Made by a program: the position numbers and the translations under genes. A model generated the notes under the pieces. The model did not search any database, was not told where the DNA came from, and was given only the letters and a program-made list of their open reading frames with translations. DNA of 58,306 nt. Origin: an uncultured Nitrospinaceae bacterium. Its GTDB lineage: Bacteria; UBA8248. The DNA is taken from contig CAZLCI010000003.1 in NCBI GenBank assembly GCA_964558115.1, positions 1-58,306 of the forward strand. The letters are read 5' to 3'. Numbering within the stretch: position 1 is the stretch's first letter; the number at the start of each line of letters is the position of its first letter. Below are positions 1 through 58,306 of the stretch, piece after piece.

Positions 1-5
1 AAACA

Positions 6-1202
6 ATGCAAAACGAAAAACTGTACCCGAGATTTTCAGATACCGAATACAAAAGAAGATACAGAGAAATAAGAAAACATATGAAGAAAAAAGGATTAAG
101 TGCGCTTATTTTTTATGGTGACTCAGGAATGGCGGGCGGAAACCAAGCAAATATCAAATATGTAACAAATTACAAAGATCCTGTTAGTAGTTTTCTCTTT
201 TTTCCCATTAAAGGAAGCGCTAATCTTTTTATTTCAAACAGGCTATATCTTCCATATGCCAAAACAGCTAGTAATATACCAAATCGAACCAATGCCGTAG
301 ATTACGAACCTGGCAAAAGGCTCTCTGAAAAAATCAATCAACTTGGACTTGAAAAATCAAAAATTGGGTTAGTCGGTTTTCGAGGTATTCTAAAAGTTTC
401 TATGCCATACAGTGTCATTGATGAACTAAGAACAAACTTTAAAAAAGCCTCTTTTGATGATGCAACCGATATTCTTACACAAGTTAGATTACTCAAAAGT
501 GAAGAAGAAATGAGGTGGTTTCGAAAAGGCGCAGAATTAACGGATATGGCATTTTATGCATTAGAAAAAAAATCAAAAATTGGTATGTCCGAGTTTGAAT
601 TGGCATCAATTATAACTAGCTCTTACATGCCTAAAGGTGGCGGTGCACAACTAGTTTTTATAGGTTCTACTTCCATGAAAAAACCAGAACTCATTTTTCC
701 AAATCAATTTCCATCTCACAGAAAAATAAAAAGAGGGGATATAGTCCTCACTGAATTATCTGCTGATTATGAAATGTATTCTGGTCAAGCCCACAGACCC
801 ATCTCCGTGGGAAAGAAACCAGAACCTATTTATCAAGAACTTTTTGATGTGGGCGTCAAAACATACAATAATATCCTTAAAGCATTGAAACCAGGCGCAA
901 CAGAACGAGATATAATCCAAGCAGGATCCGTTTTGACTGATAGTGGATTTACAACTTTTGACACCACATTCCACGGTTGGGGTTTACTGATAGAAGACCC
1001 AAGAATTGATCTTTCCGGTTCTTTAATTACCAGACCTCAAAATAAAATTGTCTTTAAAAAAGGAATGTTAATGGTAATTCAACCTAACGTGGTAACTCCT
1101 GACAGCAAATATGGGTTGCAAGTAGGAAATCTTGTAGAGGTAACAGAAAAAGGTGCTAGATCTCTTCAAAAATTCCCTATGAAATTTATGAAAATTAGAT
1201 AA
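6..1202 (+). CDS. M24-family metallopeptidase (Xaa-Pro aminopeptidase/creatinase-like)
   Basis: 398-aa ORF starting at an ATG. It has a creatinase/prolidase-type N-domain followed by a pita-bread-fold segment (RGDIVLTELSADY, QAHRP, FHGWGL, MLMVIQPN). Confidence 0.7.
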   Translation: MQNEKLYPRFSDTEYKRRYREIRKHMKKKGLSALIFYGDSGMAGGNQANIKYVTNYKDPVSSFLFFPIKGSANLFISNRLYLPYAKTASNIPNRTNAVDYEPGKRLSEKINQLGLEKSKIGLVGFRGILKVSMPYSVIDELRTNFKKASFDDATDILTQVRLLKSEEEMRWFRKGAELTDMAFYALEKKSKIGMSEFELASIITSSYMPKGGGAQLVFIGSTSMKKPELIFPNQFPSHRKIKRGDIVLTELSADYEMYSGQAHRPISVGKKPEPIYQELFDVGVKTYNNILKALKPGATERDIIQAGSVLTDSGFTTFDTTFHGWGLLIEDPRIDLSGSLITRPQNKIVFKKGMLMVIQPNVVTPDSKYGLQVGNLVEVTEKGARSLQKFPMKFMKIR

Positions 1203-1216
1203 AAAATGAAAAAATC

Positions 1217-1717
1217 TTATTTTTGAAAATGTCGATTAATTTTCTCTTTCAGCCCATCAGCAAAAGAAGATTTTAGATTAAGAAGTTTCTTATAATCCTG
1301 TATTGCTTTTTCTTTTTTTCCAAGCTTGGCATATGCTATAGCACGATACTCGAGTGCCTCTTCGTAATTTTCCTTAAGACTAAGTGCAATATCATAGGCC
1401 CTAATAGCTTCGGCAATTTTTCCAGATTGTCTTAAAGAATAACCAAGCATATTCAACGCCTTATGATCCTTTTGATCTTTTTGAATTGCTTGTCTGAAAC
1501 TTTTAATTGCATCTAACCAATTTCCTTTGGAAACAAAATCTCTTCCCTTCTGATAAAAATTTTCAGAAGTTTTATTTGTTTTTGGTGCAGGATCATCCGC
1601 AGAAAAAGTTATAAGAGGATTGAAAATAACGAAGAAAAACAAAAATGCTAATCGAAAAATAATCTGCAAGGTTATTACTTTTAACAAAGAAAAAACACGA
1701 GAAAACATAAGTTGCAC
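1217..1717 (-). CDS. TPR-repeat protein with an N-terminal hydrophobic signal or anchor
   Basis: 166-aa ORF with a hydrophobic N-terminus, followed by TPR-like repeats (WLDAIKSFRQAIQ, ALNMLGYSLRQSGKIAEAIRAYDIAL, EALEYRAIAYAKLGKKEKAIQDYKK). It lies 7 nt downstream of atpC on the same strand. Confidence 0.6.
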   Translation of the reverse strand: MQLMFSRVFSLLKVITLQIIFRLAFLFFFVIFNPLITFSADDPAPKTNKTSENFYQKGRDFVSKGNWLDAIKSFRQAIQKDQKDHKALNMLGYSLRQSGKIAEAIRAYDIALSLKENYEEALEYRAIAYAKLGKKEKAIQDYKKLLNLKSSFADGLKEKINRHFQK

Positions 1718-1724
1718 TCTATAA

Positions 1725-2144
1725 TTAATTTAAGCCACTTTCTCGCGCAACGGATATTCTTGTAGATGCACGTTTTAGGGCAAGCTCGGCTCGTTCAAAA
1801 TCAAAAACAGAATCATCCTCAGAAGACATTCGGGTTTTTGCTCTTTCTAGTGCTTTTTCAGCTCTTTCTATATCAACGTCTTCTGCACGTTCAGCAACTT
1901 CAGCTAAAACTGTAACTTTATTCATACCTACTTCAGCATACCCTTTTATAACAGAAACAAAATAACTTGCGCTGTTCATTCTATAAGTAAGCACACCTAC
2001 GCCAAGCTGACAAAGATATGTAGTATGATCTGGTAAAATTCCAAATTCTCCATAAAAACCAGGAGCAGTCACTTCGTCTACTTCTGCTGACATTAATTTC
2101 TTTTCAGGTGTAACAATATCTAACAGTATTTTTCCATTTACCAT
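1725..2144 (-). CDS. atpC: F1 ATP synthase epsilon subunit
   Basis: 139 aa at the last position of the atp operon. It has the typical epsilon N-terminal beta-sandwich (LDIVTPEKKL..AEVDEVTAPG..GEFGILPDH) and a C-terminal helical hairpin. Confidence 0.9.
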   Translation of the reverse strand: MVNGKILLDIVTPEKKLMSAEVDEVTAPGFYGEFGILPDHTTYLCQLGVGVLTYRMNSASYFVSVIKGYAEVGMNKVTVLAEVAERAEDVDIERAEKALERAKTRMSSEDDSVFDFERAELALKRASTRISVARESGLN

Positions 2145-2146
2145 TT

Positions 2147-3595
<1,449 letters not shown>

Positions 3596-3622
3596 TCAAT
3601 ATTTTTAATTTTTTTTAAAACT

Positions 3623-4507
3623 TTAACCTGCTAACGCATCTGCACCAGATACGACTTCAAGTAATTCTGTAGTAATAGATGCTTGTCGAACACGATTCAT
3701 CTGCAATGTAAGCGTTCCAATCATCTCTTCCGCATTTCTAGATGCATTATCCATCGCAATCATTCTAGAACCAAATTCACTTGCCTCTGCATCGAGAAGG
3801 GCACGATATACTTGCGCGTTAATATGTTTTGGCAAAATATCTATTAAGACCTCTTCTAAAGATGGTTCAAAAATATAATCAGAAACAACAGGCTCCCCCT
3901 CTTCATCTATTCCCTCTGGAACAGGTGAGGAAAGCGGTAATAAGCGTGTAATTGTAGGTTGTTGGCTTATCACTGATTTAAATTCCGTTGTCAAAAGATG
4001 TACTTCACCTATTTCATTATCTAAAAAACTTTGCACAAGTAGATCGCTAATAGTTTCAGCTAATGAAAAGTTTATTCGGCCGTAAACATCAGGAAATTCA
4101 TCTTTAAAAGTATAATTTCTTCTAGAAAAAAATTCTCGTCCTTTATTTCCAATTACCGTAATTAAAGTTTCTTTATTCTCTGCCTCACGTTCTTGAAGAA
4201 ACTGCATCCCTTCTCGTAGAAGATTCGTATTGTAACCACCACACAAACCTCTATCAGAAGTAATTACAATTAAAAGTACTTTTTGATCATCAGTATCACT
4301 CTTTAAAAGAGGATGTGCATCCTGATCTACGTGTAACGATAAAGAGTTCACAAGTTCAGATATTTTGTCACTATACGGCCTCGCATTTTCAATGCGTTCT
4401 TGACAACGTCTCACTTTAGAAGCGGCCACTAATTTCATAGCACGTGTTATTTGTTGTGTGTTTTTGACACTTCGTATTCGCTGTTTAAAATCTCTTGTAG
4501 AAGCCAT
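3623..4507 (-). CDS. atpG: F1 ATP synthase gamma subunit
   Basis: 294 aa. The N-terminus (IRSVKNTQQITRAMKLVAASK) and C-terminus (NRVRQASITTELLEVVSGA) are characteristic of gamma. Confidence 0.95.
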   Translation of the reverse strand: MASTRDFKQRIRSVKNTQQITRAMKLVAASKVRRCQERIENARPYSDKISELVNSLSLHVDQDAHPLLKSDTDDQKVLLIVITSDRGLCGGYNTNLLREGMQFLQEREAENKETLITVIGNKGREFFSRRNYTFKDEFPDVYGRINFSLAETISDLLVQSFLDNEIGEVHLLTTEFKSVISQQPTITRLLPLSSPVPEGIDEEGEPVVSDYIFEPSLEEVLIDILPKHINAQVYRALLDAEASEFGSRMIAMDNASRNAEEMIGTLTLQMNRVRQASITTELLEVVSGADALAG

Positions 4508-4516
4508 TAAAATTCC

Positions 4517-6055
<1,539 letters not shown>

Positions 6056-6095
6056 TTATTTTCCCCTCAATCCTTCATAAAAAATAATGTAATTT

Positions 6096-6638
6096 TTACT
6101 TATGTGTAAGCTCTTGACGAAGGTTCCTTAATTGATTTTTTAAACTTCCGTCCATGATAACACTACCCATCTTACAAGATACACCGCCAATCAATTCCTT
6201 GTCTGTTACTACATTTAAAAGAACTTCACACCCAGCAACTTCTGTTAGTTTTTCGTGGATCTTTTTTAAAACTTCTGGGTCGAGTTCTGTGGCCGAACTA
6301 AGCTCTGCTCTAACACGACCTATTTTCTCATCTGAAATTTCTTGGTATTTAGACGAAATCGCAGGAAACTCATTTATCCTGTCATTTTCAATTAAAACAC
6401 GAATAAAATTTTTAATTAAATCGCTAGCTCCTGAAGAATCTAAAACCTGACCTAACATTTCAAGCTGTTTTTCTTTCGCAAATTTCGGGTTTTTCAACAA
6501 AACCTGAAGTTCTTTACTGCCTTCAAAGGCACTTGAAAATACACTCAGTTCCTCTCCTACTGCATCAAGCGTATTTTGCCTTTCTGCTATATTAGCCAGA
6601 GCCCTTGCATAACGTCTAGCACTTTCTCCACCTACCAA
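6096..6638 (-). CDS. atpH: F1 ATP synthase delta (OSCP) subunit
   Basis: 180 aa lying between the b and alpha subunit genes. It has the OSCP-like pattern (ARRYARAL..., LIGGV...GS...DGSLKNQL). The apparent start is a TTG. Confidence 0.85.
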   Translation of the reverse strand: MVGGESARRYARALANIAERQNTLDAVGEELSVFSSAFEGSKELQVLLKNPKFAKEKQLEMLGQVLDSSGASDLIKNFIRVLIENDRINEFPAISSKYQEISDEKIGRVRAELSSATELDPEVLKKIHEKLTEVAGCEVLLNVVTDKELIGGVSCKMGSVIMDGSLKNQLRNLRQELTHK

Positions 6639-6640
6639 TT

Positions 6641-7390
6641 TTACCCCCTGCTAGTATTAGCAATATTATCTAAATATTGCTTCGAAAGACGTTCTTGATC
6701 TTCTTCTTTTAAATTCTTTTTTAAAATATCTTCCGCAATATCTACTGCAATTTTTGAAGCTTCTTCCTGAATCTCAGAAAGAGCTTTATTCATCTCCAAT
6801 TCTATAGCATTACTTGCTTGATCTAGAAGACGTTTTGCCTGTGTTTCTGAATCTTCTTCAAGTCTAGTTTTTATTTTTTCTAGTTCTTTTTCACCTTCTA
6901 AACGCACATTGTTAAGTTCTGCTTCTAAATCTGCTACTTTAGACCGTTGCACTTCTAATTGCTTCTCTGCTTCTACTCTTGCTTTTTCTGAATCTTCAAG
7001 CGCCTTACGTATTCCGTCTCTTCTCTCACGGAAAAAATTCTTTAAAGGTTTTGAAAGAAGCTTATAGAGTATTCCAACAACTATTAGAGTATTAACGATC
7101 TTAAAGATTTCTTCGTTAAGATTAAAAACTTTATGATGCGTATCGCTTGCCGCTTCTAAAAATCCAACAGAATAAAGTAAAAAGAAAAGGCCAACACTAA
7201 AAATATTCAACAACTTATATGCCATTTTTTTCAGATCTGTTTTTGCCTTTAAAGAATGATTTTCAATTTTTTCACGTGCGTTGACTATATCTATTTGAGG
7301 ATTTTCCTTAAACTCTTCCTCTTTGCACAAGAATTTATTCGTCATTTCTTGTTCGAAGGTAGATTGTTTTTGGTTTTCTTTTGTATTCAT
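6641..7390 (-). CDS. atpF: F0 ATP synthase b subunit (the N-terminal extent is uncertain)
   Basis: It has a TM helix followed by a long charged coiled-coil typical of b subunits. The 249-aa ORF carries a polar extension of about 55 aa. Met56 (coordinate 7225) is an alternative start. Confidence 0.75.
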   Translation of the reverse strand: MNTKENQKQSTFEQEMTNKFLCKEEEFKENPQIDIVNAREKIENHSLKAKTDLKKMAYKLLNIFSVGLFFLLYSVGFLEAASDTHHKVFNLNEEIFKIVNTLIVVGILYKLLSKPLKNFFRERRDGIRKALEDSEKARVEAEKQLEVQRSKVADLEAELNNVRLEGEKELEKIKTRLEEDSETQAKRLLDQASNAIELEMNKALSEIQEEASKIAVDIAEDILKKNLKEEDQERLSKQYLDNIANTSRG

Positions 7391-7401
7391 TTTTTTAAAT
7401 C

Positions 7402-7989
7402 CTAAGCTACATTTCTTCCGGCTAATCGATTTGCAATTTGGGAAGCAAGTCCGTTAGCCATTTCTTTTAATTCAGTCCGAGCTTTTGTCGCTTCTGCAGA
7501 AATTCTATCGCGTGCTTGAGATAAATCTTTCGAAGCATTTTCCTTGATCTCAGCCTGTTTTTTTAGTGATTCATTAGTAATTTGTTGTTGCAAGGACACT
7601 ATCCTTTCGTTGTTTTCTCTTCTTATTTCAGCAAGTGAGTCTTCATACTGTGTAATATATCCCATTGCCTCTTTTTGATCTCTTTCAGAAGATGAAAGAT
7701 TATTCTCAATTTCCGAATCTCTGGTCTGCATGTGTGTTCTAAGTGGTTTGATAAGAATTATATTTAACAAAATCAAAAAAACTAGAAAATTTGCCCATTG
7801 AATCAAAATAATTATAGGATTTAAAACTAAAGCACCCTTGCCAATATTAAAACTTCTAATCCAATCCCTTCCTGCATTTGCTTCTCCTCCTGCAGCAAAA
7901 ACATCCGAGGCCAAAACTAGCAAAATAGATGAAATAAAAAGAAGTAAAAATAGCCTAAAAAAACAACGAGGAAAGAACATAGATTTCAT
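7402..7989 (-). CDS. atpF2: F0 ATP synthase b-prime subunit
   Basis: 195 aa with a hydrophobic N-terminus, a TM segment (IIILIQWANFLVFLILLNIILIKPL) and a coiled-coil. It lies directly upstream of atpF. A GGGAG SD precedes the ATG. Confidence 0.7.
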   Translation of the reverse strand: MKSMFFPRCFFRLFLLLFISSILLVLASDVFAAGGEANAGRDWIRSFNIGKGALVLNPIIILIQWANFLVFLILLNIILIKPLRTHMQTRDSEIENNLSSSERDQKEAMGYITQYEDSLAEIRRENNERIVSLQQQITNESLKKQAEIKENASKDLSQARDRISAEATKARTELKEMANGLASQIANRLAGRNVA

Positions 7990-8263
7990 CTGTACTCCCT
8001 GAAAAACAAAAACAATGCCAACGAAAACATAATCAAAAATATAAGAAAAAAAACAAAAACTAACTATGGAAAAAAGCCAAACTAACTTTCCACATTAAAT
8101 AAGTCAAGCCCTTGTTAAAACGAAGATAAAAAAATTGGATAGTTGTATTTACCATGAAAAGAACAGAATGTTATATGATAGTTAAAATATGATTTTAAAT
8201 ATTAAAACACTTCCAGTTCGACTTGTACTTTAGTCTAAAAGTATTGCTTCTATGGAGGAAAAA

Positions 8264-9259
8264 ATGAAATTTGTTACCTATGAAATAGATTCCAAAATAT
8301 CGAGAATTTCTCGTATTGGTCTACTTGCTAATTTAAATGAAACTGAGGTTGTATTAGATCTTAATTTATCTTTTGCTTCTCTATTAAAGGAAAAAGGTAA
8401 CGAACCAAGATATCTTGAGTATGCTAATTTTCGGATTCCACAAACAATGTGTAATTTCATCGCTGGAGGAGATCCTTCGCTTGAAGCAGCAAAAGAAGCT
8501 CTTGATTACATAAGAGTTATTGGGACAAAAGGTAAAGGGCCAAATGGGGAACAAATAATTTGGCCATTAGAAGAAATTCATATATGTGCACCTGTTCCAG
8601 AACCCGTAAGTTTTAGAGATTTTTTAATACATGAAGGCCATAAATCTGCTGGAGCAAAAAGAAGAAATACTACAATAGATCCTATTTGGTACGAATTGCC
8701 ATCTTGTTATAAAGGAAATAGGCTTTCTATAATCGGTCCAGAAGAGAACTTAAAGTGGCCAAATTACACTCGCAAACTTGATTATGAGCTTGAACTTGGA
8801 ATGTTTATTGGTAAAAAAGGTAAGGATATAAAAGAAACTGAGGCCATGGATCATGTTTTCGGATTCACTGTTTTAAACGATTTTAGTGCAAGAGATATTC
8901 AAATAAACGAAATGAAAAATTGGCTTGGTCCACATAAAGGGAAAGATTTTGGTACTGCAATTGGTCCATGTATTGTAACTAAGGATGAATTTAACCCAAA
9001 AGATGCAATTATGATCGCTAGAGTTAACAGCGAAGAATGGAGTCGAGGAAACTCAGGAGACGCTTTTTACAGTTGGGAAAAAATGATCGAATATGCATCA
9101 ATGGAAGAACAACTTATTCCTGGAGAAATGTTTGGTTCTGGAACGGTAGCAACTGGATGTGGCGCAGATTTAGATAGGTGGATACAACCTGGGGACGTTA
9201 TTGAACTAGAAATTGAAGGAATCGGTATTCTTAAAAATACAATTGTGAAAGAAAATTAA
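8264..9259 (+). CDS. Fumarylacetoacetate hydrolase (FAH) family protein
   Basis: It carries FAH-family blocks (LDYELELGMFIGKKGKDI, GFTVLNDFSARDIQ, PGDVIELEIEGIG). The ORF opens at 8252. The ATG at 8264 has a GGAGG SD about 5 nt upstream and is the preferred start. Confidence 0.8.
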   Translation: MKFVTYEIDSKISRISRIGLLANLNETEVVLDLNLSFASLLKEKGNEPRYLEYANFRIPQTMCNFIAGGDPSLEAAKEALDYIRVIGTKGKGPNGEQIIWPLEEIHICAPVPEPVSFRDFLIHEGHKSAGAKRRNTTIDPIWYELPSCYKGNRLSIIGPEENLKWPNYTRKLDYELELGMFIGKKGKDIKETEAMDHVFGFTVLNDFSARDIQINEMKNWLGPHKGKDFGTAIGPCIVTKDEFNPKDAIMIARVNSEEWSRGNSGDAFYSWEKMIEYASMEEQLIPGEMFGSGTVATGCGADLDRWIQPGDVIELEIEGIGILKNTIVKEN

Positions 9260-9303
9260 GAATATTTTTTAAAACATAAGCTTATACAAAAGAAAGGTAG
9301 AAT

Positions 9304-10080
9304 ATGCAGTTTGAAAATCTTAAATATGAAACTTCCGAAAAAATCGCCATAATTACAATTAACAAACCAGAAAAACACAACGCAATTTCCCTAAAAACTT
9401 TAGATGAATTCCATGAAGTTTTGGAAATTAGTGAAAAGGACGATTCTCTTAGAGTGATTATTATTACTGGAGCGGGCGGAAGAGCTTTTGCTTCTGGCTC
9501 CGATCTCGGGGAAGTGAAAGATCGGGATTTAAAAAAAGCTCTTGAACCATTAGTTCAAGGTGTAGCTGCAAGACTTGAAAAAATGAGCAAACCATCAATA
9601 GCAGCAATAGATGGTTTTTGTATGGGCGGTGGTTTAGAAGTTGCTTTAGGTTGCGATCTGAGAATTGCAACACCTTCATCAAAGTTTGCAACACCTGAAG
9701 GTAAAATAGGTATTATTCCCGGTGGTGGTGCTACTCAAAGACTCCCAAGACTTATAGGTAGGGGTTGGGCAATGGAAATGCTTTTAATGGGAGAAACCAT
9801 AGACGCAAAAAAAGCTTTAGAAATTGGCCTGATAACTAGGTTAGTCGAATCAGACAACTTAATGGAAACTGTTATATCAATGGGCGAGAAAATAGCTTCT
9901 TATGCTCCTTTAGTTCCGCAATTCATGAAAGCTATGATTCATTCTGGAATGGAAGGAAGCTTGGCTTCTGGACTGGCATTAGAAAAGTTTGCACAAGGCG
10001 CACTTTGTGAAACCGAGGACAAAGAAGAGGGCTTGAATGCTTTTCTAGAAAAAAGAACCCCTATATGGAAAGGTAAATAA
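9304..10080 (+). CDS. Enoyl-CoA hydratase/isomerase (crotonase) family protein
   Basis: 258 aa with a crotonase fold signature (ITGAGGRAFASGSDL, IAAIDGFCMGGGLEVALGCDLRIA, EGLNAFLEKRTP). Confidence 0.85.
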   Translation: MQFENLKYETSEKIAIITINKPEKHNAISLKTLDEFHEVLEISEKDDSLRVIIITGAGGRAFASGSDLGEVKDRDLKKALEPLVQGVAARLEKMSKPSIAAIDGFCMGGGLEVALGCDLRIATPSSKFATPEGKIGIIPGGGATQRLPRLIGRGWAMEMLLMGETIDAKKALEIGLITRLVESDNLMETVISMGEKIASYAPLVPQFMKAMIHSGMEGSLASGLALEKFAQGALCETEDKEEGLNAFLEKRTPIWKGK

Positions 10081-10191
10081 AAATTTAGAAATAATTCTAA
10101 ATCTATGACTTGTATGCAAATTTTAATTTTGACAAAATATTCCCATTTTTAAGAGTCTTTGAATTATGAAATATAATTTTAGGAAAAAATT

Positions 10192-10635
10192 ATGACTTCC
10201 AATTCTTTTGTTTGTCCAGCCTGTGGACTAAACGAGGTTGTTTTAGAAAATGAAGAAGATATTGAACAATTACCGTACGTCAAGCTCGCTACTTATTGTG
10301 GCTGTGATCAGTCAAAAAATGGTTCATATATATTTGGTGATGGACATACCCAAGGATTTGGTGGAATTATTTCAGATTTTACAAATGAAGGCGAATCTAG
10401 AAAAAGATTTATCCCTCCTAGAGGCATTGTTTCTTACCATTTTTTAAAAGCAACTAAAAGAATAGGTCACGCAGAACCTAATAATGGCTTTTATAATCAA
10501 CCACTTTTTCGAAATTTAGTACAAATAGAAGGGAATGAAAATGTTTTCGTCTCAGTAACCTTCTTGCCTCACGGAGAAAAAATGAATCCTGAAATGAGAA
10601 AATTTGGTGAACAACTCGCAAAAAAAACAATTTAA
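10192..10635 (+). CDS. Hypothetical Cys-containing protein (N-terminal CPAC...CGC, possible zinc ribbon)
   Basis: 147-aa ORF with an ATG start. I recognised no family. The coding call rests on ORF length and position only. Confidence 0.4.
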   Translation: MTSNSFVCPACGLNEVVLENEEDIEQLPYVKLATYCGCDQSKNGSYIFGDGHTQGFGGIISDFTNEGESRKRFIPPRGIVSYHFLKATKRIGHAEPNNGFYNQPLFRNLVQIEGNENVFVSVTFLPHGEKMNPEMRKFGEQLAKKTI

Positions 10636-10639
10636 TGAA

Positions 10640-11668
10640 TCAGTCCAGTGTTTTTTTGATCTGATCTGAAAGTGCAGACAAAATTTTTTCTTCCGCTTTT
10701 TCTATAGGACCTCTCATACGAACTCCAGACGCAAAAGCATGTCCTCCACCACCAAACTTCATCGCAACTTCATGTATTTCTACTTTCCCTTTTGATCTTA
10801 AACTCACACGAATTTTTCCGTTTTCAAGTTCTGAGCAAAAAACAACTACCTCGATACTATCTATCCCTCTTGGTATAGATATAAACTCATCCGTTTCTTC
10901 TTTTTTTACTCCAAATTCTTTCAAATCTTTTTGAGTAAGTCTAAAAGAAGCGAGGCGATCGTTGCATAAAATTTTCAATTCGCTCATCAGCTTTGCAAGT
11001 AATTTCACGGAACCTATCCCGTTAGACTCCCAAAAAATACTATATGCCTCACCAGGATTAACACCTAACTCAACAAATCGTTTTCCCCAATTTAAAGTTT
11101 TTGATGTCGTATTTGTAAAACGAAATTGACCTGTATCATATACAATTGCCGCATATAATAATCTAGCTAATTTTAAATTTCTAAAATCATATTTTTCTTC
11201 TTCAAGAAAATCCGATAAAAGTTCTCCTACAGACGACGCATTCTCGTCAACTAATTTTGGGCAATCCGGATCGTCATCTTCTCGAATATGATGATCCATA
11301 ATAGCAATAGGCAGAGAACTAGATAAAATCGGAGATTCTAGTTTCCCTAAACGAGATAATTTTCCAGCATCTAAAATAAGAACCGAATCAAAATCATTTT
11401 TCCATTCATTTTGTGTTAACAATTTGTCGCTAGATAAAATAATTTCTTCTACATTAAAAAATGACACAAAATCAGGAACTTCGTCCTCTGTAACAACGAT
11501 AGCATTACGACCTTTTTCTTTTAAATAAAGAGATAATGCGAGACAGGAAAGAAGTCCATCACCATCTGGCCCCATATGAGTAACTATTAAAAATCGATGA
11601 TGATTTTGTATAAACTCTCTGAACTCAGAAAATCCGTCAGATCTAGATTGGCTTGAATGATTAGACAT
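10640..11668 (-). CDS. DHH/DHHA1 phosphoesterase (NrnA-like oligoribonuclease/pAp phosphatase)
   Basis: 342 aa with DHH-family motifs (HMGPDGDGLLS, DHH at IAIMDHHI) and the C-terminal DHHA1 motif GGGGHAFASG. Confidence 0.8.
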   Translation of the reverse strand: MSNHSSQSRSDGFSEFREFIQNHHRFLIVTHMGPDGDGLLSCLALSLYLKEKGRNAIVVTEDEVPDFVSFFNVEEIILSSDKLLTQNEWKNDFDSVLILDAGKLSRLGKLESPILSSSLPIAIMDHHIREDDDPDCPKLVDENASSVGELLSDFLEEEKYDFRNLKLARLLYAAIVYDTGQFRFTNTTSKTLNWGKRFVELGVNPGEAYSIFWESNGIGSVKLLAKLMSELKILCNDRLASFRLTQKDLKEFGVKKEETDEFISIPRGIDSIEVVVFCSELENGKIRVSLRSKGKVEIHEVAMKFGGGGHAFASGVRMRGPIEKAEEKILSALSDQIKKTLD

Positions 11669-12901
11669 CTATTTTAGGTCAAGAGTAAAGCGATCAATTT
11701 GTAAAAACACATAATTTTGAATTTCTTTCGCACTAGGCAAAGGTTTTACCTTTTCCCCGTTTTCCATAACACTTGCAAGATGTTGGGACATTTCTCCTCC
11801 ACAGAGATCACAGTCACCATAAGGCTTGTCGATAGGAATAATCTCCTCTGAGAAACAATCATTACACCTCAATAAATGTTTTCCACCAGAAAGTTTTCCT
11901 TTTTTTGCAACAGGCTTACCTTCTATCTCGATGATATCCATAGAATAATCAATCACAGGGGCAGAACTAATTGATGTTCCAATTCCAAAACCTCCATCAA
12001 CAAATTCACTTAATTTAAGAATCTCGGTTTCGTCTATCCCTCCACTAACAAACAACTTAACTTTTTCAAATCCGGCTTGATTCAACTCCCAGCGAACTTC
12101 TGTAAGAATATCAGATAAATTTCCACGTCTTGAACTTGGCGTATCAATACGTATAGCATCCAATCTATCATGCAAACAATTTGCAGCCTCTAAAGCTTCA
12201 AATTTTTCATCGCCAAAAGTATCTACAATTGCCACCCTAGGGACATCTTTTTCGATTATTTCATCAAACGCTTTTAAAGCTGAAGTTAGACTACCCATTA
12301 TAATAACCAGGGAATGAGGAATTGTTCCAACAGGAGGAATTTGAAGAACTTCTGCACCCTTAATAAGCGCAACTCCATCACAACCTCCTATATAAGAGGA
12401 GCGTTCGATCATAGGTGAAATTGCTGGATGCATCCTCCTTGCACCAAAGCTGAGAAGTTTTAGATTTCCCGCGGCAATTCTACATCGTGCAGATTTTGTT
12501 GCTATTCCACTTGATTGACACATAAGACCAAGGACAGCAGTTTCTAAAATATCAAAATCATTATAAAAACCTTCAATTTCCATAACAGGTTGAAAAGGTT
12601 TAAAAACTGACCCTTCAGGAACAGAACGTATGCTAACAGGCAGACCTTCAAATAAATTTAGAATTTCTTCAAGACCTGTAAAAACTCCCCATCCAGAAGG
12701 TAAATTTTTTGCGGTAAATTCTGCTCGGACTCTTTTTTTTATTTTTTTTGTTTCCATTATACGGTGAGTTCGTTCAAAATACGCATCCGTAACTTTTCCA
12801 GATCGTATATCTTCATAATTTGCAGTAAATAATTTATGTCGAGGGGAAGTCAGGTTGTTATCCTTCAGGATTTTCAGTAGGTTCGCTTTTTGTTTTCGCA
12901 A
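11669..12901 (-). CDS. Nicotinate phosphoribosyltransferase (archaeal/short type) with a C-terminal zinc ribbon
   Basis: 410 aa with NAPRTase-like blocks (SGKVTDAYFERT, FGARRMHP, IPHSLVI, IRIDTPSSRRG, VSGGID) and a C-terminal CNDC...CDLCGG. The 5' end overlaps the upstream gene by 44 nt, so the start is uncertain. Confidence 0.75.
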   Translation of the reverse strand: MRKQKANLLKILKDNNLTSPRHKLFTANYEDIRSGKVTDAYFERTHRIMETKKIKKRVRAEFTAKNLPSGWGVFTGLEEILNLFEGLPVSIRSVPEGSVFKPFQPVMEIEGFYNDFDILETAVLGLMCQSSGIATKSARCRIAAGNLKLLSFGARRMHPAISPMIERSSYIGGCDGVALIKGAEVLQIPPVGTIPHSLVIIMGSLTSALKAFDEIIEKDVPRVAIVDTFGDEKFEALEAANCLHDRLDAIRIDTPSSRRGNLSDILTEVRWELNQAGFEKVKLFVSGGIDETEILKLSEFVDGGFGIGTSISSAPVIDYSMDIIEIEGKPVAKKGKLSGGKHLLRCNDCFSEEIIPIDKPYGDCDLCGGEMSQHLASVMENGEKVKPLPSAKEIQNYVFLQIDRFTLDLK

Positions 12902-13517
12902 CGGTATTCGGAGCTTGAAATTTATTTGTTATAGAACTAGTTTCTTCTTCGATTTCTGCAACAGCAACGGCTTCTTCTCCCGTAGATTTACTTTCTGAAA
13001 CAGGACGTCTGTCCTCTTCAAGTTTTCTGAGGCCAAAAAACTTTCCCCATGCACGTGGACCATTATAATTATTCTCTTTTTCCCAAACGTCATAAAGATG
13101 ATCTTTATCAAAAACAAGAGTTTCTCTATCATACCCGATAGTTTCATACTGATGAGTGTGTACAATTGATTTAGGTGTCGTTGGACAAGCTTCTGTACAT
13201 AAACCACAGTACATACATCTCATATAATCAATATAAAACTCCTTGGCATACATCTCGCGTCCTTTTCCTGCGGTGAGAATAGTAATGCAATCAACTGGAC
13301 AGACTTTTTCACAGTTCAGGCAACCTATGCAATTCTCCTCACCTGTCTTGAAATCACGCGTTAAACCAAGAAAACCACGAAATCTTTCAGGTGGCTCCCA
13401 TCGCTCATTAGGATATTGGAGTGTGACGGGTTTTTTAAATAAATGACGAATAGTAATGAACATTCCTTTAACTATATCTGTCATAAAGAAACGTCCTAGG
13501 GATCTAGAAAACTCCAT
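12858..13517 (-). CDS. nuoI: NuoI-like 2x[4Fe-4S] ferredoxin subunit (complex I subunit I family), orphan
   Basis: It has two CxxCxxCxxxCP motifs (CIGCLNCEKVCP, CMYCGLCTEACP) in a NuoI-type context (TLQYPNERW..PERFRG). It also has a long acidic C-terminal tail. No other nuo genes are in the window. Confidence 0.7.
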   Translation of the reverse strand: MEFSRSLGRFFMTDIVKGMFITIRHLFKKPVTLQYPNERWEPPERFRGFLGLTRDFKTGEENCIGCLNCEKVCPVDCITILTAGKGREMYAKEFYIDYMRCMYCGLCTEACPTTPKSIVHTHQYETIGYDRETLVFDKDHLYDVWEKENNYNGPRAWGKFFGLRKLEEDRRPVSESKSTGEEAVAVAEIEEETSSITNKFQAPNTVAKTKSEPTENPEG

Positions 13518-13547
13518 TTTATAATCTATTCTCCATAATTATTAGTA

Positions 13548-14531
13548 TTAAGAAGCAGCAGCATTTTCCTTTTTTTGTCTTTCTACCTGTGCTTCTAAAT
13601 ATTTTTCAGCAGCTACAGCAGCTGTAGTAGCATCTCCACTTGCGTTAGTAATTTGCCTTATAAGCTGACTTCTGCAATCACCAGCAACAAAAAGACCCGG
13701 AATACTTGTTTCCATATTCTGATTAGTAATTATAAAGCCAAATTCATCTTTTTCAACAGAATCTTTAATAAGATCCGTGTTTGGTGTAAAACCAACAAAA
13801 ACAAATAATCCTGTGGCATCTAATTCCTGTAATTCATCTGTTTTCACATTGCGAATTTTAAGCTTTTTCATTTCCTTGCCATCACCAACAACTTCATCCA
13901 CAACATGATCCGTAATAATTTCCACTTTTGGGTTTTCCACTAATCTGTCAACAGCAACAGCATGTGCTCGAAATTGTTCTCTTCTATGAATTAAGTAAAC
14001 TTTGGACCCATATTTGGTAAGAAAATTACTTTCTTCAACAGCACTATTTCCACCACCAACAACAGTGATCACTTCGTCTTGAAAAAAAGCTCCATCACAA
14101 AGCGCACAATAACTTACACCCTTGCCAGAATATTCAGTTTCTCCAGGAATTTCAAGCTTTCTAGGTATTCCTCCGGGTGTATAGATAACTGCCCCACACC
14201 GTCTATCACCCATGTCAGTTTTTACTAAAAAATCATCTCCATCTTTAGATATCTCAAGTACCTCTTCCATTTCTATCTTCAATCCAAATTTTATTGCATG
14301 ATCTGTGAATTTTGCCGCTAATTCAGGTCCGCCAATTAAATCAAATCCTGGATAATCTTCAACAAATTCGGTGTTTAATATTTCACCGCCTGGAGCCATT
14401 TTCTCAAAACAAACTACATTTATCTTTGAACGAGAAACATATAGACCTGCTGTCAAACCGGCAGGACCCGCACCCACAATAATTACTTCGTAATCTCTTT
14501 TACTCAAAAAAACCTCAAGAATAAAAACCAC
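13548..14531 (-). CDS. trxB: Thioredoxin-disulfide reductase (NADPH-type)
   Basis: It has the FAD motif GAGPAGLTAG, the redox CALCDG motif, and the NADPH motifs GGGNSAVEE and HRREQFRA. The ORF opens with a GTG at 14531. A TTG at 14507 with a GAGG SD is a plausible true start. Confidence 0.9.
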   Translation of the reverse strand: MVFILEVFLSKRDYEVIIVGAGPAGLTAGLYVSRSKINVVCFEKMAPGGEILNTEFVEDYPGFDLIGGPELAAKFTDHAIKFGLKIEMEEVLEISKDGDDFLVKTDMGDRRCGAVIYTPGGIPRKLEIPGETEYSGKGVSYCALCDGAFFQDEVITVVGGGNSAVEESNFLTKYGSKVYLIHRREQFRAHAVAVDRLVENPKVEIITDHVVDEVVGDGKEMKKLKIRNVKTDELQELDATGLFVFVGFTPNTDLIKDSVEKDEFGFIITNQNMETSIPGLFVAGDCRSQLIRQITNASGDATTAAVAAEKYLEAQVERQKKENAAAS

Positions 14532-14623
14532 AAAACAACTAATCTAAAAACCAGAAGATATTAACACCACTTTATGTTACTGCCAAGCCTAAAGCATATA
14601 CACAAAAAGAACTTATTTTAATC

Positions 14624-14869
14624 CTAATTTAAATCAAAGATATTCCTTATTTTATTTTTATCAAAACCAACCACTACATCTTCTCCAGCAATCATAACAG
14701 GCGTTCCGCGTATTCCAGTTTTTTCAACCAATTCTGTAAGGGCATCTGGATCTTTATCAACTAGTTTTTCCTCAAATACAATACTATGCATAGAAAGAAA
14801 CTCTTTCATTTGTTTGCAGGGGGGTCAGGTTGTAGAAGAATAAACTACTATTTTATTAAAATTTTTCAT
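14624..14869 (-). CDS. Glutaredoxin/NrdH-like small redoxin, predicted selenoprotein (U-P-P-C; Sec codon TGA at 14825-14827)
   Basis: Read on the minus strand from the ATG at 14869, which has a GAGG SD 5 nt upstream, the sequence is MKNFNKIVVYSSTT-TGA-PPCKQ. This is in frame with the 61-aa track ORF (MKEFLSMH...GTPVMIAGEDVVVGFD). Together they give an 81-codon Grx-like fold with TGA at the first Cys of CxxC. Confidence 0.75.
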
Positions 14870-14906
14870 TTTTACCTCAATTAAAGTCATGCTAATAAGA
14901 ATATTT

Positions 14907-16274
14907 TTATATTTCAGCCTTGGCAAAAATATCTGTTAACTCCGAAATCTTAATTGTCTCTATTCGAGAAACTGCATCTATTATTTCATCTTTCATTTGA
15001 ACTGAAATGATGTCATCACACAGAAAACCAAATTTCTCTATCACAGACGATAATCCCATAGGATTTGAATAATGTCCTTCATAGGAAGATTTTTCTTTTT
15101 CAAAAATCTTATTTTCTTTATTTGTGATTTTAATTGTCACCGGGGATTCTTCTGGATATCGATTCGTTAGCGCTTCTGAGTTAGAAATTTTCACAAATTT
15201 AAGTAAAGTTTGTACATCCTCTTCCAAAATTCTCTTTTCTTCAAATTGCTCCGGCATTACATTATTATCTATCAAAGCTGCTGCTAAAACATAGGGTAAG
15301 CTATGATCGGCTGTTTCTTTATTTTTTACATCATGCTTATCTCCACCCTTACCTCCACCCATTATAAAGTAAGCACGTTGATAAATTCCAATTTCAACTT
15401 CAGAGATTTCTTTAGGAGTAAGATTATTTTCATTTTTTAACTCAATTACACCTTCTATTGCTGTTTGAGAATGAATTCCAGCATTAAATTTTTTTAAACT
15501 TATCCCGAGAACTTTATTTAAAGATGTATCTTCTAAATTAATATCAAAAGGACCGGTAATAGAGTCAAACAATCCTAAAGGACCCTCAAAAATTTCAGGT
15601 GGCCCAGTTACTCCTCTCATAGCAAGAAAGGTTGCATGTAAAGCATTCGCGCAAGTATTTGCAGTTGAAAAACCCTTCCAATGAGAAATACGACCTGCCC
15701 GAACTATAAGAAAAGGATTTTGTGAAGCCCCGCTTATCCCAATAGCATTTGCCGTTTTTTCTATATTTAAGTTTAAAGCTCTAGAAACTCCAGCTGCTGC
15801 AGAATAAGATATTGCAAGTGCTTGATCAAAACCTTTATCCTCATACGAACAAGAATCGCAAAAACGACATTGGATTTCGTACGCAAGCGCCAATGCAGTC
15901 ATAAAGTCACGTCCGCTTATATCAGCATACTCAGATGCAGCTAATATAGCGCCTAATTGATCACTAGGGTGAGATGTAGCCAGACTGCCCATATAACCAT
16001 CATTAAAATCAAGGTATCTTATTAAGGCAGCATTAAAAAATGCAGCTCGATCAGGTGCAGTTTTGCCTCCGCCAATTAATGAAGTTATTGATGAACCACC
16101 AAATTCTAGAACTTGTTCTTTTAAAAATTGGATAGGTTCAGAACGTAAAGATCCAATCGCACAGGCTATAGCATCTATAAGCAACACTTTCATTCTGTCT
16201 ATTACTTCTTCAGATAAATCATCAAAACTTGATTGATGTGCAAATGTTGCTAATTGATAAGATACTTCTTTCAT
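14907..16274 (-). CDS. MmgE/PrpD family protein (2-methylcitrate dehydratase-like)
   Basis: 455 aa with a PrpD-family pattern across the full length (IDAIACAIG, YLDFNDGY, SHPSD, HSLPYVLAAAL). Confidence 0.85.
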   Translation of the reverse strand: MKEVSYQLATFAHQSSFDDLSEEVIDRMKVLLIDAIACAIGSLRSEPIQFLKEQVLEFGGSSITSLIGGGKTAPDRAAFFNAALIRYLDFNDGYMGSLATSHPSDQLGAILAASEYADISGRDFMTALALAYEIQCRFCDSCSYEDKGFDQALAISYSAAAGVSRALNLNIEKTANAIGISGASQNPFLIVRAGRISHWKGFSTANTCANALHATFLAMRGVTGPPEIFEGPLGLFDSITGPFDINLEDTSLNKVLGISLKKFNAGIHSQTAIEGVIELKNENNLTPKEISEVEIGIYQRAYFIMGGGKGGDKHDVKNKETADHSLPYVLAAALIDNNVMPEQFEEKRILEEDVQTLLKFVKISNSEALTNRYPEESPVTIKITNKENKIFEKEKSSYEGHYSNPMGLSSVIEKFGFLCDDIISVQMKDEIIDAVSRIETIKISELTDIFAKAEI

Positions 16275-16289
16275 TTTTATATTCCTTTT

Positions 16290-17246
16290 CTAACTTCCGT
16301 TTAGCTTACGATATTCTTTTTGCATTAAAAGTGCATCGTACTCCAAAGCAGGACTTTCACATACAACTCTTCCTTCAACTTCAAAATCTATTAAAGAACG
16401 AAATAAATCTTTGTAGTTCATGTCAGATTCAGATAATTCCAGATGATGCGCTTCTCCCTTTTCGCTATATGCAATGCCTGACAGATGAATATGCATAGAT
16501 TTTAATGCTTTCTTTCCAAGCTTATCTTTTACCACTTGCAATTGATTTGAAAATTCTTCATAAGAATTTTCCTTGCCCCCTGTTCGAGCATGTATATGTG
16601 CAAAATCAATAGTAATACCGATTTTCTTTTTTTTCAAAGATCCAGCCATTTCAGTCAATTCAGAAAGAGAACCGAATTGACTCGCTTTTCCGGTTGTTTC
16701 AGGATCTAAACGGCATGGACATCCCGCTTCTTTAAGATAATCTAAGATTTCATCAATTTGTTTTTGGATAAACTGATAAACTTCTCTTTCATCCCTTTTT
16801 TGGTAAAAACCAGGATGGAAACAAGCTCCATCTCCGCCACAGCAGTGAAGGGCAAGGGCAGTATCAATTATACGTTTTCTGCTTGCTTCTATTTTTTCTT
16901 CTTCCATCGAGTATAGGTTAATATAATATGGTCCATGGGCAGTAACATTTAACCCAGTATTTTTTACTTCCTTTTTAACTTCCTCGCATGTTTCCGGTTT
17001 GATTCTTACCCCGTGAACAAACTCCATTTCGTAGACCGACAGACCAAGTTCACTTAGTCTCTTAACTGCGGAAGGATGGGTCTTGATTTTTGCTGAATGG
17101 GGGACTCCGCCAGTGCCAAATAAAAGACTATCCTTTTTTTTGGGCTTTTTATTTATTTTAACTGGATAATCGTAAACTCGATTCTCCGGCTTTACGTTTG
17201 GGACTCCTGACTTCCAACCTTTTAAATTTGATTTAACTTTAGCCAA
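16290..17246 (-). CDS. TIM-barrel endonuclease IV / xylose-isomerase-like family protein
   Basis: 318 aa with AP-endonuclease-2-type metal-ligand blocks (AHGPYYINL, FHPG, IDFAHIHA, HIHLSGI, HHLEL). Confidence 0.6.
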   Translation of the reverse strand: MAKVKSNLKGWKSGVPNVKPENRVYDYPVKINKKPKKKDSLLFGTGGVPHSAKIKTHPSAVKRLSELGLSVYEMEFVHGVRIKPETCEEVKKEVKNTGLNVTAHGPYYINLYSMEEEKIEASRKRIIDTALALHCCGGDGACFHPGFYQKRDEREVYQFIQKQIDEILDYLKEAGCPCRLDPETTGKASQFGSLSELTEMAGSLKKKKIGITIDFAHIHARTGGKENSYEEFSNQLQVVKDKLGKKALKSMHIHLSGIAYSEKGEAHHLELSESDMNYKDLFRSLIDFEVEGRVVCESPALEYDALLMQKEYRKLNGS

Positions 17247-17280
17247 AATTTAATCCTCATTTAATCTTTCTTGTTCTAAG

Positions 17281-17889
17281 CTAAATTATTTCGAGCCATG
17301 TCTCTATCTGATTAAAAATATTTTTTTTGCCAATTTTATGAGTTGCGCTACTGAGAATAGGACCGGGAAAATCCTTGTATTTTGTCATAATAGATCCTAA
17401 GTTTGAATCTTGCGCGATTTTTGCTTGTTGATTTCGCTTAACTTTATCTGTCTTAGTAAAAACGACACATGCCTGAAGTTCATAAGCTTTTAACCATTCT
17501 AGTAAATTAACATCCATTTCTTGGACTCCCCGTCTTGAATCAACAAGTAAAAAAATACCGAGAAGCTCTTTTCTATCTTTCAAGAATTCTTCGATCATGC
17601 ATTGCCATTTTTCTTTTTCTTTTATAGGCCCTTTAGCAAAACCATATCCGGGCAAATCAACTAATAAAAAATCTAAAGGGTTAGCGTAAATATTAAAAAA
17701 ATTTATAAGTCTTGTTTTTCCGGGTGTATTACTAACCTTCACTAAATTTTTCCGTCCCAAAATAAAATTTATAAGAGAAGATTTTCCTACATTGCTTCTT
17801 CCTGCAAAAGCGATTTCCGGAAGTTCGGTTTGTGGCCAACCATTTTTTTTAGACGCACTTTTTAAAAAATCACTAGATTTAATCTTCAT
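17281..17889 (-). CDS. engB: Ribosome-biogenesis GTPase YsxC/EngB
   Basis: 202 aa with G1 GRSNVGKSS, G3 DLPGYG and G4 TKTDK in the EngB arrangement. Confidence 0.9.
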   Translation of the reverse strand: MKIKSSDFLKSASKKNGWPQTELPEIAFAGRSNVGKSSLINFILGRKNLVKVSNTPGKTRLINFFNIYANPLDFLLVDLPGYGFAKGPIKEKEKWQCMIEEFLKDRKELLGIFLLVDSRRGVQEMDVNLLEWLKAYELQACVVFTKTDKVKRNQQAKIAQDSNLGSIMTKYKDFPGPILSSATHKIGKKNIFNQIETWLEII

Positions 17890-17898
17890 CTTAGTCTA

Positions 17899-19251
17899 TT
17901 AATCCATCGCTGGAGAAGAAAAAGGATGAATCACTAGACCTGTTCTAAGCTTGGGATAGAAATAAGTGGACTTGTGAGGCATTTTCCCGCCTTTTTTCGC
18001 GATTTCGCACACTGAATCAATCGGTGTTGGGTTTAAAAGCAACACCGCATTAAATTCATCGGTTCTTGCAAAATAAAGCGCCTCTTCTGGATCTGGCGTA
18101 AAACTCATGTTTCCATCATCATGACTTGCTTTGAGACCATGATCTATTATCTCAGATTGAAGTAAAGATACATCAAGTGATTCAAGTGGATTCTCTGATT
18201 TTTCTTCCCGATTTTTTTTGATAAGATATCGAAGAATACCCTTCCCATCAGAAAAACAAAAAACAGTAGAACTATGGTCAGCAGAGATTGTTTTTAACTT
18301 CTCCGAAACAAGCACTCCTCCATTTTCACCCGGATCTGGCTCTTCAATGATATTGTAAAGTTCGGAAATAGAATTTAAAAAATCAGGGACAGTAGAATTG
18401 ATTTCTCTTATCATTCGATGTGTCGGAAGTATAATCATTCCTGGATCTTTTAAATTTGCGAGACACATTAATGTGTAGCCCGATTCTATATTTTTTTCTT
18501 TGCCCTCTAATTGTCGAAGATTTAAACTAGTTTCATATCGATGGTGTCCATCTGCAATAAAAATATCTTTTACAGCAAGGGACGACTTAATTGAGTCTAT
18601 TACATTTTCATCATCACAAAACCACAACTCATGGCGTACACCATCCTCTTCAAAGTCAGCTAAAAGATTTTTTGTTGAAATAGAAGAAGACAAAGAATTA
18701 ATTGCAAAATCCTCTGCGTCATCATAAAAACTAAAAATTGGACCTAGATGCGCACCCGCCTTTCCCCATAAATCAAGCAGAAATCCCTTTGGCTTTGGAA
18801 AAGTTTGTTCATGAGGAAAAACTTTCCCTTTTCCATATTCTTCAAGTTTAACCGTTGTGAAAAAGGAGTTTCTTTCCAGTTTTTTACCATCAGGCAACAA
18901 AAAAGTTTGTCTATAAGGAAATATACATGGTTTTTCATCAACAGTTAAAATCTCTTCTTTTTTCCATTCTTTCAAAAAATCAATTGCTCGCCCAACTCTG
19001 GCTTCATCGCTGCTTTCGTTTGATTCTTTTTTTCCCTGTATCAATCGGACAATATTGTTTGGATGTTTTTTGTAAAACAACTCCTGCAGTTCATTGTTGA
19101 AAACATCATAAGGAGGTGAGGTTACATCTCCCATTTTTTCAGGAGAAACTTTTGTATATCGGAGAGCTCGAAATGGTTTTATATCAACCAATTTTAATCC
19201 TTTCCTATTACGGTAAAAAGATAAAAAACTATTAAACCAGATAAATATCAC
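17899..19251 (-). CDS. DUF1015 family protein
   Basis: It has a conserved N-terminal IKPFRALRY motif and ADGHHR. The first ~20 aa of the ORF (MIFIWFNSF...) may be an over-extension upstream of the real start. Confidence 0.7.
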   Translation of the reverse strand: MIFIWFNSFLSFYRNRKGLKLVDIKPFRALRYTKVSPEKMGDVTSPPYDVFNNELQELFYKKHPNNIVRLIQGKKESNESSDEARVGRAIDFLKEWKKEEILTVDEKPCIFPYRQTFLLPDGKKLERNSFFTTVKLEEYGKGKVFPHEQTFPKPKGFLLDLWGKAGAHLGPIFSFYDDAEDFAINSLSSSISTKNLLADFEEDGVRHELWFCDDENVIDSIKSSLAVKDIFIADGHHRYETSLNLRQLEGKEKNIESGYTLMCLANLKDPGMIILPTHRMIREINSTVPDFLNSISELYNIIEEPDPGENGGVLVSEKLKTISADHSSTVFCFSDGKGILRYLIKKNREEKSENPLESLDVSLLQSEIIDHGLKASHDDGNMSFTPDPEEALYFARTDEFNAVLLLNPTPIDSVCEIAKKGGKMPHKSTYFYPKLRTGLVIHPFSSPAMD

Positions 19252-19359
19252 AATATAAAAATATTTAGTTTAGTGATAGGTCTACATAAGAATTTCATTC
19301 AATGATAGAGTCTAACCTAGATAGTTTTTATAAATAAAATTGAGTACACAATAAGAAAG

Positions 19360-20313
19360 ATGGTTAAAATTAGGTTTGGTGTCAGCGCGAGCTTACATCC
19401 TGAAAAAATCCCTGCACCCGAAGAAATTTTAAACTTTGCCGAACAAGCAGAGAATTGTGGATACGATTCTTTATGGATGGGCGACCACGTAGCATTTCAT
19501 GGACATTACACAGATAGTCTAACAACTCTTGCAGCATTCGCTGCAAAAACATCTAAAATAACCATAGGCACTGCCGTTTTTTTAGTTCCCCTTCGAAGAC
19601 CTGCGATCTCTGCAAAAATTGCAGCCACGGTTGATTTCTTAAGCGGTGGCAATAGATTTATTTTTGGAATCGGCATAGGTGGTGAGGGGAAAAAAGAATT
19701 TGAACTTTGCGGAGTACCAGTTAAAGAAAGAGGAAAAAGAACTGACGAATCAATAGAAATAATTAAAAAACTTTGGACGGGTGAAAATGTTCAGCATAAG
19801 GGTAAATTTTGGAAATTTAGTTCCGTAAGACAAACTCCTGCTCCCCTCACAAAAGGTGGCCCACCAATTTGGATTGGAGGAAGAAGTGATGCTGCAAGAA
19901 AGCGTGCTGTCAAAATAGGAAATGGATATATTTCGTATCTTTATTCATCTGAAAAATTTAAAGAAGGATTAATGCAGATGCACAATTATGCAAAGAAAAT
20001 AGGAAAAACTCTTAAAATAGAAGAAGGATTATGGACACCGGCCCATCACGCATTTATTTATTCTCATAAAGATGAAAAATATGCACTTTCAAGTGGCATC
20101 AAAAACCTTTCTAGAAGATATAATATGGACTTCAATGGTATTGCTGAAAAATATCTTATTTTTGGTCCTCCTGAAAAATGCATGGAAGAAATTGAAAATT
20201 TCAAAAATGCTGGAGCCAAACATTTTGTGTTTAAACATGCAGGACCTCCAGAAGAAGAACTGGATCAACTGGCATTTCTATCTGAAGAAGTTATTGCGAG
20301 GACAAGAGATTGA
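19360..20313 (+). CDS. Luciferase-like (LLM class) flavin/F420-dependent oxidoreductase
   Basis: 317 aa with an LLM pattern (AEQAENCGYDSLWMGDH, GGNRFIFGIGIGG, PPIWIGG). Confidence 0.8.
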   Translation: MVKIRFGVSASLHPEKIPAPEEILNFAEQAENCGYDSLWMGDHVAFHGHYTDSLTTLAAFAAKTSKITIGTAVFLVPLRRPAISAKIAATVDFLSGGNRFIFGIGIGGEGKKEFELCGVPVKERGKRTDESIEIIKKLWTGENVQHKGKFWKFSSVRQTPAPLTKGGPPIWIGGRSDAARKRAVKIGNGYISYLYSSEKFKEGLMQMHNYAKKIGKTLKIEEGLWTPAHHAFIYSHKDEKYALSSGIKNLSRRYNMDFNGIAEKYLIFGPPEKCMEEIENFKNAGAKHFVFKHAGPPEEELDQLAFLSEEVIARTRD

Positions 20314-20327
20314 GTGAAAAAAAAGGA

Positions 20328-20642
20328 ATGAAATGGCCGATTTGTTCGGCAATAATATTATCTGTAGTGTTTGGTCTGGGTTATATTACATTCAATAAGT
20401 ATCAGACTACACCATCAGAAATGAAAGCACAAAAAACCATCAAAACACCAAAAACAAATATAAATAAAAATTATCGTTCTGCTCTCTCAAAAGAATTTAT
20501 TTTTATTTTTGGTATTATCATGTTGATAATTATGTCTACAATTATTTACTTATGGTGGTCACTTAAAGATTGGGAAGGTGGAAAAAAATACGGAGAAGAA
20601 AATATAGAAGAAACGAATGATACTACTTCAGAAAAAATTTAA
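20328..20642 (+). CDS. Small hypothetical membrane protein (two predicted TM segments)
   Basis: The ORF opens at 20310 with a TTG and the first ATG is at 20328. It has two hydrophobic stretches (ICSAIILSVVFGLGYITF and FIFIFGIIMLIIMSTIIYLWW). No family was recognised. Confidence 0.4.
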   Translation: MKWPICSAIILSVVFGLGYITFNKYQTTPSEMKAQKTIKTPKTNINKNYRSALSKEFIFIFGIIMLIIMSTIIYLWWSLKDWEGGKKYGEENIEETNDTTSEKI

Positions 20643-20645
20643 AAA

Positions 20646-21680
20646 TCAAACCTGTTCAATTGCTGACAAAAACCATCCATTAGGTCCAGTTTTTCTTGCC
20701 CAAGTCCAATGTTCTATAAAGTGAATTGGAGCAGAAGTGCTTCCAGAAATATGTTCTCCCGATCCTTCCTTTACTACATAATCTAAAAGACTAACTTCAT
20801 ATCGAACCGTAATAAAATCAAAGCCATTCTCCTGCCATACTTCTACAAATTCACTTTTTTCGATATTAATATTTTCAAGTTTATTGATGGTCTTTTCTCT
20901 CCGCATTTCTTCAATGTCAATTTCACAACTTTTGAGAATATCTCCATCAACCAAATCTGTAATTTTGGAAATATCACGATTTGAGTAAGCCTCTTGAAAA
21001 CGTATAAAATTTGACCGCATTTGTCTTGAAAACGTATCTGAGGAAAAGGCATTGTCTGTCTTTGCTATATTTCTTAGCCCTTCATCAACATCCCGTCCAG
21101 AATAAGATTCTTCTTCTGAATCTCTAGCTTCATTGCCGTATCCTGAATCATCATAACCATATCCAGAATTTATTTGGTAAGGATCAGTTTGAACCCCCAT
21201 ATTTCCATGAGAATAACTAGCGCTTCTCACAAAAGAACGATTTCTAATAAATCTCATAAGGAGAAAAATCCCTCCAAAAATTAAGATCATCTCTAAAAGA
21301 CCGAAACCCCCGCCATACCCACCATAACCCATTCCAGGAAAAAGCATTCTTCCGAGCATACTTCCTAGAAAAAATCCTCCTATTCCGGCAAACATACTCC
21401 TCCCAAATCCACCAAAAGCAGGGCGCCTAGTAAATCCTCTTCTACCAAAGCTAGATCTTCTCGATCCAAAAGAACCAAAACGAGATCGTCCTCCAAAAGC
21501 TCTTCTGCTAAAAAGACCTCTTGAACCCCTAAAACCAAAACTTCTCATGCCCCCAAATCTTCTAGCCTCAGCTATTGAACCAATATATGTGGTTAAGTCT
21601 CTGGTATTATTTGAAAAATCAGTAAGTGCAATGGGAAACGAAATTAAAAGAAACGTGATTAATGATATTACAATCCGCAT
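20646..21680 (-). CDS. Tim44-like domain protein with an N-terminal signal, an R/G/F/S low-complexity region and a TM segment
   Basis: 344 aa. The C-terminal ~150 aa resemble the Tim44-like domain (FSSDTF...FQEAYSNRD...FITVRYEVSLLDY...HWTWARK..GWFLSAIEQ). The N-terminal half is RGG/FG-like. Confidence 0.6.
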   Translation of the reverse strand: MRIVISLITFLLISFPIALTDFSNNTRDLTTYIGSIAEARRFGGMRSFGFRGSRGLFSRRAFGGRSRFGSFGSRRSSFGRRGFTRRPAFGGFGRSMFAGIGGFFLGSMLGRMLFPGMGYGGYGGGFGLLEMILIFGGIFLLMRFIRNRSFVRSASYSHGNMGVQTDPYQINSGYGYDDSGYGNEARDSEEESYSGRDVDEGLRNIAKTDNAFSSDTFSRQMRSNFIRFQEAYSNRDISKITDLVDGDILKSCEIDIEEMRREKTINKLENINIEKSEFVEVWQENGFDFITVRYEVSLLDYVVKEGSGEHISGSTSAPIHFIEHWTWARKTGPNGWFLSAIEQV

Positions 21681-21852
21681 TCTTCCCTCATATAGAAACT
21701 AATTACAAAAAAAAGAAAACAACCAGTAAAGTTTATACCAAACAAATATTTCACTCCAATCATAATCACATAAATATTAGTTTTGAAAAATGGTCTTTCC
21801 TAGTATAGTCAATAAATCAAGTTTTTAAAAAATTACTTCTCTTGGAAACACT

Positions 21853-23052
21853 ATGTCATCTGAAAAATCTTTCCCATTACAAGGGATTAAAGTAATTGAT
21901 GTCGGCACATTGTTTGCGGGTCCTTGGATTGCAACATATATGGCCGATTTTGGTGCAGATGTTGTGAAAATAGAGCATCCCAAAGGTGATTCTCTGAGAA
22001 ATTTTGCATCCAAAAAAAATGGTGTCTCGTTATGGTGGAAATTTGCAGGAAGAAACAAAAAATCCGTAACATGTAATATTTCTACAAAAGAAGGTCAGAA
22101 AATCCTCAAAAAACTTTGTAAAAATTCAGATGTTTTAGTTGAAAATTTTAGGCCTGGAACACTCGAAAAATGGAATTTATCGTTTAAAGAACTCCATAAA
22201 ATCAATCCAAAACTTATTTTAGTTAGAACAAGTGGATTTGGCCAAAAAGGAAAATATTCTCGTAGACCAGGATTTGGAACACTTGCAGAAGCAATGAGCG
22301 GTTTTGCACATATAACAGGAAATCCAGAATCTACTCCAACACTCCCTTCCATTCCACTTGCTGATGGAATAAGTGCATTATTTGGAACTTATGCTGTTAT
22401 GATGGCACTTTATCATAGAGATGTTCATAACACTCTAGGGCAAGAAATAGATATCTCAATATATGAACCAATAACTCATCTTTTAGGTCCTCAATCGCTT
22501 GAATATGACCAACTAGGAAAAATACAGGGGAGAACCGGAAATACAATTCCATTTTCTGCCCCAAGAAATACATATAAATGCAAAGACGGCAGATATGTAG
22601 CTATTTCTTGCAGCACAGACAGTATTTTCAAAAGAACTATGGAAGCAGTTGGGAGAAAAGATTTAGCTGAAGATCAAAAATTGTCGACTCAGGAAGGCAG
22701 AGTTCATAATATGAAAGAACTAGATGAGGCAATACAAAATTGGATTGAAAATCACACTTTAGAGGAAACCGTACAGCATTTTTCTGAATATGAAAGCGCT
22801 CTAGCTCCGGTAAATGATATCGCGCAACTAATGTCAGATCCACATGTAAAAGAACGCGGAACTTTTGCTGAAATAGATGATGAAGAATTGGGTAAAATTA
22901 AAATGCCAAACGTAATACCTGAGCTAAGTGAGTCTCCAGGTAAAATCCGATGGGCTGGTCCACCAAAAGGAAAGCACACTGAAGAAGTTTTATTAAATTT
23001 AGGATATTCTAAAACAGATTTAAAAAAATTCTATGACTCAAACATTATTTGA
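21853..23052 (+). CDS. Family III CoA-transferase (CaiB/BaiF family)
   Basis: 399 aa. The N-terminal block is PLQGIKVIDVGTLFAGPWIATYMADFGADVVKIEHP, followed by the typical LVENFRPGTLEKW. Confidence 0.85.
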   Translation: MSSEKSFPLQGIKVIDVGTLFAGPWIATYMADFGADVVKIEHPKGDSLRNFASKKNGVSLWWKFAGRNKKSVTCNISTKEGQKILKKLCKNSDVLVENFRPGTLEKWNLSFKELHKINPKLILVRTSGFGQKGKYSRRPGFGTLAEAMSGFAHITGNPESTPTLPSIPLADGISALFGTYAVMMALYHRDVHNTLGQEIDISIYEPITHLLGPQSLEYDQLGKIQGRTGNTIPFSAPRNTYKCKDGRYVAISCSTDSIFKRTMEAVGRKDLAEDQKLSTQEGRVHNMKELDEAIQNWIENHTLEETVQHFSEYESALAPVNDIAQLMSDPHVKERGTFAEIDDEELGKIKMPNVIPELSESPGKIRWAGPPKGKHTEEVLLNLGYSKTDLKKFYDSNII

Positions 23053-23061
23053 CCTTTGAAA

Positions 23062-23946
23062 ATGACCTCCATAATCTTCCATCCAAAGTACCACGCAGAA
23101 ATCGGAAATCATGTGATGCAAATAGATAAATATAAAAAAGTATTTGATAAATTAAATGAATTGAATATTAAAAAACAAAATTTTCATAAGCCTTTAAAAG
23201 TGAGCATTGGAGAATTAGCTTTAATTCATTCAAGTGAATACATTAATGAATTCCTGTCTGCAAAACACACCACAAAAACAATTTCAAGCGAACTGCCTTT
23301 AGATAATCATATAGTTGACTTTTTCCTATATGCAACTGGTGGAACAATACTTGCAGCAAAAAAAGCTCTAGAAAAAAACTATGCTATAAACTTAAATGGT
23401 GGGTTTCATCATGCTTTTAAAAATAAAGCAGAAGGGTTTTGTTACATCAACGATATAGCTGTGGCAATTGCAACCTTGCAAAACGAAAACAGAATAAAAC
23501 GCGCCCTTGTCATAGATTGTGATTTACACCAAGGAAATGGAACCGCCCGAATTTTTAGAAACGATGAAAGAGTTTTTACTTTTTCGATTCACCAGCAAAA
23601 TATTTATCCAATAAAAGAAAAAAGTAATTTAGATATTGGCCTATATGACCTAACTGGGGATAGTGATTATTTAAAACATATTGAAAAAAGTATTCCAAAA
23701 ATTCTCAATTCACACCGTCCTGAACTAGTTATTTATCAAGCGGGCGCCGATCCCTTTTCAGGTGATCAATTAGGTTCTTTGAAAATTACAAAGGAAGGCT
23801 TACGAAAAAGAGATGATTTAGTTATAGAAAATTGCAAAAAATTATGTGTCCCTATAGCGGGAACTTTAGGTGGGGGTTATGCGACTGATCCTGGAGATAC
23901 CGTAGACATTCACTTACAAACTTCGCTATCCTTCATAAATGCTTAA
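23062..23946 (+). CDS. Histone deacetylase-family amidohydrolase (AcuC/acetylpolyamine-type)
   Basis: It has the HDAC catalytic blocks GGFHHA, EGFCYINDIAVA, DCDLHQGNG, YQAGADP and GGGY. The ORF opens with a TTG at 23056 and the first ATG is at 23062. Confidence 0.85.
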   Translation: MTSIIFHPKYHAEIGNHVMQIDKYKKVFDKLNELNIKKQNFHKPLKVSIGELALIHSSEYINEFLSAKHTTKTISSELPLDNHIVDFFLYATGGTILAAKKALEKNYAINLNGGFHHAFKNKAEGFCYINDIAVAIATLQNENRIKRALVIDCDLHQGNGTARIFRNDERVFTFSIHQQNIYPIKEKSNLDIGLYDLTGDSDYLKHIEKSIPKILNSHRPELVIYQAGADPFSGDQLGSLKITKEGLRKRDDLVIENCKKLCVPIAGTLGGGYATDPGDTVDIHLQTSLSFINA

Positions 23947-23978
23947 ATCAACTTTTTTTTCTATAAGAAAAAAGGTCT

Positions 23979-25286
23979 TTGCGTCTAGTGAACTCTAAAG
24001 GAAGTAAAACTTCTTCTACCTTTTATTATGGTTGGCTGATTGTCTGTTTGTCTCATTTTACACTGGCATTCCATGTCGTAACTCGTTTTTCCTTCGGAAT
24101 TTTTCAAGTACCACTAATCGAAGAATTCGAATGGGGCAGAGGATTGCTTGGCGGTGCATTTGCGCTTTCAATGGCAACCTATGCTCTAGGAGCACCATTA
24201 GCTGGCTCACTTCTAGACAAATACGGACCCAGAGCAATAATGCCCTGGGGTTCTGTTGTATTGGGAGTCACCTTGATTTTATCCTATTTTATTTCATCAA
24301 TTTTTGAAGTTTATTTGTTAATAGGGTTTTTTCTTGGTGGTGGATTAGCCTTGAGTGGCTTCGCTACTCACAGTGCAATTATGCCTCGTTGGTTTATACA
24401 AAAAAGAGGCAGGGCAACTGGCATCGCACTATCAGGTATTGGTATAGGTATTTTGTTTCTTGCTCCTATTTTAGAACGTTTAATTTCAATTTTTGGATGG
24501 AGAGTAACTTATCTCATTTTTGGGATAGTAATTCTTTTTGTTATAGCACCCTCTGGTTTTATTTTGCTTAGAGATCATCCGGAAGATGTAGGACAAGGAC
24601 CCGATGGCACTCAGCCTCGTTCAAAAGAAGATTTTAAAAAGGTTTATGGAGACAAAAATCAGAAAAAAGGAATTCGAGATGTCTTTAATGAAGTTCGTAA
24701 GGATAAAAGATTTTGGTTTTTAATGGTAATAGTTTTCGGAATTGGTTTTAATAATAATACAATTATGAGCCAACTCGCTCTTTATCTTATAGACATAAAA
24801 TATCTGCCCGTGACAGCAGCTATTATTTTTGGTTCAGTCGGATTTATAAGAACACTAGGAAGTATAATTGGTGGGTGGGTAGGCGATCTGATTGGTCGTG
24901 CATATGGAGTTTCACTTGCTTCCTTTATAGTTGGAATGGGCATAGTTTATTTAATTTTACTTCCAAATTTTGGATCAAGTTTAATCAATGGCTTTATTTT
25001 TGCAATCATTTACGGAACTGGAACTGGGGCAATGAGTGCCTGTTATTCGGCTCTTTGCGGTGATTGTTTTGAAGGACCCAACTATGGGATTATCATAGGA
25101 TTTATGGAAATATGTTACGGGTTGGGAGGGGTCTTAGGTGCGCCTTTTGCTGGGTTTGTTTTTGATACAACTAAAAGCTATGCGATTCCTTTCATAACTA
25201 TTTCATGCTTGATGTTTTTTGCTTTGTTTTTATCAATATTGCTTAATAGAGCGATTCAAAGAGAGAGAAAAATCAGTCAATTTTAG
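23979..25286 (+). CDS. MFS transporter
   Basis: 435 aa with about 12 hydrophobic segments in a 6+6 arrangement and a charged central loop. The apparent start is a TTG. Confidence 0.8.
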   Translation: MRLVNSKGSKTSSTFYYGWLIVCLSHFTLAFHVVTRFSFGIFQVPLIEEFEWGRGLLGGAFALSMATYALGAPLAGSLLDKYGPRAIMPWGSVVLGVTLILSYFISSIFEVYLLIGFFLGGGLALSGFATHSAIMPRWFIQKRGRATGIALSGIGIGILFLAPILERLISIFGWRVTYLIFGIVILFVIAPSGFILLRDHPEDVGQGPDGTQPRSKEDFKKVYGDKNQKKGIRDVFNEVRKDKRFWFLMVIVFGIGFNNNTIMSQLALYLIDIKYLPVTAAIIFGSVGFIRTLGSIIGGWVGDLIGRAYGVSLASFIVGMGIVYLILLPNFGSSLINGFIFAIIYGTGTGAMSACYSALCGDCFEGPNYGIIIGFMEICYGLGGVLGAPFAGFVFDTTKSYAIPFITISCLMFFALFLSILLNRAIQRERKISQF

Positions 25287-25971
25287 TTCTTTTTTTTCGA
25301 TCTATTATGACAACAATTTCTCCTTTTAATTTTCTATTACCTAAAAGTTGAGAAACTTCCAAAGAAGTTCCTCTGATAAATTCCTCATATACTTTAGTAA
25401 GTTCGCGAGCTATTACAATTTTTCGTTCTGAATCAAGTAAAGCTATTTCATCTACTAGTTTATGTATCCTAAAAGGTGATTCAAATAAAACGACAGTTCT
25501 GTTTTCATTGAGCAATGTTTCAATTTTTCCTCTCCTTTTTTCTCCTTTTTGAGGCAAAAAACCTTCAAAAACAAAACTGTCTGTTGGCAACCCTGAAGCA
25601 ACAAGTGCAGTGATAATAGAACATGGGCCAGGAATGGGAATAATCGGAATATTATTTTTTATTCCCTCTGAAACAACTCTATAAGCAGGATCGGAAATTC
25701 CGGGTGTCCCGGCGTCAGAAACAACAGCAACACTCTTTTCATTTAAAACATAATCTATCAAAGTCTGAGATTTTCGTAACTCATTATGTTCATGATAGCT
25801 AATCACGCGTGTTTTTATTTTTAATTTAACAAGTATTTTTTTTGATCGTCTAGTATCCTCACATGCAATTATATCGCAGTCAGTCAGTATTTCTATTTGA
25901 CGTTCGGACAAATCTCCTAGATTTCCAATAGGAGTTGAAACAAGATAAATACCGGGGCTAAGTTCCGACAT
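25273..25971 (-). CDS. rsmI: 16S rRNA (cytidine1402-2'-O)-methyltransferase
   Basis: 232 aa with the tetrapyrrole-methylase-fold RsmI N-terminus (LYLVSTPIGNLGDLS...ILTDCDIIACEDTR). Confidence 0.9.
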   Translation of the reverse strand: MSELSPGIYLVSTPIGNLGDLSERQIEILTDCDIIACEDTRRSKKILVKLKIKTRVISYHEHNELRKSQTLIDYVLNEKSVAVVSDAGTPGISDPAYRVVSEGIKNNIPIIPIPGPCSIITALVASGLPTDSFVFEGFLPQKGEKRRGKIETLLNENRTVVLFESPFRIHKLVDEIALLDSERKIVIARELTKVYEEFIRGTSLEVSQLLGNRKLKGEIVVIIDRKKRTKID

Positions 25972-25982
25972 TTAAACCTCTG

Positions 25983-27152
25983 CTAGTTGATAATTTCCTT
26001 TTTTCGTAATTCTGAAATTGCCTCTTTGCTTTTGCCGTATTCTAGTAGAATTTCTTTGGTGTGTTCCCCTAAAACAGGAGAGGGTGTTCTTATAACACCA
26101 GGAGTCAAAGAAAGTTTTGGAGGAAACCCCAAAACCTTTACATGACCTGCATTAGGATGTTCTATCTCAACACACATATTTCGGGCTTGGATTTGTGGAT
26201 GTGAAAATGTTTCCTGCATATTTAAAATAGGGCCGCAGGGGACTTTTGCTTCGTCTAAAATTTTTATCCACTCATCTCTATTTTTCTTCATAAACTCTAA
26301 CTCAAGATCCTTCGCAAGCTGCTTATAATTTTCTGTTCGAGACGAATTCTCCGCATAATCTGGGTGCGTTAAAAATTCTTCTCTTTTAATCGCTTCACAT
26401 AATCTTTCCCAGCTTTTTTGATTTGCAGCACCTAAAACTAAATAACCATCCTTGCATTTTATCGCCTGGTATGGAGCTGTCATTTCATGAGCGGAACCTC
26501 GGGGAATAGGGATTTCTCCTGTCGGAAAAAACTGAGAAGCTGCCCAAAAAGTATACCCAAGCCCTGAATCTGTAAGCGAAGTGTCAATAAACTGTCCTAA
26601 ACCTGTTTTTTGTTTATGTATGTATGCAGACAAGACAGAAAATGCTGTATAGATTCCAGCATTTAAATCACAAATTGGAACTGGTATTTTAGAAGGAGTT
26701 CCTCCTTGCTCTCCAGTAAAGCTCATTAAACTAGAAAGCCCCTGGGACACTAAATCAAAACCACCTTTTTTAGAAAAAGGTCCCGTTTTTCCATATCCTG
26801 AAATGGAAGCATAAATAATCGAATTGTTTATGATTTTAAGATCATTATAACCTAACCCCATCCTATCGAGGGTTCCAGGCCTTAAATTTTCTATAAATAC
26901 ATCAACTTTTTTTATTAATTCCTTTAAAAGTTTTATTCCTGACTCTTTCTTTAGGTTTAAAACTATACTTCGTTTGTTCCGATTAAGATTCATAAAGCCA
27001 TGTCCTTCACCACCGTCAAAGTAACGACCCATATCTCTTGCTGTATCTCCGCCATCTGGGTTTTCTACTTTAATTACATCGGCACCCATGTCTGCTAATA
27101 AACAACCACAAAATGGACCTGCCATCACCTGACAAACTTCTATTACCTTCAT
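25983..27152 (-). CDS. Family III CoA-transferase (CaiB/BaiF family), paralog of 21853-23052
   Basis: 389 aa with the blocks VIEVCQVMAGPFCGCLLADMGADVIKVE and FIENLRPGTLDRMG. The conserved residues GALDG lie in frame upstream of the first ATG, so the start is uncertain. Confidence 0.85.
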   Translation of the reverse strand: MKVIEVCQVMAGPFCGCLLADMGADVIKVENPDGGDTARDMGRYFDGGEGHGFMNLNRNKRSIVLNLKKESGIKLLKELIKKVDVFIENLRPGTLDRMGLGYNDLKIINNSIIYASISGYGKTGPFSKKGGFDLVSQGLSSLMSFTGEQGGTPSKIPVPICDLNAGIYTAFSVLSAYIHKQKTGLGQFIDTSLTDSGLGYTFWAASQFFPTGEIPIPRGSAHEMTAPYQAIKCKDGYLVLGAANQKSWERLCEAIKREEFLTHPDYAENSSRTENYKQLAKDLELEFMKKNRDEWIKILDEAKVPCGPILNMQETFSHPQIQARNMCVEIEHPNAGHVKVLGFPPKLSLTPGVIRTPSPVLGEHTKEILLEYGKSKEAISELRKKEIIN

Positions 27153-27184
27153 TCCATCTAAAGCACCCTGGGTCTCTTCGATTT

Positions 27185-27985
27185 CTATCTCCCTTTAAAT
27201 TCTGGTTTTCTTTTTTCAAGGAAAGCCGTAACACCCTCTTTAAAATCTTCTGTGTCAAAACATTCAAATTCTTCACTTAGATTTTTTTCTGACAATGAAT
27301 CCAAGCTTCCATCTAATAAAATTCGATCTATAAAACTTTTATGCCACATATGTGCCAATGGAGACAAAGAAGCGATCCTCTCTGCTAAGTCATATGTAGT
27401 CTTTTCAACTTCAATGTCAGGGACAATTTGAGTCAAAAATCCGGCAGAAAACATTTCTTTAGAAGTAAAAAGTCTACCCGTGAAAAGCATTTCTATTGTT
27501 TTTGTTGGTCCAATTTTTTGAACAAAATGTTTTAATTCTGAATGCCCTGCTACCAATCCTAATTTAGCTGCTGGAATTCCAAACATGCTGCTCTCTCCAG
27601 ATATTCTTAAGTCCGTAGTGGCAGCCAACTCTATTCCGCCACCTATACAATAACCTTGTATTAAAGAAAGAACGGGTTTTGGGAAGTCACTAACCGATTT
27701 TAATCCTTGCAAAAATCCTGAGGATGCATAATTTTGGGCTTGCTTTGAGTTAAAACGTTCTTCTGCAAATCTTGAAATGTCAGCGCCAGAAGAAAAGGCT
27801 TTATCTCCTTCTCCTTTAAAAACAACAACACGGACAGAAGAATCATCAGACAACCCCGACATAACTTTTTTAATTTCTGCCCACATTTCTAGCTCTATTG
27901 CGTTCATTCTATCAGGAGCGTTAATTATTACAGTCGCAATTGACCCTTTTTTATCACAAATAATCTTGTCTGAGCTTAAACTCAT
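27185..27985 (-). CDS. Enoyl-CoA hydratase/isomerase family protein
   Basis: 266 aa with crotonase blocks (FKGEGDKAFSSGADI, LIQGYCIGGGIELAATTDLRI, EGVTAFLEKRKPEF). Confidence 0.85.
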   Translation of the reverse strand: MSLSSDKIICDKKGSIATVIINAPDRMNAIELEMWAEIKKVMSGLSDDSSVRVVVFKGEGDKAFSSGADISRFAEERFNSKQAQNYASSGFLQGLKSVSDFPKPVLSLIQGYCIGGGIELAATTDLRISGESSMFGIPAAKLGLVAGHSELKHFVQKIGPTKTIEMLFTGRLFTSKEMFSAGFLTQIVPDIEVEKTTYDLAERIASLSPLAHMWHKSFIDRILLDGSLDSLSEKNLSEEFECFDTEDFKEGVTAFLEKRKPEFKGR

Positions 27986-28139
27986 TTATTTAACATCCTC
28001 CAAAATTAAACTTTAATAATTTCTAACAGGAATTTCAAAAAAGAAGTACAAAAAGATTTAGATAAAAAATAGCGCGTTCTAAAAAACGAGAAAATATGAA
28101 AAGGCTATCAAAACATTAAGCATTAAAAAAATTAAAAAA

Positions 28140-28355
28140 CTAGTTTGTAGAATCATTAAATTCTTCTAACCACGCCATTTGTATGGATTCGAGCTTTCCT
28201 TCAGTTGATTTCATTGCATCATCATTAAAATTTTCCAGTTCACAAACCCAGTCATGTAAATCTGTAAAACGTACTGTGAGTGGATTAACATTAGGCATTT
28301 TTTCGAATAATTCTATTGCTATATCCTCAGCATCATCCCAGCCAAATTGTTCCAA
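28140..28355 (-). CDS. iscX: Fe-S assembly protein IscX
   Basis: 71 aa and acidic. It matches the IscX/YfhJ pattern (W.D..DIA..L.....NP..VRFTDLH.WV.ELE.F.DD). It is the last gene of the isc operon. Confidence 0.8.
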   Translation of the reverse strand: MEQFGWDDAEDIAIELFEKMPNVNPLTVRFTDLHDWVCELENFNDDAMKSTEGKLESIQMAWLEEFNDSTN

Positions 28356-28372
28356 TTTAAAAACTCTCCTTT

Positions 28373-28717
28373 TTAAGCATGAGCTGCATCTGGCCCTTCT
28401 TGGACTAAATTCACATTCCAGAATGGAATCTCGACTTTAATTAACTCTGCTGTCTCTTCTTGCAAAACAGCCTGGCAAGCTAATCTGCTACAAAGTTCTA
28501 AGTCTCTAGCATCATCTAATTGATCTTCTTCATCTTCGGTTGCTTCATTGAAGCTATCTATTCCCGCCCGAATTTTTACGTGACAAGTGGAACAGGCGCA
28601 AACTCCACCACAAGCATGATCTAAATCTATTCCATTACCTAGAGCCGCTTCTAAAATATTTTCTCCAACTTTTATTTCAATTGTTTTTTCTTCTTCTCTT
28701 ATAAAAAGTTTTGCCAC
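28373..28717 (-). CDS. fdx: ISC-type [2Fe-2S] ferredoxin
   Basis: 114 aa with the adrenodoxin-type ligand pattern HACGGVCACSTCHV ... CQAV. The start is a GTG. Confidence 0.9.
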   Translation of the reverse strand: MAKLFIREEEKTIEIKVGENILEAALGNGIDLDHACGGVCACSTCHVKIRAGIDSFNEATEDEEDQLDDARDLELCSRLACQAVLQEETAELIKVEIPFWNVNLVQEGPDAAHA

Positions 28718-28755
28718 ATGACCCCCTTTAGCCCAATGAAAGATAAAATATCCGA

Positions 28756-30597
28756 TTAATCTTTAAGAGCTTCACTTAATTTCCTGTTTTCAAGCGCAGA
28801 CTTAAGAACATCGTCCATAATTTGATCCGCAAACGGCATTGTTGTTTCATTTAATAAGTCAATTTTTTTACGAATAGCGACGGGATCTTCTCCCGTACAT
28901 TCTTTCTCAAGTTCACTAATTACACGTTTAATTTTTTTAATGTCTTCATCACTAATTTTTATTTTACCTATATTATCAAGAGCTCGAATTGTTGCAACGA
29001 GAATTGTGTGTGCTTCGTTCTTAGATTCCAATAATTGACGCATACGTATGTCTTCTTCCGCAAACTCAAATGATTCTAATAAAATTTTTTCTACTTTTTC
29101 ATCCGTCAAACCATATGAAGGTTGTACTTCTATAGTTGTAGCCTTGCCACTCCTGAGGTCTCTTGCGGTTACATTAAGTATTCCATTTGCATCTATCAGA
29201 AATGTTACTTCAACCCTAGGAATTCCAGCTGCGACAGGATCAATTTTTAAACGGAATCTAGATAAAGATCTATTGTCATTTACTAATTCTCTCTCCCCTT
29301 GAAGTACATGAATATTAACTCCTGTCTGATTGTCTTCAGAAGTAGTGTATATTTCCTTCGCGCTAGCGGGAATGGTAGTATTCCTAGGTATAATCCAACC
29401 CATTGTTCCACCTAAAGTTTCAATCCCTAAGGAAAGAGGTGTTACATCGAGCAAAAGGATGTCTTTTCTGTCACCAGATAAAATTTGGCCTTGAACTGCC
29501 GCTCCTAGCGCTACAACTTCATCGGGATTAATATCAGAATGTGATTTGATTGAAAAAAACTTCTCTGCTGCTTCTTTTACTATTGGCATACGTGTTGAAC
29601 CACCGACTAAAATCAATTCATCAACATCTTTTTTTGTTAAATTTCCGTCTAAAAGAACTTTTTCACATGCATCTAACGTTCGTTTAATAATCGGATTAAA
29701 AATCGATTCCAGTTCTTGGCGTGTAATCTCAATTTCGAACTTTTTGTTAATTTTTGGCAAATTGTCAATAATTATTTTTTTAGAATTACGTTCTAAATTC
29801 GAAAAAGAAATTTTTGTTTCCTCTGCTAAAAGAATCAACCTGGAAACCCCTTCAGGAGTATCATGTAAATCAATAGAAAATAGATTTTTTAATTTGTCAT
29901 TTATCAATTCTGATAATAGTCTATCAAAATCATCTCCTCCTAAATGTGTGTCTCCACCTGTAGACAAAACTTCAAAAATCCCATTTTTAACACGTAAAAT
30001 CGAGATATCGAAAGTGCCGCCACCCAAATCAAAAACAGCAATAACGCCGCGATTTTTTTCATGAAGACCATAAGCAAGGGATGCAGCAGTAGGCTCATTT
30101 ATAATTCGAAGTACATCAAGTCCTGCCAACCTTCCCGCATCTTTTGTAGCCTGTCTTTGAGAATCGTTAAAATATGCTGGTACTGTAATCACTGCTTTTG
30201 TAATTGTTCTTCGTAAAGATTTTTCAGCTCTTGCCTTTAAAGATCTTAATATTATTGAGCTTATTTCTGGTCCACTATATGATTTTCCTCTAGCCTTAAC
30301 ATGAACAACTTCTTTTTCATTAGGATCAATTTCAAAGGGAATAAAACTAAGTTCATTTTTAACATCATCAAAACCTTTCCCCATAAACCGTTTTACCGAA
30401 AAAACTGTACTCCGACTGTTTGTTTTTCGGGATTCTAGAGCTTCGTAACCAGATAAAACGCGATCATTATAAAAAGATACTACTGAAGGAAAAATATTAT
30501 CTTCACCATCAGAAGAAATAATAAAGGGGCCGTCATTATTAGCATAAGCGACTAAACTGTTGGTTGTTCCTAAATCAATACCAATTATATCATTCAC
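28756..30597 (-). CDS. hscA: Fe-S cluster assembly Hsp70-type chaperone HscA
   Basis: 613 aa with Hsp70 signatures (IGIDLGTTNS, DLGGGTFD, LVGGSTRMP) and an isc operon context. Confidence 0.95.
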   Translation of the reverse strand: MNDIIGIDLGTTNSLVAYANNDGPFIISSDGEDNIFPSVVSFYNDRVLSGYEALESRKTNSRSTVFSVKRFMGKGFDDVKNELSFIPFEIDPNEKEVVHVKARGKSYSGPEISSIILRSLKARAEKSLRRTITKAVITVPAYFNDSQRQATKDAGRLAGLDVLRIINEPTAASLAYGLHEKNRGVIAVFDLGGGTFDISILRVKNGIFEVLSTGGDTHLGGDDFDRLLSELINDKLKNLFSIDLHDTPEGVSRLILLAEETKISFSNLERNSKKIIIDNLPKINKKFEIEITRQELESIFNPIIKRTLDACEKVLLDGNLTKKDVDELILVGGSTRMPIVKEAAEKFFSIKSHSDINPDEVVALGAAVQGQILSGDRKDILLLDVTPLSLGIETLGGTMGWIIPRNTTIPASAKEIYTTSEDNQTGVNIHVLQGERELVNDNRSLSRFRLKIDPVAAGIPRVEVTFLIDANGILNVTARDLRSGKATTIEVQPSYGLTDEKVEKILLESFEFAEEDIRMRQLLESKNEAHTILVATIRALDNIGKIKISDEDIKKIKRVISELEKECTGEDPVAIRKKIDLLNETTMPFADQIMDDVLKSALENRKLSEALKD

Positions 30598-30598
30598 T

Positions 30599-31225
30599 TT
30601 AAGAACCCATTGCCCTGTCTAAACTTAATAAAATATTTTCAATATAATTTCTCAGACTTAACACTAATCTAATTTTTTGTATTAGTTCATCATCTGACAA
30701 ATATTGTGCCTCTGTTCGTTCATCCCAAGCTTTAGCATATTCTTCTAGGATTTCATTTTGCGATTTTCTGAAAGTTTCAAAACATTCTTTCGCAGCTAAA
30801 ACCCGTTTTTTCAGTTCTTCCGCTTTATCTTCTTCAAGACAACATTCAAGTTCCGCGGCTGTCTCCTGTGCTTCTAAAATTTCTTCTAACAAATCTGCGG
30901 GAGGATTAGAATCGTTTTCTTTTAACTTCCCGTTTTCTAGCTCTACTAAGTAGATCATTCGAAGAATACGGTTGCCCAATACTCTCTTTGCTTCATTGAT
31001 TCTGGTAGTAGCATCTAAACTTCTTATTTTTTCCGTTGTATTCGCATTTTGAAAAAAATCGGGATGTAATTGTTTACTTAAATCAAAAAAAACTTTTTCT
31101 AAAATACTAGAATCTATATTCATCTTTCTTGGTAAACCTAAAAGAGAAAAATGATCTATTTCATTGGGAATAGCTTTTATTGAGCCATTCTTATTGAATA
31201 AATGAAAAGAATTAGATTCCAGCAA
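30599..31225 (-). CDS. hscB: Fe-S assembly J-type co-chaperone HscB
   Basis: 208 aa with a J-domain carrying the HPD motif (LHPDFF) and a C-terminal helical domain. It lies immediately upstream of hscA. The apparent start is a TTG. Confidence 0.85.
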   Translation of the reverse strand: MLESNSFHLFNKNGSIKAIPNEIDHFSLLGLPRKMNIDSSILEKVFFDLSKQLHPDFFQNANTTEKIRSLDATTRINEAKRVLGNRILRMIYLVELENGKLKENDSNPPADLLEEILEAQETAAELECCLEEDKAEELKKRVLAAKECFETFRKSQNEILEEYAKAWDERTEAQYLSDDELIQKIRLVLSLRNYIENILLSLDRAMGS

Positions 31226-31271
31226 AAAATTCTCCTCTTACATCCTTTTTCTAAAATGTTGCATCTTAATT

Positions 31272-31314
31272 AAAAAACGCGCCGCGTTAAAGTTAATAAG
31301 CGCGTCGCGTTTCC
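31272..31314 (-). terminator. GC-rich hairpin flanked by A/T runs between iscA and hscB (intrinsic terminator or attenuator candidate)
   Basis: The minus-strand RNA reads AAACGCGACGCG-CUUAUUAACUUUAA-CGCGGCGCGUUUUUU. This gives a stem of about 11 bp with one mismatch, a 10-12 nt loop and a U6 tail. It lies 13 nt after the iscA stop. Confidence 0.55.
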
Positions 31315-31326
31315 TAAAAAATATCT

Positions 31327-31683
31327 CTATGCGGAAAAACTTTCCCCACAACCACAAGATTGTCGTGCATTTGGATTTTTAAAAGTGAATCCTTGTCCAT
31401 TCAGCCCATCCTCAAAATCCAAAATAGTTCCAGCCAGGAAAATAAGACTTTTTTTATCAATAACAAAGGAAACGCTACTATTTTCGATCACTTGATCTAT
31501 AAGCGGATTTGTTTTTTCTTTGTTTTCAAATCTAAGAACGTAAGAAAGACCTGAACATCCACCACCTTTAACGCCAACTCGGACAACTTGATCTGAATTG
31601 CCCTCTTTTTCCATTAATCTCTTAGCATTAGAAACTGCTTTCTCTGTTATTTCTATAGTTCTGTTTTTGTCAACTACGCTCAA
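31327..31683 (-). CDS. iscA: Fe-S cluster insertion/A-type carrier protein IscA
   Basis: 118 aa with the HesB/IscA pattern (VRVGVKGGGCSGLSY ... C-terminal CGCGESF). Confidence 0.9.
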   Translation of the reverse strand: MSVVDKNRTIEITEKAVSNAKRLMEKEGNSDQVVRVGVKGGGCSGLSYVLRFENKEKTNPLIDQVIENSSVSFVIDKKSLIFLAGTILDFEDGLNGQGFTFKNPNARQSCGCGESFSA

Positions 31684-31707
31684 AGGTATCCCTTTCTAAA
31701 ATCAGCT

Positions 31708-32118
31708 TTAATGATGTCCTTCGTGTTCAACTTCTTCTATTCCATTTTTAGAGCGATAATCATTTAAGGCTGTTTTTATCGCGTCTTCTGCCAAAACTGA
31801 GCAATGAATTTTTACTGGAGGAAGATTTAGCTCTTCAACTATCTGTGTATTTTGTATTTCATGGGCTTCATCTAGATTTTTCCCTTTTAGCCACTCAGTG
31901 GCAAGAGAACTAGAGGCAATAGCACTTCCGCAGCCAAAAGTTTTAAATTTCGCGTCTTCTATAACACCACTATCATTAACTTTTATTTGCAATTTCATCA
32001 CATCACCACATTCCGGCGCACCAACAATTCCAGTTCCTACGGTTTTATCGCCTTTATCCAATGAACCAACATTACGCGGATTATTGTAATGATCTACAAC
32101 TTTGTCACTATAAGCCAT
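31708..32118 (-). CDS. iscU: Fe-S cluster scaffold IscU
   Basis: 136 aa with the blocks YSDKVVDHYNNPRNVG, GAPECGDVMKLQIKV, FKTFGCGSAIASSS and LPPVKIHCSVLAEDA. Confidence 0.95.
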   Translation of the reverse strand: MAYSDKVVDHYNNPRNVGSLDKGDKTVGTGIVGAPECGDVMKLQIKVNDSGVIEDAKFKTFGCGSAIASSSLATEWLKGKNLDEAHEIQNTQIVEELNLPPVKIHCSVLAEDAIKTALNDYRSKNGIEEVEHEGHH

Positions 32119-32161
32119 TTTAAAAAACCTCCTGTCTTAGATATAGTTTTTGATCATTTAA

Positions 32162-33382
32162 TTAATGGGATTGCCATTCAACTTTTGAAAGATCCACTCC
32201 CTCTTTAACCATTTCATAAAGGGGGCTCATCTCTCTTAGTCTCTTCACTATAGAGGCTGTCTTTTCAGCCACATAATCTATTTCTTCTTCAGTAGAGAAG
32301 CGCCCAAAGCCATATCTAATCGAAGAATGCGCTAACTCATCACCTTTTCCCATGGATTTTAAAACATAGCTTGGCTCTAGACTAGCAGAAGTACATGCGG
32401 ATCCAGAAGAAACCGCTACATCGCTAAGCCCCATTATCAGAGATTCTCCCTCAACATAAGGATAACTAATATTTAAATTTCCTGGCAAACGATTTGTTTC
32501 ATGTCCATTTACATAAACTTCTTCTAAACTTTCGAAAATTATAGACCTAAATTTCTCTCGCAAATTAGTGAGGCGAATTGTTTCACTTTCCATTTCTTCC
32601 GAACATAACTCTGCTGCTTTTCCAAATCCAACAATACCAGAAACGTTTAAAGTTCCAGAGCGCATCCCTCGTTCGTGTCCTCCGCCATCAATGATAGCCG
32701 AAAGACGAACTCTAGGCTTTCTTCTTCTAACATAAAGCATCCCTATACCCTTTGGGCCATATACCTTATGGGCGGTTGCAGATAAAAGATCTATGCCCAT
32801 TTCATTAACATCTATTGGAACTTTACCAAAACCTTGAGTTGCATCTGTATGAAAGAGTATTCCTTTCTCATGACAAAATTTACCTATTTCTTGAATCGGA
32901 TTAATAACACCTATTTCATTATTCGCGTGCATAATAGAAACCAAAATCGTATCTTCCCTAATTGCATCCTCTATCATTTTAAGAGAAGTAATTCCATCAT
33001 CTGGAGGATCAATGTAAGTCACATCAAATCCCCATGTTTCAAGTCTCTTCGCAGAATCAATGATAGCTTTATGTTCTATGGAAGATGTAACTATATGGTT
33101 CCCCTTGCTCTTATACATTTCAGCAACGCCTTTTAGGGCCATATTATCGGACTCAGTAGCTCCGCTTGTAAAAATTATCTCCCTTGGATCGGCATTTATA
33201 ACATTTGCGATTTGTTCTCTTGCCTTATCAACAGCTTTTTCAGCTTCCCATCCATAACTGTGGTTTCTGCTAGCTGCGTTACCAAAAGTATCCGTAAAAT
33301 AAGGCGTCATTGCCTCAAGTACTCTAGGATCCATTGGCGTCGTTGCTTGGTAGTCCATATAAATTGGGAACTTCAGGCTCAT
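32162..33382 (-). CDS. iscS: Cysteine desulfurase IscS
   Basis: 406 aa with the PLP lysine block [14 protein letters not shown] and the active-site loop SSGSACTS. It overlaps the 3' end of iscR by 4 nt. Confidence 0.95.
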
Positions 33383-33807
33383 TTTATTTCTCCCGCCGGC
33401 ACACCGGCCATATCAAAAATAGTCATCCCTTCAAGTAATTCCGTTATTCTACCTTGAAGTTGCCCCATAGGATGAAAGATAGAGCAATTTCTGTACTGTT
33501 CACAGTCATCAGCATTTGTAATCTGACAACTTGTTATGGCAATTGGTCCTTCTATTGCCCTTACAACCTCTGCTATCGTAATTGTATCTGGCTCCTTTGC
33601 TAATACGTACCCTCCTTTTGGACCATTTTTTGATTCTACAAGCCCTTTTTTAGCCAATAATTGCATTGTTTTAGCAAGTAACTCAGAAGGCAAGGCACAT
33701 GCCTGCGCTATAGTTTTCGCATTTGTTGCGTTATCATTTTCAAAGTGGGTTGCAAGATAATGCAAGGCCATTAGGCCATAATCTGTTTGTTTTGTAAAAG
33801 CAAGCAA
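33379..33807 (-). CDS. iscR: Rrf2-family Fe-S regulator IscR
   Basis: 142 aa with an Rrf2 wHTH ([12 protein letters not shown]...[33 protein letters not shown]) and a Cys-containing C-terminal half. The TTG start has an AAGGAG SD 5 nt upstream. Confidence 0.85.
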
Positions 33808-33827
33808 AAATATCTCCTTATTAGTAC

Positions 33828-33871
33828 GACCAAACTAGTCGCATTAATCACTATAATGTATAATTTGTCAA
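33828..33871 (-). promoter_or_regulatory. Candidate isc operon promoter plus an imperfect inverted repeat (possible IscR operator)
   Basis: On the minus strand there is a -35 TTGACA (33871-33866), a 17-nt spacer ending in TG, and a -10 ATTAAT (33848-33843). Next comes GACTA-GTT-TGGTC (33840-33828), an imperfect palindrome between the -10 and the SD. Confidence 0.4.
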
Positions 33872-33885
33872 GTATTTAACTGAAG

Positions 33886-35043
33886 TTAATCAAATGATTC
33901 TAAGTTCCATATTCCATTTTGAAAATTAACGATTGCATATGCGTTACTTATTAAATGATTCTTGTTTTTAACTAAATTGAAATTTCCTGTAAGGCCATTA
34001 AATTTTGATATTTTCTTTAGGTACTCTAAAATAAATTTTCGTTGTCCATCAGACTGAAAAATAGCAGAAGATAAGATTTTTATTGCATCAACCGATCTTG
34101 CTGCAAAAATTGTTGGTTTGCGTCCAAACTGGTATTCAAAATTCATACGAAAACTTAAAACTTGTTTTTTATATTCATAGAAGGTAGGCAAAAAAGGTTC
34201 TGTGAAAAACTTTGGAATAATAAAATATATGGGCCTAATTGCATTAATATCTTTAAAATTCTTTCTCTCGAAAGAATCGTGGCCAAGAATAAAAAACTGT
34301 TGATGTCCTTTATAAGTCAAGCTTGCCTTAATAAGATCGAGGCTTGAAGAATTAACTGTCCAGTGCACAACTGCATCCGATGATTCTATTTTCTTTGAAC
34401 CAAGATAGGAATGAAAATTATATTCTTTTAATTTAAAAATCTTATCAGATAAAATTGAAATTTGTTTTTTGGGAGACCTTGAAAATATTTGTTTTCTTGC
34501 TTCAAGTGCATTTTTTTTTGGAAAACTTAACAATGCTATTTTCCTTAAATTTCTTTCCTTAAGAAAATCAAGCAGCAAATCAACTTCCAGAGAAGCAGAA
34601 GGTGCAATTGAAAATGCCCAATTACGCAAAACATCATTTAATTCCTCAGAAGAAGACAATGAAATAAAAGGAACCCCTAAGTTCTCCGCAGCTTTTGCAG
34701 AAGAAATTGCTTGATTTATTTGAGACGGGCCAATTATTGCCAACACTTTATGCTTAAGATAAAGCAACTGCACCGATTCTGCCGCAGACTCTGCAGTCTT
34801 TCCTGCTTTGATAAAAACTAGGGAGATTTGTTTTTTTGATTCAAGTTTTTGGTTTAGATTTCGAATTTGAAAAATAACCGAATCTCTAATATCTGAACTG
34901 TATTTATTTTCTGCTTCCTCTGCGCTCATGATAATTCCAATAACTCTTTCCTTTGACCCCTCTGAAAAAGAGATAAAATATTCTAGAAAGAACAAAGAGG
35001 AAAAAATTAAAGCAAAAAAGAGAACTTTTTTTATTTGGAACAT
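33886..35043 (-). CDS. Type-1 periplasmic binding protein-fold protein (LivK/Peripla_BP_6-like), orphan
   Basis: 385 aa with an N-terminal signal or anchor. It has PBP-like blocks (VLAIIGPSQINQAISSAKAAENLGVPFIS, RKIALL). No ABC permease or ATPase gene is adjacent. Confidence 0.5.
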   Translation of the reverse strand: MFQIKKVLFFALIFSSLFFLEYFISFSEGSKERVIGIIMSAEEAENKYSSDIRDSVIFQIRNLNQKLESKKQISLVFIKAGKTAESAAESVQLLYLKHKVLAIIGPSQINQAISSAKAAENLGVPFISLSSSEELNDVLRNWAFSIAPSASLEVDLLLDFLKERNLRKIALLSFPKKNALEARKQIFSRSPKKQISILSDKIFKLKEYNFHSYLGSKKIESSDAVVHWTVNSSSLDLIKASLTYKGHQQFFILGHDSFERKNFKDINAIRPIYFIIPKFFTEPFLPTFYEYKKQVLSFRMNFEYQFGRKPTIFAARSVDAIKILSSAIFQSDGQRKFILEYLKKISKFNGLTGNFNLVKNKNHLISNAYAIVNFQNGIWNLESFD

Positions 35044-35094
35044 TGTCTCTCCATAGGGTACTCTAAAAAATTAAAACACATCTAAAGACAAAAA

Positions 35095-36180
35095 ATGAAA
35101 AAAAATAAATTAAATAAATATACAAATCATACTTTAATTAGGAAAAATATTTTACTTTGGTACGACCAAAACAAAAGAGATCTCCCTTGGAGAAAAAATA
35201 AAAATCCCTATCGAATTTGGATTTCTGAAATAATGCTTCAACAGACAACAGTAAAGTTTATAGAGGAAAGGTTTGTCAGTTTTTTAAGTAGATTTCCATC
35301 TGTAAAAATTCTCGCAAACGCCTCAATTGGAGAGGTTTTAAACGAATGGCAGGGGATTGGTTATTATAGTCGAGCAAGGAATCTGCATCTTTCTGCAAAA
35401 ATAATTCTTTCAGAATATAAAGGTAAAATTCCAGCAAAACAAGATGATTTAAAAAAACTTCCTGGTATTGGCAATTATACTGCCGCTGCAATAGGGAGCA
35501 TTGCATTTGATGAAAATATTCCTGCAATTGATGCGAATTGGATTAGAGTTATGTCTAGAATACTAGACTTTCAAGGACATATAGATACAAAAAAATCCTT
35601 GAAACATCTTGAAGAATTTGCAAAAAGAATTATGTCTAAAAAAAGGCCCGGGGATTTTAATCAAGCGATCATGGATTTAGGATCTAAGATTTGCAAACCA
35701 AAGAAAATTCACTGCGAATTATGTCCGATTGCCAGTAAATGTTTGTCAAATAAAAACAAAACATCTCTACTAATACCTAAAAAAAAGCAAAAGAAAGAAA
35801 GAAAATTAAAAACTTTTTTTCAGTTTTATGCTGAGCATAATGAAAAATTTCTAATGAAAAAGAGAAGAAATAGTGGACTTTTCAAAGGGCTTTGGGAATT
35901 GCCTGGCTGGGAAGTGGATGGTCATTTTATTGACTGTTCAAAAAAACAGAAAAAAGAAAAATTTGACTCTTTTTTTGTAGCAAAAAACACTTCCATGAAA
36001 AAAATTATTGAAAAGAAAATACAGCTTACCCATATAGAAATTTTATTTGTGGTTTTTAAAGTTTCGGTTAATTCAATGGATTCAAAAGTATTCGATGGAA
36101 TATGGGTTGAAAAGGATGGTCTGTTAGGGGAAGGAATTTCAAGCGCTCAGAAAAAGATTATTGATTGCATACAGCAATAG
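35095..36180 (+). CDS. mutY: A/G-specific adenine DNA glycosylase
   Basis: 361 aa with an HhH-GPD core (LPWRKNKNPYRIWISEIMLQQT, LPGIGNYTAAAI), a 4Fe-4S Cys cluster (C-x6-C-xx-C-x5-C) and a NUDIX-like C-terminal domain. Confidence 0.85.
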   Translation: MKKNKLNKYTNHTLIRKNILLWYDQNKRDLPWRKNKNPYRIWISEIMLQQTTVKFIEERFVSFLSRFPSVKILANASIGEVLNEWQGIGYYSRARNLHLSAKIILSEYKGKIPAKQDDLKKLPGIGNYTAAAIGSIAFDENIPAIDANWIRVMSRILDFQGHIDTKKSLKHLEEFAKRIMSKKRPGDFNQAIMDLGSKICKPKKIHCELCPIASKCLSNKNKTSLLIPKKKQKKERKLKTFFQFYAEHNEKFLMKKRRNSGLFKGLWELPGWEVDGHFIDCSKKQKKEKFDSFFVAKNTSMKKIIEKKIQLTHIEILFVVFKVSVNSMDSKVFDGIWVEKDGLLGEGISSAQKKIIDCIQQ

Positions 36181-36195
36181 AAGTAATAGTTAAAA

Positions 36196-37098
36196 TTATT
36201 TTTCAAATTTTCTTTTTAGATACGCATGAAGAGAAAGTGGTTTTATTTTAAAAACGTCCTGCATTTCTGATGAATCGCAAATATTGTCCTCTTTAAGCAT
36301 CGTAATTTGATCTTCTGTAAATGGAGGCTTTATAGGTAGTAAATTAAAAATCTTCGCTTGAATTTTTGCAATTAGAAACGGGAGTGGTGCTAAAAATCTT
36401 TTTCTTCCCATAGCGCTAACTATTAATTCAATAAGATCTCTTAAAGATAAAGCATGTTCGCCACCCTGATCAAAAGTTTTTCCAAAAGTTTCAGGCATAC
36501 TTAAAGACTTAACAAAACAGTGGCATACATCTTCTACCCATATAGGTTGCAATTTTCCATGCCCACCTCCAATTAGAGGCAAAACCGGAAGAAAACGAGC
36601 CATTCCTGCAAACACATTAATAAACTCATCTTCCTCCCCAAAAACAATCGAGGGTCTAAAAATGGTCCAATCAAATTTCATATTTCTAACCAATAATTCT
36701 GCTTCCCATTTTGTTTTATGATATCTAGAAACAGCATTATCTCTCGTCCCCAATGCGCTCATTTGAATAAATCGATTAACTCCTGCTTCCTCGGCAGCAA
36801 GAATTAATTTTCTAGTGCCTTCTACATGAATCTTTTCAAAACCCGCGGTTCCTTTCTCTATGATTATACCTACCAAATTAATTACCGCATCACTTTTATC
36901 AATCAGCTTTGCGAGTTGACTGGGAGTATATTCAATAATATCGCCTCTTACAGGATATATGTTTTTTTCTCCAGCTAATCGTTGTCTTTCTGATTCTGGA
37001 TTGCGACACAAAACTCTGCACTCATGACCAGCCAAAGATAATTGGCGCACCAAAACTCTGCCTATATAACCGCTGCCACCTGCAATAAAAACTTTCAT
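36196..37098 (-). CDS. NAD(P)H-binding SDR-superfamily protein (NDUFA9/NmrA-like)
   Basis: 300 aa with an N-terminal Rossmann motif MKVFIAGGSGYIGR and extended-SDR architecture. Confidence 0.75.
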   Translation of the reverse strand: MKVFIAGGSGYIGRVLVRQLSLAGHECRVLCRNPESERQRLAGEKNIYPVRGDIIEYTPSQLAKLIDKSDAVINLVGIIIEKGTAGFEKIHVEGTRKLILAAEEAGVNRFIQMSALGTRDNAVSRYHKTKWEAELLVRNMKFDWTIFRPSIVFGEEDEFINVFAGMARFLPVLPLIGGGHGKLQPIWVEDVCHCFVKSLSMPETFGKTFDQGGEHALSLRDLIELIVSAMGRKRFLAPLPFLIAKIQAKIFNLLPIKPPFTEDQITMLKEDNICDSSEMQDVFKIKPLSLHAYLKRKFEK

Positions 37099-37162
37099 TT
37101 AGACTCTCCCAGCAAAAAACAAAAACTTTATCTATTTAATATAAAAGGCCGTATCTAAACAA

Positions 37163-38428
37163 CTACACTTTCATAACTTCTTTTAAAACCTGTGTTGCAA
37201 ATGCTCCTTTTGAAAGTTCTAAGTTTAAAAAAAGATCGTTCTTTATTAATTTAATTTCAAAATTTAAAATTTCAGTTCTATAAGCTCTTCTTCCACCTTT
37301 TAGCTGAATTTCTGTAAGATTTGATATAAAATTATCTATACATAAATCATATTTTAACAAAACGGAGGCTTCGATCTCTAGTTCAATCCCAAAAGGTTTC
37401 AACATCCTCTTTCCAAAAATTGGACCAGACGCGCTTACAGAAGAATCTAATCTGCTTTTTTCTGCTTCTGCATAATTCCTCATTAGTTGAGGTCTTGAAA
37501 AATTATCAGAAAGAGCAACATCTCCTTCCAATAAAGAATCAAAGTATCCTAATTCTAAACGAAGAGAAAGGCACTCATTAAATAGTTGAGATTGAAAAGC
37601 AGATCCAAAAAAATTGCGCTCTAGAAATGGTATAGATTTAATTGCTTTTTCATTTGAATTTCCATTAGCCAAAGATGTAAGAACGCGTTGTTCAGCTACC
37701 CATGAATTTGGCCAAAGCTCTTTCGCACCCAAAAAATCAGATTTTTCAAATTTTACAACAGCTTCATTTAGTCTGATTTTTTCAAGATTATTTGCAGTTT
37801 CTAATCTTTTTTCTCCAACCAAAGAAGAAACAGCGAAATTATAATCATGAGACAATAAAAACCTTCCAATATTCGCTACATTTCCGTGTATGCCAAATCT
37901 TTGCGAACCAAAGTAATTTGGTAATTTATTGAAAACTAGATGCTCAATTATTTCTCTAGACTTTTCTAAGGCAAAACAGGAAACATCCCTGATTCTAATA
38001 TGAAACTTGTTGCTCTTTAAGGCTCCCCTTCTTAGTTTTTTAAGTCCTCTTTTAAAACACAAAAAAATACAATTTTTATTGTATAGGTTTTCTAGTTCAG
38101 TTTTTTTATTAAGAAATTCTTTATGAGAACAAGCTACAGAAAACCATTGTCTGGAGTAACTATTTGAATCTTTTCTCCCCGCATATCCAACATCCCAGTC
38201 ACGAACATTAAAAATTTTTGCCAATATTCTCGCTAAATCAACCGTATTAATACCAACTTTTTCAAAAAATAAATATAAATGATTTCCCTCTCCTGACGGA
38301 GGATCGGCTAATATCTCCTCCACTATAAAATCTTTAGCTTTGGATTTTATCTTTCCACCAATACCAGGAAATTCGGCTGTAAAAAATTTTGATTCTATGT
38401 ATTGAAGATTTGATTTTGGTTTAAACAT
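37163..38428 (-). CDS. truD: tRNA pseudouridine(13) synthase
   Basis: 421 aa with TruD blocks (DFIVEEI, GYAGRKDSNSYSRQWFS carrying the catalytic Asp, FGSQRFG). Confidence 0.85.
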   Translation of the reverse strand: MFKPKSNLQYIESKFFTAEFPGIGGKIKSKAKDFIVEEILADPPSGEGNHLYLFFEKVGINTVDLARILAKIFNVRDWDVGYAGRKDSNSYSRQWFSVACSHKEFLNKKTELENLYNKNCIFLCFKRGLKKLRRGALKSNKFHIRIRDVSCFALEKSREIIEHLVFNKLPNYFGSQRFGIHGNVANIGRFLLSHDYNFAVSSLVGEKRLETANNLEKIRLNEAVVKFEKSDFLGAKELWPNSWVAEQRVLTSLANGNSNEKAIKSIPFLERNFFGSAFQSQLFNECLSLRLELGYFDSLLEGDVALSDNFSRPQLMRNYAEAEKSRLDSSVSASGPIFGKRMLKPFGIELEIEASVLLKYDLCIDNFISNLTEIQLKGGRRAYRTEILNFEIKLIKNDLFLNLELSKGAFATQVLKEVMKV

Positions 38429-38440
38429 GCAAACTAAGAA

Positions 38441-39337
38441 CTATCTTTTTGGCTTTATAATTGGCAAATCTTCTCTATCACCCCATTCTTTCCAGGAGCC
38501 AATATAATTTCTAACTTTCGAGTAACCAAGCAAACGATATACGAGATACGCATAAGCTGAGCGATATCCTCCTTGGCACAGTGGAATGATTTCTTTGTCT
38601 TTTGTTAGTTTTTTTTCTTCCAGCATTAAACGAAGCTCTTGTGCAGGCTTTACAAAACCTTCATCAGAAACAAAATCAAGCCACTCTAAATGAATTGAGT
38701 TAGGAATTGCGCCACCTCGTGCAGCTCGTATCGTTTCCCCATAAAATTCACCCTCAGAACGAGTATCGTGTATAGCGACATCGTTACGATCCATATTTTT
38801 TAAAATATAATCAGCAGAAGCTATTTTTGTGTTATCGGCTTCTTTTAAATGCTCCGTAAAAGAAGTCCGAATTATAGCTTTTATATTACCTGAATCGTCA
38901 TCATGGAAACTTCCTGTTAAAGGCCAGGGATCAGATGATACTGGCAATCCTTCGTTTATCCAGGAATTAATGCCGCCGTCCAAAATATGAACATTTTCAT
39001 GACCTAAATATTCAAGGAACCAAAAACCCCTGGCCGATCTCATTCCAGAGTTTTCTTCATAAAAAACAACTCTCTTATCGTAATCAACTCCTCTTATTTC
39101 CATTAAATATGCCAGCATCCAAGTAAATGATTTAAGAGGCGCAGGAGAAGTGTCGTTTAAAGAAATACCATATAAATCAAGGTGAGCTGCGCCTTCTATG
39201 TGGGCATTGCAAAATTCAGGAGATGGTCTTGTGTCAATAATTATAAGATCAGAGCTTTTTTGATCACCAATCAACTCATTGAGTTCATTTGGCTTTAATA
39301 AAATTTCAGAGTTTTCGTAGGTGTTTCTCAATATCAT
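38441..39337 (-). CDS. Tandem-rhodanese sulfurtransferase (thiosulfate/3-mercaptopyruvate type)
   Basis: 298 aa with two rhodanese domains. The active-site loop in the second domain is CQGGYRS. Confidence 0.85.
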   Translation of the reverse strand: MILRNTYENSEILLKPNELNELIGDQKSSDLIIIDTRPSPEFCNAHIEGAAHLDLYGISLNDTSPAPLKSFTWMLAYLMEIRGVDYDKRVVFYEENSGMRSARGFWFLEYLGHENVHILDGGINSWINEGLPVSSDPWPLTGSFHDDDSGNIKAIIRTSFTEHLKEADNTKIASADYILKNMDRNDVAIHDTRSEGEFYGETIRAARGGAIPNSIHLEWLDFVSDEGFVKPAQELRLMLEEKKLTKDKEIIPLCQGGYRSAYAYLVYRLLGYSKVRNYIGSWKEWGDREDLPIIKPKR

Positions 39338-39370
39338 CTTCCTTTTTAAAAAAAACGGAGAAATTCTTTT

Positions 39371-39805
39371 TTAACGATATTCCATTGGATCAAAGGGGTT
39401 AAGTGGAACATTTAATTCTTTATTAAGAGGGGAAGGTTGAAGGATTTTAATATGAACCATTTCACGCCCTCTTTCAGTGACAAATTTATAACTTAACTTT
39501 GAAATCAAATCATAATTATACCAAACATGAGTTTTTCCACTTTTATTACTTCCTAGAACCAAGTGTATCATATCAATTTCGCCATCTTCATGTGAAATTA
39601 TTTCCATTTTTTTTATTTCAGATCCAAAAGTTTCAAGTTTTCCAGATGGCATTGTTATTGTGACAATTAAATGTAAATTAACTTTGGTCTCTTTGGTTTT
39701 TTCTTCTGCTTTTATTGTATTGCTCTGTTTTAAGTTTTTATTTTCCGCAAAACTAATCCCATACATTAGGAAAAAAGCACTAATAATAAATAGAAGAATT
39801 CTCAT
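39371..39805 (-). CDS. Hypothetical secreted protein
   Basis: 144 aa with a signal peptide (MRILLFIISAFFLMYGISFA). No family was recognised. Confidence 0.45.
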   Translation of the reverse strand: MRILLFIISAFFLMYGISFAENKNLKQSNTIKAEEKTKETKVNLHLIVTITMPSGKLETFGSEIKKMEIISHEDGEIDMIHLVLGSNKSGKTHVWYNYDLISKLSYKFVTERGREMVHIKILQPSPLNKELNVPLNPFDPMEYR

Positions 39806-39826
39806 CTTAATACTCCTTATAGAGCC

Positions 39827-41131
39827 CTAATTCTTATCGCTCTTCACACACCTAAAACCATAAACAGGCAATTTCCTATTTGCTAAATCCCCAGTACGAT
39901 TAAAATTTTTTAAAGCCCAAGGACCATTTGCCCATGAACCCCCCTTTAGAACTCTAAGTGCAATTTTATCTCTTCTGACAGAATAAATTGTTTTGTTGTC
40001 TGTATTATACTTGTCCTGCACCCATTCCCATACATTTCCAGCTAAATCTTCCACGCCATGTATGTTAGCTCCTTGGGGCCTTCTTCCTACTGCCTTAGGG
40101 CCACCAGTAATTAAGTCCAGACCAAAAATAGCATTTCTTTGTTTTAATTTCATTCCCCAAGGAAATTTCCTTTTCATTGGCCCGCCTTGCGCTGCATAAG
40201 ACCATTCAGTTTCTGTTGGCAATCTTTTTTTTACCCAGGAACAAAAAGCCTTTGCTTCAACCCAGGAAACACCAACAACTGGAAGATGCGCACCTGAAAA
40301 TTGTTCACTATCCCAAAATGGAGGCTCTGGATATCCTGAGGATTTTACAAACATAGCATACTGCGAATTAGTTACTTCAAATTTATCCATCAAAAATGAT
40401 TTTACTTTAATTCTTTTTCTTTTTTTATTTTTTAAAAATCTTTTGTTCGTTGAAAAATAAAACTTGCCTCCATTAATTAAGACCATGTTTAAATCTGTCG
40501 GTTTTTCTGGAACTATCAAATCATTTTTTTTGTTTCCTAATCCTTGATATTTAGATACCCCCTTTTTTTGGGAAAAGACTTTTTTTAAATTTATCCCTTT
40601 CTCACCAAAAGAAGATTTTTTTTCTAAATCAATCTGTGTTAATTCTGGCCATTTATTTCTATCAAGTTTCCCTAGTAGTTTCTCCGCTTCTAATAATTTT
40701 CCGTTTCTATAAAAAAGATAGGCTAATCCTCGTTTTGCGCTGCCATCTCTTGGGTAGCTTTTATTTGCTTTTTTAAAAAAGACTAAAGCTTTCTTGAATT
40801 GACTAGAATCATAAAGTGTCCACCCGATTCCCGTTAATGCATGTAAATTTCTAGGCTCTATACTAAGGGCTTTTAGAAAAAACTTTTCAGCAGATTTGTA
40901 GTTTTTCCTTCTATATTCTCTCTCGCCTTTTAGGCTTAGAGTTTGAATTTTTTCAGATTTTTGTGATCTTATTTTTTTTGCTTTTGTTTTAAGTTTTTGC
41001 TTAGGTATTGTTACTTTTTCTGCTGGGGTTGTTGAAGGGAGTTTCTTTTCTACCGAACATCCAGAAACCAGAAGGGCAAGGATTATAAATAAAAAATATG
41101 AAATAGGTTTCATTATAGTTAAAAAAGACAA
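39827..41131 (-). CDS. Lipoprotein with N-terminal TPR repeats and a C-terminal formylglycine-generating-enzyme (SUMF1/FGE) domain
   Basis: It has a lipobox (LLVSGCS) and TPR-like repeats. The FGE-domain blocks are FLMDKFEVTNSQYAMFV, PVVGVSWVEAKAFCSW, LPTETEWSYAA, GNVWEWVQD, VLKGGSW and GFRCV. Confidence 0.8.
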   Translation of the reverse strand: MSFLTIMKPISYFLFIILALLVSGCSVEKKLPSTTPAEKVTIPKQKLKTKAKKIRSQKSEKIQTLSLKGEREYRRKNYKSAEKFFLKALSIEPRNLHALTGIGWTLYDSSQFKKALVFFKKANKSYPRDGSAKRGLAYLFYRNGKLLEAEKLLGKLDRNKWPELTQIDLEKKSSFGEKGINLKKVFSQKKGVSKYQGLGNKKNDLIVPEKPTDLNMVLINGGKFYFSTNKRFLKNKKRKRIKVKSFLMDKFEVTNSQYAMFVKSSGYPEPPFWDSEQFSGAHLPVVGVSWVEAKAFCSWVKKRLPTETEWSYAAQGGPMKRKFPWGMKLKQRNAIFGLDLITGGPKAVGRRPQGANIHGVEDLAGNVWEWVQDKYNTDNKTIYSVRRDKIALRVLKGGSWANGPWALKNFNRTGDLANRKLPVYGFRCVKSDKN

Positions 41132-41133
41132 TC

Positions 41134-43569
41134 TTAAAGATTGTTGTCCTCTTCTATTCTAGCAAGCCCTGAGACTAAATCATCGTCTTTAACCTTAATA
41201 AGTCGTACGCCCTGTGTAGCTCGTCCTATAATTGAAACATCCGTAGATCTCAAACGAATAAGTTGTCCGCCCGTTGTGATAAGCATAAATTCATCATTTT
41301 CGCTTACTTTTCTTATTCCGATAACCAGTCCATTTTTTTCTGTTACTTTAATGTTAATAACTCCCTTGCCTCCCCTGTTTGTTACTCTATAATCATCAAT
41401 TCTGCCTCGTTTGCCAAATCCTAAAACTGTAACTGTTAAAATTATTTCTCCGGGCGAAACTACTTCCATTCCAACAACTTCATCATTGTCTCCAAGAGTA
41501 ATGCCCCGAACCCCCCTTCCTGTTCTTCCTATAGGCCTAGCTTTTTCCTCGGGAAATCTAATTGCTTTTCCGTTTCGTGTTCCAATAAAAATTTCTTGAT
41601 TTCCGTTAGTTTGACCTACACTCACCAACTCATCTCCATCATCCAGATTTAAGGCAATAATTCCAGAAGATCTCGGCCTACTGTAAGCAGAAAGTTGAGT
41701 TTTTTTCAAAACTCCTTTTTTAGTTGCCATAACTATATATTTGTCTAGCTCAAATTCTCTTATAGGTAAAATAGCCGTGGTTTCTTCCTCTTGTGAAAGA
41801 CGCAAGACATTAACAATAGATTTTCCCCTTGCCGTTCTCCCTGCTTGCGGAACTTCATGTACCTTCAGCCAGTAACACCTTCCTTTATTTGTAAAGAAAA
41901 GTAAATAATCATGTGTTGAGGCAACAAAAAGACTCTCTACAAAATCCTCTTCCTTTGTCCCCATTCCAACAATTCCTTTTCCTCCTCTTCGCTGAGATCT
42001 ATAAATAGCTATAGGATTTCTCTTAATATATCCTGTGTTTGAAATTGTAACGACCATGTCCTCCTTGGCAATCATGTCCTCTAATGAAATATCGCCCGTT
42101 TGGTCTTGAATTAAAGTCCTTCTTTCATCAGAAAATTTATCTTTTATTTCTAATAACTCATCTTTTATGATTTTCGTTTGTTTCTTCTTGTCAGCAAGTA
42201 TTTTTTCTAGTTCTTTAATTGTTTTGATTAGTTCAGCAAACTCTTTTTCAATTTTTTCTTGTTCTAATCCTGTTAATCTCTGAAGACGCATCTCAAGAAT
42301 CGCTTGTGACTGTATTTCCGTTAATGCAAATTTATCTATTAATCCACTTTTCGCCTCTTCTGGCGTCTGACTTCCTCGAATAAGCTTAATAATAGCGTCA
42401 ATATTCTTAAGGGCAATCAAGAAACCCTCTAAAATATGTGCCCTGTTTTCGGCTTTTTTAAGATCAAACCTAGTTCTTCTTAATATTATTTCTCTTCTAA
42501 ATCGAAGAAAGTGATTAAGAACTTCTCTAATATTCATTACTTGCGGTTGATTATTTACTAATGCGAGGAGTATCACACCAAAAGACATTTGCATTTGAGT
42601 AGATTTATATAGTTGATTTAGGACGACCTCTCCTATCGTTCCTCTTTTCAACTCAATAACCACCCTCATTCCATCTCTATCGCTTTCGTCCCGTATGTCC
42701 GAAATGTCTTTTATTTTTTGCTCTCTAACAAGATCTGCAATTTTTTCGATAAGTCTCGCCTTGTTAACCGTATAGGGGATTTCGGTAATAATTATCGATT
42801 CTCTTTCAGTCTTTTCGTCTTCTTCGACAAATGCTTTTGCTCTTAACTGCAAAGAGCCTCTGCCCGTTGAGTAATAGCTTTCTATTCCCTTTTTTCCGTT
42901 TATAATAGCGCCTGTTGGAAAATCAGGGCCTGGCATTACTTCTAAAATTTTTGTAATTTCTATATTTTCTTTGTCTAACACTAAAATAAGGGCCTCGCAG
43001 AGTTCGCCAAGATTGTGAGGAGGGATGTTTGTTGCCATTCCAACAGCTATTCCCGTAGAACCATTTAAAAGAAGATTTGGAATTCTTGAAGGTAGAACTG
43101 AAGGTTCTGTTCTAGTGTTGTCATAATTAGGAACATAATCAACTGTTTCTTTTTCAATATCAAAAAGCATTCTTTCTGCTAATTCCGTCATCCTTGCCTC
43201 TGTATATCGCATAGCCGCTGGAGGATCTCCATCTATAGAACCAAAATTTCCCTGTCCATCTACCAATAAACCCCTTAGAGAAAAATCCTGAGCCATTCTT
43301 GCGAGAGCTGGATAAACAACTGCCTCACCATGAGGGTGATAGTTTCCGCTCACGTCTCCAGATATTTTTGCACACTTCCTGTAAGCTTTGTTATGAGAAA
43401 GTCCAAGATCGTTTAGGGTGGTCAATATTCTTCTATGAACGGGCTTTAACCCATCTCGAACATCCGGTAAGGCCCGAGAGACAATCACGCTCATTGCATA
43501 CTCCATAAAAGAGGTGCTCATCTCATCTTCTATATTTACAATTTCTTTTTTTTCTTTATCTTCAGACAA
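41134..43569 (-). CDS. gyrA: DNA gyrase subunit A
   Basis: 811 aa with the blocks RALPDVRDGLKPVHRR and AAMRYTE (catalytic Tyr), plus C-terminal beta-pinwheel repeats. Confidence 0.97.
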   Translation of the reverse strand: MSEDKEKKEIVNIEDEMSTSFMEYAMSVIVSRALPDVRDGLKPVHRRILTTLNDLGLSHNKAYRKCAKISGDVSGNYHPHGEAVVYPALARMAQDFSLRGLLVDGQGNFGSIDGDPPAAMRYTEARMTELAERMLFDIEKETVDYVPNYDNTRTEPSVLPSRIPNLLLNGSTGIAVGMATNIPPHNLGELCEALILVLDKENIEITKILEVMPGPDFPTGAIINGKKGIESYYSTGRGSLQLRAKAFVEEDEKTERESIIITEIPYTVNKARLIEKIADLVREQKIKDISDIRDESDRDGMRVVIELKRGTIGEVVLNQLYKSTQMQMSFGVILLALVNNQPQVMNIREVLNHFLRFRREIILRRTRFDLKKAENRAHILEGFLIALKNIDAIIKLIRGSQTPEEAKSGLIDKFALTEIQSQAILEMRLQRLTGLEQEKIEKEFAELIKTIKELEKILADKKKQTKIIKDELLEIKDKFSDERRTLIQDQTGDISLEDMIAKEDMVVTISNTGYIKRNPIAIYRSQRRGGKGIVGMGTKEEDFVESLFVASTHDYLLFFTNKGRCYWLKVHEVPQAGRTARGKSIVNVLRLSQEEETTAILPIREFELDKYIVMATKKGVLKKTQLSAYSRPRSSGIIALNLDDGDELVSVGQTNGNQEIFIGTRNGKAIRFPEEKARPIGRTGRGVRGITLGDNDEVVGMEVVSPGEIILTVTVLGFGKRGRIDDYRVTNRGGKGVINIKVTEKNGLVIGIRKVSENDEFMLITTGGQLIRLRSTDVSIIGRATQGVRLIKVKDDDLVSGLARIEEDNNL

Positions 43570-43598
43570 AATTATATCCTTGGGGCGATAAAATTATT

Positions 43599-46097
<2,499 letters not shown>

Positions 46098-46113
46098 CTA
46101 AAAAATTGAGGGT

Positions 46114-47232
46114 TTAATAAACAAACCCCTTGCCTGAGTCTAAGTCAAAAAGGGAGTATGCTTCGGGCGGGCTTTTTGTTTCTGGTTTTTCTGTTGAGGT
46201 TATAAAAACCTGTGAATCACCAGACATTAAATATTCTACCACACTTTGTCTTTTTTCACGATCAAGTTCCGAACTCATGTCGTCAAAAAGGTATATTAAA
46301 TTTTCTCCTGAAATTTCTTTGCAAACATCTGAAATGGCAAGCAGAATTAAAATTATAACTAACCTTTGCTCACCCTGGGATGCACTTTCTCTAGAGTTTG
46401 CTCCATTTAAATATATAACAAAATCGTCTAAATGTGGACCCAGGCATGTTTGTTTTTTTATTTTTTCCTCTCCTTTCTTTTTTTCATATTCTTCTTTGAT
46501 TGTTTCTAGGGCGGGTGTTTTGTTTTCTTTTTTGTCGTAGTTACTTAGGTTTTTTGAGTAAAAAACCTCAATGTTTTTTTTCATTCCAAGGGTTTTTTTT
46601 AGTGGTGTTAGTTTTTTTTCAAGAAGTTCTAAAAAACCGTTTCTTTTTATTAAAATTTTTGATGCGCAAGAAAAAAAACGATTATTCCAAACCTCTAGTA
46701 GACCGTTGTCTAATTTATGTTTGAGGATTTTGTTTCTTTCTCTAAGAATTCTTAAATATTCCTTGTTCTCAATTAGGTAATGTGGATCTATCAAGGCAAT
46801 AGCCCTGTCAAAAAAATTTCTCCTAAAAACAGGACTGTCCTTGATTACTCTTAAACTGTCTGGAAAAAAAACCATAGTACTAACTGAATGGAGGTAATTG
46901 ATCAGGTTTTGCTCTGTTTTGTCGTTTAATCTATAAATTCTTCTTTGTTCGTCAAACGAAGCTTCAAGTTTAATGGTTTTATTTGTACTGTCACTATAAA
47001 AAGATCCGCCTACATACATGCTGCCAGCGTCTTCTTTAACTAAGCTCGCCCTTTTTTTCGTTCTGAATGATTTCAAGTTTGTTAAGAAATAAATCGATTC
47101 TACGAGATTTGTTTTACCAGAACCGTTTTTTCCATAAATATAGTTAAGTTCAGGATGAAATTCTGTTTGCAAGGATTCGTAGTTTCTGAAATTTTTGAGT
47201 TTAACTGATTTTATTTTCAGAGTTTTCCTCAA
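46114..47232 (-). CDS. recF: DNA replication/repair protein RecF
   Basis: 372 aa with the N-terminal block LKNFRNY...GKNGSGKTNLVESIYFL, an SMC-like signature (SQGEQR) and Walker B (LFDDMSSELD). The start is a TTG. Confidence 0.9.
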   Translation of the reverse strand: MRKTLKIKSVKLKNFRNYESLQTEFHPELNYIYGKNGSGKTNLVESIYFLTNLKSFRTKKRASLVKEDAGSMYVGGSFYSDSTNKTIKLEASFDEQRRIYRLNDKTEQNLINYLHSVSTMVFFPDSLRVIKDSPVFRRNFFDRAIALIDPHYLIENKEYLRILRERNKILKHKLDNGLLEVWNNRFFSCASKILIKRNGFLELLEKKLTPLKKTLGMKKNIEVFYSKNLSNYDKKENKTPALETIKEEYEKKKGEEKIKKQTCLGPHLDDFVIYLNGANSRESASQGEQRLVIILILLAISDVCKEISGENLIYLFDDMSSELDREKRQSVVEYLMSGDSQVFITSTEKPETKSPPEAYSLFDLDSGKGFVY

Positions 47233-47443
47233 TTTCTATTATTTTTTTATTTATATATATTTATATAGTAGTAATAGTAGCGGTGTTTGTTTTGTTGAAA
47301 ACCAAAAAAAGACTAAAATATCAACACTTTACAACACAAAAAGCAATTAAATTTTTGTTTATATCCTGTTTGTTTTGTTGATAAGTGTTTGTTTTTTTGT
47401 CTTTTTAAACATATATTAACAAAACAAAAACAACTTATTCACA
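47233..47443. other. Candidate replication origin (oriC) region: AT-rich tract, direct 15-mer repeat and DnaA-box-like sites
   Basis: There is an AT-only run at about 47233-47275. An identical 15-mer, TGTTTGTTTTGTTGA, occurs at 47284-47298 and 47367-47381. TTATTCACA at 47435-47443 fits the TTATNCACA consensus. TTATCAACA lies on the minus strand at 47376-47384. ATATCAACA lies at 47318-47326. Confidence 0.35.
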
Positions 47444-48761
47444 AAGATTCTATTTTTTCAATTAGAGAGTTTACGGTTGAGGCGATAGAGGTGTTTTCTT
47501 TTATTTGTCTTGTTATTTTGTTTGTCGAGTGAATAACTGTAGAATGATCTTTCCCCCCAAACCTTGCCCCAATCTCTGTGGTTGAAGCGGCCGAAAGCTT
47601 TCTTGAAAGATACATAGCAATTTGCCTTGGTTCGGCAAAAATCCTAGATCTGTTTTTCGATTTCAGATCCGAAACCCTAACCTGGAAGAACTCTGCAACT
47701 ATTTTTTGAATTTCATCAATCGAGATGCCTTTTTGTGGGTCTCTTATGGTGTTTTTGAGTATTTCTTTGGCGTCGTCTATGTTTATCTCGGTTCCGTGAA
47801 GAGAGGAGTGGAAAACCAGTTTCACCAAACACCCTTCCAGCTCCCTGATGTTTGACCTAACCTTTTCTGCTATAAAATGTGCAACATCTTTCTGGATGTC
47901 AAAGTTGAGTTCAGATGCCTTTTTTTGAATTATTGCGACTTTTGTTTCAAAGTCCGGGGCCCCAATGTCGGCCATTATTCCCCAAACAAACCTAGCTTTC
48001 AGTCTCTCTGCAAGCCCAGGTGTGTCTTTTGGGTTTTTGTCGCTGGTCATTATGATTTGCTTTCCGGACTCATGCAGGGCGTTGAATGTAAAGAAGAACT
48101 CTTCTTGTGTTCTCTCTTTGCCCGCTATAAACTGAATATCGTCAATTAAAAGGTAGTCTATTTTTCTGTATCTTGAGCGAAAATCCACCATTTTGTTTTT
48201 TTGTATTGATGAAATTAAATCGTTTATAAAGTTTTCGGATGACGTATAAAAAACTTTCGCCCGCTCTTTTTTTTCTAAAACCTGATGTCCTATGGCATGG
48301 AGGAGGTGTGTTTTGCCAAGACCAACGCCACCGTAAATAAAAAGAGGGTTTAGGTTTTTTGTTGAGTCTTCAATGATCTGGAGGCTACAGGCGTGCGCAA
48401 ATTCGTTTGACGCCCCTACAACGAAACTATCAAAGGTATATTTGGGATTCAAAAATTTAGGCTTCTTGGGTTTGATTAGGATTTTTTCAGGCCCACCTTC
48501 TTCCCTCGCCTCAATCTTCTTTTGTGCTTTTGAGGGCACAAACCTAAGCCCAGAAATGGAGTTCTCAAGGCTTACAACTTCTTCTATGATAGCCGAAAAA
48601 CGATTGGTGATAGTTTCGACACAAAATGAATCAGGAACTTCCACAAAAAGTTCTTTTTCATTTAAAAATATTGGCCTTGTGTTTTTAAACCACCTTTCAA
48701 ACGCTTCTTCTGAAACGCCTTTTTTTATTCCAAGTAAACAGTTGTCCCAGGCTTCTATCAT
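47439..48761 (-). CDS. dnaA: Chromosomal replication initiator DnaA
   Basis: 440 aa with the AAA+ Walker A (GGVGLGKTHLLHAIG), LLIDDIQF, and the C-terminal DnaA-box binding domain (RQIAMYLSRKL...GGKDHSTV). Confidence 0.95.
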   Translation of the reverse strand: MIEAWDNCLLGIKKGVSEEAFERWFKNTRPIFLNEKELFVEVPDSFCVETITNRFSAIIEEVVSLENSISGLRFVPSKAQKKIEAREEGGPEKILIKPKKPKFLNPKYTFDSFVVGASNEFAHACSLQIIEDSTKNLNPLFIYGGVGLGKTHLLHAIGHQVLEKKERAKVFYTSSENFINDLISSIQKNKMVDFRSRYRKIDYLLIDDIQFIAGKERTQEEFFFTFNALHESGKQIIMTSDKNPKDTPGLAERLKARFVWGIMADIGAPDFETKVAIIQKKASELNFDIQKDVAHFIAEKVRSNIRELEGCLVKLVFHSSLHGTEINIDDAKEILKNTIRDPQKGISIDEIQKIVAEFFQVRVSDLKSKNRSRIFAEPRQIAMYLSRKLSAASTTEIGARFGGKDHSTVIHSTNKITRQIKENTSIASTVNSLIEKIESL

Positions 48762-48917
48762 TTTTTCACTGTAAAAAGGGTTTAATTAATGCTCAACAAT
48801 CTAACAATTTTAATCAAAAAAACCAATACTTTATTTTTATAAATACTCAAAAAACTTTCAAACAAAAACTTTTTATTTTTTTCAAGATAATGTGGGGGCC
48901 GTTTTGTTTAACTTTCC

Positions 48918-48945
48918 TTGACAAAAGCAACCCTAGTCGGATACT
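48918..48945 (+). promoter_or_regulatory. Candidate sigma70-type promoter for rpmH-rnpA-yidD-yidC
   Basis: TTGACA at 48918-48923, a 16-nt spacer, and GATACT at 48940-48945. It lies about 40 nt upstream of the rpmH start. Confidence 0.4.
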
Positions 48946-48984
48946 TTGCAACAGTTTTTCTTATTAAATTTTATGAGGTGTTGG

Positions 48985-49125
48985 GTGAAGAGAACTTATC
49001 AGCCAAACAGAAACAAAAGAATTAAAACTCACGGCTTTAGAAAAAGGATGTCAACTACCGGCGGAAGATCTATAATGAATCGCCGTCGTGGCAAGGGAAG
49101 AAAGCGTTTAACTGTTTCTGGCTAG
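48985..49125 (+). CDS. rpmH: 50S ribosomal protein L34
   Basis: This gene is not in the ORF track because it is under 60 aa. The GTG start has a GAGGTG SD. The translation is (M)[45 protein letters not shown], the classic L34 sequence. It lies upstream of rnpA. Confidence 0.9.
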
Positions 49126-49128
49126 AAA

Positions 49129-49515
49129 GTGATGGCAATTTATTGTTTAAGAGGAAAAGATTCCTTGAGATTTCCGCCTGAACTCCGGATACGGTCCTCT
49201 TCCGATTTTGTTGCTGCAAAAAAAGGGAAGAGGCTAGACTCCTATTCATTTTCTCTCTATGTGCACAAAAGTAAGCTTAATAGGACCCGCTTGGGACTTA
49301 TAGTCTCTAAAAAAGTAGGTAATTCAGTTAAGAGAAATCGTACAAAAAGGGTTTTGAGGGAAGTGTTTAAGAATGTTTTTCCTGGCCTTAAGAGTGGTTA
49401 TGATTTGGTAATTATCGCAAAACGTGAAGTAGTGGAAAGAAGTTTTGAGGAATTAATAAAAGAACTTGATAATTCTTTGTTTATTAATAAAAACACAAAA
49501 AGGACAAAGGGGTGA
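49129..49515 (+). CDS. rnpA: Ribonuclease P protein component
   Basis: 128 aa and basic, lying directly after rpmH. It has an RnpA-like core (LGLIVSKKVGNSVKRNRTKRVLRE). The start is the GTG at 49129 or the ATG at 49132. Confidence 0.85.
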   Translation: MMAIYCLRGKDSLRFPPELRIRSSSDFVAAKKGKRLDSYSFSLYVHKSKLNRTRLGLIVSKKVGNSVKRNRTKRVLREVFKNVFPGLKSGYDLVIIAKREVVERSFEELIKELDNSLFINKNTKRTKG

Positions 49516-49757
49516 ATTTTTTTTTAAAACCGCTAACCTTTTTCTTTGTTTTTTTTATAAAATTGTATCGCCTGCTAATTTCCCCTATTCTGCCCGGAAC
49601 CTGCAGGTTTACACCGAGTTGCTCTGAATATGCATTACAGGCTTTTGCTGCTTACGGCCCCTTTCGGGCTCTTTGGCTTGTCATTAAAAGGATTTTTAGA
49701 TGCAACCCGTTCTGCGAGGGTGGGCACGATCCCATAAAGCAAAATTTAAAGGATTAA
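49512..49757 (+). CDS. yidD: Membrane protein insertion efficiency factor YidD
   Basis: 81 aa with the conserved block CRFTPSCSEYA. It has a GTGA start/stop overlap with rnpA. Confidence 0.9.
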   Translation: MNFFLKPLTFFFVFFIKLYRLLISPILPGTCRFTPSCSEYALQAFAAYGPFRALWLVIKRIFRCNPFCEGGHDPIKQNLKD

Positions 49758-49764
49758 ATTAAAA

Positions 49765-51453
49765 ATGGAAAAAAATGCTATTTTAGCTGCCGTTCTTTCT
49801 TTGGCTGTACTGTTGGGGTGGCAGTATTTTTTTGTTCCGCAAGTGCCCCAGAAGAAAAAGGTTGTCGAAACAAGAACGCTGCCAAAAGAAAAGCGGCTCT
49901 CGGGGCAGAAGAGATCTATAACAGACAGGGCAATCACCATTTCGCCCAAGAAAAGCCATGCTCTTGTGGCTAAGAACCTAAAAGGAAGCAAGAAGTCTTT
50001 GCCAAAAAATTTTAAGGAGGTTCTAGTTAAGGTTGATGTCGGCAATGCGGTCTATGGTTTGTCAAATCATGGCGCAGGTTTTGTACAGATGCAACTGAAT
50101 GATTATAAAGACGACAAGGGCAGGCTTATTGATCTGGCTAAAGGGTTTTATCCTGACCTAAAACCGTTGTTTTTTTGGGGAAAAGGAAGCGGAATATTAA
50201 ACCGTTCTGTTTATAAGGTTTATGTTAATGGACAAGAGGTAACAGAAAACAAAACAATAAAAATTAGCCCCAAAAAAGGAAGCCAAAAAGTTTCTTTTGT
50301 TTTAGAGGGCAGAAACCAAGGTCAGGTCGAAAAGACCTTGGTCTTTAGCGCCGGAAGCTACAGGATACCCACTACGATTCTCCTTCGTAACACAAAAGGC
50401 ATGGGCGCTATTGGAGTTGCCCTTGGTCCTTCGGTTGGAGGGAGCGACGGCGACACTTACGGTGGCGTTATAGAAGGGCCGATGTCTTTTGTAGACAAGG
50501 ATATTGTTTATGATAATCCAGAGTCTGACAATGAACAGCCAAAATATGACAAAAACGTCAAATGGACTTCCTTGCAGTCTAAATATTTCATAACAGCCCT
50601 AGTCCCAAGAACTGGTTCGGGTGGAGCTCAGATAAATCTTTTGAAGGCAAACAAAGACAAGGCGAATGATTATGCGGCCATAGTGCCTTTGCGATTAGAA
50701 AACTCAAGGGTTTTGGCAACCATGGACTTATATGCTGGCCCAAAGGAGGTTCAGCGCATGTCTAAATTAGGCGTTATGTTAGAAGAGTCTCTCGATTACG
50801 GAATTTTTTCTTTTGTTGCCTCACCCCTTATCTCGCTTCTAAGAATATGCAATGCCGTGACAATGAACTGGGGGCTTGCAATAATTCTTTTAACCATAAT
50901 CATAAAGCTCATTTTTTATCCACTTACACATTTTAGCATGAAGAACATGAAGGGTATGCAAAAGCTACAGCCTAAGATGGCGCAGATTCGGGAGATTTAC
51001 AAAGACGACAAAACCAAAATGAACCAGCAGCTCATGTCTTTGTATAAAGAAAATAAAGTGAACCCCATGATGGGTTGCCTCCCAATGTTAATACAAATGC
51101 CTATTTTTTTTGGTTTATACGAGGGACTTCTGGTTGCTATAGAAATTCGAAACGCCCCTTTCTTTTGGTGGATTACAGATCTTTCAAAGCAAGATCCATA
51201 TCATGTCTATACGATCTTGATGGGGATTTCAATGTTTATACAACAAAAAATGACCCCCACAGCAGGAGATCCTTCTCAGGCCAAAATGATGATGTTTATG
51301 CCTATAATTTTCTGTGGAATGTTTATTTTCTACCCTGTTCCTTCAGGCCTTGTTATTTACTGGTTTGTGAACAATGTTCTTTCAATCGCACAACAGTTTT
51401 TCGTGAATCGAACTGTGCAAACCCCGAAACTTGCAGAAGAAAAAGAATCGTAA
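49765..51453 (+). CDS. yidC: Membrane protein insertase YidC (with a large periplasmic P1 domain)
   Basis: 562 aa with one TM segment, a periplasmic domain of about 300 aa, and the conserved 60-kDa IMP core (WGLAIILLTIIIKLIFYPL, NPMMGCLPMLIQMPIFFGLY, GLVIYWFVNN). Confidence 0.95.
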   Translation: MEKNAILAAVLSLAVLLGWQYFFVPQVPQKKKVVETRTLPKEKRLSGQKRSITDRAITISPKKSHALVAKNLKGSKKSLPKNFKEVLVKVDVGNAVYGLSNHGAGFVQMQLNDYKDDKGRLIDLAKGFYPDLKPLFFWGKGSGILNRSVYKVYVNGQEVTENKTIKISPKKGSQKVSFVLEGRNQGQVEKTLVFSAGSYRIPTTILLRNTKGMGAIGVALGPSVGGSDGDTYGGVIEGPMSFVDKDIVYDNPESDNEQPKYDKNVKWTSLQSKYFITALVPRTGSGGAQINLLKANKDKANDYAAIVPLRLENSRVLATMDLYAGPKEVQRMSKLGVMLEESLDYGIFSFVASPLISLLRICNAVTMNWGLAIILLTIIIKLIFYPLTHFSMKNMKGMQKLQPKMAQIREIYKDDKTKMNQQLMSLYKENKVNPMMGCLPMLIQMPIFFGLYEGLLVAIEIRNAPFFWWITDLSKQDPYHVYTILMGISMFIQQKMTPTAGDPSQAKMMMFMPIIFCGMFIFYPVPSGLVIYWFVNNVLSIAQQFFVNRTVQTPKLAEEKES

Positions 51454-51478
51454 CTTTTAAAAAATCTGGCCAAAACCC

Positions 51479-52114
51479 ATGAATATTTTCGGTTTAAAAA
51501 TAAAACAAGGACCTGTAGTTTTTACCGTTGCCGTTTTTTTCGTTGTGGGATTTATTAATTACTACACAAAGGCTCGATACAACCCAAAGCCTTTTGTGCA
51601 AAAGATTTGTCCGCCTCAAAAAGTATGTGTTTTAGAATTTTCTGACTACGGCTGACCTGACTGTGCCTTGGTGCAGGATGCGCTTATTAAAATCGAAAAA
51701 AAATACAACGGCCGCGTAGTAGTGAAAAAATTTGCCTTTCCTCTCTCCGAAGCGACCTTTGGAGCAACCGAAGCAGTTCTGTGTGTAAAGAGTTCTGGCA
51801 AAAGAAAAATCATGAGTGGTCTGATATACAAAAACCAAGGGAAATGGAAGAACAATCGGTATCCCGAGTCTTTGTGGAAATCGTACGCAAAAAAAAGCGG
51901 CGCAGATTTGACTAGATGGGAAAAATGCATAAAGCAAAAAGACAGTTCAAAAAGAATAAAGAAATCTAGAGATTTGGGGCTGGGTTTAGGTGTAAGGGTT
52001 ACGCCTACCTTTTTTATTGGGGAGATAAAAATGGAAGGATCTAGGTCTATTGGGCAACTCAAAAGAGTAATAGAGAGAAACGTTTTAAAGCTAAACGAAA
52101 GAGCTAGGAAATGA
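51479..52114 (+). CDS. Membrane-anchored DsbA-family thiol:disulfide oxidoreductase, predicted selenoprotein (U-P-D-C; Sec codon TGA at 51653-51655)
   Basis: The ATG at 51479 opens MNIFGLKIKQGPVVFTVAVFFVVGFINYY...VCVLEFSDYG-TGA-PDCA. This is in frame with the track ORF 51668-52114, which continues LVQDAL...GVRVTPTFFIGE. Together they reconstitute the DsbA hallmark FSDY-x-CPxC and the cis-Pro TPTFF loop. Confidence 0.75.
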
Positions 52115-52872
52115 AAAAAAGACCCTCAATTTTTGGACAATTAGCCGTTGTGACAGGAGCTGCGTCTGGTATAGGGGAGGCGGTTGTGTCTCGCTTTGCA
52201 GACGAAGGGGCGAGGATAGCTCTTCTAGATAAAGACAAAAAAAAAGGAGAGTCTCTTAGTCAATATCTTTCTTCTGAAGGCGTCAATGCAAAGTTCTATG
52301 AATGTGATGTTACACAAGAAAGGTCAGTGAGTACGACGTTTGATTTAATTTTAAAAAATTTGGGATCAATTCAAATTTTAATAAACTGCGCCGGTGGTTT
52401 TTTTGAAAATCCATCTCTTGAAACTGTTACAGAAAGTCACTGGGAAGAAGTCCTTGAATTGAACTTAAAATCGGTTTATTTGTGCTCAAGAAGAGCAGTT
52501 CCTTCAATGAAAGAATCGAAATATGGAAGAATAGTTAACGTTTCCTCTCAAACCGCTCGCGAAGGGTTAGTGGAAACGTCGTTGCCATATGGAGCCGCTA
52601 AAGCCGGAGTTTTGGGTTTAACTAGAAGGCTTGCTAGCGAACTCGCCTTAGATGGAATTACAGTCAACGCGGTTGCTCCTGGAGTAGTTTTATCTCCGAG
52701 GGTTGCCGAACTACACAAAGAAAGGCTACCCAGGCTCATGTCTGAAATCCCTATGAATCGTGCGGGAGGGGCGGAAGAGATTGCTGACGGGATTTGGTAT
52801 TTGTCTACCCCCGGCGCATCTTATATAACCGGGGTTACACTTGACATTAACGGCGGCCGGTATATGGGATAA
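52111..52872 (+). CDS. Short-chain dehydrogenase/reductase (FabG-like)
   Basis: 253 aa with TGAASGIGEA, NCAG and the catalytic S...YGAAK motifs. It has an ATGA start/stop overlap with the preceding DsbA-like gene. Confidence 0.85.
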   Translation: MKKRPSIFGQLAVVTGAASGIGEAVVSRFADEGARIALLDKDKKKGESLSQYLSSEGVNAKFYECDVTQERSVSTTFDLILKNLGSIQILINCAGGFFENPSLETVTESHWEEVLELNLKSVYLCSRRAVPSMKESKYGRIVNVSSQTAREGLVETSLPYGAAKAGVLGLTRRLASELALDGITVNAVAPGVVLSPRVAELHKERLPRLMSEIPMNRAGGAEEIADGIWYLSTPGASYITGVTLDINGGRYMG

Positions 52873-52909
52873 GCGGTTCCTGAAAAGCAATTCTTTTTGA
52901 AAGCAAAAA

Positions 52910-54322
52910 ATGAACACTTTATTAAAAAATGAAACTATAGTCGCTTTGTCCACCCCTGTTGGCGTAGGGGCAATATCTATTGTTAGGCTTAGCGGTCCCA
53001 ATGTAAGACAAATTTTAAGCAAAATTTTTATTTCTAAGACCTCGGCCAAGGAGCTGCCAAAAAGGACGCCCGTCCTTGGAAATTTTATAGACATTGATGG
53101 TGAAATTTTTGACGAAGGACAGGTTGTTTTATATGAAAAGCCCAACTCTTACACCGGGGAAGATTTGGCAGAACTGTTCTGTCATGGAAGTATAGCAATT
53201 TATCAGTTTTTGATAGAGTCAGCATGTTCAGCTGGGGCAAGAGTTGCGGGGCCAGGGGAGTTCACAAGAAGAGCTTTTATTGAAGGAAAGATTGATCTGG
53301 TTCAATCCGAGTCAGTTGCGGATCTAATTTCCTCTGAAACAAGGACCTCTGCAAAAATAGCTCTTTCTCAATTACAAGGAACCCTTTCGGCGTGTTTAGA
53401 GGAAATATGGCAACAGATAGTCGAAATAGGCGCACATCTGGAAGCCTCTATTGATTTTCCAGATGAGTTTGAGCCGGGCGCAGGCCCTATGGTGCAAGGG
53501 AGGCCGCTTTTCGGCGAAGAGTTGGCACCTCTTTTTGCTAATACGGAAAAATCACTGAAAGATTTAGAGGATTCATTTCGATCTGGAAAAATTCTAAGAG
53601 AGGGCGCTCGAATTGCTATAATCGGGAGGCCAAATGTTGGAAAATCCACCCTTTTAAACAATCTATTAGGAGAAGAAAGGTCGATTACTAGCGATATCCC
53701 TGGAACAACGAGAGATACCATTGAAGAGGTTTGTGATGTAAATGGAATACCCGTACGATTTATTGATACCGCGGGCCTTAGAAATACTCGGGACCTTATA
53801 GAAAAAGAAGGAACCAAGAGAGCATATGATGCCGCCAAAACCGCAGATCTTTGTCTTTTGGTTTTGGACGCATGCAATGCAAAATCTGAATTTGAATGGG
53901 CGCAGGAGGAGGCAAAAAAAATAGAAACAAGCAAGTTGATTGTTTTAAACAAAACAGATCTTGTTTTCTCTGACATATCGGTCGAATGGAGTCCCGGCAT
54001 TCAAAGTGTTTCAATTTCCGCGCTCCAAAAAAAAGGGTTAGATTTGCTTAAAAATTCTGTTTTTGAGATTTTAACAGGAGGAAATCATCGAGAAGGAAAA
54101 ATGTTGCATACGATTTTAACAAACGAAAGACACAAAAATTTAATCAACAAGGCAAGATTGGCCCTTAAGGAAGCTTTTGTTTTATGTGAAAAAGGCTATT
54201 CCCCAGAACTTATAGCGGTTCACTTAAATGATTCTAGTGCCGCATTTTCTGAAATTCTTGGAAAAAGCTACGGAGACTCGCTTTTAGATAAGATTTTTTC
54301 AGAGTTTTGTATTGGAAAATAA
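52910..54322 (+). CDS. mnmE: tRNA modification GTPase MnmE (TrmE)
   Basis: 470 aa with the N-terminal block TIVALSTP.G.GAISIVRLSG, a G-domain (GRPNVGKST, DTAGLR, NKTD) and the C-terminal CIGK motif. Confidence 0.95.
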   Translation: MNTLLKNETIVALSTPVGVGAISIVRLSGPNVRQILSKIFISKTSAKELPKRTPVLGNFIDIDGEIFDEGQVVLYEKPNSYTGEDLAELFCHGSIAIYQFLIESACSAGARVAGPGEFTRRAFIEGKIDLVQSESVADLISSETRTSAKIALSQLQGTLSACLEEIWQQIVEIGAHLEASIDFPDEFEPGAGPMVQGRPLFGEELAPLFANTEKSLKDLEDSFRSGKILREGARIAIIGRPNVGKSTLLNNLLGEERSITSDIPGTTRDTIEEVCDVNGIPVRFIDTAGLRNTRDLIEKEGTKRAYDAAKTADLCLLVLDACNAKSEFEWAQEEAKKIETSKLIVLNKTDLVFSDISVEWSPGIQSVSISALQKKGLDLLKNSVFEILTGGNHREGKMLHTILTNERHKNLINKARLALKEAFVLCEKGYSPELIAVHLNDSSAAFSEILGKSYGDSLLDKIFSEFCIGK

Positions 54323-54368
54323 TCTGCTATAGATATAAATCAAAATTTTTTAATAATTTAAGGACGAA

Positions 54369-56282
54369 ATGGACAAGAATAATTTTGACGTAATTGTCGT
54401 TGGCGCCGGACATGCTGGATGCGAGGCTGCATTAGCTGCAGCCAGAAAAGGTTCAAGGGTTCTTCTTTTGTCAATGAATCTTGATACGGTTGGGCTGATG
54501 TCTTGCAATCCTGCTATCGGAGGGCTTGCCAAGGGTGTTTTAGTCAGAGAAATAGATGCTCTTGGTGGAGAGATGGGAAGAGCGATAGACAAAACAGGGA
54601 TTCAGTTTAGAATGCTGAACACAAAAAAGGGTCCTGCTGTACAAGCTCTCAGAGCACAAGCAGACAAACAAGAGTACCGGTTGTATATGAAACATTTCGT
54701 TGAAAACCAGAAGAACCTTGTTTTGAAACAAGGTATGTTAAAAAAGATAATAATTAAAAACGATCGGGTTCTTGGCATCGAAACACAGTTTGGCGAAGAA
54801 ATACAGGCCCCCGCAGTTGTATTAACACCAGGGACTTTTACGAGGGGCCTCTTGCACTATGGGAAAAAACAAATCAAGGGAGGAAGAGCGGGAGAGGGAT
54901 CTGCGAATGAATTTTCTGATCAGTTAGTCGATCTTGGTTTTAAAATTGAAAGAATGAAAACAGGAACTCCGCCAAGGCTAGACTCAAAAACCATTGATTT
55001 TAAAGGTCTTGAAGTTCAGCCAGGCGATAATCCTCCTATACCGTTCTCTTTTCGAACAAAAGAATTGCTTCAAAATCAGTTGCCCTGCTGGATAACCTAT
55101 ACTAACGAGGCAACTCACTCGATCATAAGAAAGAACATTGACAGATCGCCTATGTACAATGGCCAAATTAGCGCTACTGGTGTTAGGTATTGTCCTAGCA
55201 TCGAAGACAAGATTATGAGGTTTGAAGGGAAGACCTCGCATCAAATATTTTTAGAGCCTGAAGGGCTGAGGACATGCGAAATTTATGTTAATGGCCTTTC
55301 CACGAGCCTTCCGGTGGACATACAAAAGCAAATAATTCAAACGATTCCAGGGCTAGAAAACGCCGAGATGATGAGGGCTGGATATGCAGTAGAGTATGAT
55401 TTTGTTTGCCCGATGGAACTTGATAATTCTCTTATGACCAATAAAATCAATGGGTTATTCCATGCCGGGCAAATCAATGGAACCACTGGGTACGAAGAAG
55501 CGGCAGCTCAAGGCATTATGGCTGGGATAAACGCTTCTTCTTATGCAAATAACGACGCTCCTTTTACTTTGGGACGCGATGATGCCTATTTAGGGGTTCT
55601 GGTAGACGATCTGGTCACAAAAGGAACTGTTGAGCCTTACAGAATGTTTACAAGCAGGGCTGAGCACAGACTTCTTTTAAGACACGATAACGCAGACTAT
55701 AGGCTAACAGAAATGGGGCACAGGGCTGGAGTTGTAAGCCCAGAGAGTTACAATTTTTTCTTAGATAAAAAGCAGAAAACTTCAGATATGCTTGATTATT
55801 TTGAGACAACTAAAATTTATCCGAGTCCTGAAGTCCAGTCTTCCTTGGAAGCTTTGGGCAGCTCTCCTCTTAAGAAGCCCTATAAGCTTTCTGAAATATT
55901 GAGAAGGCCTGAAATTAATTTGATGGATTTAGTCGAAGCAAATCTGTCAGATGCTCCTAGCCTTGAAAATTTATGGGAGTGCCTTGACAGTGAAGGAAGA
56001 AGGTATGTTTCTGCAGAAGTAAAATACAAAGAATATTTCCAAAGAGAAAAACAGCAGGTTATAAGACTTAGATCTGCTGACAAGGTTCCCATACCCGAAA
56101 GTATTTCTTACGATCAAGTCACGCACTTAACGGCTGAGGCAAGGCAAAGATTGGCTAAAGTCAAGCCTAAAAGTCTCGGCCAGGCAAGTAGGGTATCAGG
56201 CGTAACGCCAGCTGCAATAGCTGTTTTGGAGGTCTATTTAAAAAGGCTCTCTGGCAAACCAAAAGAAAATCAAGCTTCCTAG
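54369..56282 (+). CDS. mnmG: tRNA uridine 5-carboxymethylaminomethyl modification enzyme MnmG (GidA)
   Basis: 637 aa with FDVIVVGAGHAGCEAALAAAR and conserved GidA blocks throughout (GPRYCPSIEDK-like: GVRYCPSIEDKI). Confidence 0.97.
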   Translation: MDKNNFDVIVVGAGHAGCEAALAAARKGSRVLLLSMNLDTVGLMSCNPAIGGLAKGVLVREIDALGGEMGRAIDKTGIQFRMLNTKKGPAVQALRAQADKQEYRLYMKHFVENQKNLVLKQGMLKKIIIKNDRVLGIETQFGEEIQAPAVVLTPGTFTRGLLHYGKKQIKGGRAGEGSANEFSDQLVDLGFKIERMKTGTPPRLDSKTIDFKGLEVQPGDNPPIPFSFRTKELLQNQLPCWITYTNEATHSIIRKNIDRSPMYNGQISATGVRYCPSIEDKIMRFEGKTSHQIFLEPEGLRTCEIYVNGLSTSLPVDIQKQIIQTIPGLENAEMMRAGYAVEYDFVCPMELDNSLMTNKINGLFHAGQINGTTGYEEAAAQGIMAGINASSYANNDAPFTLGRDDAYLGVLVDDLVTKGTVEPYRMFTSRAEHRLLLRHDNADYRLTEMGHRAGVVSPESYNFFLDKKQKTSDMLDYFETTKIYPSPEVQSSLEALGSSPLKKPYKLSEILRRPEINLMDLVEANLSDAPSLENLWECLDSEGRRYVSAEVKYKEYFQREKQQVIRLRSADKVPIPESISYDQVTHLTAEARQRLAKVKPKSLGQASRVSGVTPAAIAVLEVYLKRLSGKPKENQAS

Positions 56283-56303
56283 ATTAATCCCAATTTATTA
56301 AAA

Positions 56304-56319
56304 TGTTCCACGTGAAACA
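56304..56319. other. parS centromere-like site 1
   Basis: TGTTCCACGTGAAACA matches the canonical parS consensus TGTTNCACGTGAAACA exactly. Confidence 0.85.
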
Positions 56320-56339
56320 TCAAAAAATAAAGTTGTTTC

Positions 56340-56355
56340 TGTTCCACGTGAAACA
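56340..56355. other. parS centromere-like site 2
   Basis: This is an identical second copy of TGTTCCACGTGAAACA. Its start lies 36 bp after that of site 1, upstream of parA. Confidence 0.85.
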
Positions 56356-56447
56356 AAAGTATGGTTATAATGGGCTGTGTTTTTTTATTTAAATTTTTCT
56401 TGTCACAATATTATAGGCTGTATTTTTAATCAAAGAAGGAATTTTCA

Positions 56448-57293
56448 TTGATTGGCGATAATGAGTTTTGGCAAAATTCAGGCTTGATAAACAATAAAGA
56501 CAAACATTCAAAAAAGGCTTATGTAGTAGCGGTTGCGAATCAAAAGGGTGGGGTTGGCAAAACCACTACCGCAGTAAACCTTTCTGCATGTTTGGCCAAG
56601 AAGGGAAAAAAAGTGCTCCTTTTTGATTTAGATCCACAATCTAACGCTTCAAGTTCGCTGGGCTCTACTGCAGACGAAAACAACCTTTACAATCTTCTGA
56701 TTAGCGATAATGCGCCGAGCAATGAATTCGTTCAAGTAACTGATATTAAAGGACTTATGGTATTTCCGTCAACCTCAGATTTGGCTGCAGCAGAGGTTGA
56801 ATTAGCCGATGTTCCTGATCGTATTGGTAGACTGGAAAGGATTGTGAGCTTTTTTCAAAATCATTTCGATCTTATTGTTGTTGACTGTCCACCGTCTCTT
56901 GGTTTTTTGACTTTAAATGCATTTAATGCTTCTGATGAACTTTTAATACCAATGCAAGCTGAATATTTTGCTCTTGAAGGTCTAGCACGCCTTATGAAAA
57001 CTATTGAAAGAATTTCTCATTCAAATGATTTTTCGAAGAATCCTAAAATTGGAGGAATTATTCTTACAATGTATGATACCAGGACAAATCTTTCAAAACA
57101 GGTTTCGGATGAGGTTAAGAATCATGTCTCTAATCTATTGTATGAGGTTAAAATTCCAAGAAATATTAAATTAGCAGAAGCTCCAAGTCATGGACTTCCA
57201 GTGATCTCATATGACCCGTATTCACAGGGGGCAAAAGCTTATATACAGTTAGCGGAAGAATTTTTAAGAAGACTGAAAGAAAACGAACTATAA
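56448..57293 (+). CDS. parA: Chromosome partitioning ATPase ParA (Soj)
   Basis: 281 aa with the deviant Walker A block VANQKGGVGKTTTAVNL and further ParA blocks (DCPPSLG, PRNIKLAEAPSHG). The apparent start is a TTG. About 20 aa of N-terminal extension is uncertain. Confidence 0.9.
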   Translation: MIGDNEFWQNSGLINNKDKHSKKAYVVAVANQKGGVGKTTTAVNLSACLAKKGKKVLLFDLDPQSNASSSLGSTADENNLYNLLISDNAPSNEFVQVTDIKGLMVFPSTSDLAAAEVELADVPDRIGRLERIVSFFQNHFDLIVVDCPPSLGFLTLNAFNASDELLIPMQAEYFALEGLARLMKTIERISHSNDFSKNPKIGGIILTMYDTRTNLSKQVSDEVKNHVSNLLYEVKIPRNIKLAEAPSHGLPVISYDPYSQGAKAYIQLAEEFLRRLKENEL

Positions 57294-57322
57294 AACGAGA
57301 AGAAGAAAGGAGGGGCTAATAA

Positions 57323-58234
57323 ATGGCGAAAAAAGCTTTAGGTCGTGGTTTGGATGCACTTTTATCAGCTTCAAAATCCGAAGAGGTTATTTCATCAGAT
57401 TTTCCTGAGAAATCTGACGAAATAAATTTAAATCTAGTCGAACAGATACAGTTAAGTAAAATAGAATCGGGAAAACATCAACCGCGCGAAGTATTTGACG
57501 AGGAAGAATTGAAAAATCTAGCAACTTCAGTTTCTAACCACGGAGTGATACAGCCTATATTATTAAAAAAAATAGGCGAAGATAGATTTGAGATTATAGC
57601 TGGAGAAAGAAGATGGCGTGCGGCTAAAATGGCAAATCTTAGCACAATCCCCGCAATTTTTACTGATATTATGGAGAAAGAAACTCTTGAAGTCTCAATA
57701 GTGGAAAATCTTCAAAGATCAGATTTAAATCCAATAGAAGAATCAAAAGCTTACGATAGTTTAATGATTAAATATAACCTCACCCAGGAAGAAGTTGCTG
57801 AACGCGTTGGCAAGGATCGTTCTACAATCGCAAATTATATTCGATTATTGAAACTTCCCGAGTTAGTGCAGAAAAGAGTCGCAGATGGTGAGCATACAAT
57901 GGGACATGCAAGAGCCTTGCTTTCTTTAATTAAAACAGAACTGATTATAAAATTCAGTGAAAAAGCTATTAAAAGTAATTTATCTGTTAGGCAGCTTGAA
58001 TCAGAAATCAAAATGTATACAAATGGCAATACCAAAAGGAAAAAGAATGATCTCCAAGACAACAACCTGTCTGGTCTGCAAAATAATGTTTTTGTGGAGG
58101 ATGCTATTGAAAAAATTCGTTCCAGTCTTGGAACTAAAGTAGGAATTAAAGGAAATGACCACAGGGGATTGTTGGTAATAGAGTATTATTCTAAGGAAAC
58201 TCTTGAAGGTATTATAAATAAAATTCTTAACTGA
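57323..58234 (+). CDS. parB: Chromosome partitioning protein ParB (Spo0J)
   Basis: 303 aa with the N-terminal block KKALGRGLDALL, the ParB box GERRWRAA, and an HTH (LTQEEVAERVGKDRSTIANYIRLL). Confidence 0.95.
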   Translation: MAKKALGRGLDALLSASKSEEVISSDFPEKSDEINLNLVEQIQLSKIESGKHQPREVFDEEELKNLATSVSNHGVIQPILLKKIGEDRFEIIAGERRWRAAKMANLSTIPAIFTDIMEKETLEVSIVENLQRSDLNPIEESKAYDSLMIKYNLTQEEVAERVGKDRSTIANYIRLLKLPELVQKRVADGEHTMGHARALLSLIKTELIIKFSEKAIKSNLSVRQLESEIKMYTNGNTKRKKNDLQDNNLSGLQNNVFVEDAIEKIRSSLGTKVGIKGNDHRGLLVIEYYSKETLEGIINKILN

Positions 58235-58306
58235 TGTTTATAATAAAATTTTTTTTCTTTCTTTTTAATATGCAATTCAATCAATTAGAATTGATTTTTC
58301 ATTATT

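Follow-up and report, generated by a model that had tools for sequence, protein, structure and literature searches.

Whether an in-frame TGA in a small gene of an uncultured Nitrospinaceae bacterium is decoded as selenocysteine (Sec), and what protein would result, is the question raised by this locus. The window, i.e. the whole stretch of 58,306 nucleotides that was analysed, has a GC content of 36%, and the mechanical list of its open reading frames reports for this gene only a 61-aa piece, which starts at an internal Met codon (14809) and carries no redox motif. The original prediction held that this piece is the remainder of a longer selenoprotein, with TGA at the first Cys of a CxxC motif in a glutaredoxin/NrdH-like redoxin. 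Sequence and translation agree with this layout in every coordinate. The 81-codon CDS lies on the minus strand (14624..14869), from an ATG at 14869 to a TAG stop at 14626-14624, and reads ttGAGGtaaaaATG AAA AAT ... ACA ACC TGA CCC CCC TGC AAA CAA ATG AAA GAG TTT CTT TCT ... TAG; its product is MKNFNKIVVYSSTT-U-PPCKQMKEFLS...VVGFD..., with a predicted Sec at the UGA (14825..14827, minus strand) and hence a U-P-P-C active site. A Shine-Dalgarno GAGG (14875..14878, minus strand) precedes the true ATG by 5 nt and is conserved in the Nitrospinaceae loci L007, L008 and L009, while inspection of the sequence in front of the internal ATG revealed no such element; the short hairpin noticed by eye is also found where it was placed, at 14807-14793.

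The fold of the protein can be assigned with profile models after replacement of U with C. The product matches the Pfam Glutaredoxin family (PF00462) across the UGA, over residues 7-65, with E = 4e-13 and 49.7 bits against a gathering cut-off of 22.9, and the match covers both the CxxC motif and the cis-Pro. The best NCBIfam model is TIGR02196, the YruB family, with 74.6 bits, where the curated cut-off is 88.55; the redoxin thus resembles the YruB/Cp9 family while falling short of the curated criterion for it. Among proteins of known structure the best match is Grx1 of Clostridium oremlandii (PDB 7C10; E = 1e-15, 45% identity over 75 residues), and Bacillus cereus BC3987 (3ZIJ/3ZIT) is also matched, with E = 3.6e-10. 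The names of the clusters that contain relatives of the redoxin provide no annotation.

Two other assignments were rejected. NrdH-redoxins are recognised by a C-[VMI]-Q-C motif and by an nrdHIEF operon (PMC3720550), whereas the motif here is U-P-P-C and the neighbours of the gene are a PrpD-like gene and trxB; moreover, the NrdH-redoxin model TIGR02194 gives a weak match of 47.6 bits, far under its cut-off of 85.75. What is shared with NrdH-redoxins is a small glutaredoxin fold and, presumably, reduction by a thioredoxin reductase. The Uxx-star glutaredoxin-like selenoproteins (NF041212; 48.6 bits, cut-off 66) are different as well, since they carry U near the C-terminus, while here U is residue 15 of 81 and is followed by about 66 residues. 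Of the family affinities put forward at the outset, the glutaredoxin fold is therefore retained, YruB is kept as the closest NCBIfam model at a score below its cut-off, and NrdH is dropped.

The identity of the residue encoded by the TGA is indicated by its homologues. An exhaustive HMMER search over 1.8 billion cluster representatives returned 1024 relatives, and an alignment of 168 proteins was built from the best-scoring 150 of these representatives and from the matches of an earlier protein search. In the column of the TGA, 125 of the 168 aligned proteins have the first Cys of CxxC, 21 have an apparent WxxC, and another 15 begin just past the column. The W and truncated forms are products of gene callers, which either translated TGA under genetic code 4 or read it as a stop. 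Indeed, the closest database entries are of these two kinds, nine proteins of 81 aa with W (P0001-P0009) and four of 61 aa (P0010-P0013); the latter show that the gene is present in public protein collections as a truncated piece, as had been anticipated. The residue-15 codon was then read by local tblastn in 168 loci fetched by scanning genome collections with the family alignment: it is TGA in 74, TGC in 48 and TGT in 46. Thus, Cys-containing homologues do align their Cys to the TGA. The TGA forms are spread over Nitrospinota, Chloroflexia, Rokubacteria/Methylomirabilota, Clostridia, Terriglobia, Symbiobacteriaceae, Anaerolineae and Elusimicrobia.

Within Nitrospinota the TGA is kept in all of L001-L005, L007-L009, L091 and L168, and it recurs in four lineages, at 75-99% and about 40-48% protein identity. 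In the genome-collection scans, the closest relatives belong to the uncultured marine Nitrospinaceae/Nitrospinota MAGs CAYWAX01, CAXFSR01 and JAZAHK01, which are 75-84% identical, have the same gene order and carry TGA in all cases; TGA is also found on the Tara, JGI and NCBI contigs that contain the P0011 variant.

A second line of evidence comes from the RNA downstream of the codon. The putative SECIS core, GAAAG(A)-GUU-(U)CUUUC (14793..14807, minus strand), lies 17 nt after the UGA and is encoded by the codons for K-E-F-L-S. Its conservation was evaluated on 65 distinct Sec forms and 91 Cys forms. The 15 nt G-AAA-GAG-TTT-CTT-TC are nearly invariant in the Sec forms, including those from GC-rich genomes, where such codons would be disfavoured. 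All five stem pairs (G1AAAG5 with C11UUUC15) are formed in 63/65 Sec forms and in 1/91 Cys forms; the loop begins with GU in every Sec form and in 23 of the Cys forms, and the peptide is K-E-F-L-S in 53/65 and 1/91, respectively. In the Cys forms, both the peptide and its codons vary freely at this site. As the hairpin lies inside the CDS, codons and K-E-F-L-S peptide are both fixed in the Sec forms. The conserved 3' stem-loop that orthologues were expected to share is therefore present, and it is the very hairpin seen by eye.

The helix is supported by covariation as well. For a helix of nine pairs, 90.4% of the alignment cells are paired, compared to 46-66.5% when the 3' partners are slid; changes on both sides occur in five of the nine pairs, and the covariation score observed was reached by none of 500 shuffles. 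For instance, pair 20-36 is CG in 41 sequences, UA in 9 and AU in 2, and pair 26-30 is AU in 54 and GC in 4; further compensatory changes are found in L108 (AGG...CTC), L160, L164, L165, L168, L208 (ACA...CTG) and L212 (GTA...CTA). The same helix was recovered by RNAalifold without guidance. A covariance model built on 59 Sec forms from outside Nitrospinota was used to search both strands of the window and gave one full-length match, 14827-14786, with 30.9 bits (and a rough E of about 7.5e-8), a score that derives in part from protein-coding similarity around TGA and TGC; the runner-up in the window is a 13.8-bit fragment.

In the Nitrospinaceae this structure is reduced. Only the upper stem of 5-6 bp and the GUU loop are kept, and the lower stem of the GC-rich homologues is unpaired; pair 20-36 has four U-U cells, of which two belong to the window and to L007. 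Taken alone, the hairpin of the window is a short one of low stability (-4.0 kcal/mol, z = -1.98), and the minimum free energy fold of the whole region, 71 nt after the UGA, is not significant (z = -0.81), so that the element can be recognised only by comparative analysis. RNA folding, which had been suggested as a check, thus failed in its plain form and succeeded in its comparative one. Rfam gave no relevant match, either in a search of the whole window at gathering thresholds or in a permissive search of 14600-14900. On comparative grounds, the hairpin at 14807-14793 is best described as the real SECIS core.

In bacterial SECIS elements, the UGA is soon followed by a hairpin whose small apical loop contains G (PMC1088965), and the present element agrees with that consensus in its G-U-(U/A) loop, located about 23 nt after the UGA. 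Differently from the Escherichia coli fdhF type, neither a bulged U nor a long lower stem is conserved here, and the upper stem in Nitrospinaceae measures only 5-6 bp. In the fdhF loop, GU is the contact for SelB.

Sec-containing glutaredoxins are not new: they were first predicted in Sargasso Sea data, from which ten Sec-Grx sequences were described (PMC1088965), and in a review the prokaryotic selenoproteins include Grx (PF00462, UxxC), listed before the group "predicted with high confidence" (PMC13188914). Grx1 of Clostridium/Alkaliphilus oremlandii OhILAs was the subject of a biochemical study by Kim et al. 2011, as cited in that review (PMC13188914); structure 7C10 is that of this protein, cGrx1, in which Cys was put in place of Sec for crystallisation, and it is described as natively a selenoprotein, with a U(C)PXC motif, and as a GSH-dependent reductant of the selenoprotein MsrA (PMC7642778). 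The redoxin of the window has the same fold and a U-P-x-C active site as cGrx1 and is of similar size (81 aa, compared to 84 aa in 7C10), and K-E-F-L-S is present in the 7C10 sequence too. Alkaliphilus relatives of cGrx1 have the same UGA-hairpin spacing and the same SECIS, GAAAGAGU(U/A)UCUUUC; TGA followed by this hairpin is found in loci of Alkaliphilus and related Clostridia that are 76-81% identical to cGrx1. Cys forms of this clade lack the hairpin, except for three that combine TGC with an intact hairpin and are probably recent Sec/Cys switches. The two proteins differ in active site (UPHC in cGrx1, UPPC here), in host (an anaerobic Clostridium, an aerobic marine Nitrospinaceae) and in context, since cGrx1 is linked to MsrA while here trxB is directly downstream and no msrA was seen next to the gene.

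Another useful comparison is with Cys-containing redoxins. Proteins of the Cp9/YruB type and BC3987 of Bacillus cereus are glutaredoxin-fold proteins of 75-80 residues that work as thioredoxins; the gene of Cp9 has a thioredoxin reductase (TrxR) gene on one side and a peroxiredoxin (Prx) gene on the other, forming the Cp34-Cp9-Cp20 system (PMC3720550). The C-P-P-C motif of BC3987 is the Cys version of the U-P-P-C motif found here (PMC3720550), and the [IV]-x-[ILV]-[YF]-[ST] strand, the cis-Pro and the G-F residues are common to Cp9/BC3987 and the present protein. Conversely, the redox residue is Cys in those proteins and, as predicted, Sec in this one, and no peroxiredoxin gene is adjacent to the redoxin; a PrxQ-type gene does exist outside the window, about 2.7 kb past its right end, which places it some 46 kb from the redoxin gene.

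The gene directly downstream of the redoxin encodes the thioredoxin-disulfide reductase TrxB (13548..14531, minus strand; TIGR01292, 356.1 bits, cut-off 343.45), and no terminator-like site was found between the two genes. All eight Nitrospinaceae loci preserve this arrangement, and eight Cys-form loci have a TrxR-like gene within the fetched sequence, at 0.06-2.5 kb from the redoxin; however, TrxR adjacency is absent from the 18 Sec-form loci of other phyla that have enough flanking sequence. TrxR synteny was therefore rejected as a feature of the whole family, being restricted to Nitrospinaceae and some Cys forms. Since trxB is directly next to the redoxin without a terminator and Cp9 and BC3987 behave like thioredoxins, a path from NAD(P)H through TrxR to the redoxin is the most likely one, and the product of the neighbouring trxB gene is the probable reductant. 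The reductant remains uncertain, given that the adjacency is missing in the 18 Sec-form loci and that cGrx1 is reported to be reduced by GSH, and the TrxR link can be regarded as moderately supported.

If Sec is inserted, the genome must provide for it, and the components of the Sec pathway were searched for. The window, about 20 kb of flanking sequence (10 kb at each end) and the fetched loci yielded no selA, selB, selD or tRNA-Sec gene. In particular, ARAGORN reported no tRNA genes at all in the window and no tRNA-Sec in the window or in the loci, and motif expressions for SelD, SelA and SelB had no match in the six frames of the window. tblastn of the window and all loci with the Escherichia coli SelA, SelB and SelD proteins (approximate queries in the case of SelB and SelD) gave only EF-Tu-like matches in CPR loci, and a database search with a verified SelA returned only enterobacterial proteins.

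Two additional genes of the same genome carry an in-frame TGA. The first is a candidate selenoprotein of 211 codons, membrane-anchored and DsbA-like, with a thioredoxin fold (51479..52114, plus strand), whose TGA at 51653-51655 lies in the motif EFSDYG-U-PDC. Its read-through product matches Pfam Thioredoxin_4 over residues 48-199, spanning the TGA, with E = 2e-18, and it scores 47.5 bits, below the cut-off, with the NCBIfam (seleno)lipoprotein family NF041057; in MAG CAXFSR01, where this gene shares a contig with the redoxin gene, the TGA has been retained among synonymous changes. The other gene lies about 5.4 kb past the end of the window (L169:15980-16510) and was read on contigs that are 99.86-99.96% identical to the last 11 kb of the window. 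It has TGA in AALGG-U-GSC and, after it, a hairpin of 8 bp whose loop is GUG, and passes the NCBIfam model NF041046, "UGSC family (seleno)protein", with 139.5 bits and a cut-off of 125. Two ORFs of 75 aa near the UGSC gene were also checked for in-frame TGA and were dismissed as small membrane proteins. The presence of two further in-frame-TGA genes from known selenoprotein families argues that this genome decodes Sec; judging from these sequences, an organism without the ability to insert Sec would be very unlikely to have three TGAs, each in place of the redox Cys in a different family with known Sec forms.

Other explanations of the in-frame TGA have to be weighed together with this reading. 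The UGA could be read through independently of Sec, with a near-cognate tRNA inserting Trp or Cys, and the hairpin could then be a stimulator or be kept only because the protein needs K-E-F-L-S. The failure to locate the Sec machinery in the window, its flanks and the fetched loci is in keeping with such readthrough, as is the C that follows UGA, a leaky context present in 47/65 Sec forms; however, C follows the codon in 63/91 Cys forms too, so that this context is not specific. A need for the peptide alone does not account for conservation at the nucleotide level, where synonymous sites do not vary and base pairs are maintained by compensatory changes, nor for the free variation of peptide and codons in Cys forms, only one of which has K-E-F-L-S. 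Since the family also includes a described native selenoprotein (PMC7642778) and the same genome has two other genes with TGA at a redox Cys, Sec-independent readthrough appears quite improbable. Slightly less credit can be given to the view that the gene is a decaying pseudogene, or that only the 61-residue piece from 14809, devoid of a redox motif, is made. Gene callers do report the 61-aa ORF on many contigs and the hairpin is weak in this organism, but the 14 codons 5' of the TGA remain in frame with only synonymous or conservative changes among Nitrospinaceae lineages, and the GAGG element is kept across them. All Sec forms whose upstream sequence is long enough have an in-frame start 9-14 codons 5' of the UGA; where the window has its internal Met, the codon is GCG in 37/65 Sec forms and ATG in just four, indicating that orthologues do not start there. 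Moreover, the internal ATG lacks a Shine-Dalgarno element, and the shorter piece would be deprived of strand beta-1 and of the active site of the fold.

A reassignment of UGA to Trp or Gly (genetic code 4 or 25), which would place a residue other than Sec at this position, seems even more remote. It is suggested by the W in public gene calls (P0001-P0009) and by the AT-rich genome, but those calls come from short contigs, and TGA is the ordinary stop of 9/51 large ORFs in the window, at normal lengths, which excludes a global recoding; furthermore, the position is a catalytic Cys in 125 homologues, and TGA is found at this site also in GC-rich genomes and in standard-code Clostridia. Finally, one base change would restore Cys, and the true codon might thus be TGC or TGT, misread as TGA in sequencing or assembly. 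The probability of this is negligible, given that the same TGA is found in independent ENA, JGI, NCBI and Logan assemblies and in diverged orthologues; 32 public contigs encode exactly this 61-aa fragment, and on others the gene has been called at 81 aa, hence the TGA is not a one-off error.

The reading that accounts best for these data is that the gene encodes a Sec-containing small redoxin with a glutaredoxin fold, of the YruB/Cp9/Grx1 type, and on the strength of the sequence comparisons we hold it to be highly probable. The selenoprotein proposed by the original prediction is thus upheld by the correspondence between UGA and Cys, by the covarying hairpin and by the conservation of coding sequence on both sides of the UGA. 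According to this model, translation would start at the ATG at 14869, and the ribosome, on arriving at the UGA (14827-14825), would meet a complex of SelB and Sec-tRNA held by the stem-loop 17 nt downstream, with its stem of 5-6 bp and its loop of 3-5 nt that always contains GU. Sec would then be inserted in place of termination, which would give U-P-P-C as the selenol/thiol active site. The protein would function as a selenol/thiol oxidoreductase, possibly reduced by the neighbouring thioredoxin reductase, and electrons may pass from NAD(P)H to thioredoxin reductase, to the Sec-redoxin and from this to a peroxiredoxin, a methionine sulfoxide reductase or other disulfide substrates.

As Sec-glutaredoxins have been known since 2005, the present gene adds a member from marine Nitrospinaceae and leaves the knowledge of Sec decoding and of glutaredoxins unchanged; its value is mainly for annotation and ecology. 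Gene callers routinely truncate this known selenoprotein family. Public collections hold two wrong forms of the protein, one of 61 residues without the active site and one of 81 residues with Trp at the catalytic position, the latter arising from gene calls on short contigs with genetic code 4, and the same mis-annotation affects dozens of homologues across phyla. The hairpin over the K-E-F-L-S codons, with its stem intact in nearly all Sec forms and in a single Cys form, offers a simple and highly specific marker for correcting these entries.

The module composed of UGA, hairpin and KEFLS is common even to thioredoxin-fold proteins that are just 26-34% identical (L216-L222). A broader and tentative proposal, somewhat doubtful at this stage, is that the thiol-redox network of marine Nitrospinaceae is partly run by selenium, with at least three selenoproteins (the TrxR-linked Sec-redoxin, the membrane DsbA-like protein and the UGSC protein), none of which appears in current annotations, and that the UGA-hairpin-KEFLS module is a nearly fixed RNA cassette shared across phyla. 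If this were true, an RNA structure would have long dictated a protein motif, or would have moved between genes. In the dark ocean, nitrite is oxidised mainly by marine Nitrospinaceae, and our literature search found no paper that discusses selenoproteins in this family. The predicted redoxin would add them to the organisms that use Sec, and hints that oceanic nitrite oxidisers may have a need for selenium.

The in-frame TGA of the redoxin and the SECIS hairpin downstream of it do not always change together. Four Cys forms with TGC at the catalytic position (loci L027, L176, L186 and L213) retain an intact hairpin, which would fit either a recent switch from Sec to Cys or a precursor state of the Sec form; conversely, in L189 and L193 the TGA is present and the hairpin is degraded at the SECIS position. 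The TGA together with the hairpin recurs in more distant thioredoxin-fold genes (loci L216-L222) from Oscillospiraceae, Clostridium aciditolerans, Wansuia, Bacillus renqingensis and Clostridium tanneri, which are 26-34% identical to C. oremlandii Grx1; the TGA, the spacing and the GUGAAAGAGUUUCUUUC module with its peptide KEFLSEN are common to these genes and to the C. oremlandii Grx1 type, in a sample that is biased, since it was retrieved with the search pattern KEFLSENN.

In public protein collections, many redoxin entries carry Trp at the catalytic position (P0001-P0009, P0016, P0024, P0025, P0034, P0063, P0080, P0083, P0103, P0132, P0149 and P0153), because short contigs were translated using genetic code 4; this is a systematic artefact that masks Sec codons.

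A candidate for a second unannotated selenoprotein of the window is a membrane-anchored, DsbA-like thioredoxin-fold protein of 211 codons (51479-52114, plus strand), with an in-frame TGA at 51653-51655 in the motif EFSDYG-U-PDC. The ORF list reports only a 148-aa fragment (51668-52114) at this locus; the TGA is kept in L175, from the Nitrospinaceae MAG CAXFSR01. At a distance of 14 nt past the UGA, GGUGCA-GGA-UGCGCU could form a 6-bp hairpin, which alone is not significant (z = -0.27).

The right end of the window (about 47400-58300) holds dnaA (47439-48761, minus strand), rnpA, yidC, mnmE, mnmG, parA and parB, a gene set that marks it as the region of the chromosomal origin. Just past this end, in the overlapping contig L169, lies dnaN. 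About 5.4 kb beyond this end, a UGSC-family selenoprotein gene (L169:15980-16510, also in L170 and L171) contains an in-frame TGA at L169:16268-16270, in the motif AALGG-U-GSC. It passes NCBIfam NF041046 and is broken by gene callers into two ORFs of 96 and 72 aa; a hairpin with 8 bp of stem and the loop GUG follows it.

The flanks of the window also encode a PrxQ-type peroxiredoxin (L169:13528-13983) and a CMD/AhpD-like protein (L172:4626-5024), two families in which Sec forms are known; no in-frame TGA was seen in either gene. The Sec-redoxin may have the flanking PrxQ as a substrate.

Follow-up and report, generated by a model that had tools for sequence, protein, structure and literature searches.

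A DsbA-type gene behind yidC in an uncultured Nitrospinaceae bacterium very probably carries selenocysteine at an in-frame TGA

Introduction

In a stretch of 58,306 nucleotides from an uncultured Nitrospinaceae bacterium (contig CAZLCI010000003.1, positions 1 to 58,306; this whole stretch is referred to below as the window), 214 nt lie unannotated between the stop codon of yidC at position 51453 and a TTG at 51668. In every public assembly examined, gene callers resolve the locus into two pieces, an ORF of 58 amino acids and an ORF of 130 to 147 amino acids; the short piece is annotated as a hypothetical protein and the long one as a thioredoxin_4 fragment that lacks an active site. The locus therefore raises the question of whether these pieces are two genes or one, and, if they are one, what is inserted at the TGA that separates them. 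The original prediction held that the two pieces form a DsbA-like oxidoreductase with TGA in place of the first active-site cysteine. The analysis described here makes it highly probable that positions 51479 to 52114 constitute a single gene in which the TGA at codon 59 encodes selenocysteine (Sec) within a membrane-anchored, likely periplasmic DsbA-type enzyme, with a SECIS presumably located at 51671-51683.

Results

A single reading frame spans the gap behind yidC

The frame that opens with the ATG at 51479 on the plus strand reads through the TGA at 51653-51655 and encounters no further stop until 52114, delimiting a complete DsbA/DsbG-like (Thioredoxin_4) gene of 211 codons plus stop (51479-52114). 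It begins with MNIFGLKIKQGPVVFTVAVFFVVGFINYY…KVCVLEFSDYG, followed by the TGA and then by PDCALVQ…, and the TTG at 51668 is codon 64 of this same frame, 63 codons (189 nt) downstream of the ATG. Because the frame spans the 214-nt interval, the apparent gap after yidC is coding. The original prediction had specified the frame, the position of its TGA, the 63 in-frame codons, the CC that follows the TGA and the coding nature of the gap, and all of these match the sequence. The TGA, which is the proposed Sec codon, stands in a UGA-C context (TGACC in all orthologs) and aligns with the first cysteine of CPxC, so that codons 59-62 (51653-51664) would read U-P-D-C. The predicted tryptic peptide that spans the recoded codon is VCVLEFSDYG-U-PDCALVQDALIK. 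A scan of the window found 14 TGAs bordered upstream and downstream by open frame (at least 30 codons per side and 150 or more in total), and the TGA at 51653 was the sole one of these in a C/U-x-x-C context.

The gene is closely embedded in its neighbourhood. The upstream gene yidC (49765-51453, plus strand) ends 25 nt before the ATG, and a scan of the plus strand detected no terminator-like site between the two. At the other end, the stop codon overlaps the start of a translationally coupled short-chain dehydrogenase gene (SDR, adh_short; 253 aa; 52111-52872, plus strand) within the tetranucleotide ATGA at 52111-52114. Both the overlap and the position directly behind yidC had been predicted, and both were recovered here. 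Among orthologous loci the overlap with the SDR measures 4 nt in L001-L003 and 1 nt in L004-L007 and L009. No Shine-Dalgarno sequence precedes the gene, which is unremarkable since just 22 of the 48 ORFs in the window have one. The organism is a marine bacterium with a GC content of about 36%, and the nearest named relatives of its DnaA are Nitrospinota metagenome-assembled genomes at 58% identity.

The SDR is also present at this locus in sister lineages whose DnaA is 60% identical. In the sister lineages L215 and L216 a methyltransferase takes the place of the DsbA-like gene, and thus the putative selenoprotein gene is a clade-specific occupant of the slot. No Cys version was found at this locus in L215 or L216, and hence these lineages provide no Cys/Sec sister pair there.

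The frame is under purifying selection on both sides of the TGA

When the joined protein, with C in place of U, was used as a query, five ortholog clusters were retrieved, all of them called as fragments of 146 or 147 amino acids. The comparison covered six distinct ortholog sequences (63-81% identity, or 68-81% to the window protein in the protein alignment), and another two contigs match the window gene at 99.7-100% identity. Ortholog contigs share the gene order dnaA<, rnpA, yidD, yidC, X, SDR, mnmE, mnmG, where X is the gene considered here, and several carry a separate call of 58 aa for the upstream piece. Upstream translation showed that all six retain the start codon, the hydrophobic segment and EFSDYG, followed by the TGA and PDCA. 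Consistent absence of the upstream 58 codons from orthologs had been named as an observation that would speak against a single gene; all six distinct orthologs have these codons.

Rates of substitution were compared for the two flanks of the TGA. The dN/dS ratio was 0.05-0.11 for codons 1-58 and 0.08-0.19 for codons 65-205, with dS at saturation (at least 1) in both segments, and the upstream 58 codons are better conserved among orthologs than the C-terminal part. Codons 60-64, which lie between the TGA and the annotated start, show only synonymous or conservative changes. The TGA itself is kept across the orthologs despite saturated synonymous divergence. Because both sides are conserved and the TGA is retained in six orthologs, readings of the locus as a pseudogene, as an assembly error or as two independent genes fail. 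For a pseudogene or a sequencing or assembly error the in-frame stop itself is the only point in favour, and against it stand the presence of the same TGA in independent assemblies (Tara, ENA, NCBI, Logan) and in six diverged lineages, together with a dN/dS of about 0.1 on each side; we assign this explanation a negligible probability.

The annotated alternative, namely a 58-aa membrane peptide followed by a 147-aa thioredoxin-like protein without an active site that starts at GTG 51671 or TTG 51668, has on its side that gene callers produce the same split in every assembly and that the GTG at codon 65 is conserved in six of six orthologs. However, the split would separate strand beta1 (VCVLEFSDY) of the thioredoxin fold from the active-site helix, purifying selection acts in frame on codons 60-64, the TTG at 51668 is replaced by TTA or GTT in orthologs, Cys homologs run continuously across the split point, and addition of the upstream piece raises the Pfam match. 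Two separate products are accordingly very improbable, and a single conserved frame accounts for the locus.

Cysteine homologs and metagenomic relatives align with the TGA

The original prediction had proposed comparison with Cys-containing homologs as a check on the active site. Homologs P0007 and P0008 place their CPxC precisely at the TGA position, and so do 80 genomic homologs obtained by scanning genome contigs with EFSDY[GQ]CP, a pattern in which U was written as C, such that only Cys homologs could be retrieved. In each case EFSDY-x-CPxC falls exactly at the TGA. A complementary metagenome scan with E-F-x-D-Y-x-TGA-P-x-C detected at least 120 stretches, and 122 sites with an open frame on each side of the TGA were extracted among the matches listed. 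BLASTP of the window protein against these sites gave 117 alignment rows at E <= 1e-3, i.e. nearly all of those listed; the better-matching Sec relatives among the matches listed show 26-35% identity across most of the domain.

The TGA codon is the ordinary stop of 11 of the 53 long ORFs in the window, and recoding at this locus is therefore local. The same count rules out a global codon reassignment (code 4 or 25), which was considered and rejected. Together, the orthologs, the Pfam match and the Cys homologs agree with the prediction of a DsbA-like enzyme that has TGA at its first active-site Cys.

Domain architecture and predicted topology

With U read as C, the joined protein matches Pfam PF13462 (Thioredoxin_4) with 67.6 bits over residues 48-199 (gathering threshold 23.2), covering profile positions 14-164 of 165. 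The truncated ORF alone scores 45.8 bits and covers profile positions 34-164, and the upstream piece thus adds 22 bits; this alignment to the Thioredoxin_4 model had been suggested as a check, and the joined protein scored higher than the truncated ORF. Alignments to Pfam and to PDB sequences over residues 45-205 support the thioredoxin fold, the helical insert and the cis-Pro loop. The last of these had been noted in the long ORF and is present as VTPTFF, with T175-P176 (52001-52006, plus strand) aligned to the GTP of ScsC structures.

The domain is preceded by a hydrophobic segment, PVVFTVAVFFVVGFIN (residues ~12-27; 51512-51559, plus strand), that is presumed to act as a signal-anchor. Its Kyte-Doolittle mean over 19 residues is 1.9-2.6 in three orthologs, and no other segment exceeds 1.2. 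Neither a lipobox nor an AXA cleavage site was found at the hydrophobic segment. There is no cysteine in residues 1-43, and the residues after the hydrophobic segment read INYYTKAR. The linker then contains C44 and C50 (KICPPQKVC; 51608-51628, plus strand), both present in all six orthologs; the U-P-D-C dipeptide and these linker cysteines are specific to the clade.

A second, non-catalytic cysteine pair, C102 (51782-51784) and C150 (51926-51928), is invariant and lies in the helical insert (51782-51928, plus strand). It is also invariant in the Cys homologs P0007 and P0008 and is seen in Sec relatives. Cysteine pairs of this kind form structural disulfides in exported members of the DsbA-type family, and C102/C150 would do the same here; the invariance of the pair, taken with the disulfides of exported family members, therefore supports a periplasmic location. 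The charge distribution gives no such support: two lysines precede the hydrophobic segment and four K/R come after it, in a very basic protein, which leaves the positive-inside rule ambiguous. Taken together, the domain probably faces the periplasm. The product most likely functions in thiol-disulfide exchange, as a putative oxidase, reductase or isomerase.

Two overlapping hairpins downstream of the TGA

The SECIS of E. coli fdhF is the classical bacterial example of the element. The consensus used by the bSECISearch model comprises a loop of 3-9 nt, a stem of 4-16 bp, a G in the first two loop positions, a spacing of 16-37 nt between UGA and loop and a minimum free energy of -7.5 kcal/mol or lower (PMC13188914), with the pattern N1-G[G|U]N-N2 (PMC13188914). 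In the window gene, the hairpin GUGCA-GGA-UGCGC (51671-51683, plus strand) has 5 bp (6 with G51670-U51684) and the loop GGA (51676-51678). The loop lies 20 nt past the UGA, starts at +24 and fits N1-G[G|U]N-N2, such that the hairpin agrees with the consensus in loop, stem, G and spacing. At -4.5 to -5.2 kcal/mol in this strain, it is not stable enough for the -7.5 threshold; ortholog folds that contain it range from -7.0 to -12.6 kcal/mol.

Codon usage in this stretch is constrained: V65 (GTG), Q66 (CAG), A68 (GCR) and L69 (CTT) are invariant in six of six orthologs, and other Leu, Ala, Gly and Ser codons of the gene vary freely among them. Conservation of the GTG at codon 65 might also reflect use as a start codon under the two-gene model. 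Loop position was then compared with that in the metagenomic Sec relatives. A single covariance model from the metagenomic SECIS set was dropped because the subfamilies differ in register (ungapped codon alignment), and the distribution of loop positions was used in its place. For 76 of 103 distinct Sec relatives among the matches listed, the first loop position of the dominant hairpin falls between +22 and +26.

The comparison of the six orthologs detected no double-sided compensatory change in the 51671-51683 hairpin. Its A-U closing pair is gone in two orthologs, where the loop reads AGGAG, there is no conserved lower stem beneath it, and the region downstream of the TGA folds no better than shuffled sequence (z = 0.05). 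On balance, position, loop composition and codon constraint make it reasonably likely that this hairpin is the SECIS.

The hairpin of the original prediction, CUGUGC-CUUG-GUGCAG (51661-51676, plus strand), is mutually exclusive with it. It exists as described, with 6 bp including two G-U pairs, and RNAalifold recovers it in the six orthologs, although its stability does not exceed that of shuffled sequence (z = 0.05); as a SECIS, it departs from the consensus in spacing and in G in the loop, since its loop starts 11 nt past the UGA (consensus 16-37) and reads CUUG, UUUA or UGUU. The covariation analysis proposed for the orthologs found all of its pairs kept and was uninformative as to covariation, since G pairs with C and U alike at the Y position of GAY and UGY. 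Conservation of this hairpin thus follows from codon constraint, Y-ending codons pairing with G either way, and it is probably not the SelB-binding element.

It is nonetheless conceivable, if rather unlikely, that the protein is a selenoprotein whose functional SECIS is the 51661-51676 hairpin or a third register that pairs 51663-51666 with 51680-51683. The earlier hairpin is the RNAalifold consensus with every pair kept, and taken alone it exceeds 51671-51683 in stability in four of six orthologs, this strain among them (-5.9 versus -4.5 kcal/mol). In the other two orthologs it is the less stable of the two. Against its function as a SECIS, its spacing is short and its covariation uninformative as described above, a loop as early as this one (+15) occurs in 1 of 103 distinct Sec relatives among the matches listed, and its form is unlike that of the hairpins in two further recoded genes of this genome.

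Two further recoded genes share the hairpin design

The first of these genes, a Grx/NrdH-like gene with VVYSSTT-U-PPC (14624-14890, minus strand; TGA 14825-14827), sits just upstream of a TrxB-like gene and carries the hairpin GAAAGA-GUU-UCUUUC. The second is a UGSC-family gene split at a TGA (AALGG-U-GSC) some ~6 kb past the right end of the window, on contigs that match the window at 99.7-100% over the dsbA-like gene; its hairpin is GUUAUGCA-GUG-UGCAUGAC. Both UGSC and Grx-like proteins belong to the classical marine selenoprotein families, with UGSC represented in the GOS data by 255 Sec versus 21 Cys members (PMC2398784). All three recoded genes share a stem closed by A-U and a GNN triloop at +23 to +27. 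The A-GNN-U motif, which was partly defined after the 51671-51683 hairpin had already been seen, follows 10 of the 1984 TGAs in the window (0.5%). Two of these ten are the Cys-aligned TGAs, and the remaining eight are out of frame or intergenic according to coordinate arithmetic.

Components of the Sec pathway were searched for with ARAGORN and Rfam on the window and with Pfam on 20 ORFs, and in ~10 kb of flanking sequence at each end. Neither selA, selB, selD nor tRNA-Sec was found in the window plus ~10 kb past each of its ends (about 80 kb). The ORFs scanned with Pfam also showed no evident redox partner of the DsbB, VKOR, DsbD or ScsB type.

This result bears on a further explanation, in which the UGA at 51653 is read through without Sec in a lineage that has no working Sec system, either by a near-cognate or suppressor Cys or Trp tRNA or by a Sec pathway that inserts Cys. 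A UGA-C context is intrinsically leaky. This context of the TGA, the thermodynamic weakness of the 51671-51683 candidate and the lack of sel genes and tRNA-Sec in about 80 kb would all fit such readthrough. However, three genes of one genome have TGA exactly at the redox Cys of known selenoprotein families (Grx-like, DsbG-like and UGSC), the hairpin design common to them follows only 0.5% of window TGAs, and in a lineage without Sec, TGT or TGC should have become fixed, whereas here TGA is retained across saturated dS. Readthrough without Sec is thus improbable, and the residue inserted at the TGA at 51653 would be selenocysteine.

Discussion

The features of the locus suggest the following mechanism. 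Ribosomes would start at the ATG at 51479, 25 nt past yidC and probably on the same transcript. At codon 59 the UGA, in its weak-termination UGA-C context, would be decoded as selenocysteine, with the hairpin at 51671-51683, located 16-28 nt past the UGA, presumably recruiting SelB with Sec-tRNA(Sec). Translation would then end at 52114, at a stop codon that overlaps the start codon of the coupled SDR. The predicted product of 211 aa would consist of an N-terminal anchor, a linker with C44 and C50 and a thioredoxin fold with a DsbA-type helical insert, carrying the active site U59-P-D-C62, the cis-Pro loop at T175-P176 and the C102/C150 pair. The enzyme most likely faces the periplasm, where Sec would be the attacking nucleophile in a thiol-disulfide exchange that proceeds via a selenenylsulfide.

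At the level of annotation, the analysis restores a split gene, and at least two more genes of the same genome are split likewise. The restored genes suggest selenium use in the thiol-redox enzymes of an abundant, uncultured marine lineage, with one of these enzymes probably exported. The three minimal candidate SECIS hairpins of this AT-rich genome form an internally consistent set that could help to tune SECIS finders.

More speculatively, this AT-rich marine lineage might use an unusually small SECIS, with a stem of 5-8 bp closed by A-U and a G-first triloop ~20-24 nt past the UGA, in all of its selenoproteins, including a periplasm-facing, membrane-anchored Sec-DsbA (U-P-D-C) coupled to YidC and the SDR; we regard this generalization as a tentative possibility. 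If it were true, selenoproteins in genomes of this kind would systematically escape current SECIS-based finders, and an exported selenenylsulfide oxidoreductase would participate in envelope redox chemistry. With SECIS elements of this kind, the standard stability threshold is missed in the DsbA-like gene and probably also in the Grx-like gene. The existing picture of recoding and of DsbA-type enzymes is unchanged by the finding.

Relation to known systems

COG2761 proteins are generally soluble. One Sec-containing family of this group, the DsbA-like form 1 (PF01323/COG2761, FrnE-like, UxxC; PMC1088965, PMC13188914), shares with the window protein the DsbA-superfamily fold, the UxxC motif and marine occurrence. 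The match of the window protein to PF01323 is partial, extending over two stretches with 37.6 bits, versus the 67.6 bits obtained with PF13462. The window protein was also compared with NCBIfam NF041057 (Rcas_1661 thioredoxin-like (seleno)lipoprotein), an exported Sec/Cys family, to which its domain is homologous over model positions 91-246 of 247. Membership was rejected (47.5 bits versus a cutoff of 190, and no lipobox), and seven sampled Sec relatives from soil and sediment likewise fall below this cutoff.

Among proteins of known structure, the best sequence matches over residues 45-205 are ScsC (4xvw, 6nen, 6mhh, 4gxz), actinobacterial MdbA/DsbA (4pwp, 4pwo) and BdbD (3eu3), with E-values of only 1e-7 to 1e-4. 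These are extracytoplasmic thiol-disulfide oxidoreductases that share F-x-DY-x-CPxC, the helical insert and the cis-Pro loop, but they have Cys where the window protein would have Sec, and ScsC is without a counterpart of the C102/C150 pair. The hairpin at 51671-51683 shares with the bacterial SECIS consensus a 3-nt loop that opens with two G, the 20-nt spacing, a stem of 4 bp or more and the A-U closing pair.

The closest known class is the DsbG-like selenoprotein family (COG1651/PF13462, UxxC; Kryukov and Gladyshev 2004, as cited in PMC9312934). DsbG-like Sec proteins have been reported from the Sargasso Sea (PMC1088965) and from bacterial genomes (PMC1794560), are listed in a table of families (PMC9312934), are represented in the GOS data by 5 Sec versus 728 Cys sequences (PMC2398784) and are included in a 2026 review (PMC13188914). 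The window protein resembles them in its Pfam domain, in a UxxC motif with predicted Sec at the N-terminal nucleophile and in a candidate SECIS placed directly downstream within the coding region. In contrast, it is only 26-35% identical to DsbG-like Sec relatives, has UPDC where they have UP[YFHWAS]C, and differs in its short uncleaved membrane anchor and its very AT-rich, minimal candidate SECIS (5-6 bp plus triloop); its gene also occupies a fixed slot between yidC and the SDR, at the replication origin. By these sequence features, it is a distinct membrane-anchored marine subfamily inside a selenoprotein class that has been known since 2004-2005.

TGA-recoded genes and SECIS-like hairpins

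On the minus strand of the window lies a Grx/NrdH-like gene (14624-14890) with an in-frame TGA at 14825-14827 (VVYSSTT-U-PPC), which is probably the first recoded gene of the original prediction. Its hairpin, GAAAGA-GUU-UCUUUC, starts 17 nt past the UGA and places the GUU loop from 23 nt past it, and a TrxB-like flavoprotein gene (13548-14531, minus strand) is located directly downstream. A candidate for a third selenoprotein in the same strain is a UGSC-family (PF24696) gene, found ~6 kb past the right end of the window on two contigs that extend beyond it (15980-16510 in L213, with the TGA at 16268; same arrangement in L214). This gene was split into two called ORFs, yet a single frame runs across the TGA (AALGG-U-GSC), downstream of which is the strong hairpin GUUAUGCA-GUG-UGCAUGAC.

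The remaining TGA triplets in the window with an A-GNN-U triloop hairpin after them are at 48133, 53095, 53101 and 58156 on the plus strand and at 56272, 48816, 18844 and 8106 on the minus strand. By coordinates each of these eight is either intergenic or out of frame, and they therefore look like background; the one at 8106, intergenic and upstream of the atp operon, has a 9-bp hairpin.

Genomic neighbourhood and sister lineages

The yidC…SDR…mnmE order is kept in two sister-lineage contigs (L215, 5553-8755; L216, 4652-8782), where DnaA identity is ~60% and GC content is higher than in the window clade. There a methyltransferase occupies the slot of the window clade's DsbA-like selenoprotein gene, accompanied in L216 by a FliG_C-like ORF. 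Elsewhere in the window, ORF translations suggest a complete isc cluster (iscR-iscS-iscU-iscA-hscB-hscA-fdx; 28373-33807, minus strand). They also show two proteins beside the presumed gyrA, one with a TPR/FGE-sulfatase domain and one with a double rhodanese; the FGE-sulfatase/rhodanese pair is likewise found next to gyrA in L215.

Relatives and linker cysteines of the DsbA-like protein

Two metagenome loci (L116 and L117) encode Sec-containing relatives with several domains, in which one ORF comprises three tandem Thioredoxin_4-like repeats and only one of the three carries Sec. In the DsbA-like protein itself, the linker joining the membrane anchor to the thioredoxin domain contains the motif K-I-C-P-P-x-K-x-C (51608-51628), kept in all six orthologs, and its cysteines C44 and C50 could form an additional disulfide or a metal site. 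The top PDB matches of the protein are ScsC proteins, which are associated with copper resistance.
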